Shown here piece after piece: positions 1 through 39,964 of a stretch of DNA of 39,964 nucleotides. The position numbers were made by a program, and so were the translations under genes. The stretch lies in sequence record MT350293.1. One strand, 5' to 3'. Within the stretch, counting starts at the first letter, position 1. Each line of letters begins with the position of its first letter. The notes under the pieces are model-generated. The model made no database searches. It saw only the letters and a list, made by a program, of their open reading frames with translations, and was not told the origin of the DNA. The DNA is from Enterococcus phage EFA-2.

Positions 1-401
1 AAGATAGGGATTGACTGAATGGGCCTTTAAGGGTAGTCTTTAGGTTGTAGACGGTAGGAATTACTTTAGGAGGTGACTTTAGGAGGATACTTTAGGAGGC
101 TGAACAGATAGGGACACAGAGAGACACTCAAGGTAAACCCAAAGGGTCAACCACCAACCCTTAGGGAACCCTCAAGGTCAACCTTCGGTTGGCTTTAGGT
201 GATTGGCTGGGCTTTAGGGACCCCTATGGGGGGGAACTTTGGGTTCTTAAACTGTGAGATAGTCACTCAGATTTTTATGGTATATTTTAAAGGACCCTCT
301 AGGGACTCCTCAGGCCCTCTCTAGGACCCTCTTTAGGTAACACCAATAGGATGGCCTATCTTTAGGTATAGACCTTACGGATAGACCATTAGAGGCTCTT
401 T
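1..401. repeat. 401-bp block identical to 39564-39964 (assembly overlap / concatemer junction)
   Basis: Direct reading: window bases 1-401 repeat exactly at the window end. Confidence 0.9.
110..259. repeat. T7-type direct terminal repeat (copy 1), internal to the window
   Basis: agggacacagagagacactcaagg...ctgtgaga is the reverse complement of the T7 terminal repeat TCTCACAG...GTCCCT as recalled; flanked by right-end (tagtcactcagattttta) and left-end unique sequence. Confidence 0.5.
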
Positions 402-470
402 ATGGGTATACCTTAGGACTTGACTCTATAGGGATGAAGTGGTGTGATGCAATCATACCGCTGAATCCCT
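264..470. repeat. Right-end short direct repeats (ctttaggt / cctctagggac motifs), probable packaging/processing region
   Basis: Repeated ctttagg(t) and ctctagg motifs seen directly; T7 has comparable repeats next to the terminal repeat. Confidence 0.4.
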
Positions 471-499
471 CGGTGAGCCATCAGTCGGTCAGTAAGACC

Positions 500-649
500 C
501 TAATCAACACAAGTGAGTAAAGAGCAAACGGTAGACTCCAGCGAACTGAGGTCCCCACTAAAAGCTGCATAACCAAGGGCAGCACAAAGTACCATAAGAA
601 AGCGGTAGGTGACTCTATGCCGCAGTAGGTTCAACAATAAGCGGAACAT
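500..649 (-). CDS. 19.5: gp19.5-like small protein (49 aa, MFRLLLNLLRHRVTYRF...)
   Basis: Manual translation from the ATG at 647-649 (rc) to the TAG at 500-502; matches T7 gp19.5 as recalled. Below the ORF-track length cutoff. Confidence 0.7.
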   Translation of the reverse strand: MFRLLLNLLRHRVTYRFLMVLCAALGYAAFSGDLSSLESTVCSLLTCVD

Positions 650-803
650 GAGTCTCCTCCCTTTATGTTGGACTTTAAGTTAAGGTGATATTAATACAAT
701 ATAATCACCATTCTTAGAGGACACTCTAGGTACACCATTATGCATACTTTATGCACTCTATAAGTATTCATTCAGTATCTATATAGTAACCTTTCGTCCC
801 TCC

Positions 804-826
804 TCTCCCTATAGTGAGTCGTATTA
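804..826 (-). promoter_or_regulatory. T7 RNAP promoter phiOR
   Basis: rc = TAATACGACTCACTATAGGGAGA, exact 23-nt consensus, between genes 19 and 19.5. Confidence 0.85.
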
Positions 827-907
827 ATTTATCGTGTCTTTTCAGTAACTTAAAGAACTGACCATCCGTGGTCTATAGTGCATCCTTATGCAGTCTCAGT
901 GAATAAA

Positions 908-2668
908 TCACCACTCAATGAAAGACGTACCGTATCCCTCATCGTCCTCAGAGTACACATCAACTCCTCCTACAGACATCTCAATGATATGCGTAGCGGC
1001 AACCGTAGGACGCATCATGTGTTCCTCAAGGAAGTCAGCAAGCACTTCACCCTCGACCTTAACGGAATCCAACTGCATGGACTCACGGAGATACTCAATG
1101 CCTAACGCAAGAGCATCCAATCGGTCATCATGGGCCAGAGCACCTTTCTCACGAGTGATACGGGTCATCTGGTAGAACAGTGAATACTTAACGTCATGCT
1201 TACCGTCTATGTCACGAGCGGACTGATAGTCTGCCCTAATGACCTCATCACGAATGACAAGGCGGTGAGTCTGCATGACTGGCTCAATGGTATCACAAAT
1301 ACGCAGCTCCTTCATACCACGAGCACGAATCTCTTCCATCGCACAGTTGTGGTGTTTAAGAAGGATAGGACTGAGCACCTTACCAAACATACCGTCACCG
1401 AAGTTACTCTCATAGACAACCGTCTGGACTCCCCATTGCTTGGCTTTCTTAGCGAGCAACTCAAGGGTCTTATCAGAGTAACCGTCACGGAAACCTCCAG
1501 CTTCCATAAGGTAGATGTAACCGTTTAGGGTGTACAGCACCGCGTAACCTGTTTCATCCTTACCGCGACCACTAGGGTCAATGACCAGAATCTTCTGTTG
1601 ATACTGACCCGAGTTATTCGAGCACTCATGGTACGTATGAAGGTCATCACCTTTAAGGCCCACGTTAGGAATGTCCTCAATGAGGTTCTGACGGTTCGGA
1701 AGCCACTGGTAATGCATTGGTGCCTTCTCTGAGTCTAAGGCCGCTACGATAGCGTCACGGAGCCTCAGAGGGTACTTCTCGGCATCACTCAGGTTCGGGT
1801 TAAGCATGAACTGTAGCGTAAAGCCAGCCTTACCGTATTCCAACTCACGTTCACGGAGGTCGTCTCTGTCGAATCGCACAGGGTCTGTTGGAGTACCAGC
1901 CATAGCCTCAGGATTCTCCTCGTACTCCGCACGGAGCATTGGTGCCAGACGCTGAGAGTAGTAGAGGTCCTCTTCGCGTGTCCTTGGGTATAGCGCAGGC
2001 CAGATGATAGTGGTGTACCCACGGTTATCTTCAAGTTCCTTATAGAGCGTCATCTCAGTCTGAGGCGTTCCAAGGTAGATAACACGAGAAGTTGGCAATG
2101 GCTTAAGTAACGCAGCGAACTCCTGAACGAGAGTCCATAGCTTCTCACGGGCACCCATAGTTGCGCTGTTAGACGGAATCTCAACGTCATCAGCGATGAT
2201 AATGTCAGCACGGCTACCAGTTAACTGACCAGTGATACCTACTGATTTCACACTAGGAGAGTGGTCGGGCTTAGCTGGGCCTACGTCGAAACTAATCACA
2301 GAATCACGCTGTCCGGGTCTCGGCTTCAACTCACTGAGAAACGGCAGCAGGTCAATGATGTTCTTGATGAATATGGAGTTAGCGTCTGCACGCTCTTTAG
2401 AAGCTGATACAATAAGTATCTTCAACTGAGGGTCCCGCCATAAGGACCACACAACGAACGCACAAGTGATGAACGACTTACCGATACCACGGAAAGCCTG
2501 TAGGATGAACTTCTTGTTGTCTCCATTCGCCAGACATCGGGCCATGTCAATTTGACACTTAGTCGGCTGCGGGAGAGCAAGAGCCTTCCACAATACGAAC
2601 AGGAACGCCACGAAGTCACCCTTTAGTTGCGCCACAACGAGCGCATTACGATTGGCCTGAGTAGACAC
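908..2668 (-). CDS. 19: Large terminase subunit / DNA maturase B (586 aa)
   Basis: 586-aa ORF near-identical to T7 gp19 as recalled; Walker-like GIGKS ATPase motif. Confidence 0.95.
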
Positions 2669-2677
2669 ATTACCTCC

Positions 2678-3121
2678 TTACTTGATTTCCTGCTTACGTT
2701 GTAGTTCACGAATAGTATCCTGTAACGCACGAATCCACGCGTCACCTTTCTGGGTCACTGCGATAATACGTTTAGCATCTCGGTCGTCAAGTTCGGCTCG
2801 ACCATCAGGCTCGAATCCACACTGACCATCGGAGGTTCCGGTAGTTTTGATTCTGACGCGCAACCGCTTATTGTCGCTACGCAAATCAGAAATAATCCTA
2901 TCAGTGCTCCATTCCAGCGCGGCAAGGTCTTCTTGATACTTAGCCGATATTTCATTGATTGCTCTTTGAGTGCTCGCTGTAGCCTCAACTCTCTTAACGT
3001 ACTCATTCTGTACCTCCTGTTTCCACTTGGCGTCCATTGAGTCTGCCCCAAGTTGCCATCCCCATCCGAATAGCATCCCAGCGAGAACCCAAGGGACCAG
3101 CTTACGTAACAATTCCAGCAT
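2678..3121 (-). CDS. 18.5: Rz-like i-spanin (147 aa)
   Basis: N-terminal TM segment (LVPWVLAGMLFGWGW); matches T7 gp18.5. Confidence 0.9.
   Translation of the reverse strand: MLELLRKLVPWVLAGMLFGWGWQLGADSMDAKWKQEVQNEYVKRVEATASTQRAINEISAKYQEDLAALEWSTDRIISDLRSDNKRLRVRIKTTGTSDGQCGFEPDGRAELDDRDAKRIIAVTQKGDAWIRALQDTIRELQRKQEIK
2755..2955 (-). CDS. 18.7: Rz1-like o-spanin lipoprotein embedded in 18.5 (66 aa)
   Basis: +1-frame ORF inside 18.5; start taken at the internal Met MKYRLSIKK; lipobox LICVATISGC; matches T7 gp18.7. The ORF track shows a longer upstream extension. Confidence 0.75.
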   Translation of the reverse strand: MKYRLSIKKTLPRWNGALIGLFLICVATISGCASESKLPEPPMVSVDSSLMVEPNLTTEMLNVLSQ

Positions 3122-3167
3122 AATGCCTCCCGTTAACTTTCAGATTTCACGTAGGAGCATCTCGTGT

Positions 3168-3222
3168 AGACAATGACATCCATAAAGACCACTATATGTA
3201 GTGGCCTTGAGTATATCACTGT
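3168..3222 (-). promoter_or_regulatory. RNase III processing hairpin (R18.5-like)
   Basis: gacatccataaagaccactatatgtagtggccttgagtatatcac, an imperfect hairpin with the gtggcctt / aaggccac core typical of T7 RNase III sites. Confidence 0.5.
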
Positions 3223-3485
3223 AAAGTGTAAATATCGTCATCAGTGAGACCATCATCTCCAACTTTAGACTTGTACTCCTCCAGCGCACCAGCGAGGCCA
3301 CCCAAGATGTGTTCATCCGGCTGTAGCTTACCAATCTGGAACTTATGGCGGTCTAATAGTTTGTTGATAGCGTTGTAGAGCTGTGGAGAACGACGCTCAG
3401 GGTCCGAAAGGTCAGCAAGCATACGTTGTGCCATCGCAGTATCCAACATCTCTAAGAACGTGATAAGGCTCTTATCTTTTTCCAT
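3216..3485 (-). CDS. 18: Small terminase subunit / DNA maturase A (89 aa)
   Basis: Start set at MEKDKSL (AAGGAG RBS 8 nt upstream); the ORF-track start is 3 codons further up; matches T7 gp18. Confidence 0.9.
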   Translation of the reverse strand: MEKDKSLITFLEMLDTAMAQRMLADLSDPERRSPQLYNAINKLLDRHKFQIGKLQPDEHILGGLAGALEEYKSKVGDDGLTDDDIYTLQ

Positions 3486-3490
3486 ACACA

Positions 3491-3694
3491 TCACTCCTTA
3501 TTAGCTTTCTTCCAGTCAAGCATCTTATCGACTACCTTGGCACCAATCTGAACCACTGTATAGGCGATAGCTGCAACATAGAACCACTCGTTAAGACTCA
3601 GCCCGAAGAAAAGCCGCGCAGCGCCATCAGCCACACCTGTACCAACAATAGGTGCAGCCTTGACTAACTCATTATTGAAGTCTAACTCAAGCAT
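3491..3694 (-). CDS. 17.5: Holin, class II (67 aa)
   Basis: Two hydrophobic segments and a charged C-terminus KKANKE; matches T7 gp17.5. Confidence 0.9.
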   Translation of the reverse strand: MLELDFNNELVKAAPIVGTGVADGAARLFFGLSLNEWFYVAAIAYTVVQIGAKVVDKMLDWKKANKE

Positions 3695-3736
3695 AAAACC
3701 TCCAGTTTAAAGCGGGTCGTCCGTGACCCAAAGTTG

Positions 3737-6043
3737 TTACCAGTAGTACCAATCACCTTTTTTACTTCTAACTAGAATAGAGCAATTGGCAACGGGTACT
3801 GTAGATACCTCACCAATCCTTATCTCATACAGTTTACTAGGCAATCTTTTCTTAGTCAGAGATGCTTTAAAATCTGTACCAATTACTTGGATATGTTCTA
3901 TTCCATCCTCACTATCTATCTGTAGCACAAGACCGTCGGGACTTGCTGGGAGCTTAATATAAAGCTGTTGCTCATCTGTACTACCAGCAAAATGACCAAT
4001 AACGGTAGAAGTCCACTCACTCAAGGTCAGCCCTGATCGCACAAAGTCAACATTAAGAGGTACTTTTATAAGTGCAGCAGGAGCATTAAAATTGTGACCA
4101 TTAAGTACATAGTAGTTGCTACTACCAACCTCTACTGTGTCTTCTGTGCAGTAAGAGTGGAAGGTTTTTGAATTATCAAAACGATACAGACTTCTGACCA
4201 ACACCCGTTCTTGTTTACTTCTGGTTAAGATTCCACAACCAGCAGATAGGTGAAGTGTAGAGATGGTAAGCGTATGACTCTCGCTGTTAGCCTTAGATGA
4301 CAATAATGATACCTTCGGCTCACCCACCTGAGTGAAGTCTTTACTGTTGCCCTCGCAGTACATAACCCCAATGTCCCACGCAGCAGGGTCCATTGTTACC
4401 ACACCAGCACCAGATGTATTCTCAGAGCACAACACACCAACACTGGTGGACAAACCACGACCTAGAATAATACCAGCACCTATCGTATATTTACTCGCAT
4501 CATCTGTGATTGGGTCATAACCTAGTCCAGTAGACTTATCTGTACCCCATGCACTAATGTGAGGGAAGTGTGTAGCATTTACATAGGTATCCCCTTGCTC
4601 ACCTTCCGTTGAATAACCTAATGCCATGCCCCTTGCACAGTTGTTTGCATGGAGAGTACCCATTTGAAAATACCAGCAAGCAAACATTACAATGCCATAT
4701 CTATTAGCATTATATGCATAGATGCTGCCCATCTCGGATTCTGCACACATTAGTCGTGCGTAAAAACCATACGATGCAATATCTGCACAGTCTATGTTCA
4801 GACTACCAATCAAACGTAGCCCTCGTACCTGGTTTTCAGTATTAGCTACATCAACGGTTGGGGTTCCAATAGGAAATTTACTAACACGAACAACAGCTTT
4901 TAATGCAGGCCATGTAGGACCAATTGCTTTAATTGTTGCCCCATTTAGATTCCCACGTAGGTAAGAGGGAATAACAACCTCATCTGTTACGTGGTAGGTA
5001 GAATCCCCATTCAGATTTAATGTACCAGTAGCTATAGCTAGGTTTATAGCAGGCAAACAGTCAAAATTAGGGTCATTAGGGATTGCACCAAAGTTCTCAG
5101 GTGAGTGTTCATCAAGCCCATTCAGCTTACCTACGTTAGTCCAATTGGAATCAGGGGTTGAACCTGCAGGCACTGTTTTTGGGAGGGCACCATCCCAGCG
5201 GTAATAATAACCATCCTCTTCCCATAGCAGGACCTCGTTCCATAGTGTAACGTTGAAGCCTTTCTCGAAGGAGCTACGGGTAATATAGCCAATTAGACCA
5301 GCTTCCCTGATACTCGAAACTATTCGTCGTGCTTCGTCCTCGCTATCCTTAGCGTTGCCAGCAGAGATACCAGCAGAATCGGCATATTGACCAGCCGTAT
5401 TCTTTAATTTCTCAGCTTCATCTCGTAACCCTTTAGCATCATCACGCCACTTCTTTGTGTCCGTAGCGTTGGTACTGGACTCATTCTTAAAGCCCTCCGC
5501 TTGGTTGCGGAAAATCTCAGCCTCATTACGGAACCGTAAGGCATCATTACGCGCCTGCCATGAGTTATTGTCCATGGTCTTAAGCTGACCAAGAGGAACA
5601 GCGTCACGGTCATCAATAGCGTTCGCTAGGTTCACAATTCGACGACTACGAGCATCCAAGTGACCGTCATTGTTGACACCGATAGTATCCGCAGTTAGGT
5701 CACGAGCCTCCTCCGCTACGTGCATCGTTTGAATCTGAGCAACGTTAAGGTCATACGCACGGAGGATTGAGCCATCCGTAAAGTCAACCAAGCGGTCTGT
5801 AGTGGAGGTTACTCGACGCAACTCGATGGTCGTGTATCCATCAGATGGACCCCAAGCCTTTGTCAGAGAGATGGTAGTACGTGTAGCAAAGCGATAGTCT
5901 GTATTAATCGTAAGGACCTTACGGTCTACGCCGATAAGAGTTACCACTACGAACTTACGGGCTAGATACTCAAACGGGATATTAAAATCACGATTGGAGC
6001 CATCTAACTGGTAAGTCAAAACGGTTTTAAATACGTTAGCCAT
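3737..6043 (-). CDS. 17: Tail fibre / tailspike: T7 gp17 N-terminal adaptor domain fused to a non-T7 C-terminal domain (768 aa)
   Basis: The first ~210 aa (MANVFKTVLTYQLDGSNRDFNIPFEYLARKF...) match T7 gp17. The remaining ~555 aa (about 3737-5412) are unlike the 553-aa T7 fibre and are G/N/T/S-rich, suggesting a beta-helical tailspike. Confidence 0.9.
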   Translation of the reverse strand: MANVFKTVLTYQLDGSNRDFNIPFEYLARKFVVVTLIGVDRKVLTINTDYRFATRTTISLTKAWGPSDGYTTIELRRVTSTTDRLVDFTDGSILRAYDLNVAQIQTMHVAEEARDLTADTIGVNNDGHLDARSRRIVNLANAIDDRDAVPLGQLKTMDNNSWQARNDALRFRNEAEIFRNQAEGFKNESSTNATDTKKWRDDAKGLRDEAEKLKNTAGQYADSAGISAGNAKDSEDEARRIVSSIREAGLIGYITRSSFEKGFNVTLWNEVLLWEEDGYYYRWDGALPKTVPAGSTPDSNWTNVGKLNGLDEHSPENFGAIPNDPNFDCLPAINLAIATGTLNLNGDSTYHVTDEVVIPSYLRGNLNGATIKAIGPTWPALKAVVRVSKFPIGTPTVDVANTENQVRGLRLIGSLNIDCADIASYGFYARLMCAESEMGSIYAYNANRYGIVMFACWYFQMGTLHANNCARGMALGYSTEGEQGDTYVNATHFPHISAWGTDKSTGLGYDPITDDASKYTIGAGIILGRGLSTSVGVLCSENTSGAGVVTMDPAAWDIGVMYCEGNSKDFTQVGEPKVSLLSSKANSESHTLTISTLHLSAGCGILTRSKQERVLVRSLYRFDNSKTFHSYCTEDTVEVGSSNYYVLNGHNFNAPAALIKVPLNVDFVRSGLTLSEWTSTVIGHFAGSTDEQQLYIKLPASPDGLVLQIDSEDGIEHIQVIGTDFKASLTKKRLPSKLYEIRIGEVSTVPVANCSILVRSKKGDWYYW

Positions 6044-6085
6044 TTGACCTCCTTAAAGTAAATCTAAGAGACTACAGGGAGAAGA

Positions 6086-6108
6086 TTCTTTCACCTCTCC
6101 CTATAGTG
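6086..6108 (-). promoter_or_regulatory. T7 RNAP promoter phi17
   Basis: rc = TAATACGACTCACTATAGGGAGA. Confidence 0.85.
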
Positions 6109-6115
6109 AGTCGTA

Positions 6116-9100
6116 TTATTTCCGACGCTCCTTCAAGTTAACACCATTCGCCTCATAAATCTTCAACACAAGCTGTTGAGTCAGAGGGTCGTTAGGCACT
6201 AACTCTTTGGTCGAGTTCATTAAGCCAGTCATGAAGTCCTGCTCGGTTGCTTTGTTAGGTGAGTTAACCACACCAGCAGCATTCATCAATGTAGCCCCTA
6301 CGTTAGCCACAAATCCAGCAGAAGGCATCTGCTCCAGAAGGTTAGAACCCATAGCTCCCATTACCTCTCTAGAGGTGTACGGTTTGTTTGGGTCACGTTC
6401 CTTCATGGTGTCCTTAGGTAGAATCGTGGAGCGAACCATCTTGGAGGACTCGACCCCTAAGATACCACCAACTAGGTCAGCCATAGCCAATGGAGCGCCT
6501 AATTGAGAACTACGAGACAACGAAGCGTGAGCTATCATGGTTGGGTCCAGTGCTCGCTCCAAGTATTCCTTACGTTGCTCCTTAGGCATCCCATACGCTT
6601 TGACGTGTGCAGCCATAGCGTAGTAACCACCAGCGAGACCCATAGAGATGATACCAGTCAGCGCAGCATCTATCGCTCGGTTGTTCTTGTAGCCATCATA
6701 GAAGGTTCTAACGAACTTAGAGTTAAGGGACTTAATGGTGAAAGACTTAAACTGCATCACCATCTTACCTAGTGCTCCGAACGCATGGGAATCCTGTAAG
6801 GACACCTTGTGCGGACGCAGCATTGTCTCATCAGCTACCTTGTCAGCCAGTCTCCATAAGTCCATAGCACGAGGGTCCATAGAGAACGATTGCTTATCCT
6901 TAACGGTAAACTTCCCGTCCTCACCACGGACCATGTGTTCCTTGATGAGAGACTTGATGCCAGCCATCTGCTCAGGAGTTATGGAGGCACCCCGAAGGAA
7001 TCCCTCTTTCTCCCAGCGGGTAGTCTTACCTGTTAAGGTGGCACTAATAACGTCCCCAAGCATACCTTGACGCGCAGCATCCAGAAGGTAGTTAGTTGTC
7101 CCGTTCAGCATCTTAGTCCATGGAGAGCGAGCAGCCAGTTCCTGTGTGGAATACTTCAAGGTCCCTACGATGTTCGCCACAGCAGGTCCGGTATCAGTTG
7201 CTTCCCTTAGGCGCTGCACAATGTCAGCACGTTTAGGTCGAATCAACTGGTCCACCTCCTTCCCGAACAGAGACGCATGGAGTTCCTTGAGTTCCTTAGC
7301 GGAAACTGGTTTAGACTTGTAGAGTGTATCACGCAAAATTGGGATACCGTGACCGAGAGCACGCACGTTACCTGTGGCAAACATCCCAGCAATCTCAGTA
7401 AGGTTCTGAGCACCCATGTAGGCGTTCTTAGCGAAGAACCCTAGGTCATTGATGGCTCGCATCGATGTTTCCCACACAGTGTCGTTATTACGTCGAGCAC
7501 GACCAGTAAGAATCTTAACGGTATCCATAAGAGCATGAACCTCACCAGTCTTCTTACCGTCGCCCTCAGCTTTAGCTTTGAGAGCCAGAATCTCATCCTT
7601 AAGTTCCTTAGTGGTTTTACCAGTAGACCCCATGATGGCGATGTCACCATTTACACGTCGGTCATACGCTGGCATGATGCGGAACATATCGAAGTCCCTT
7701 AGGTCATTCACTGAGAATTGCTGTCCGTCTGGCATAGTGATGGATAGGTCCGAATCAAACAAGTTACGTGCCTCAAGGAATGAGTTGTTCTCAATGCCTA
7801 CTAAGCCCTCAATATTCTCTTCGATTATGGAACTGTTAGTGAACTGGTCTGAGTGGGAGATACCGTAAGCCTTATCCATAGCGTACTTCTCTACCATCTC
7901 TGGCGTTACTTCCTTCACCCCATGTACTTCCTTAAGCATCTCATCGACTCTCGCCTTGACCTCAGGTCTGGAGACGTAGCTGTTCATCCACGAACGAGCA
8001 ATCCCTTCCTGTAAACCTTCGGCACCATAGCGTTGAATCATCAGCGCCTTAGCGTGTCGGTCATATACGTGAGGAACGTAAGTCCCTTTGTGACGACTCT
8101 CAGGGAAGATACTCACAGCCTTCGTATTACCGAAGATTGCTGGGTTCTCCATAAGTTCACGCTTGGTGTCAAAGTGACGCTTGATGATGTCCATAACGAT
8201 TCTCTCAGACGGAGTGAGTGCCTTCTGTAGTTCTGGACGCTCAATAGCTAGTGCCGCTCTGCGGTAGATAGTGTAACGAGTCTCTTCACGAGACATCTTA
8301 GCTCCACCGGTAGAGAACTCAGGGTCTTTCATAGCGTCAGACATTGCTTTATATAAGTCATTATAAGTACGCTGGTCAGTACCATGAAGTCTCTCATGGA
8401 TGTCAGAAGCTGTTGCACCGAACTTACCGGAGGCACCAGACTGCATACCAGTAGGAGAGCGAACGAGGTCGATAGCCACTCTACGGATGTCAGCATCGTC
8501 AGACCCTAAGGTCTTCAAGCCAATCTCGGTGAACCCAGCCAGTTTGATTCCTCGCGCAGCCTTCTCAGGGTCAACCTCTGAGAACTCTTTGAGAGTCTTA
8601 GGGTTGATTGGGTTACTTGCACTTAGAACGGAACCATCGTGTAACACCACGGCACCTTTCTCGGTCGGTAAGTCCTCATAAGGAACACCATTATGTTCAC
8701 CTGCAAACTTCATGTTCTCAGTGTTCATTCGAGAGAGGTCCGTAGAGTTGGCGTTGCGTGCCGTCTCACGGGCTTCCATTCGCATCATAGGACCAATGAA
8801 CTCATTGTCGAACTCAGCTTCTGGTTTACTGCGTTTCAGTCCAGCAGCAATAGCGTCACTGATTGCTGACATACCAGCACCAAACACAAAGCCACCTAAA
8901 GCCGCACCAGCATAGTCAGAGTCACCACCAGCTACGGAGGTGCGGAGACCTTCGGATGCAACGTTCAGCGCAGCACTTTCGGCACCAACTACAAGGGCCT
9001 TATTGATTAACTTAAAGCCCTTACCAGTAACACCGACCATAGGAACATAGCTGAGTGGGTCCACACCAGCACCGATAATACCAGCACTCAGTTTGGCACC

Positions 9101-10072
9101 AAGTCCAGCTTCGGTAGCAAGTGAGTCATTCTCAAAGTTCTCGTTAGCCAGCTTAATGAGGTCGTCAAGATTCTCAGGGGAACCGCCAGTTACCACGTTG
9201 ATGTACGCAGGGTTCTTAACCTCGGTTCGAATCTTCTCTAACTCTTCTGGAGTCCAGATGTGAGAGTTCCAGCGAGTCGGCGTAATGGTGTCTTTAAACA
9301 CATCAAAACCATTATCGAGACGACCAGCACGGAAGGCCATCCCAGCTACTGAGTTGGAGAGTTCAGCTTCGGCAGCATTTTTGAATCCGAAGAAGGTTGA
9401 ACGACTGTTGTATTCGTCAAGCGTTTCTCCGTGGGTCTCCCAAAAGTCCTTGGCGAATGGTTTCGCCGGAGCCTCCTGTTCGATACCCTTAACGTCAAAA
9501 CTTGTGGACTCAGGAAGTTCCTGTGTTACTTTCTGACTATGACCGATTCCAGCCAATCCTACCTCAGCCGGAATGCCTTTACCCTTTGGGGTGATACCTC
9601 CAAAGGTTTCCAATTGTCCAGCCATCGGTGACTTAGCGACATCCAGAAGGTTACGCAGGTAATTACGTCCTTCCTCAGAGATGGACGCAAAGTCTCCCTT
9701 GGAGTACGCCTCAAGTTGTGGATTACCCAAGCGTCCCTCGCCTTGATTGTACGCAAGGGCAGCTTTGAGTTCGTCACCATCGAATTTACCCACCAGACCT
9801 GCAAGGTGCTTAGCGGCAGCATTGATGGCTAACTCAGGGTTCAGTCGGTCGTCGTCTGGACCATCGGTAACTCGCAGACCTAGGGCCTTAGCTGTTGCCT
9901 TGGTTAATTGCATCATGCCTAATGGTCCAGTCTTAGATTTTGCTGTAGGCACAAATCGTGATTCTGTCCAAGCGACTTTACGTAAAAGGTCGTAAGAGAC
10001 CCCGTTGGCATCAGCCGCCTTTTGGAACAGACCATCATAATCACTTGGTACGTTCTTATCGTACTTATCCAT
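6116..10072 (-). CDS. 16: Internal virion protein D with N-terminal lytic transglycosylase domain (1318 aa)
   Basis: SLT motif VAWTESRF...GPLGMMQ at the N-terminus; matches T7 gp16. Confidence 0.95.
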   Translation of the reverse strand: MDKYDKNVPSDYDGLFQKAADANGVSYDLLRKVAWTESRFVPTAKSKTGPLGMMQLTKATAKALGLRVTDGPDDDRLNPELAINAAAKHLAGLVGKFDGDELKAALAYNQGEGRLGNPQLEAYSKGDFASISEEGRNYLRNLLDVAKSPMAGQLETFGGITPKGKGIPAEVGLAGIGHSQKVTQELPESTSFDVKGIEQEAPAKPFAKDFWETHGETLDEYNSRSTFFGFKNAAEAELSNSVAGMAFRAGRLDNGFDVFKDTITPTRWNSHIWTPEELEKIRTEVKNPAYINVVTGGSPENLDDLIKLANENFENDSLATEAGLGAKLSAGIIGAGVDPLSYVPMVGVTGKGFKLINKALVVGAESAALNVASEGLRTSVAGGDSDYAGAALGGFVFGAGMSAISDAIAAGLKRSKPEAEFDNEFIGPMMRMEARETARNANSTDLSRMNTENMKFAGEHNGVPYEDLPTEKGAVVLHDGSVLSASNPINPKTLKEFSEVDPEKAARGIKLAGFTEIGLKTLGSDDADIRRVAIDLVRSPTGMQSGASGKFGATASDIHERLHGTDQRTYNDLYKAMSDAMKDPEFSTGGAKMSREETRYTIYRRAALAIERPELQKALTPSERIVMDIIKRHFDTKRELMENPAIFGNTKAVSIFPESRHKGTYVPHVYDRHAKALMIQRYGAEGLQEGIARSWMNSYVSRPEVKARVDEMLKEVHGVKEVTPEMVEKYAMDKAYGISHSDQFTNSSIIEENIEGLVGIENNSFLEARNLFDSDLSITMPDGQQFSVNDLRDFDMFRIMPAYDRRVNGDIAIMGSTGKTTKELKDEILALKAKAEGDGKKTGEVHALMDTVKILTGRARRNNDTVWETSMRAINDLGFFAKNAYMGAQNLTEIAGMFATGNVRALGHGIPILRDTLYKSKPVSAKELKELHASLFGKEVDQLIRPKRADIVQRLREATDTGPAVANIVGTLKYSTQELAARSPWTKMLNGTTNYLLDAARQGMLGDVISATLTGKTTRWEKEGFLRGASITPEQMAGIKSLIKEHMVRGEDGKFTVKDKQSFSMDPRAMDLWRLADKVADETMLRPHKVSLQDSHAFGALGKMVMQFKSFTIKSLNSKFVRTFYDGYKNNRAIDAALTGIISMGLAGGYYAMAAHVKAYGMPKEQRKEYLERALDPTMIAHASLSRSSQLGAPLAMADLVGGILGVESSKMVRSTILPKDTMKERDPNKPYTSREVMGAMGSNLLEQMPSAGFVANVGATLMNAAGVVNSPNKATEQDFMTGLMNSTKELVPNDPLTQQLVLKIYEANGVNLKERRK

Positions 10073-10098
10073 TTAGGGCCTCCTTATGTAGCCTTTAG

Positions 10099-12342
10099 TT
10101 ACTCCTTACGTCCGTAGATGAACTTAGGAGTCTGTTTACGTTTCTCTCGGACTCGTTTAGCAGCAGCTTCACGGGCCTTCGTAGCGGCAACTATAGGTGC
10201 TCGCTTGTTAACATCAGCCAGAGCCTTCTCACGAGCGTTCTCTTCGAGTTTCTTCTGGTTCTCACTCCAGACCTTAGAGAGTAACTCTTTGTCGTATCGG
10301 ACTCGGACTTGACCGGTGGTGTCCATAAGATAAATGGAGTCACCTTGGGAGTACATGGTAAGTTGCTTGTTGGTTATCCAAGGGTTGCTCGCAATGATTC
10401 CCTTACGTGCTTCCTCCAGAATATCACGACCTTGTTCCCATGATTTCGGGTCAGAGTTGACTTGCATCAGTTTCTTCGGAATTACACCAACAGTATCGCC
10501 ATCAACATCATCGACAGTGAACGTGTAGGTAGATTCCTTAAGGAACTTGGTCATTTGCTCCATAGCCATGCTTTCGTTACCTGAGCGATACTTAACGGAG
10601 TCATAAATCTTACGCGCAGATTCACGAAGTGACGCTGGCATACGGGCAATCTCAGGAGCCGTAGAGCTATTCAGTGCAGACTCGAATGCTTTATCGTCCT
10701 CGAAGCGTTGTTCTTTGGAACGTTTGGCAGTCAGTCGGTCAGCGTCAAGAATAACCTGAGGGTCAATGCCCTGCTTGTCCATCATGTCCATCGTCAGGAA
10801 TAACTCAGCTTGGTCTGGGTACAGCGCAGCAATCAACTGAGGGTCGGCATTACGGATTCTACGTAGAGCATCCAAAGCTGGTGTTCGTTCAGGTAACTTA
10901 CCGTTAATCACAGCGGCAGACCACTCTTGACTAGCGTCAGTCACCATAGTTCCGATTGCGGTACGGAATGCACCATCCTTAGAGTCAGCTTGAAGGTATT
11001 TCAACTTCATCATGTCCTTGGCGCTATCTGGGATGTCCATACGGTCAATCTCAGCGAGCTTCTTATTGGCGTAGTTAACCATATCGCTATGCTTGAACTC
11101 GCCCGTGTTCTCGTTGACTGGCATATCCTTAAAGTCCGTTGAGACCCACTCACCGTTGATTCGCTTCTGGAACTGCTTGTCGATTACGTCAAGTTTGTTC
11201 ATTGACTTCATAGAGTCATCAAGAGCCTTGGCCTGAGCTTTCGTCCATGCGTTCATCTGATTCTGAACTTGCTCCTGTGCTGAGATTAACCACTCACGTT
11301 GCGGTGTCATCTGCTCATCAGGTTGCACCTTATCGAGTTCAGCCTTGATACCTTGAAGCATCTCCCACGCAATACGAGGGTCTTCTTGGTTCAGCGCAGA
11401 GTTAATCTTCAAGCGATACTGCTCGTTCATCTTAGCGTCATTCTCAAACTGAGAACGTTGCGCTGTCACCATGAGAGCATTCCACTGTTCTTCACCCATT
11501 AACTCGCGGTAAGTCGTAGTGGCCCCGTTAAGTGTTACCTTCTTGTCACCCACTCGCATCAGGAAGTCAGCACCACCAGCGCGGCTAGAAGCGTCACTGA
11601 ACGCTTGGCTTATAAGCTGTGTTGCTTGGGCGTCCGATGGGATTGCCCCAGTAACCAGACCGTTGTCGATGTACTTCTCAAAGAAGTCAGCAGAGTCTGG
11701 GCGGCGAAGCATGTCAGGGTCTTGAAGGACACCGTTGAGTTCCACTCGGCTGTTCATGATGGCACCCTTCTGAGCTTGCTGGCTCAAGAAGTTATCGTGC
11801 GCCCCATACAGCGAGATGTTACGCTCAGTGATGTCCCCATTGAACCCACGCTGATAATCAACGTCATCAGGGTTAATCCCGAACTGCTCAGCGTATGCCT
11901 TAGCGCCCTCTTGAAGACGACTGTGGCGATACTCTTCCATCTCTTCACGAGTACGGAATACACCCTCTTTAATCTTCTGCATAACGTCATCGTCCACAAG
12001 GTACGCAGCGTTACGACCAGTCTTGACTCGCAGTGCTTCCATAGCGTATGGGTCATCCTGATACAGAAGGGTTCCGTTGTTGAGAGCTTCTCGGCGTTGC
12101 TCAGGAGTCAGCTTACGGATAATCTCGTTTGAGCGTTCATCGGCTAGGTCGCGTGCTCGTTGCTCCTTAGCGGCATACATATCAGCACCAGCCTTAGCGA
12201 ACCGACCAATGGTGTCTAATAGGCTCGACTTTGGCTGTTCGGCCTGAGTGGTTGCTGCACGATAGCCCATACCACCAGTCCCACCACGTAACCGAGAGAG
12301 TCCAGGTTGTACCGCTTGGAGGGCAGATTCAATCTTACTCAT
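10099..12342 (-). CDS. 15: Internal virion protein C (747 aa)
   Basis: Matches T7 gp15 as recalled. Confidence 0.93.
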   Translation of the reverse strand: MSKIESALQAVQPGLSRLRGGTGGMGYRAATTQAEQPKSSLLDTIGRFAKAGADMYAAKEQRARDLADERSNEIIRKLTPEQRREALNNGTLLYQDDPYAMEALRVKTGRNAAYLVDDDVMQKIKEGVFRTREEMEEYRHSRLQEGAKAYAEQFGINPDDVDYQRGFNGDITERNISLYGAHDNFLSQQAQKGAIMNSRVELNGVLQDPDMLRRPDSADFFEKYIDNGLVTGAIPSDAQATQLISQAFSDASSRAGGADFLMRVGDKKVTLNGATTTYRELMGEEQWNALMVTAQRSQFENDAKMNEQYRLKINSALNQEDPRIAWEMLQGIKAELDKVQPDEQMTPQREWLISAQEQVQNQMNAWTKAQAKALDDSMKSMNKLDVIDKQFQKRINGEWVSTDFKDMPVNENTGEFKHSDMVNYANKKLAEIDRMDIPDSAKDMMKLKYLQADSKDGAFRTAIGTMVTDASQEWSAAVINGKLPERTPALDALRRIRNADPQLIAALYPDQAELFLTMDMMDKQGIDPQVILDADRLTAKRSKEQRFEDDKAFESALNSSTAPEIARMPASLRESARKIYDSVKYRSGNESMAMEQMTKFLKESTYTFTVDDVDGDTVGVIPKKLMQVNSDPKSWEQGRDILEEARKGIIASNPWITNKQLTMYSQGDSIYLMDTTGQVRVRYDKELLSKVWSENQKKLEENAREKALADVNKRAPIVAATKAREAAAKRVREKRKQTPKFIYGRKE

Positions 12343-12348
12343 AATTCA

Positions 12349-12939
12349 TTACCTCCCCGTCTTGGTTCCTTTAGCGGCAACAATAGGTGCCTTATTTGTT
12401 GACTTAGAGTCGAACGCGCCGGATGCATAAGCACTCGCAGTTGCAGACCCCATGATAGCCAGAGGGTCAAGAACCATCTGTAGCTTACTCTTCTGTTTCT
12501 GTTCGCCCTTATAGATTTCATCAATCTGGCTTGCAGCACTTTGAGTACCACCGAGTTGCTGTGCGAAGATTGCTTGGTAGTCACGGCGATAGTTCTCAGT
12601 TACCATGTTGGCTTCCCGAATGAACTGACCCTCAGTGACTCGCTTGATACGGTCCATTGAGGCACCTTCAAGCATACTCTCTCCGATAGCCGCTCGGATT
12701 GACCCCATAGCTTGGACCTTCTGCATGTTCTGAGAGGTCAACTCAGAGGACGCTTCCTCAAGGCGACTTCGAGCTTGCAACGATAGGTCAGCATTCTGGA
12801 TGTTCGTCTGTCTCATAAGTTCCATAGCTTGACGGCGACCAGCGGCTGTCTGTGAGGCAATCATTTTAGCTTGAGCGTTCTGACTACCTACGGCCTGAGC
12901 GCCAGCTATAGCGATAGGGATTGCGGCTGCCCAACACAT
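12349..12939 (-). CDS. 14: Internal virion protein B (196 aa)
   Basis: MCWAAAIPIAIAGAQA... matches T7 gp14. Confidence 0.93.
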   Translation of the reverse strand: MCWAAAIPIAIAGAQAVGSQNAQAKMIASQTAAGRRQAMELMRQTNIQNADLSLQARSRLEEASSELTSQNMQKVQAMGSIRAAIGESMLEGASMDRIKRVTEGQFIREANMVTENYRRDYQAIFAQQLGGTQSAASQIDEIYKGEQKQKSKLQMVLDPLAIMGSATASAYASGAFDSKSTNKAPIVAAKGTKTGR

Positions 12940-13358
12940 AAATCACCCTCCTTCGTTATTGTGAATAGTTGAAATTGACCATCTCGTGTGTACTCTTCAT
13001 GGAATACCGCACCGATAGTCTTGAGGAAACGAATGTGGGACGTATTACCTACCCATACGTAATTCCAAAGAGTATCATACTTCTCAAGCATCTTATCGCG
13101 ATACTCCATGATTAACTTACGGAACTCTCGCTTAGCTTTTCCACTAAGTCGCCACACTTGGTCGCTCGTTACGAACCAGCACTGGTCCCCGCAGTTACCA
13201 CCAATGGCTAGAGGGAACCCATAGAGGCTCAACGTGACACACTCGGAAGCATCAGGGAAACTCGGCTCAATACCAGCAGCCTTAGCTTCAAGAATGTCAT
13301 GGTGAGCCGGAGTGAATACCTCAAAGTCTGTACTTTTAGTAGGTCTTATAATCATCAT
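12906..13358 (-). CDS. 13: Internal virion protein A / gp13 (150 aa, C-terminal 12-aa extension overlapping gene 14)
   Basis: Matches T7 gp13 up to ...FTITK; the stop is displaced so the ORF runs 34 nt into gene 14. Confidence 0.85.
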   Translation of the reverse strand: MMIIRPTKSTDFEVFTPAHHDILEAKAAGIEPSFPDASECVTLSLYGFPLAIGGNCGDQCWFVTSDQVWRLSGKAKREFRKLIMEYRDKMLEKYDTLWNYVWVGNTSHIRFLKTIGAVFHEEYTRDGQFQLFTITKEGDLCVGQPQSLSL

Positions 13359-13385
13359 AAGAAAACCCTCCCGTAGTCGTATTGT

Positions 13386-13408
13386 TCTCCCTATAGTGAG
13401 TCGTATTA
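13386..13408 (-). promoter_or_regulatory. T7 RNAP promoter phi13
   Basis: rc = TAATACGACTCACTATAGGGAGA. Confidence 0.85.
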
Positions 13409-13438
13409 ATTTCGAGACACCACAGGGAGAACATTCAA

Positions 13439-15829
13439 TTAAATACCGGAACTTCTCCGTAAGTAGTTACCTTCCCAGCCACATCCAATGATGTTCAGCG
13501 GGGTAGTCTCATCAGACAAGATGGACACTGTATTGAACTTGGCATTACCCACCACAGGGAATCGGTATTGTCCGGTCCCTAAGTTCAATCTCCCAGCCCT
13601 CAGAGTGTTAGAGCCTAAGCGAGCACCAGCCATTGTGTACTTCCAGTTGGACGATTGGTTCTCGACATAAATGTCAAACGCCCCAGAGTTCTCATAGTTA
13701 ACCCACGCTCGGCGTAACTGCAAGCGCCCAATGTCTTCCGTGGAGGTAGACCCATCGTCGGCAGTTTGCTTGATGAGGAACTTAGAGAACTCATAGACGA
13801 AGTCGATGTTGAACCCAATGTACACCATACGTCCCTCTAAGTTACCGTCTAGTCTCAGCCAAGGGTCGCTTTGCCACCCAGCAGTAGGTTGCTCAAAGAC
13901 GGTTATCTTACCGTCAGGCTCCAATACAGTGATTTTGCCCCTACCGAAGTTTGCACCATAGATTGTTGGCAGGTGAATCGAGGTAGTATAGGTATCATCG
14001 TTGTATGTTCCGCTAGGAATCGTGTAGCGAATCTTCATGTCCATAAAGGCACGGTAAGGTTCTCCTTGTAAGTCAATGGCGTTCTTAGTGAAAGATATTT
14101 TAGCTAGGAACGTATTGAACTCATTACGAAGAATGACGTACATATCTGAGCTTATACTCTGACAAGCTAGAACCTGTACGTTGGCCCCAAAGTCCCAGTG
14201 AGACCACGACTGTTGCCTTAACTCTTCGTTCAGGTACAGGAATTTGTACATGAAGATTTTGCTAGGGTCCCCTTGAGATAATACCGAACAGAAGTTTTCC
14301 GTGCCACTACCGCAAATACTAAACACGCCATTTGGGATGTAGTTAGGAACGTGCGCTGTGATGTCCTCAGCGTTCTTAACGGAACTTACATCCTGCACAG
14401 CGTAGTATCTGTGGATGGACGTGAAGCTGGACCTAGGACTTGCAAAGTAGACATTGCGCCCAATCCCATAAGGTCTCGCTCTGTCCTGTACATCAAACTG
14501 GGTCGTTAGGTTCAACTCAACGGACTTCGACGTTAGAGTGCCGGAAGCAGTCAGGACGAATTGTGCTTCATCGGACCAGATGAGTAACTCCTCTGAGAAC
14601 GGAACGGCGTACTTGAGGATTGCTATACGGTTAGTACTCACAGCTACGTCTATAGGGTCATCGTCGCTCAGGTTTGCGACTGACGCTGGGAAGAAGTTGA
14701 AGTACTTCGCTGTTCGACTCAAGATGATATTCTCCCCACTTAGGAAGCCCAAACGGTTGCGGAAGAAGAACACATCGTTGATTGTGGAGCCGACAAACGA
14801 AGGGTAAGGGTTCGTGTCCAAGTCACCACAGGTCCTAAAGTTCCATGTCAGGGCCTTAAATTCAAAGTTACCATCTGAAGCCCGAACTAGGGCGTGTGGC
14901 ATGGTGCTAAAGGTATATCCAAGTTTTGTGTTCCACCCAACAACTTCCTTCCACACTTTGCGGGTAGAATCATATTGTACATAGTATTGGTCAGCGGACT
15001 TAGAGGAATCTCCCACGATTTTAACAATGTAACCGTCAGGGGCGTTCTGTGGTAGTTTGGAAAATGTCTGTACATAGTGTGTTACAGGATAAATCAGTTG
15101 GTCAGCATAACCGTCCTCTGTAGAGATGTCTCTAATATCTTCCAAAGCTGGTGCGATTATGTGGACGAAACCCTGTCCGACGTTAAATGTCCACCCGTAC
15201 TGACCGAGGCCGTCCCTGAGTTGTCTCGCTAACTCATTGGCAATCCACTGTGCATCTGTTTCGTTAACATGCTGAGGTACTGAGCCGTCTGGGATGAGTA
15301 ATGTAGCATGAACTGTACCGTTAATCCGAACTCTCAAGGTCCTACCATATTGTCCACCACGAACAACCACTAAAGCGTCCCCTTTATCCCTAAAGTTTCC
15401 ACCATTAGATACCTCGGTTGACTCTGTGATAGTAATGTTTTTATTGACCACAAAAGTGTAGTCGGCTACTGTGACCATCCTCAGGTCGTTTCTAGGGTTC
15501 TCTGTCCGAATATACCAATCTCCGTCTGGTAATCTAACCTCCTTCTCGTTACCAGCAAGGTCGAACACTCTGATTCCACTACCAGTGAACACAGCGTAAT
15601 ACTGTTCGTTCTCATCACGGTTAATCAGGTGGATGTACGGAGCTTGGCCTAACGCACCGCTGTCTCCAAGTGTCTTAAGGAAAACCATAGGTGGACGCTT
15701 TTGGAGGCCCTCGGTCTCCGAAGACCAACCGTTAATTTGTCGTGCCCCTTGGTCTGGATAACGAAGGATGTCAGGCTGTTGGCTGATACCACCCTTCAAG
15801 TTCTTGATTGATTGGCTAATGAGCGCCAT
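13439..15829 (-). CDS. 12: Tail tubular protein B (796 aa)
   Basis: Matches T7 gp12. Confidence 0.95.
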   Translation of the reverse strand: MALISQSIKNLKGGISQQPDILRYPDQGARQINGWSSETEGLQKRPPMVFLKTLGDSGALGQAPYIHLINRDENEQYYAVFTGSGIRVFDLAGNEKEVRLPDGDWYIRTENPRNDLRMVTVADYTFVVNKNITITESTEVSNGGNFRDKGDALVVVRGGQYGRTLRVRINGTVHATLLIPDGSVPQHVNETDAQWIANELARQLRDGLGQYGWTFNVGQGFVHIIAPALEDIRDISTEDGYADQLIYPVTHYVQTFSKLPQNAPDGYIVKIVGDSSKSADQYYVQYDSTRKVWKEVVGWNTKLGYTFSTMPHALVRASDGNFEFKALTWNFRTCGDLDTNPYPSFVGSTINDVFFFRNRLGFLSGENIILSRTAKYFNFFPASVANLSDDDPIDVAVSTNRIAILKYAVPFSEELLIWSDEAQFVLTASGTLTSKSVELNLTTQFDVQDRARPYGIGRNVYFASPRSSFTSIHRYYAVQDVSSVKNAEDITAHVPNYIPNGVFSICGSGTENFCSVLSQGDPSKIFMYKFLYLNEELRQQSWSHWDFGANVQVLACQSISSDMYVILRNEFNTFLAKISFTKNAIDLQGEPYRAFMDMKIRYTIPSGTYNDDTYTTSIHLPTIYGANFGRGKITVLEPDGKITVFEQPTAGWQSDPWLRLDGNLEGRMVYIGFNIDFVYEFSKFLIKQTADDGSTSTEDIGRLQLRRAWVNYENSGAFDIYVENQSSNWKYTMAGARLGSNTLRAGRLNLGTGQYRFPVVGNAKFNTVSILSDETTPLNIIGCGWEGNYLRRSSGI

Positions 15830-15852
15830 TAGAGCCTCCTTATTTATTACTA

Positions 15853-16443
15853 TTAGCGATTCAGTAGACCAGAAGTGAACGCATCACCCTCAAGCATGTT
15901 ATACCCGCCATAGTCCACCTCGTACTCCATGCAGAGACGTCGAGCCTCATCTTCCTCTTCTTGAAGTACACCCTCTACTTCTGGTGCCCCAAAGAATCGG
16001 TTGTTGAACTGACGGGAGGCCTTGGTGACAATCCAATAGCGGAAGCATTCAGGCATCTCATCGTAGTCACGGAGGCGAATAATGTTAACGGTAATGCCAG
16101 AGTCAAAGCGGTCTGTTTGGCTCGTTCGGTCATACACATAGCCACCTCGGTTAACGTAGACGGATTGACCAGAAGTAGCCATTAGGGATAAGTAGTCATC
16201 GCTGTACACAATCAGGTTGGAGTAAACATCAGGTAATAGCGTTATGCCTTCCTCAATGTTGAACGTCCAGCCACGAGACTGAATCTGTCGGTTAATCTTG
16301 TTGAGAATACGACGAGCGTTCGCTACATCCGCGTTAGCGTCACCCTCAAGCGTCGATACCGGAGGTTCACCGATAGATGCCAGAATGTCGTTCACAGCGG
16401 ATAACTCAGCGGCAGTCTCAACGTTCATATCGTATGAGCGCAT
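15853..16443 (-). CDS. 11: Tail tubular protein A (196 aa)
   Basis: Matches T7 gp11. Confidence 0.95.
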
Positions 16444-16460
16444 AAAGTTCCTCCTTTAAG

Positions 16461-16508
16461 CAAAAAACCCCTCAAGACCCGTTTAGAGGCCCCAAGGGGT
16501 TATGCTAG
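16461..16508 (-). terminator. Tphi late terminator (rho-independent hairpin + U-tract)
   Basis: rc = CTAGCATAACCCCTTGGGGCCTCTAAACGGGTCTTGAGGGGTTTTTTG, directly after the 10B stop. Confidence 0.9.
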
Positions 16509-17698
16509 TTATTGCTCAGCGGCGGCAGCAGCCAACTCAGCTTCCTTTCGGGCTTTGTTAGCAGCGCGTGTGCGTGCGGCCTTCTGTGCTGGCGTTAAGG
16601 TTTCTTCGATTGAAGTAACACTCACCTCTTCGGGACTAGCAGCGACCGTTGAGGCCACTCCCAGCATTACTCCCCAGCGAAAACCACCGCACCAGCAGCT
16701 TCTGGGCGCAGACCACCGTGACCCATCGCGTACTTAGCGATAATCTGGTCCGCTTGGAAGTTAGCGCGGCGAGCACGCTCCAGAGCCAAGTCACGCAGCT
16801 TCACAGTACCTACCGCAGAGCGGTGCATGAACAGGCCGATAACGTTGTCCTGAGCAACCTTGACAGCACCGCTCGCAGTTGCAGGGAAGGCGTGCTTCTG
16901 GCCCGTGGCATCCTCACGAGTAGTACCAGCGCCACCAGCGGTGAGGTGTGGGACCTCTACAACCTCAAAGCCCATAACGTTGCGGATAGAACCCTTCTCA
17001 GGGTCAATCAGAGCAGCGTAGTTTGCCGCGTTCGGCATCAGTGCTGCCAGAATCGCAGAGTAGCTATCAGGGTCGCAGTAGAACACACGGTCAGCAGCCG
17101 GAACGTAGTTCTTGGTCAGGGCAGCGCGAGCCTTGGTCAGGGCAGCGATAATCTCCTTACCCAGAGCTACTTGGTCGGCAATTGCAGCCTTGGCCTGAGT
17201 GGTCTCAATAACAGTAGCAGAGCCTAGACCAGCAATGTTCTCATCAGAGGCGCTCGCCAAGTTACACAGACCAGCAATCTCAGCCAGAACAGCACCATCA
17301 GCAGCCATCGCCAGAGATTCACCCAACTGAGAGGTATACTCAGAGCGAACGTCATAGTGGTTCATCGCGTCCTCAATATCGTAAATCAGAACGTCAGCCG
17401 TCAGGAGACCATCAATGGTGATTACCTTCTCGGTGTGTTTGATGTCTTTACGTTTATCGTCGAGGTTCTCACCCGGAGCCAGATAAGCTGCCTGAGTGCG
17501 GCCCAGAACAGGGAACTGAGCAGATTTACCGCTGGAGATGGAACGAACCATGTGGCGAGAAGTGGTCACAGAGGTACGTGCGAATGCAGTCAGAACTTCA
17601 CCACCGAATACTTTCAGGAACAGCGCTAGTTTGTCGGAACCGCTCGCACCTTTACCTTGGTTAGTACCCAGTTGCTGTCCACCAGTCATGTTAGCCAT
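16509..17698 (-). CDS. 10B: Minor capsid protein 10B via programmed -1 frameshift at GGTTTTC (slip site ~16679-16685)
   Basis: Slippery GGTTTTC is conserved. Manual -1 frame translation gives RWGVMLGVASTVAASPEEVSVTSIEETLTPAQKAARTRAANKARKEAELAAAAAEQ* ending at the TAA at 16509-16511 next to Tphi, as in T7. Confidence 0.7.
16667..17698 (-). CDS. 10A: Major capsid protein 10A (343 aa)
   Basis: MANMTGGQQLGTNQGKG... matches T7 gp10A; strong RBS AAGAAGGAGA. Confidence 0.95.
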   Translation of the reverse strand: MANMTGGQQLGTNQGKGASGSDKLALFLKVFGGEVLTAFARTSVTTSRHMVRSISSGKSAQFPVLGRTQAAYLAPGENLDDKRKDIKHTEKVITIDGLLTADVLIYDIEDAMNHYDVRSEYTSQLGESLAMAADGAVLAEIAGLCNLASASDENIAGLGSATVIETTQAKAAIADQVALGKEIIAALTKARAALTKNYVPAADRVFYCDPDSYSAILAALMPNAANYAALIDPEKGSIRNVMGFEVVEVPHLTAGGAGTTREDATGQKHAFPATASGAVKVAQDNVIGLFMHRSAVGTVKLRDLALERARRANFQADQIIAKYAMGHGGLRPEAAGAVVFAGE

Positions 17699-17746
17699 AT
17701 GTATGTCTCCTTCTTAAAGTTAAACAAGAATGATTTCTAGAGGGAA

Positions 17747-17769
17747 ACCGTTGTGGTCTCCATATAGTG
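17747..17769 (-). promoter_or_regulatory. T7 RNAP promoter phi10 (variant: +1 T instead of G)
   Basis: rc = TAATACGACTCACTATATGGAGA; -17..-1 are consensus but +1 is T; followed by the GGAGACCACAACGGTTTCCC 5' hairpin. Confidence 0.8.
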
Positions 17770-17792
17770 AGTCGTATTAATTTCAGAGTCTA

Positions 17793-18716
17793 TCAGAAGT
17801 TCGAATCGATTACTTTCTGTTCGACTTGACGACGATAGTTGGCATCCGTGCGATACCGAGGGTCACTCATAGCTTTAATCATCTCGCTACGGTCCGCAAA
17901 GCCTTCACGCTTGGTAGCCTGAGGTTTAGCCGGAATAGCGCGACTAGTCACACTACGAGTTGGCTTACGACCAAATGCCTTAGCGCGAGACTCACCAGCC
18001 AAGTTGATGATAGCCTTAACGGTCGCTAAGTCACGATTGGTCAGCGCATTGTCCAGCGACTGTGCAGCCTCAGGGTTGTGCGTCTCAAGGTGATTGTACA
18101 GCGCATCAAAACGCTCACGACCACCAGCGTACTCAATGACACTGTTTACGTACTGCTCCACCAGAGCTTCTTGACCGCGAATGTACGAGTCAATGAAAGC
18201 CTTAGTGTAGCCAATTTCAGCCAGCTTAGCGTAGGACTCAGCGGACAACTCTTCGTTCTCCTCGTACTCACGCTGGATGGCCTCGATTGTCTCAGCACTC
18301 ATGCCGCGCTCGGCAGCAATGTTAATCATCTCTTGGAAGCCTTCTTCGTGCTCACCAAGTTGCTCAGAGGCTGCTACCAGTTCTTCTGGAGTCTCACCCA
18401 GCGGTGTAAACTCTTCGGAACCCTCGGTGCCCTCAAAGTCTTCTTCTCCAGCATCAACGTCGGTCGGCTCAGAGCCATCACCAATGCGAACCTGAATGCG
18501 CCCCTCATCGTCCTCTTGACCGAATGGGTCAGAGTTGTCATACAGGTCACGTTCAGTTTCCGCTTCGTCTGACGCTAACTCGATTGCATCATCGCCATCA
18601 CGGGCAGCAACATCGAGAGCCAGCATATTCTGCTCATGTTCCTCAACGGAACCACCAGACATCACAGCGGAGTTCACGCCAAAAGATGCATATACGTCTG
18701 CATTAGATTCAGCCAT
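17793..18716 (-). CDS. 9: Capsid assembly / scaffolding protein (307 aa)
   Basis: Acidic; matches T7 gp9. Confidence 0.93.
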   Translation of the reverse strand: MAESNADVYASFGVNSAVMSGGSVEEHEQNMLALDVAARDGDDAIELASDEAETERDLYDNSDPFGQEDDEGRIQVRIGDGSEPTDVDAGEEDFEGTEGSEEFTPLGETPEELVAASEQLGEHEEGFQEMINIAAERGMSAETIEAIQREYEENEELSAESYAKLAEIGYTKAFIDSYIRGQEALVEQYVNSVIEYAGGRERFDALYNHLETHNPEAAQSLDNALTNRDLATVKAIINLAGESRAKAFGRKPTRSVTSRAIPAKPQATKREGFADRSEMIKAMSDPRYRTDANYRRQVEQKVIDSNF

Positions 18717-18795
18717 TATTATTGTCTCCTTAAAGTTGAACTACAGGAAGACCGAGGACTCCAACCTCTTGTCATCGCTCATTTCAAAGATGAGG

Positions 18796-18818
18796 TCTCC
18801 CTATAGTGAGTCGTATTA
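18796..18818 (-). promoter_or_regulatory. T7 RNAP promoter phi9
   Basis: rc = TAATACGACTCACTATAGGGAGA. Confidence 0.85.
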
Positions 18819-20426
18819 AATGCCCGGCTGTAAACCTACGGAATCAGCGGCAGCAGCCATAGCCTCAGGAGAAGCTGTAGCCTGTGCAGCCATACCTTGA
18901 CCAAGCGCAGCAGCACCATTATCCATACCCATTTGCATAGCCTGTTGAGCCATCTTCTGTTGCTTCTGTTCTTCGGTAAGGAGGATACCAGAAGTGTCAA
19001 TACCGATAGCGTTAGCAATGCGCAGCTTAATAATTGCAAGGTTGATGTCAGGGTCATCGCGCATAGGAGCCAGAGAAGCCCACGCAGTTACGCAACGTTC
19101 CAGCTTATCAAGGTCTTGCCCTCGACCGATTGCTTCCAGACCTGTACTAATGGTTGGCTCTACGGCTTCCTTAGGTAACTCAGGAATCTGTTGCGTGGCT
19201 TGTAGTTGCTTCAAGAGCACTCGCACCAGAGGCAATTGTAATTCTTGAGAAAGGATAGAGTAGACACCACCCAAAGTATCTTCGAGTTCTGACGCAACAT
19301 ACCGAATCTCTTCGGCGGTCACACGTTCACCTGTGCGCTGAACCGCAGAGTTCAACATAAAGGCAAACGAAAGGCGAGCCTCAATAGCGTCACTGACAGC
19401 CTTGGCTACAGTAAAGTCTGCTTGCTTCTCCAGTTGGAGGAACGAGATGTCTTCTGGGCGACCAGTAACGAAGTCACCAGTCTGAGCCTTGGTCAGTCGG
19501 CGTGGCTGGGTAATACCAGCAGGATTCACTAATCCGATAACCTTAGAGCTAATCATAGACATCTTAACGATAGCCTCTTGGAGATTCTCAAGGGACCGTA
19601 AGTCACCCAAGTATTCCTCAATGTACGAACGACCATAGGATTCGCCGTCCAGTCGAACCATCCGAATCGGGATGTATGGGCAAGCCTCTTTAGGGTAAGA
19701 CCCATCGGAGCCTTGTACCTCCATGCCCTCGACCTCTTCGTACCGGAGGTATTCTCCTTTGTCCTCATCCAGATAGATGTGAGTGTACACGTCGATGGTC
19801 TCATCTGCTTTCTTCTCACCACCTTGACCTTCTACGGCCTTACGGATGTCCTCAGGGAGAGCGCCAAAAGCTATCTGGTCACGAGTCACCATTTGCAGAA
19901 CGTTGCCGAATGCGTCTCGTTGGACCACATAAGAAGACAATCGGTACAGCTTCATGGGATTGTAGTTTGACCCTTCTGGTTCCGGTAGGTACAGCAGGAC
20001 GTTACCCGCTACGACTAACTGCTTGAGAGCCTCAAAGAGAGTCACTCGGTAGCTGTTAGACTCAATGTAGTTCATGATGATACGCTCTACCATCGATAGA
20101 CCCTCATCAACCTTAGCGAGTCCATCGGGGTCATTCAGCAACTGTTTTGCCTCATACTCAGAGATGGTCAGCTTCATCCACGTTTGCATCGGGAATAGAG
20201 CCAACATGAGTTTAGAGGCCAAGTTATTGAGACCGCGAGCACCCACAGCTTGCCACGGAGTCGTGTAGTCTGTGGATGAGTTATCGGAATCCTTAGGGAA
20301 GAGGGACGGAATGGTGTACTGAGCGCAGTTTTGAGCACGAGTCTCATAAGGAGCGCGGTCGTTCTTCAATCGGTCATAAACGGACTTTGCGCCTTCCTCG
20401 GCTAGACCTGTACGCTTCTCAGCCAT
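18816..20426 (-). CDS. 8: Portal / head-tail connector protein (536 aa)
   Basis: Matches T7 gp8. Confidence 0.95.
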   Translation of the reverse strand: MAEKRTGLAEEGAKSVYDRLKNDRAPYETRAQNCAQYTIPSLFPKDSDNSSTDYTTPWQAVGARGLNNLASKLMLALFPMQTWMKLTISEYEAKQLLNDPDGLAKVDEGLSMVERIIMNYIESNSYRVTLFEALKQLVVAGNVLLYLPEPEGSNYNPMKLYRLSSYVVQRDAFGNVLQMVTRDQIAFGALPEDIRKAVEGQGGEKKADETIDVYTHIYLDEDKGEYLRYEEVEGMEVQGSDGSYPKEACPYIPIRMVRLDGESYGRSYIEEYLGDLRSLENLQEAIVKMSMISSKVIGLVNPAGITQPRRLTKAQTGDFVTGRPEDISFLQLEKQADFTVAKAVSDAIEARLSFAFMLNSAVQRTGERVTAEEIRYVASELEDTLGGVYSILSQELQLPLVRVLLKQLQATQQIPELPKEAVEPTISTGLEAIGRGQDLDKLERCVTAWASLAPMRDDPDINLAIIKLRIANAIGIDTSGILLTEEQKQQKMAQQAMQMGMDNGAAALGQGMAAQATASPEAMAAAADSVGLQPGI

Positions 20427-20440
20427 GTGTCACCTCCTGT

Positions 20441-20740
20441 TTAAATATTGATGCCGCCACCTGAGCTACGGGCTACACTCAATGACTTCTTACCGCCAGA
20501 ACGAGCTTTCTTACGTCCGCTTTCGGTCTGTGCTTCATCCTCGGTGGAGACCTCTTTCTCAGGTACATCAACAATCTGTGCAGCAGGAGTGGCAGCCTGT
20601 GGGACCTCCACAACCTGTGCTTCACCTGCACCGCCAGCCAGACCACCTGCAACCTGTTTAACCGGACGTGTCACTTCCTTAGTAACTTTCTTAACTGCTT
20701 TCTTAACGGCCTTAGTTGCCTTCTTAACTGCCTTACCCAT
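20441..20740 (-). CDS. 7.3: gp7.3 tail-associated basic protein (99 aa)
   Basis: KK-rich MGKAVKKATKAVKK...; matches T7 gp7.3. It is followed directly by gene 8, so T7 gene 7.7 is absent. Confidence 0.9.
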   Translation of the reverse strand: MGKAVKKATKAVKKAVKKVTKEVTRPVKQVAGGLAGGAGEAQVVEVPQAATPAAQIVDVPEKEVSTEDEAQTESGRKKARSGGKKSLSVARSSGGGINI

Positions 20741-20743
20741 AGC

Positions 20744-21145
20744 TTATACCTCCTTAAAGTATACACGCATCGTCTCGCCTTCATGTTTGCAACGAGACAC
20801 CCAATCACAATCATGGAGTTCTGCAAGGTACTTAAAGCGTTTCGCTAGGAATCGCTGTAAGCCCTTAGAGTCTGCCTCAGGATTAATGACAACTGACGTT
20901 ACGTCCAGAATGTCTCCTTTGTGGTGAATATCACAGCTTACGCACCACGCGAAGTACGCTACATGTTTTCCGGTAGAGTCCAGAATGTACTCTTCACGGC
21001 AACCAGACATGTCCATTACTTCGTCTACGTAGAGGCTGTAGCCCACAAAGTGTCCTTCGAATCCTTTAGGCAACCCAAGGTGTTCCACAGTCCACCTGAT
21101 TGCACGGAAGCGACTCTTGGCCTCCACACATGTGAACTCAGACAT
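20744..21145 (-). CDS. 7: gp7 host-range / virion protein (133 aa)
   Basis: Start at the ATG overlapping the 6.7 stop (TGATG); MSEFTCVEAK... matches T7 gp7. The ORF-track start is one codon upstream (non-ATG). Confidence 0.88.
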   Translation of the reverse strand: MSEFTCVEAKSRFRAIRWTVEHLGLPKGFEGHFVGYSLYVDEVMDMSGCREEYILDSTGKHVAYFAWCVSCDIHHKGDILDVTSVVINPEADSKGLQRFLAKRFKYLAELHDCDWVSRCKHEGETMRVYFKEV

Positions 21146-21411
21146 CACTTCTTACCTCCGAATGCGGACTTACGGATTGAAGATTTCATACGAGAGGAGC
21201 CAGTATCGCTGGCCTTATACTTCGCTACGGAATCATCACGTTCGACCTTGAGGCCTTTACGTCCATACACTTCGGTGCCTTCGGTATCCGTCTCATCAGA
21301 AGACCCACCGAACTCTACGCTTGACACTTCTTGGGTCAGAGGCGCTGGCTCAATGGCTCGAATCTGATTGGTATCCATCTTTGGAGTTTTAATTTTCGGT
21401 GAGAAACACAT
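21145..21411 (-). CDS. 6.7: gp6.7 virion protein (88 aa)
   Basis: Start at MCFSPKIKTPK; matches T7 gp6.7. The ORF track extends 7 codons upstream. Confidence 0.85.
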   Translation of the reverse strand: MCFSPKIKTPKMDTNQIRAIEPAPLTQEVSSVEFGGSSDETDTEGTEVYGRKGLKVERDDSVAKYKASDTGSSRMKSSIRKSAFGGKK

Positions 21412-21415
21412 AGTG

Positions 21416-21670
21416 TCAATCCTCCCCATCATCTCTTAGTTGTTCCTTGCGCAACTCAATCTCGTCAATGACGTTAGAGGCATACTGTAGGCCCTGAATG
21501 AAACCCAAGATGTGGGCCTCACTGCAACCATTAGCACGCATAAGTCCTATATGACCAGACGCTTCGAGGTACGCATAGTTGAATCGAACCTGTAGATACT
21601 CAGCAGTCGCACGAGGCACGTCTGGAACATCGTTAGGGTTCTTAAGTAATTGGTTAATAGGTGTTAGCAT
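21416..21670 (-). CDS. 6.5: gp6.5 (84 aa)
   Basis: [15 protein letters not shown]... matches T7 gp6.5. Confidence 0.9.
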
Positions 21671-21689
21671 AATAAAGATTCCTCTTAGA

Positions 21690-21735
21690 GTTAAATCTTA
21701 AAGTAATAATCATAAAGGCCCCTATCTCCCTATAG
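21690..21735 (-). promoter_or_regulatory. RNase III hairpin R6.5-like
   Basis: rc GGGAGATAGGGGCCTTTATGATTATTACTTTAAG at the 5' end of the phi6.5 transcript. Confidence 0.5.
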
Positions 21736-21747
21736 TGAGTCGTATTA
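21725..21747 (-). promoter_or_regulatory. T7 RNAP promoter phi6.5
   Basis: rc = TAATACGACTCACTATAGGGAGA. Confidence 0.85.
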
Positions 21748-21767
21748 ATTTAGGGACCTTGAGTTTA

Positions 21768-21881
21768 TCACTTAGAGTCTTGTAACGACTTGATTATTCG
21801 GGATAAGTCCCAAAGGCCCCACGCAATGAGGCACATTCCGAGGACACAAAGACCAATGCCAATATATGCTACGGCCTCCAC
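21768..21881 (-). CDS. 6.3: gp6.3 small membrane protein (37 aa, GTG start)
   Basis: Manual translation gives VEAVAYIGIGLCVLGMCLIAWGLWDLSRIIKSLQDSK*; the GTG overlaps the gene 6 stop as in T7. Confidence 0.6.
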   Translation of the reverse strand: MEAVAYIGIGLCVLGMCLIAWGLWDLSRIIKSLQDSK

Positions 21882-22771
21882 AGGTAAATCTCCTTGTCGA
21901 TAAAGTTGTACTCATCGAACCGCAGGATGCGAGCCATCTGGCCCTGCTTGATGACATCCTCTTCGGTCATACCAGCCTTCGCACCGATGGACTTAATGCA
22001 GTCCCAAAGCGTCTCATGAGGCTCAGGGGCGCGCTTAACCCACTTGGTAACCTCTTGGCCTTTGTTCTTCCCAGACTTAAGCACAGACGTTTTAGGCTCG
22101 GTTATGAACGGGTTATTCAAGAAGTCCTCAGCGGTATCACCCCATCCAGCAATCCCTGAGTAGCCATCGGTAATGTCACCCTTGATGGTCTGGAAGAGGT
22201 GCCACCAATCAGCGGACTCTTCGGTCTGAGTCAGGATATTACCAGTGGTACACCACAGGAAGTCACAGTTAGGGATTGTCTTAAAGTCCTTATCGCACGA
22301 GATGATTACAGCCTTACGCGCACCGAATGCAGACGGATTGGAAGCAATCACTCCCATAACGTCATCGCCCTCAAGCATAGGCTCACGGATGCAATAGAAC
22401 TCTTCGCGCTCAAAGAGAGCATCAAGGAACTCAAAGTAACCTACAGGTTTCTTAGTTGCCTTACGGTTAGCCTTGTAGTTTGGGTCAACAAGTTCTTTAC
22501 GCCAGTTAACGCTATCGGTGAACGCAAGGACAATCGGAGCACCTACCCAAGCCTTCTTGCGGGTCTCGTAGGACTTAATGGAATCCTCAAGAATCTGACG
22601 GGCCTTAGCGTGGTCACAGCAGCGGTGCCAAATTTCTTCCTCCCATGAGGCATCAAACTCAGCGGCACTCATCGCTTGGAAGACCAGCCAGTCACCATCC
22701 ATCACAAGGATACCCTTGTCGTCACATCCTTCGCGTAACTCATAGAATTGTTTAAGGTCAAGAAGTGCCAT
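21869..22771 (-). CDS. 6: 5'-3' exonuclease (300 aa)
   Basis: Matches T7 gp6. Confidence 0.95.
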   Translation of the reverse strand: MALLDLKQFYELREGCDDKGILVMDGDWLVFQAMSAAEFDASWEEEIWHRCCDHAKARQILEDSIKSYETRKKAWVGAPIVLAFTDSVNWRKELVDPNYKANRKATKKPVGYFEFLDALFEREEFYCIREPMLEGDDVMGVIASNPSAFGARKAVIISCDKDFKTIPNCDFLWCTTGNILTQTEESADWWHLFQTIKGDITDGYSGIAGWGDTAEDFLNNPFITEPKTSVLKSGKNKGQEVTKWVKRAPEPHETLWDCIKSIGAKAGMTEEDVIKQGQMARILRFDEYNFIDKEIYLWRP

Positions 22772-22916
22772 TAAGTTTCTCCTCTAGCTCCGCTACGTAT
22801 TCATCAGCTTCCATCAGTTGATTCTTAAGGCTATCGTTCTCACGTTCCAGAGAGTCGATGTAGCCCTGCATATCATTCCACGCATCACGAGTAATTGTTA
22901 CAGTGTCACGAATCAT
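22758..22916 (-). CDS. 5.9: gp5.9 RecBCD inhibitor-like (52 aa)
   Basis: Start at MIRDTVTITRDAWNDMQGYIDSLEREND..., overlapping the 5.7 stop (TGATG); matches T7 gp5.9. The ORF track extends upstream. Confidence 0.8.
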   Translation of the reverse strand: MIRDTVTITRDAWNDMQGYIDSLERENDSLKNQLMEADEYVAELEEKLNGTS

Positions 22917-23125
22917 CAGACACACCCTCCCATTCGTTTCAGAAAGCGAGTACCGGAAGCTGTAATTTCCCAAGCGCCACCATTGCGCCCACTAGTTGTC
23001 AGGCACGATATGTGACCACGGGAAGCGGCCTCCGCTACGAGGCTCGCATTGTTCCGTACATAGTTGGACTGGAAAGTCTTAGGGCAACTTTTGATTGCTT
23101 GCAGTACTTTCAGATATTCACTCAT
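22916..23125 (-). CDS. 5.7: gp5.7 (69 aa)
   Basis: MSEYLKVLQAIKSCPKTFQSNYV... matches T7 gp5.7. Confidence 0.88.
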   Translation of the reverse strand: MSEYLKVLQAIKSCPKTFQSNYVRNNASLVAEAASRGHISCLTTSGRNGGAWEITASGTRFLKRMGGCV

Positions 23126-23241
23126 CACATCACCTCAAAATATCCACATTTGATACACTCTCGGCAGCAAAAACCAATGACACCTTTAACTATGAAAGAG
23201 TGGTCGCACTCCTTCTTATTCTTTATGCGCTTGATAGTCAT
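23125..23241 (-). CDS. Hypothetical 38-aa Cys-rich micro-protein (MTIKRIKNKKECDHSFIVKGVIGFCCRECIKCGYFEVM), not in T7
   Basis: Found by manual translation of the ~110-nt gap between genes 5.5 and 5.7 (contiguous in T7). The ATG overlaps the 5.5 TAA, GGGAGG lies 7 nt upstream, and the TGA overlaps the 5.7 ATG. C-x-H...CC-x2-C-x2-C pattern. Confidence 0.4.
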   Translation of the reverse strand: MTIKRIKNKKECDHSFIVKGVIGFCCRECIKCGYFEVM

Positions 23242-23540
23242 TAGAACACCTCCCGTACAGTAGCAGGAGATAGCTTGAAGCAGTCCTTATCGGAATACTC
23301 TTCGTGCATGTCCTTGATGGCCTCACGGAACGATGTACGCACTACGAATTCCATCACGCCTTCCATACCGTGTGTCAGGAACTGGACAATCATTTCCTTC
23401 TGTTTACCATCTGGTACAATCGCACCTGAGCCGACCTGCTTACATAGATGCAGCATGTCTTTCTCCAAGATTGCCTGAACGTCAGACGGCATCTTTGCGG
23501 TAACGTCGAAGGACACTTTAAATTTCTTGGTCATAGCCAT
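23241..23540 (-). CDS. 5.5: gp5.5 (H-NS-binding protein family, 99 aa)
   Basis: Start at MAMTKKFKVSF with RBS TAGGAGA; matches T7 gp5.5. The ORF-track upstream extension overlaps gene 5. Confidence 0.88.
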   Translation of the reverse strand: MAMTKKFKVSFDVTAKMPSDVQAILEKDMLHLCKQVGSGAIVPDGKQKEMIVQFLTHGMEGVMEFVVRTSFREAIKDMHEEYSDKDCFKLSPATVREVF

Positions 23541-23559
23541 AATAATTTCTCCTATAGAA

Positions 23560-25725
23560 TTAGTGACATACGGCCCAATTAGGGCCCATCTTACCTTCGG
23601 TATCCAGAAGACACCGGAAGTTCCAGTGGTCTCCAACCCAGCGCATTGCTTCTTGTGCAGTCTCAATGACCACCTTAGCAATCTCTTCGGTACGGCAACC
23701 TACTTGGATTTCATCGTGGACCCACGCCATGTACGCAAAGTCCCCATCCCAGCCATGCTTCAAGCCTTTCTCTAAGAGCATCTCTTCGGTCTTGATAATC
23801 CACAGCTTGCAGATGAGCGCACCAGCAGATTGCAACAAGGTGTTAAGCGCAGCGTGTGGACTACGAACGTGGACTTTACGTCCATCAAGTCCTTTAATCC
23901 AGCGCCGTTTCCACTTGACTCGCTGCTCACCAGCTACCCACTGAGATGACTCAACAAGCGTCTGTTGGATAGACTCTCGGAGTGCGGCAATCGCTGGGGT
24001 GTTCTCAAGGAATTTCTTCTTGAGTTCCTTACCTCGTTCTTTACCAGCCCCTACAATCTGCCCAGTCTTCTCGTCTCCAGCACCATAGAGGAACCCATAG
24101 ATAAACGTCTTTGCGTTATCTCGCATCAGGTCATGTTCCTTATTATGCTTATCACGGGCAATGTTTGGTGCTAAGTCTGCAGCAATTGCGTTCTTCCAGT
24201 GAATATCACCATTAAGAATCTCGTGAGCGTACTCGCCGTTATCAAAGCGAGCCATAAAGTGGGCCAAGCAGCGTAGCTCAAGACCGGATGCGTCGATACC
24301 TGCCTGAACCCAAGGCTTACCAGTAATGCCGTCTAGGTGATGTTCAGCGCCAAAAGCAGCGCGGCACTTATCACCATAAGGAGAACGGACACCTGGTATC
24401 TGTGCGAGGTTAGGGAAAGCGTGAGTAGCGCGACCAGTAACTGCCCCGTTAGGGTTTACAGAGCCGTGAATCTTACCATCATCGGCAACGTAGCGAAGCC
24501 ATGCCTTGTCTCCCTCAGCAGACTGTCCGATTCGCTTCTGAATCATCAAGTATTCTTTAATAAGGTCGATTGCAGCTTGCTTCTCAGGGTCATCTACACG
24601 TACTCCTTCGAGTACCTCATCGTCCACCACAGGCGCACCCTTATCGGTGTACTTGGTTGGGACCCATCCGGCCTCTTGGAGTTTCTTCTGGATGTGGTCA
24701 CGAGACGAAGGGTTAAACACAACGTGCTCCACTGGAGTATATGGGGCACCAGCAACGTACTCGCGGGTATCAAGTTCGCAAGGCTCACGGCCCTCTCGCT
24801 GTGCCTTGTTCTTAGGCTTCTTAAAGATGCCACCGACTTTAGGTGTCTTAATGCGAGGGTATTTAGGCAATGGCTTACCAGTCCGCGGATGGCAGAACAT
24901 CTCTGTACCACCCTTAGGCTGATACCACGAGCCGAACGTTTCGGTCAATTTGCGGAGCAACTCAGAGCGGCGAGCAGCCAACTCTACGTACAACTCTTCG
25001 ATTGCCTTCGTGTCAAACGGGAACCCATTGCGCTCTTGCTTAGCGAGTAGCCATGCGGCGCGATGCTCAATATCAACAGCCTCACACGATGCAGTCCAGA
25101 ATGGGTGGTTCAAGGAATAAGCGTGAGTGTAGAACTCAAGGTCTTCTGGGAAGTAATGAGCGTCACTCAGAAGTTTCTCAAGGAGAGCCTTAGTGACCAC
25201 AACGTCCTGAACGTTATAGGCCATCATCTCTTCGTTGAAGTTCCACCACTCCATTCCGTCAACGTATTCCTCACCCTGCTCTGCAAGCATACGCTTAAAG
25301 TCGTCCTTGTATTCACCCTTCATCTCGCCTAAGCGATAACCCCACGCCTCCAAAGCATGAGACCCAAAGCGTTTCCCAGGCAACTTACCGGAGCGCAGGA
25401 GACCCATATCAGTGTCTTTGAGGTTAGAGTGAATCAATCGTGAAAGCACTAGGGTGTCAATACAGTTCTCACGAGGAAGGTGGAACTCTCGGTTCAATTG
25501 CAGCTTTGCAAGTTTGGTCAATGCGGGAACGTCATACTTGTGACCGTTGTGGAACACAATAAGACCGCCTCGTGCAACCTCGGCTTCCAGCGCATCTAGA
25601 TACGCACCGAAGTCACTCGGACGGTAGCTTACGTACTCAGCGGTGGAGTAGTCGTAGATAACCCCGCAGTGGAACTTAGTGACGCTCTCTAAGAGGGCGT
25701 TAGCTTCGATGTCAGAAACGATCAT
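23560..25725 (-). CDS. 5: DNA polymerase (family A) with 3'-5' exonuclease and thioredoxin-binding domain (721 aa)
   Basis: Matches T7 gp5. O-helix [16 protein letters not shown] is preceded by a ~14-aa insertion ([17 protein letters not shown]) relative to the recalled T7 sequence. Confidence 0.95.
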
Positions 25726-25743
25726 ATTGATTTCTCCTATTGA

Positions 25744-26151
25744 TTATCGTGACTTAACAATCTCTTCATATGAGACAACTGTCAAGAAACCTGTGTGAAT
25801 CGAGTGGATTTTATCGGCTACGATTGCACCTCGTGGCGTGACGCTGGTGATGTAGGATACTTGTGCATATCTGTCTCGCACTGAGCGGACGTAGCCATAC
25901 CCACCAACGACTCCCATGTCAATCTTAACCCAATCACCAGCCTTGATGTGTGTCATAGTCTCCTTATCGAACACCTTATGGCTCAGATTGTTAACTTCTG
26001 GTTTCTTCCAACCAGTCTGTCTTGTCCAAGTCCAGCCTAAGTTCTTCAAGATGTGAACAGCCGAGCGAGTCTTAGCTTCATGGTACTTAACGTCCTCCAG
26101 TTCAGCTTCCAGTTTAGCGATTTCTGCTTGGATAACTTTAGGGTCACGCAT
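25744..26151 (-). CDS. 4.7: gp4.7 (135 aa)
   Basis: Start at MRDPKVIQAEIAKLE; matches T7 gp4.7. The ORF-track N-terminal extension reads through the phi4.7 promoter. Confidence 0.88.
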   Translation of the reverse strand: MRDPKVIQAEIAKLEAELEDVKYHEAKTRSAVHILKNLGWTWTRQTGWKKPEVNNLSHKVFDKETMTHIKAGDWVKIDMGVVGGYGYVRSVRDRYAQVSYITSVTPRGAIVADKIHSIHTGFLTVVSYEEIVKSR

Positions 26152-26157
26152 GATAAT

Positions 26158-26180
26158 ATCTCCTATAGTGAGTCGAATAG
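26158..26180 (-). promoter_or_regulatory. T7 RNAP promoter phi4.7
   Basis: rc = CTATTCGACTCACTATAGGAGAT (class II variant) immediately upstream of gene 4.7. Confidence 0.8.
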
Positions 26181-26232
26181 TATTCATGAAGGCCACCACT
26201 AGGGCGACCTTGAGTATACCACTCTTAGCTAT
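26181..26232 (-). promoter_or_regulatory. RNase III hairpin R4.7-like
   Basis: rc GGTATACTCAAGGTCGCCCTAGTGGTGGCCTTCATGAATA, same core as T7 R4.7. Confidence 0.5.
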
Positions 26233-26495
26233 CAAATCTTGTCGAGGATAGCCATAGCTTCATCCACGCGACCAGCTTCATGAATTGCGGTCACGGCAGC
26301 TTTGGTAAGCGCATTGACAAGACGCAGTGCTTGCTCGTCCGTCAACGTCATACGCTGAGTGTGATTCTTAGAGGACTTAGAGTCCTTCCAGCGGTAAACC
26401 ATAGTCGCCTTACCGTTGCGAACGTTGATGTGGACTCGACGGTTCCACTGGTCAGCGGTATCGGATAGACGGATAGTTTCAGCTACGTTAGACAT
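26232..26495 (-). CDS. 4.5: gp4.5 (87 aa)
   Basis: Start at MSNVAETIRLSDTADQWNRR with AGGAGA RBS; matches T7 gp4.5. Confidence 0.85.
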   Translation of the reverse strand: MSNVAETIRLSDTADQWNRRVHINVRNGKATMVYRWKDSKSSKNHTQRMTLTDEQALRLVNALTKAAVTAIHEAGRVDEAMAILDKI

Positions 26496-26514
26496 AATGG
26501 TTTCTCCTGTTTGA

Positions 26515-26727
26515 TTACTCAAAGAATTTGGAAAGCTGTTGAGCTTGGTTAGCTACACGGGCAGCTTCTGTAACTTTTGTGGATGCACTGTCAGCCAGTT
26601 CGTTGGAGCGAATCGCCAGAGCACGTGACTGCGTGGACTCTTTACGAGCCTCATCGTTCAGGCGTTTAGCTTCAACGTTGTACATGCGAACCAGCAGTTG
26701 GCCCAACTTCTTAATCAGTTTGAACAT
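26515..26727 (-). CDS. 4.3: gp4.3 (70 aa)
   Basis: MFKLIKKLGQLLVRMYNVEAKRLN... matches T7 gp4.3. Confidence 0.9.
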   Translation of the reverse strand: MFKLIKKLGQLLVRMYNVEAKRLNDEARKESTQSRALAIRSNELADSASTKVTEAARVANQAQQLSKFFE

Positions 26728-26732
26728 GATGT

Positions 26733-26752
26733 GTCTCCTTTAGTGAGTTGTA

Positions 26753-26755
<3 letters not shown>
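26733..26755 (-). promoter_or_regulatory. T7 RNAP promoter phi4.3 (A at -11)
   Basis: rc = TAATACAACTCACTAAAGGAGAC. Confidence 0.75.
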
Positions 26756-28538
<1,783 letters not shown>

Positions 28539-28570
28539 TCAACATTGCGAACAAAGGGAAACCGTTGTGG

Positions 28571-28593
28571 TCTCCCTTTAGTGAGTTCAATTA
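28571..28593 (-). promoter_or_regulatory. T7 RNAP promoter phi3.8
   Basis: rc = TAATTGAACTCACTAAAGGGAGA followed by the CCACAACGGTTTCCC hairpin. Gene 4 starts 48 nt downstream, so no gene 3.8. Confidence 0.8.
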
Positions 28594-28594
28594 A

Positions 28595-29050
28595 TTATCC
28601 ACGGTCAGAAGTGACCAGTTCGTTAGTCTCCCACCAACGCTTAAGGTCGAACGATGGGCAAGCCTTAGGTGCCACATCGTGATGCGCTCGAAGTACAGCG
28701 CCTTCATATTTAGCCAGTAGTGTGACAAGTAGTGAGCGAAGGGATTGCATTTGGTCTGGCGTAAAGTTAGCGTCAAACTTACCTTTATCGTCGATACCAC
28801 CTACGAGGCAGACACCAATAGAGTTGTGGTTGTAGTCCTTAGCGTGAGAGCCTACAGCCATCTCATCTCGACCTGCCTCTACAGTGCCATCGCGCTTGAT
28901 GATAAAGTGGTAGCCTACGTCCAACCAACCCCGCTCTTTGTGCCACTGGCGAATCTCACGTACACCAACATTCTGACTTGGCTTGGTAGCCGAGCAGTGG
29001 ACAAAGATTGCATCAGTGGATTCACGTTGTTTAAACTGTACACGAGACAT
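28595..29050 (-). CDS. 3.5: Lysozyme / N-acetylmuramoyl-L-alanine amidase (T7 RNAP inhibitor), 151 aa
   Basis: Matches T7 gp3.5. Confidence 0.95.
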   Translation of the reverse strand: MSRVQFKQRESTDAIFVHCSATKPSQNVGVREIRQWHKERGWLDVGYHFIIKRDGTVEAGRDEMAVGSHAKDYNHNSIGVCLVGGIDDKGKFDANFTPDQMQSLRSLLVTLLAKYEGAVLRAHHDVAPKACPSFDLKRWWETNELVTSDRG

Positions 29051-29505
29051 TACTTCTTCCCTCCTTTCGATTGTTTCAGCTTGTCAAATGGCACCTCCTT
29101 TTTGGGTTCTTTGAGCCATTCCACAGGAATTAATTTGTCAGCAAACAGGATGCCGTGCTTCTCGCACCACTCACCGTAACTGGTCGGAGACCCTTTGTAC
29201 AGCTTAGTGCGGGAGCTTGAGAACACCAGACGGATGTCCAGTTCGGGAAACTGTTCGCGAATCAATAAGTGTTTCTTTCGGTCGTCACTCTCCCATAAAC
29301 CTTTGGTTTCAATAAAGATTCCGTTAGGCAGCAGGAAGTCTGGAGTATACATATGGTTGCTCGCAGGGACAACGTAAGGGATTTTCCACAGTTCATAGTC
29401 GAACTTAATGCCCTTACCCTCTAGCTGCTTAGAGACCTTATCTTCTAGGCCGGAACGGAATGTCCCGACCTTTCGGATACCACGCGCAGCGTATGCGCCA
29501 GCCAC
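29050..29505 (-). CDS. 3: Endonuclease I (Holliday junction resolvase), 151 aa, apparent GTG start
   Basis: MAGAYAARGIRKVGTFRSGLEDK... matches T7 gp3. The first codon is GTG directly after the gene 2.5 TAA, so no gene 2.8 lies between. Confidence 0.88.
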   Translation of the reverse strand: MAGAYAARGIRKVGTFRSGLEDKVSKQLEGKGIKFDYELWKIPYVVPASNHMYTPDFLLPNGIFIETKGLWESDDRKKHLLIREQFPELDIRLVFSSSRTKLYKGSPTSYGEWCEKHGILFADKLIPVEWLKEPKKEVPFDKLKQSKGGKK

Positions 29506-30204
29506 TTAGAAATCTCCGTCTTCGTCTACTTCATCGGACTCTTCGTCGTCTTCGTCCCAGCTTTCTTCGTCGCGTGGTTTGCTCGCTTTGGCAGAACCAG
29601 AGGCAACATAGCCGTTCTCTTCAACTTCGTCAGCCCAATCATCTTCACCGCCGCCAAAGGTAGCCAGTTCGACAAGCATTACGGATTCCAGTTGCAGCTT
29701 AACGCTCGCACCTACAGCGGTGTTCCATTTGTACGGAACCAGAGAGTATTTGACTTTCAGCTTAGAGCCACCACCGATAATCGGAACGTCTTCCATCTTC
29801 TTACCTTTGGAGTCAACCACAACCAGATTGATGTGCTTGGTCTCTTTGGTCTTCTTATCTTGGAAAGACGCATAGCATTTGAACTTAAAGGTAGTCGTAC
29901 CGTCACCGTTATCGAAGAACGGCATGTCGCCTTCATATGGTTTCAGCGGTTTCTTACCACGAGCTACAGCAGGTGGGTTCGATTCGTATTCCTCAACGGC
30001 AGCAGCATAAGCCTCTTCGTGACACTTCACGATTTCATCGACCATGCGTTGGCAGCGCGGGTCTTTGTTGGGAATAGTCAGGTCAACTTTGTAGACACCG
30101 CGAGGGTTCCCAAAGCCACGCTCCTCGTTACCATAGTCCGGCTTGGCGATGTAAGCGTAAGGTTCGGCGGTGCCCAGCGCAGAGGTGAAAATCTTCTTAG
30201 CCAT
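29506..30204 (-). CDS. 2.5: ssDNA-binding protein (232 aa, acidic C-terminal F)
   Basis: Matches T7 gp2.5 including the ...DEDGDF tail. Confidence 0.95.
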   Translation of the reverse strand: MAKKIFTSALGTAEPYAYIAKPDYGNEERGFGNPRGVYKVDLTIPNKDPRCQRMVDEIVKCHEEAYAAAVEEYESNPPAVARGKKPLKPYEGDMPFFDNGDGTTTFKFKCYASFQDKKTKETKHINLVVVDSKGKKMEDVPIIGGGSKLKVKYSLVPYKWNTAVGASVKLQLESVMLVELATFGGGEDDWADEVEENGYVASGSAKASKPRDEESWDEDDEESDEVDEDGDF

Positions 30205-30253
30205 AATGTTAATCTCCTTTAGGTTTCGTTTGGTTTCTCAAAGGGAGTCTTCC

Positions 30254-30273
30254 CTCCCTAATAGTGAGTCGTA

Positions 30274-30276
<3 letters not shown>
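30254..30276 (-). promoter_or_regulatory. T7 RNAP promoter phi2.5 (+1 A)
   Basis: rc = TAATACGACTCACTATTAGGGAG; the gene 2 stop TAA forms -17..-15. Confidence 0.8.
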
Positions 30277-30623
<347 letters not shown>

Positions 30624-31024
30624 ATGATTTTATCCTATGACAGTTTGCACACAGAACGCGACACTTCACTATCTCTAGCTTAATGTCTTCATCTGACTTT
30701 CTTCCAAGGAATTGACTCACGTCAAACGCTTTTGTACTTCTATCAATGTGGTCAAAGTCCAGAGCAGCAGGATGGGCATTGAACCCGCACATCTCACACC
30801 CTTTCTCAACCTTAAAGGCATCTACCCATTGCTTCACTTCAGCCCTCTTCTTTCTCTGACTGATTACTCCGCACTTAGAGGATGATACTTTCTGAGCTTC
30901 TAAACGGTCTGGCCTAAGCCAGCATTCCTTGAAATACCCATCAGATTTGATAATGGACTTTTGGTATGTGTAGAACACGTATCCGTCTTCTCTCACATCA
31001 CCACGTTTAAAAGGTTCTCCTGTT

Positions 31025-31255
31025 TTAGGATTTATCCTTTTCATTTGCTTCCTCCAGACGCTTCAAATACCACTGAGCTTTCTTTAAGTCCTCAGTTGGA
31101 TTAAATTTCTTCTCGTAGCGCCACATATACTTAAGCACGTTACCTTTCAGGAAGCCCTTAAATGCCTCCTCCGTCATCGAAGCCCTGATAGCGTCAAGGC
31201 ACTCAATACCACCAGAAGTATAATGCGCAGGTTGGTTTACCATGTCTTTGCTCAT
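31025..31255 (-). CDS. 1.7: gp1.7-like, short form (76 aa; corresponds to the C-terminal domain of T7 gp1.7 nucleotide kinase)
   Basis: ...QPAHYTSGGIECLDAIRASMTEEAFKGFLKGNVLKYMWRY... resembles the C-terminal ~75 aa of T7 gp1.7 (KPSHYMLFDDIEAIEV...FKGYCFGNILKYRLR). The start overlaps the 1.6 stop (TGATG) as in T7. Confidence 0.7.
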   Translation of the reverse strand: MSKDMVNQPAHYTSGGIECLDAIRASMTEEAFKGFLKGNVLKYMWRYEKKFNPTEDLKKAQWYLKRLEEANEKDKS

Positions 31256-31515
31256 CAGAACACCTCCTTGATACGTTTGAGTAACAGACGGACGAACGGG
31301 AAGCGGGTCACTGCCACACTAAGAACCGGACGTTTCTTGTCTATTGCTTTCTCAAAGTCACCACGGGTGATAATGATGTGTACGTTCGGTGCCAAAGAAA
31401 CTGTGTCACCAATAAGAGGTAACTTAGCTCTGCGCCCGCTCGCACATACGATTGAACGGTCAGCACGGCGAATCGTGAAATTCTTAATGCTTTTGTTGTA
31501 ATGAAGTCTAAACAT
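31255..31515 (-). CDS. 1.6: gp1.6 (86 aa)
   Basis: [26 protein letters not shown]... matches T7 gp1.6. Confidence 0.9.
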
Positions 31516-31520
31516 ATAGT

Positions 31521-31543
31521 GTCTCCTTTAGTGAGTCGTATTA
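31521..31543 (-). promoter_or_regulatory. T7 RNAP promoter phi1.6
   Basis: rc = TAATACGACTCACTAAAGGAGAC. Confidence 0.85.
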
Positions 31544-31735
31544 CTTGGGCTTCTTCTCAACGCACTTGTAAGTGTACTGAGCGTATCCGTTACCAGGCTT
31601 TGGTGTCTCCTTAAGCTGTTCTGCTACTGACTGGCATATCCTGAGAGTTGGCATCTCAATAGCTGTAACAGTCGGAGATACTGAGCCTCCATCCGGAGAG
31701 GAAGCAGCGAAGATGAATAATAAAGCGGGCCACAT
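31541..31735 (-). CDS. Hypothetical 64-aa protein with hydrophobic N-terminus (MWPALLFIFAASSPDGG...), not in T7
   Basis: ORF lies between gene 1.5 and phi1.6, which are adjacent in T7. AAGGAGG RBS lies 4 nt before the ATG and the stop TAA doubles as phi1.6 -17..-15. Signal-peptide-like or TM start and two Cys. Confidence 0.55.
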   Translation of the reverse strand: MWPALLFIFAASSPDGGSVSPTVTAIEMPTLRICQSVAEQLKETPKPGNGYAQYTYKCVEKKPK

Positions 31736-31744
31736 AGCGCCTCC

Positions 31745-31834
31745 TTAAGCGTGACCATCTGGCATATCGTCGTCGCTACAGTGGAGCGCAAGGCATCCTA
31801 TGATGACGATGAGTAATGGCATTAAGTACATCAT
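31745..31834 (-). CDS. 1.5: gp1.5 (29 aa)
   Basis: Manual translation MMYLMPLLIVIIGCLALHCSDDDMPDGHA*; matches T7 gp1.5. Confidence 0.65.
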   Translation of the reverse strand: MMYLMPLLIVIIGCLALHCSDDDMPDGHA

Positions 31835-31841
31835 GATGTGT

Positions 31842-31864
31842 ACCTCCTTTAGTGAGTCGTATTA
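31842..31864 (-). promoter_or_regulatory. T7 RNAP promoter phi1.5
   Basis: rc = TAATACGACTCACTAAAGGAGGT. Confidence 0.85.
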
Positions 31865-31894
31865 AACGCAGAAAGGCCCACCCTAAGGTGAGCC
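31861..31894 (-). terminator. Early terminator TE (E. coli RNAP rho-independent)
   Basis: rc GGCTCACCTTAGGGTGGGCC hairpin + TTTCTGCGTTT, just after the ligase gene. It abuts phi1.5 directly, so there is no gene 1.4. Confidence 0.8.
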
Positions 31895-31901
31895 AGTGTG
31901 G

Positions 31902-32984
31902 TTACATTTTCTCTTGAGGGTTGTCCTCGGTGCCACGGAACATTACGAACGATGGGTGACGCAAAGAGCCATCAGGTGTTTCCTCCATGTAGCTGATTTG
32001 ACACGCCCAGCCCTCGTAAGGGTTAATCGTACAGGCATCGTTGTCGCCAATACCATATGGACTAAAGAATCCCCATTGACTCAGGGTGGCCTCTTTTACT
32101 GTCTCAGTGAACTCATCCATTAAGGCGCGAGAGATATTCGTGGCGTTAACTAAACGACCACTCTCAAGAAGCACCTCAAAACCAATCACTTTACCTTCGT
32201 TAGCCAGACCCTGCGTGCCCCATACCAGACCTTGGATAATACCGTCAGCTTCGTTCTCAGGTTTCATTTTCCACCAGCCGGACTTCTTACCGCGCTTATA
32301 GATGCACATCGGGTCTTTCACAATGAGGCCCTCATGCCCTTCTTCACGCTTCTGCTCATACAGTTGCTGTAGTTCGACCATATCGTAAACCTCGTAAGAC
32401 TCAGCCGCTTGCCATTCGATTTCAGGTAAGTATTCCTGTAGCAGAGGCAGCATGTTCTTAACGTGTTCCTGCATGAGCAGCGTCATGACATCACAGTCTT
32501 CTCCAGACTCCACGATGTGCAGTGGTAGGATAGCGTACAGTTTGACTGTTAGTAAGTTAGGGTCAAGACCGAAAGGAAGTCCCTTCATACTCACGTCCCA
32601 CGAGTCATATGGACCGCCAATATCGAACTGCATGTTCTTCTTGTTCAGCCACTTGGTCCGCAGAAGGCCGGAGCCAGTGTTGAAGTCCACTCCCTTGACC
32701 ATAAGTTCGCAATCCAACATGAAGCCATCAGGGTAGAAGCAGCGGTCATCCTTTAGCAGACCATGCCAACGTGAGTCGAACCCATTAAGGTAAGACAGTG
32801 CCGGAATCGGTTTGGATACACGAGAGAGCCAGCAACTGTCAGCGGTATTGTCTACGCAGATGTTCCCACGTACACCATCGTACTTGATGTCAGCGATAAG
32901 ATACCCAGCGTTATCCAGAGCTTTCTTAATGGCAGACTCTACGAAAGACACAGCTTTAAATGGGTTGGTCTTAATGTTCATCAT
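31902..32984 (-). CDS. 1.3: ATP-dependent DNA ligase (360 aa)
   Basis: KYDGVRG adenylation motif; matches T7 gp1.3. Confidence 0.95.
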   Translation of the reverse strand: MMNIKTNPFKAVSFVESAIKKALDNAGYLIADIKYDGVRGNICVDNTADSCWLSRVSKPIPALSYLNGFDSRWHGLLKDDRCFYPDGFMLDCELMVKGVDFNTGSGLLRTKWLNKKNMQFDIGGPYDSWDVSMKGLPFGLDPNLLTVKLYAILPLHIVESGEDCDVMTLLMQEHVKNMLPLLQEYLPEIEWQAAESYEVYDMVELQQLYEQKREEGHEGLIVKDPMCIYKRGKKSGWWKMKPENEADGIIQGLVWGTQGLANEGKVIGFEVLLESGRLVNATNISRALMDEFTETVKEATLSQWGFFSPYGIGDNDACTINPYEGWACQISYMEETPDGSLRHPSFVMFRGTEDNPQEKM

Positions 32985-33004
32985 AGTGTTTATCTCCTAT
33001 TGGT

Positions 33005-33045
33005 TAAATGACTAAGGCCACTCAATGAGCGACCTTAAGCATTGT
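33005..33045 (-). promoter_or_regulatory. RNase III hairpin R1.3-like
   Basis: rc GGGACAATGCTTAAGGTCGCTCATTGAGTGGCCTTAGTC. Confidence 0.5.
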
Positions 33046-33065
33046 CCCTTTAGTGAGTCGTATTA
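33043..33065 (-). promoter_or_regulatory. T7 RNAP promoter phi1.3
   Basis: rc = TAATACGACTCACTAAAGGGACA; the gene 1.2 stop TAA forms -17..-15. Confidence 0.8.
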
Positions 33066-33320
33066 CTTCCAGTGCTTCAACTGGTCGTACATACGGTTCA
33101 GCCAAGAGGTTCCCATATTGTACAGAACGTCTTCGTCGCAGTGGTGAATCTCCTCCTGAGCAATTATGCGACCAGTACGGTCTTCAATCCGAAGGTGTAT
33201 GGTCGCCTTTATGTTTGGTGAACCTTCCTTCTCAACAACTATAACAGCAAGGTCCAACTGGTAGAGCCTGTTACAAGCAGCCTTGAAGTCATTCAGGTTC
33301 CCACTGTATAAGCACCCCAT
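33063..33320 (-). CDS. 1.2: gp1.2 dGTPase inhibitor-like (85 aa)
   Basis: Start at MGCLYSGNLNDFKAA...; matches T7 gp1.2. The ORF-track upstream extension is out of context. Confidence 0.85.
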   Translation of the reverse strand: MGCLYSGNLNDFKAACNRLYQLDLAVIVVEKEGSPNIKATIHLRIEDRTGRIIAQEEIHHCDEDVLYNMGTSWLNRMYDQLKHWK

Positions 33321-33321
33321 C

Positions 33322-33450
33322 TTACTGACCCTCCCAGCTACGTTTATGCGAACGGTCACGCTTAGTCTTATTAAACTTGCGACCTTTGGTTTCCTCGAAG
33401 TCATGAGCGTTACGGTTAGAACGTTTGGTCATCTTTTCGAAGTTACGCAT
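33322..33450 (-). CDS. 1.1: gp1.1 basic small protein (42 aa)
   Basis: Manual translation MRNFEKMTKRSNRNAHDFEETKGRKFNKTKRDRSHKRSWEGQ*; matches T7 gp1.1. Confidence 0.7.
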   Translation of the reverse strand: MRNFEKMTKRSNRNAHDFEETKGRKFNKTKRDRSHKRSWEGQ

Positions 33451-33455
33451 ACTTA

Positions 33456-33528
33456 AAGTCCTCTCTTAGTAATTCTTTAATTTAAATCTTTAATTAACAC
33501 TTAATGGTCTTAAAGTTAAACCTTAAGG
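33456..33528. other. AT-rich region of the primary replication origin (downstream of phi1.1A/B)
   Basis: tctttaatttaaatctttaattaacacttaatggtcttaaagttaaacc; position equivalent to the T7 primary origin. Confidence 0.5.
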
Positions 33529-33551
33529 TTCTCCTATAGTGAGTCGTATTA
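33529..33551 (-). promoter_or_regulatory. T7 RNAP promoter phi1.1B
   Basis: rc = TAATACGACTCACTATAGGAGAA. Confidence 0.85.
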
Positions 33552-33603
33552 ACCGGAAGAAGGTCAATCATAAAGGCCACTCGTTTAAGTGACCTTGAGT
33601 TTG
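33552..33603 (-). promoter_or_regulatory. RNase III hairpin R1.1-like
   Basis: rc GGGACAAACTCAAGGTCACTTAAACGAGTGGCCTTTATGATTGACC. Confidence 0.55.
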
Positions 33604-33626
33604 TCCCTCTATAGTGAGTCGTATTA
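33604..33626 (-). promoter_or_regulatory. T7 RNAP promoter phi1.1A
   Basis: rc = TAATACGACTCACTATAGAGGGA. Confidence 0.85.
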
Positions 33627-33634
33627 ATTTGACG

Positions 33635-36286
33635 TTACGCGAACGCGAAGTCTGACTTAAGGATGTCTTGGAGGTTCAAGTTACCTTTAGTCGGAAGTGC
33701 TGGCATTTTGTCCAATTGAGACTCATGCAATTGGTCAGCGAACTGGTCGTAGAAGTCAGCCAGTACATCACAAGACTCATAGGTGTCAACCATAGTTTCG
33801 CGCACAGCTTTGAACAGGTTGGCAGCGTCAGCCGGAATGGTCCCGAAGGAGTCGTGAATCAGTGCAAACGATTCGATTCCGTACTTCTCGTGCGCCCACA
33901 CCACAGTCTTGCGCAGGTGGCTACCATCTTGGCTGTGTACAAAGTTAGGAGCGATACCGGACTCCTGTTTGTGTGCGTCAATCTCGCTGTCCTTGTTTGT
34001 GTTAATGGTCGGCTGTAGACGGAACTGACCGAGGAATATCAGGTTCAAGCGAGCCTGGATAGGCTTCTTGTATTCCTGCCACACAGGGAAGCCATCAGGA
34101 GTTACCCAATGCACAGCGCAGCGCTTGCGAAGAATCTCTCCAGTCTTCTTATCTTTCACCTCAGCGGCCAGAAGTTTAGCGGCAGATTTAAGCCAGTTCA
34201 TTGCCTCAACCGCAGCCACCACGGTCACACTCACAGCTTCCCAAATCAGCTTAGCCATGTACCCAGCAGCCTGATTCGGTTGAGTAAACATCAGACCCTT
34301 GCCGGAATCGATAGCTGGCTGAATGGTATCTTCCAGCACTTGTTGACGGAAGCCGAACTCTTTGGACCCGTAAGCCAGCGTCATGACTGAACGCTTAGTC
34401 ACGCTTCGAGTGACACCATAAGCCAACCATTGACCAGCCAGAGCCTTAGTGCCCAGCTTGACTTTCTCAGAGATTTCTCCAGTGTTCTCATCGGTCACGG
34501 TAACTACTTCGTTGTCGGTCCCGTTGATTACATCCTCTTGCAGAATCACGTTGACTTTCTTAGCGACAATCCCGTAGATGTCCTGAACGGTTTCACTAGG
34601 CAGCAGGTTAACAGCAAGACCGCCCACCTCATCGCGGAGCATCGCGGAGAAGTGTTGAATACCGGAGCAAGACCCATCGAACGCCAGAGGCAGCGAGCAG
34701 TTGTAGCTCAGACCGTGGTGCTGTACCCCAGCGTACTCAAAGCAGAACGCGAGGAAGCAGAATGGAGAATCTTGCTCAGCCCACCAAGTGTTCTCCAGAG
34801 GAGATTTAGCGCAAGCCATGATATTCTCGTGGTTGTCCTCAATGAACTTGATGCGCTCAGGGAACGGAACCTTATCGACTCCCGCGCAGTTAGCACCGTG
34901 GATTTTCAGCCAGTAGTAACCTTCCTTGCCGATTGGTTTACCTTTAGCCAGTGTCAGCAGCCCCTTGGTCATGTCGTTACCTTGCGGGTTGAACATTGAC
35001 ACAGCGTAAACACGTCCGCGCCAGTCCATGTTGTAAGGGAACCAGATGGCCTTATGGTTAGCGAACTTGTTGGCTTGCTCCAGCATGAACTCAAGGCTGA
35101 TACGGCGAGACTTGCGTGCCTTGTCTTTGCGGTACACAGCGGCAGCAGCACGTTTCCACGCGGTGAGTGCCTCAGGATTCGTGTCGATGTCTTCCGGTTT
35201 CATCGGGAGTTCTTCACGTTCAGTCGCTGGGATGTCCTCTACAGGGCAGTGCTTCCACTTGGTGATTACGTTGGCGACCGCTAGGACTTTCTTGTTGATT
35301 TTCCATGCGGTGTTTTGCGCAATGTTAATCGCTTTGTATACCTCAGGCATGTAAACATCTTCGTAGCGCAGCAGTGCTTTCTTGCTGTGAGTGCGTACCA
35401 GCGCCAGAGGACGGCGACCGTTAGCCCAATAGCCACCACCAGTAATACCAGTCCACGGCTTAGGAGGGACTACGCAAGGCTGGAACATTGGGGAAATACC
35501 AGCTAGTGCTCCAGCGCGAGTGGCGATGGCCTCAGCGTATTCAGGCGCGAGTTCGATAGTCTCAGAGTCTTGCCCTACTACGCCAGCGTTTTGACGATGT
35601 AAGCTAACCATTCCGGTTGACTCAATGAGCATCTCAATGCAGCGCACCCCAACGTGAATCGAGTCTTCCTTATGCCATGAAGACCACGCCTCGCCTCCCA
35701 TTAGACCCTTAGAGAGCATGTCAGCCTCGACAACCTGCATGAATGCTTTCTTGTAGACGTGCCCTACGCGCTTGTTGAGTTGTTCCTCAACGTTTTTCTT
35801 GAAGTGCTTGGCCTCAAGGTCACGGATGCGACCGAAGCGGGCCTCATCCTCAATGGCTCGACCGATTGCGCTTGCTACAGCCTGAACGGTTGTATTGTCC
35901 GCACTGGTTAGGCAAGCCAGAGTGGTCTTGATAGTGATGTACGCTATAGCTTCCGGCTTGATTTCTTGCAGGAACTGGAAGGCTGTCGGGCGTTTGCCTC
36001 GCTTAGCTTTCACTTCCTCAAACCAGTCGTTGATGCGTGCAATCATCTTAGGTAGCAGGGTAGTAATGAGAGGCTTAGCGGCAGCGTTATCCGCAACCTC
36101 ACCAGCTTTAAGTTGACGCTCAAACATCTTGCGGAAGCGTGCTTCACCCATCTCGTAAGACTCGTGCTCAAGGGCCAACTGTTCGCGAGCTAAACGCTCA
36201 CCGTAATGGTCAGCCAGAGTGTTGAACGGAATAGCAGCCAGTTCGATGTCAGAGAAGTCGTTCTTAGCGATGTTAATCGTGTTCAT
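33635..36286 (-). CDS. 1: T7-type single-subunit DNA-dependent RNA polymerase (883 aa)
   Basis: MNTINIAKNDFSDIELAAIPFNTLADHYGERLAREQLALEHESYEMGEARF...FAFA; matches T7 RNAP. Confidence 0.97.
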   Translation of the reverse strand: MNTINIAKNDFSDIELAAIPFNTLADHYGERLAREQLALEHESYEMGEARFRKMFERQLKAGEVADNAAAKPLITTLLPKMIARINDWFEEVKAKRGKRPTAFQFLQEIKPEAIAYITIKTTLACLTSADNTTVQAVASAIGRAIEDEARFGRIRDLEAKHFKKNVEEQLNKRVGHVYKKAFMQVVEADMLSKGLMGGEAWSSWHKEDSIHVGVRCIEMLIESTGMVSLHRQNAGVVGQDSETIELAPEYAEAIATRAGALAGISPMFQPCVVPPKPWTGITGGGYWANGRRPLALVRTHSKKALLRYEDVYMPEVYKAINIAQNTAWKINKKVLAVANVITKWKHCPVEDIPATEREELPMKPEDIDTNPEALTAWKRAAAAVYRKDKARKSRRISLEFMLEQANKFANHKAIWFPYNMDWRGRVYAVSMFNPQGNDMTKGLLTLAKGKPIGKEGYYWLKIHGANCAGVDKVPFPERIKFIEDNHENIMACAKSPLENTWWAEQDSPFCFLAFCFEYAGVQHHGLSYNCSLPLAFDGSCSGIQHFSAMLRDEVGGLAVNLLPSETVQDIYGIVAKKVNVILQEDVINGTDNEVVTVTDENTGEISEKVKLGTKALAGQWLAYGVTRSVTKRSVMTLAYGSKEFGFRQQVLEDTIQPAIDSGKGLMFTQPNQAAGYMAKLIWEAVSVTVVAAVEAMNWLKSAAKLLAAEVKDKKTGEILRKRCAVHWVTPDGFPVWQEYKKPIQARLNLIFLGQFRLQPTINTNKDSEIDAHKQESGIAPNFVHSQDGSHLRKTVVWAHEKYGIESFALIHDSFGTIPADAANLFKAVRETMVDTYESCDVLADFYDQFADQLHESQLDKMPALPTKGNLNLQDILKSDFAFA

Positions 36287-36299
36287 TTAGTGCCTCTTC

Positions 36300-36358
36300 C
36301 GGTTAGTAAATCGTATCTATTCAGGCCACCCTCAATCAGATGACCTGTAAGATAAGAC
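36300..36358 (-). promoter_or_regulatory. RNase III hairpin R1-like
   Basis: rc GTCTTATCTTACAGGTCATCTGATTGAGGGTGGCCTGAATAGATACGATTTACTAAC. Confidence 0.5.
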
Positions 36359-36360
36359 TA

Positions 36361-37440
36361 TCAGCCCATTAGCATTGCGTCAAGTTTCTTGTCTATATTC
36401 AGCGGCAGACCATTAACGATAGCCAGCCTGTCAGCGTTGCGCCAGTTTATCGCAACTCGTTCCTCAAGTGCCTTAAAGTCGCCAGAGAACATGTTAACCC
36501 AGAGCATAGCGTTATTGGTCTTTCCAAGTACATCTACAGCCACCTCATGGTTACGTCGTTCTTGCCGTTCAGCCCAGCGCCACGCGGCAAGCATTCTCTC
36601 GTGCTTAGCTTTGTGTGCTTTACGTGCCTTACGGTTACGGCGCTTTACTTTGCGTGCCTCCAATCGGCCAACGTGACGTGCTTTACGTGCCTTAGCGCGG
36701 TCAATTGCTCTCTGGTGTGCGGCTTCCTCAACTTCCTTGATGAGTTCCTCAGGGTCAATACTGAATGCGCCACCGTCTTTCTTCTGCGAGAATGACACAG
36801 GGTCGGTAATATACGGTACGCCTCCATTTGAGAACATGATGTTCCCGCTGTGCATATCGAACGAAGCGATTCCCTCAAAGAACTTGCGGATTAACTTGCA
36901 AGTCTCGACGAACTCGCCCTCCCATCCAGTTAATGTATCGTGCTCATCTGAGTTGTAGTCAATGATATCACTTGCAATCTCAGCGTACTTATAGTGAGCA
37001 TCATTATTGAAACGCTCGCAATCATTCAGTGCATCAAGTACCACCGTATAGCACCCAGCGTGACGCTGTACATCGTAGACGTTAGGGATACCAGCGCGAC
37101 CCTGATACATGCGGCAGAATGCGGTATACGCAGCGCCTGAGTCCTCTTTCTTAAAGCCTACTTTAATCACTCTGTTGGGTAGCAATGGGTGACTGTAAGC
37201 AGCGGAGAAGTGACCATTACCGAGCATCTTAAACCCTGCATCAGTCGTGAGACACTTCAAGGTAGTCCACCAATCTTGATGTTCAAGTGCCTGATTCAGT
37301 TCGGTCAACTCTCCATCGCTTGTCTCGCTGTTGACCATCTCGACCAGTAAATCAATGAGCATACCTTGTCGCTTATCAAGTTCACAGATTGGCAGTGCTT
37401 TGATTGCGTCGATAGCGTTCATGATGTCGATAGCGTTCAC
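36361..37440 (-). CDS. 0.7: Ser/Thr protein kinase / host transcription shutoff (359 aa, probable GTG start)
   Basis: Matches T7 gp0.7. The start is placed at GTG ([14 protein letters not shown]...), giving a T7-length product. The ORF-track 378-aa version overlaps gene 0.6. An ATG 6 codons downstream is an alternative start. Confidence 0.8.
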
Positions 37441-37459
37441 TTTGTGTATTCTCCAAAAG

Positions 37460-37597
37460 TTAGATGTTGTTGAGCTTGCGATTGGTGCGCAGTTCACGCT
37501 TAAGGCGTTCGATTCGCTGTTTCATTGCGAAGCCATCAGGCGTGCATACAGTTGCCCCGTTGGGCGTGTGGATAGGCATAACGTAGTGTTTCAGCAT
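37460..37597 (-). CDS. 0.6: gp0.6-like (45 aa)
   Basis: Manual translation [45 protein letters not shown]; matches the T7 gp0.6A N-terminal part. Confidence 0.6.
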
Positions 37598-37725
37598 TTG
37601 CGTATTACTCCTGTGATGATGCAAGCCACAAAGTAAGAGCCTACAGCTACACCCAAAGCCTTCCCAAAGGATGTACCTACAGCTAGACCCAGAGCGGTGA
37701 GCAGACCGATAGTAAGCATATACAT
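37591..37725 (-). CDS. 0.5: gp0.5-like small membrane protein (44 aa)
   Basis: Manual translation [44 protein letters not shown]; matches T7 gp0.5. The start may be the second ATG (37719). Confidence 0.6.
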   Translation of the reverse strand: MYMLTIGLLTALGLAVGTSFGKALGVAVGSYFVACIITGVIRKC

Positions 37726-37740
37726 TACTCCCTCGTAAGT

Positions 37741-37795
37741 AAAGTGATAATCATGAAGGCCACTCGCGAGGAGCGACCTTGAGTTTATCGCTAGT
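37741..37795 (-). promoter_or_regulatory. RNase III hairpin, R0.5-type repeat copy A
   Basis: aaagtgataatcatgaaggccactcgcgaggagcgaccttgagtttatcgctag; ~85% identical to copies B and C. Confidence 0.5.
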
Positions 37796-38075
37796 ATTGC
37801 AAATCTTTAAGCGCAACCTTGAGTATTGTTTCGATATGTGCATCAGTCACGTCAGTTAGATACCCACCTATTAGCGTAACTGTGTTATGCTCAGAGATTA
37901 TTCTGGTAGTCTCTTTAAAGCCTACTGCGTGGTAACAGTCCCACATAAATCTACGGAATGTTAGGCCTTTCTCCTTATAAGCCCGTGCAACATCAGCAAG
38001 TCCTCCCGCGTTATGTGCAGCTTTGGATTCTATTGCTGACCGTAGTGCTACCGCTGTATCTTTGCTTAAGCGCAT
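37791..38075 (-). CDS. Hypothetical early protein (94 aa), no T7 counterpart recognised
   Basis: ORF MRLSKDTAVALRSAIESKAAHNAGG... with GAAGGAAG RBS. It lies in the class I region between genes 0.4 and 0.5 and is preceded by an RNase III hairpin. Confidence 0.6.
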   Translation of the reverse strand: MRLSKDTAVALRSAIESKAAHNAGGLADVARAYKEKGLTFRRFMWDCYHAVGFKETTRIISEHNTVTLIGGYLTDVTDAHIETILKVALKDLQY

Positions 38076-38094
38076 TGTGTGCTTCCTTCATAAG

Positions 38095-38160
38095 GTAAAG
38101 TGATAATCATAAAGGCCACTCCTATTGAGCGACCTTGAGCCTATCACTTGGTAGACTTGA
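38095..38160 (-). promoter_or_regulatory. RNase III hairpin, R0.5-type repeat copy B
   Basis: aaagtgataatcataaaggccactcctattgagcgaccttgagcctatcacttgg. Confidence 0.5.
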
Positions 38161-38169
38161 AGCCTGTTG

Positions 38170-38370
38170 TCAATCGTTCCAACCTGCACATGTTGCTTGG
38201 TGTATCACACAGGCTTGATACTCCTCTTGCGCTAAAATCGGGTTTACCCAATGCGTGACCTGTTTGCCGTAGCGTACAACATAGGTGCATCCCATTGACC
38301 CGTGATAGTACTCACGCAGCGTTACAGTGCATTGGCCTTTGATTTTAGAGGTTGCCAGAAGTTTACTCAT
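38170..38370 (-). CDS. Hypothetical early protein (66 aa, 5 Cys), no T7 counterpart recognised
   Basis: Start chosen at MSKLLATSKIKGQCTVTLREYYHGSMGC... (AGGA RBS). The longer ORF-track start reads through the RNase III hairpin. Confidence 0.5.
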   Translation of the reverse strand: MSKLLATSKIKGQCTVTLREYYHGSMGCTYVVRYGKQVTHWVNPILAQEEYQACVIHQATCAGWND

Positions 38371-38390
38371 AGTGTTAGTCCTATTGCATG

Positions 38391-38445
38391 TTAAAGTGAT
38401 AATCATAAAGGCCACTCGCTAGGAGCGACCTTGAGTCTATCACTT
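38391..38445 (-). promoter_or_regulatory. RNase III hairpin, R0.5-type repeat copy C (closest to T7 R0.5)
   Basis: aaagtgataatcataaaggccactcgctaggagcgaccttgagtctatcactt. Confidence 0.55.
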
Positions 38446-38592
38446 ACTATTACCGTACATCGCCTTACGTGCTCGATATGTCTGTGCTAATTGTGCCATA
38501 CAGTACCCGAAAGAGGCACCATAAGCCATAGCCACGCGGTACGTTTGGAGCATTTCTCTTGTTAGACCATATTGCACGTTGTTAGTAGCCAT
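38440..38592 (-). CDS. 0.4: gp0.4-like (FtsZ-inhibitor family), 50 aa
   Basis: Manual translation [50 protein letters not shown]. The N-terminus matches T7 gp0.4 (MSTTNVQYGLTAQ...); the ATG overlaps the 0.3 TAA. Confidence 0.55.
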   Translation of the reverse strand: MATNNVQYGLTREMLQTYRVAMAYGASFGYCMAQLAQTYRARKAMYGNSK

Positions 38593-38954
38593 TACTCTTC
38601 GCCCTCTTCGTAGTCTTCCTCTTCCTCGACTTCCTCAAGGTACTCGTTCAGTAAGTCCTCAGCGTCTTCCCAGAGGTCAATCGTGAGTTGCTCATAGATA
38701 CGCGCTTGCAGGATACGGATTACGTCCTTGGTGTCCGGCATAAGGCCAGAGTCTTCGAACTCAAGGTCAATGCCCTCGCTTGCCATTACGCTGAAAACGT
38801 CACTGTAATAGTGCGGAACGGCGTTATCGGCAGCCATATGAACAGCATCATGCAGGTCATCAGTGTCGCGGATGTCATCATAACGGATGTTTTCTTTCAG
38901 CATTTCGCAAGCGTGGTCGAAAACGTTGTTGTAAGTCATGTTAGACATAGCCAT
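38592..38954 (-). CDS. 0.3: Ocr, DNA-mimic anti-restriction protein (120 aa, very acidic)
   Basis: [36 protein letters not shown]... matches T7 Ocr. Confidence 0.95.
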
Positions 38955-38974
38955 CTTGTGTTACCTCGTGCAGT

Positions 38975-39035
38975 TGTTAGTGAATATCATAAAGGGCACC
39001 TTGCGATACCCTTGAGTTATCCGCTAGTCATGCAC
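38975..39035 (-). promoter_or_regulatory. RNase III hairpin R0.3-like upstream of ocr
   Basis: gaatatcataaagggcaccttgcgatacccttgagttatccgctagtcatgcact. Confidence 0.5.
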
Positions 39036-39138
39036 TCAAGAGCTATTTACCAGATTGTTAAAGAGCATGTCGGTCAGGTTTCGTTAGACCCTAGCGCGTT
39101 TCAGTGTTGCGCCTCACTGTTCCGTCATTTCGTGGTAC

Positions 39139-39167
39139 ATCGTACCGTGTTTACTTCATGCTGTCAA
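39139..39167 (-). promoter_or_regulatory. E. coli sigma70 early promoter A3-like
   Basis: rc TTGACA -17 nt- TACGAT. Confidence 0.6.
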
Positions 39168-39243
39168 CCGTTTTGTTTCACCTTATGTGCCGTGGTGCGC
39201 TTAAGTCACCTAGAAGACACCTTGTGTCCGGTTGACGCTGTGT

Positions 39244-39273
39244 ATCTTACTGCATGTTACTTCATGTTGTCAA
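39244..39273 (-). promoter_or_regulatory. E. coli sigma70 early promoter A2-like
   Basis: rc TTGACA -18 nt- TAAGAT. Confidence 0.6.
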
Positions 39274-39371
39274 TGCCTGTTTTTCGTATGACTTATCAGG
39301 CTGTCTACTTATCCGGTTGACCCCGGTATCTCAGAGAGTGGCTTTAGGCCGTTGTCCCGTTGACGATGTGA

Positions 39372-39400
39372 ATAGTAACCGGTAGGACTCTTTAAGTCAA
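39372..39400 (-). promoter_or_regulatory. E. coli sigma70 early promoter A1-like
   Basis: rc TTGACT -17 nt- TACTAT, preceded by an AAAAGAG A-rich UP-like tract. Confidence 0.65.
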
Positions 39401-39450
39401 TACTCTTTTAAATTATTTTGATTAATCTCTTTTAAGGCCTCTTTAAGTAG

Positions 39451-39473
39451 TCTCCTTATAGTGAGTTGTATTA
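39451..39473 (-). promoter_or_regulatory. T7 RNAP promoter phiOL (A at -11, +1 A)
   Basis: rc = TAATACAACTCACTATAAGGAGA, as at the T7 left-end origin promoter. Confidence 0.75.
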
Positions 39474-39475
39474 AA

Positions 39476-39672
39476 GAGACAATGATTAAAGGGTGTCTCT
39501 TTATAGGTAACAACAAGGCGTCTTTAGGTATGGTCTTTAGGTATGGTCTTTAGGCTTATCTTTAAGATAGGGATTGACTGAATGGGCCTTTAAGGGTAGT
39601 CTTTAGGTTGTAGACGGTAGGAATTACTTTAGGAGGTGACTTTAGGAGGATACTTTAGGAGGCTGAACAGAT
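39476..39672. repeat. Left-end array of ctttagg (CCTAAAG) heptamer-containing repeats adjoining the terminal repeat
   Basis: ctttagg occurs more than 10 times in ~200 bp (continues into window 1-108). This is the equivalent of the T7 left-end repeats needed for concatemer processing/packaging. Confidence 0.55.
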
Positions 39673-39822
39673 AGGGACACAGAGAGACACTCAAGGTAAA
39701 CCCAAAGGGTCAACCACCAACCCTTAGGGAACCCTCAAGGTCAACCTTCGGTTGGCTTTAGGTGATTGGCTGGGCTTTAGGGACCCCTATGGGGGGGAAC
39801 TTTGGGTTCTTAAACTGTGAGA
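39673..39822. repeat. T7-type direct terminal repeat (copy 2)
   Basis: Identical to 110-259. Confidence 0.5.
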
Positions 39823-39964
39823 TAGTCACTCAGATTTTTATGGTATATTTTAAAGGACCCTCTAGGGACTCCTCAGGCCCTCTCTAGGACCCTCTTTAGG
39901 TAACACCAATAGGATGGCCTATCTTTAGGTATAGACCTTACGGATAGACCATTAGAGGCTCTTT

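Follow-up and report, generated by a model that had tools for sequence, protein, structure and literature searches.

The window analysed here is the 39,964-nt DNA of Enterococcus phage EFA-2 (sequence record MT350293.1), a phage that NCBI files under Teseptimavirus. The early genes at this locus all lie on the minus strand and read, 5' to 3' along the transcript, ocr, 0.4, H1, ORF66, H2, ORF94, H3, 0.5, 0.6, 0.7 and RNA polymerase, where H1-H3 are three R0.5-type hairpins and ORF66 and ORF94 are small open reading frames of 66 and 94 codons. The RNA polymerase gene (33635-36286) encodes a product that is 98% identical to T7 RNA polymerase. At the opposite end of the operon, three strong sigma-70 promoters, the equivalents of A1, A2 and A3, lie at 39139-39400 (minus strand) and drive the early transcript; the promoter scan placed their motifs at 39400-39372 (TTGACT/TACTAT), 39273-39244 (TTGACA/TAAGAT) and 39167-39139 (TTGACA/TACGAT). 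Between 37400 and 38950 the scan returned no promoter-like site, and to that extent, namely the lack of an internal promoter, ORF66 and ORF94 are co-transcribed.

The genes on either side have familiar counterparts. An R0.3-type RNase III hairpin (38975-39030), recognized by hairpin folding and a hairpin scan, fronts ocr and aligns almost base for base with T7 R0.3. Gene 0.3 (38592-38954) encodes the 120-aa DNA mimic Ocr (Pfam PF08684, E = 2e-62; phrog_2568) and is followed by a gene 0.4 homologue of 50 aa (38440-38592; phrog_5058, with PF26807 matched on a near-identical Logan contig). The gene 0.4 product is 98% identical to its counterpart in phage 3A_8767 and 40% identical to T7 gp0.4, and the stop codon of the gene falls inside the lower stem of H1. 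Downstream of H3 come gene 0.5 (37591-37725), which encodes a hydrophobic 44-aa product (phrog_16572, E = 1e-28), gene 0.6 (37460-37597; 45 aa; phrog_8393) and the gene 0.7 protein kinase (36361-37440, from the ORF list), which is 92% identical to T7 gp0.7; on Logan contig L086 these three genes match PF26813, PF26851 and PF27024, respectively. Given these T7 gene homologues, with promoters upstream of them and none within the 37400-38950 interval, the region is the class I (early) operon of a T7-like phage, a Teseptimavirus. The nearest genomes in a collection of 50,697 phage records share approximately 93% identity across approximately 91% of the query.

The three hairpins belong to one family of 53-nt direct repeats that are 83-92% identical and are spaced 356 and 296 nt apart. 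In transcript order, they are H1 (38392-38444), which fronts ORF66; H2 (38096-38148), which has the loop AAUAG and fronts ORF94; and H3 (37740-37792), which fronts gene 0.5. All three are on the minus strand and were each found by repeat search, folding and pattern scan. The original prediction had likewise counted three copies of one hairpin, at 37741-37795, 38095-38160 and 38391-38445, of which only the middle one was drawn about 12 nt too long. As minus-strand RNA, all three copies adopt one kind of fold (z-scores of -2.0, -3.7 and -4.4): above a lower stem comes an asymmetric internal loop, then an upper stem of 10 bp capped by a 5-nt loop. A degenerate hairpin pattern gave three matches, exactly these repeats, against 0.00 expected from 100 shuffles.

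H1 is 100% identical over its 53 nt to the intergenic hairpin between T7 genes 0.4 and 0.5 (T7 1429-1481), which we take to be the mapped RNase III site R0.5 (Dunn and Studier, 1983), and the earlier description of the repeats as R0.5 copies is borne out. Because the T7 records in the phage collection carry no RNase III site annotation, the status of R0.5 as a mapped site rests on established knowledge. The internal-loop and proximal sequence, ACUCAAGG ... CCUUUAUGAU, is common to T7 R0.5 and H1-H3; all internal-loop bases are kept in H2 and H3, save one U-to-C change in H3, and the 3' flank of H3, ACTTACGAGGGAGTAATGTATATG, matches the T7 gene 0.5 leader. The RNase III sites of T7 (R0.3, R0.5, R1, R1.1 and R1.3) share this hairpin architecture and also lie on the sense strand between early genes, and at T7 R0.5, as in EFA-2, the lower stem contains the stop codon of the gene upstream, and a Shine-Dalgarno leader follows immediately 3' of the hairpin. 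Across 38 distinct hairpin variants from related phages, compensatory double changes occur at 10 of 16 pairs and the internal-loop bases are invariant, which is the signature of a selected RNA structure. Rfam contains no family covering these hairpins. Judged by sequence and predicted fold, H1-H3 display every testable characteristic of T7-type RNase III signals, and they are presumably cleaved by the enzyme. Placed by register with T7 R0.5, whose cut position we assume from established knowledge, the putative cuts would fall at 38405/38404 in H1 (CCUUUAU^GAUU), 38109/38108 in H2 and 37753/37752 in H3.

A sceptical reading would treat the two ORFs as chance frames and deny the repeats a role as RNase III sites, making them terminators or signals for replication or packaging. 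Small ORFs do arise commonly by chance, with many in the ORF list, and the region is near the left end of the genome. However, there is no U-tract 3' of the H1-H3 stems, and the terminator scan returned no sites at H1-H3 or elsewhere on the coding (minus) strand; its two hits, at 39131-39238, are both on the plus strand. The identity of H1 to the T7 0.4/0.5 hairpin also speaks against it, and both frames are conserved at full length across genera with dN/dS values of 0.07-0.12. Selection and conservation effectively refute this explanation, and we give it almost no credence. ORF66 and ORF94 are genuine genes, as their full-length conservation and low dN/dS demonstrate, and each has a purine-rich Shine-Dalgarno sequence 7-9 nt 5' of its ATG, in a leader that travels with its gene.

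Both genes are found on the minus strand where they had been predicted, ORF94 at 37791-38075 and ORF66 at 38170-38370, and they had rightly been described as insertions between genes 0.4 and 0.5. A tblastn search of the T7 genome matched neither of them (lowest E = 0.54 and 1.0), and T7 carries a single R0.5-type copy in this interval, as against three copies and two extra genes in EFA-2. The two genes had been called unknown, which holds as far as T7 is concerned and fails beyond it, since ORF66 belongs to the gene 0.45 family and ORF94 to phrog_9817, with 61 records. Homology and structure searches, which had been suggested for both proteins, recovered these families and no homologue of known function. 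Pfam, NCBIfam and PADLOC scans of the two proteins returned nothing, and PDB sequence-profile searches gave chance-level matches only (E >= 0.15).

ORF66 matches phrog_6500 over residues 1-66 (E = 7e-44), and its family is conserved at full length in 156 phage records. Its product is 95.5% identical to gp0.45 of Salmonella phage phiSG-JL2 and shares a 90%-identity neighbourhood with the 'putative 0.45 protein' of phiYeO3-12. In both of these phages, as in EFA-2, gene 0.45 has an RNase III-type hairpin in front of it, and the phiSG-JL2 record annotates a 'putative RNaseIII site R0.45' directly 5' of the gene. ORF66 with its hairpin is this already-annotated 0.45/R0.45 pair. The setting differs, however: in phiYeO3-12 and phiSG-JL2, T3-like phages of Teetrevirus, gene 0.45 comes after the SAM hydrolase gene, whereas in EFA-2, a Teseptimavirus, ORF66 comes after gene 0.4 and has a second cassette next to it. 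Selection on the protein is stringent, with a median dN/dS of 0.07 (Nei-Gojobori, 17 unique sequences), and 16 synonymous and no non-synonymous differences separate the EFA-2 gene from the 3A_8767 copy. The Shine-Dalgarno sequence, AGGA, lies 8 nt 5' of the ATG. Longer database forms of ORF66 (75-90 aa) start from an ATG in the conserved CCUUUAUGAU within the hairpin; we rejected these forms, because the added residues lack conservation and their start AUG would be severed by the predicted cut (UAU^G).

AlphaFold2 (AF2) gave usable models for the two proteins. The AF2 model of ORF66 consists of four strands and a C-terminal helix (pLDDT 80). This is a simple fold, and its likeness to the AP2/integrase-type fold, in which a three-stranded sheet packs on a C-terminal helix, is weak. 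Membership of an AP2/integrase-type family was considered, and we do not place ORF66 there: Pfam gave no hits at E <= 1, and profile comparison was negative, with hhalign probabilities of 1.7% against the AP2 domain of AtERF1 and 0.1% against the N-terminal domain of lambda Int. A zinc site was likewise dropped from consideration, because Cys28 is Ser in most homologues.

The ORF94 protein is an exact match to QJT70358.1 (Enterococcus phage EFA-2), is all-helical and matches phrog_9817 over residues 1-94 (E = 2e-39). The TAG stop codon of the gene lies inside the lower stem of H3. Its full length is conserved across 61 phage records, which list ORF94 as a hypothetical protein, and its median dN/dS is 0.12 (Nei-Gojobori, nine unique sequences). 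An exhaustive HMM search of 1.84 billion representatives with the ORF94 profile recovered only 13 clusters at 50% identity, nearly all of proteins of about 90-105 aa; the members that are not small are three long proteins with partial or repeated matches. A Pfam scan of ten small proteins from these clusters revealed no domain beyond two sub-threshold partial hits, one to the tail of SAM lyase, in a chimera, and the other to Tox-HDC. Fold searches of the PDB and of viral structure libraries with the ORF94 model gave no match, and BFVD returned its own family only.

In every locus retrieved we located the hairpins and early genes, writing R for an R0.5-type or related hairpin. T7 has the order R ocr 0.4 R 0.5, with its single hairpin between 0.4 and 0.5. 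Phages 3A_8767, C2, ESh3 and others continue from 0.4 with R ORF66 R 0.5, whereas EFA-2 and Logan contig L086 have 0.4 R ORF66 R ORF94 R 0.5. In EG1, WW2 and L103, gene 0.4 is followed by R ORF94 R ORF66, and in ECA2 by R ORF94 R, without ORF66. T3-like phages have SAMase R ORF94 followed by a small ORF and ORF66, with no hairpin between these last two. ORF94 comes first in three loci, before ocr or before SAM lyase plus ocr: the order is R ORF94 R ocr-like in L006 and R ORF94 R SAM-lyase R ocr in L094 and L099, and in L099 the first gene behind three sigma-70-like promoter matches is ORF94. Altogether ORF94 occurs in seven gene contexts, and a hairpin lies directly 5' of it in every one. The hairpin-ORF-hairpin arrangement that the original prediction proposed to look for is therefore present in several T7-like genomes, in varied gene orders.

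The layout itself has precedents. Escherichia phage EG1 and Yersinia phage WW2 carry the same gene set as EFA-2 (ocr, 0.4, ORF94, ORF66, 0.5, 0.6 and 0.7) with three hairpins, and EG1 has both genes and all three hairpins between 0.4 and 0.5. In EG1 and WW2 the cassettes are reversed relative to EFA-2, with ORF94 preceding ORF66, and a 15-nt remnant of ORF94 lies past ORF66. None of the 50,697 phage genomes is collinear with the EFA-2 region over >= 80% of its length. Both genes and the layout are already public as hypothetical proteins, and the novelty is limited; what is new here is an unrecorded permutation and a clearer view of hairpin-linked cassette shuffling.

The junctions between cassettes show which parts move together. 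The 12-20 nt 5' of the hairpin, together with the stop codon that falls in the lower stem, go with the upstream gene, and the leader 3' of the hairpin goes with the downstream gene. The upper stem and loop vary independently of either flanking gene: no fewer than five upper-stem variants, an R0.3-type one included, occur in front of the ORF94 leader. Homology blocks have their right ends at hairpin 3' edges and their left ends at 5' edges. In an all-against-all comparison of 28 early regions (blocks >= 120 nt), 41% of 2070 internal block ends lay <=12 nt from a hairpin, compared with 14% expected from coverage, a count in which the pairs are not independent. In addition, the intergenic space is almost all hairpin, so selection for intact genes would put breakpoints there too. 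For these two reasons we regard the enrichment as supportive, not decisive.

This last point bears on another account of the locus, in which the hairpins serve expression only and are not a recombination substrate: every early gene would require a processing site, genes would be gained and lost through illegitimate recombination, and only junctions with a functional hairpin restored would survive selection. Besides the partly forced enrichment, several observations suit this account. Some junctions clearly arose without hairpin mediation, such as the scar in EG1 and WW2, where a 15-nt copy of the ORF94 3' end, GATTTGTAATACTAG, lies between ORF66 and the third hairpin. The 3' junctions of ORF66 are of three different types, and there are chimeric ORFs that join the ORF94 N-terminus to ORF66 (P0037) or to the C-terminus of SAM lyase (P0052). 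Against it, hairpin copies are near-identical in sequence (83-100%) within and across genomes, which is more than structure alone would demand; distant genera, by contrast, hold the fold through compensatory changes. Homology blocks also cross the whole hairpin and end at its far edge, and at least five hairpin variants stand in front of one and the same gene leader. We consider it unlikely that the hairpins act in expression only, and we infer that homologous recombination, rather than selection of junctions, set the breakpoints. The proposal that the cassettes were gained by recombination at the hairpins is in agreement with the comparative data, which fit gain, loss and permutation at these sites.

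Taken as a whole, the locus is probably a set of RNase III-processed modules that have been shuffled at hairpin homology. Host RNA polymerase would synthesize one long early RNA from the three A-type promoters, and host RNase III would cut once in each hairpin, on the 3' side of the internal loop. The RNA upstream of the cut would keep a stem that protects its 3' end, and the RNA downstream would be freed together with the leader and Shine-Dalgarno sequence that belong to it. A hairpin, a leader and an ORF would then constitute a self-sufficient expression module, of which EFA-2 would have two extra between genes 0.4 and 0.5. Being near-identical wherever it is found, the hairpin offers a portable stretch of homology, and recombination within it or at its edges may allow modules to be exchanged, duplicated, deleted and reordered among Studiervirinae phages.

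A comparable arrangement has been described in T4-type phages, where the PeSL (promoter-early stem-loop) combines a sigma-70 promoter with a terminator stem-loop (Arbiol et al., 2010; PMC2839356). There too, a short conserved motif is repeated between small non-essential ORFs of unassigned function (PMC2839356), and the motif marks the limits of the insertions, deletions and replacements that distinguish related genomes, as in the EFA-2 group. The EFA-2 motif differs in having neither promoter nor terminator and in being a predicted RNA-processing signal within one transcript. On this comparison, the hairpin would act like a PeSL in its capacity as a recombination linker, but it is not a PeSL. 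Literature searches, which also covered phiYeO3-12, yielded nothing informative on gp0.45, R0.45 or recombination at RNase III sites.

The functions of the two proteins can be approached through their properties and their neighbours. ORF66 and ORF94 encode accessory early proteins that are small, basic and non-essential, and purifying selection on them is strong. Since both are basic (pI 8.79 and 8.41), they are not Ocr-like DNA mimics, and this candidate function, DNA mimicry of the strongly acidic Ocr/ArdA type, was rejected also for want of a PF08684 hit or a fold match of that kind. For the anti-restriction or host-shutoff role that the original prediction put forward, searches produced no homology or fold link to a known anti-defence family, host target or defence system, and the six peptide fragments searched from the two proteins do not occur in the supplements to the screen of 200 accessory genes by Silas et al.

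The T7-group early region has already yielded Ocr, SAM lyase, gp0.4, gp0.6 and gp0.7. The proximity of ocr and genes 0.4, 0.6 and 0.7, the dispensability of both ORFs and the fact that ORF94 comes first in some phages together incline us, by a small margin, to a host-directed role for ORF66 and ORF94 in host takeover or anti-defence. The main alternative is that the proteins serve the programme of the phage itself, for example with ORF66 as a nucleic-acid-binding protein that acts on DNA or RNA in early expression or replication; we judge this improbable. A bolder form of the host-directed reading, in which the RNase III hairpins double as recombination linkers of a Studiervirinae cassette pool, as the T7-group equivalent of T4 PeSLs, and ORF94 is a new kind of first-line anti-defence or host-takeover protein, draws on the unmatched fold of ORF94 and on its being, in some phages, first to enter the cell and be expressed, before SAM lyase and Ocr, and we put it forward only tentatively.

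Widespread, strongly conserved and uncharacterized, ORF66 and ORF94 are reasonable candidates for new host-directed functions. The locus also supplies a rule for finding accessory early genes in T7-like genomes, namely, to look for an ORF after an R0.5-type hairpin, and the cassette pattern suggests a route by which such genes move between phages. Neither the candidate status of the ORFs nor the cassette rule would surprise a T7 specialist. Carrying additional hairpins may also have a price: as DNA, the palindromes of T7 RNase III sites trigger the Lamassu (DdmABC) system of Vibrio cholerae (PMC11707656), so extra copies may be costly in some hosts.

The two cassettes, each consisting of an R0.5-type RNase III hairpin, a leader and an ORF, occur in the window in the order ORF66 (gene 0.45 family, 38170-38370, minus strand) then ORF94 (phrog_9817, 37791-38075, minus strand), and traces of their rearrangement are preserved in related phages. 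In Escherichia phage EG1 (2152-2180) and Yersinia phage WW2 (about 3058-3090), 15 nt left over from the 3' end of ORF94 (GATTTGTAATACTAG) lie between ORF66 and the third hairpin. The phages with this remnant are those with the cassette order opposite to that of the window, and the remnant is a scar that connects both orders. Two metagenomic proteins are chimeric: P0037 fuses ORF94 residues 1-25 to the full ORF66, and in P0052 residues 1-66 of ORF94 are followed by the C-terminal 35 residues of a SAM lyase. These ORFs are likely to be either deletion products between adjacent cassettes or assembly chimeras.

In some metagenomic T7-like phages, the SAM lyase and Ocr genes are found in tandem, each preceded by its own hairpin. 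ORF94 is located upstream of both genes in these phages (L094, 881-2141; L099, 1501-2769), and in L099 it is the first gene downstream of three sigma-70-like promoter matches.

The conserved hairpin sequence (CCUUUAUGAU) includes an ATG (38404-38406, minus strand) in the reading frame of ORF66, with equivalent positions in the hairpins fronting ORF94 and gene 0.5. Several database records place the ORF66 start at this ATG, giving forms of 75-90 aa, and RNase III is predicted to cut inside this very codon. Multiplying such hairpins could carry a cost: since the palindromes of T7 RNase III sites trigger, as DNA, the Lamassu/DdmABC defence of Vibrio cholerae (PMC11707656), additional copies could lay the phage open to this system.

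The gene 0.4 homologue (38440-38592, minus strand) has about 40% identity to T7 gp0.4 versus 98% to its counterpart in Salmonella phage 3A_8767, so the early region is mosaic down to single genes. A hairpin of the same general type as the R0.5-type copies, resembling R1.1, follows the RNA polymerase gene (about 33567-33599, minus strand) and is flanked on either side by a T7-type promoter (CGACTCACTATAG, two in total), the same layout as in T7. The left end of the genome (39430-39964) contains numerous short direct repeats with CTTTAGG-type units, grouped by the repeat search into families D3, D4, D16 and D17, and these resemble the repeat arrays that adjoin the terminal repeat of T7.

The exact ORF94 protein is QJT70358.1, from Enterococcus phage EFA-2, a record that the searched copy of INPHARED did not include. 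Enterococcus looks doubtful as the host, because the phage is a Teseptimavirus with a 98% T7-like RNA polymerase and A1-A3 promoters of the E. coli type.
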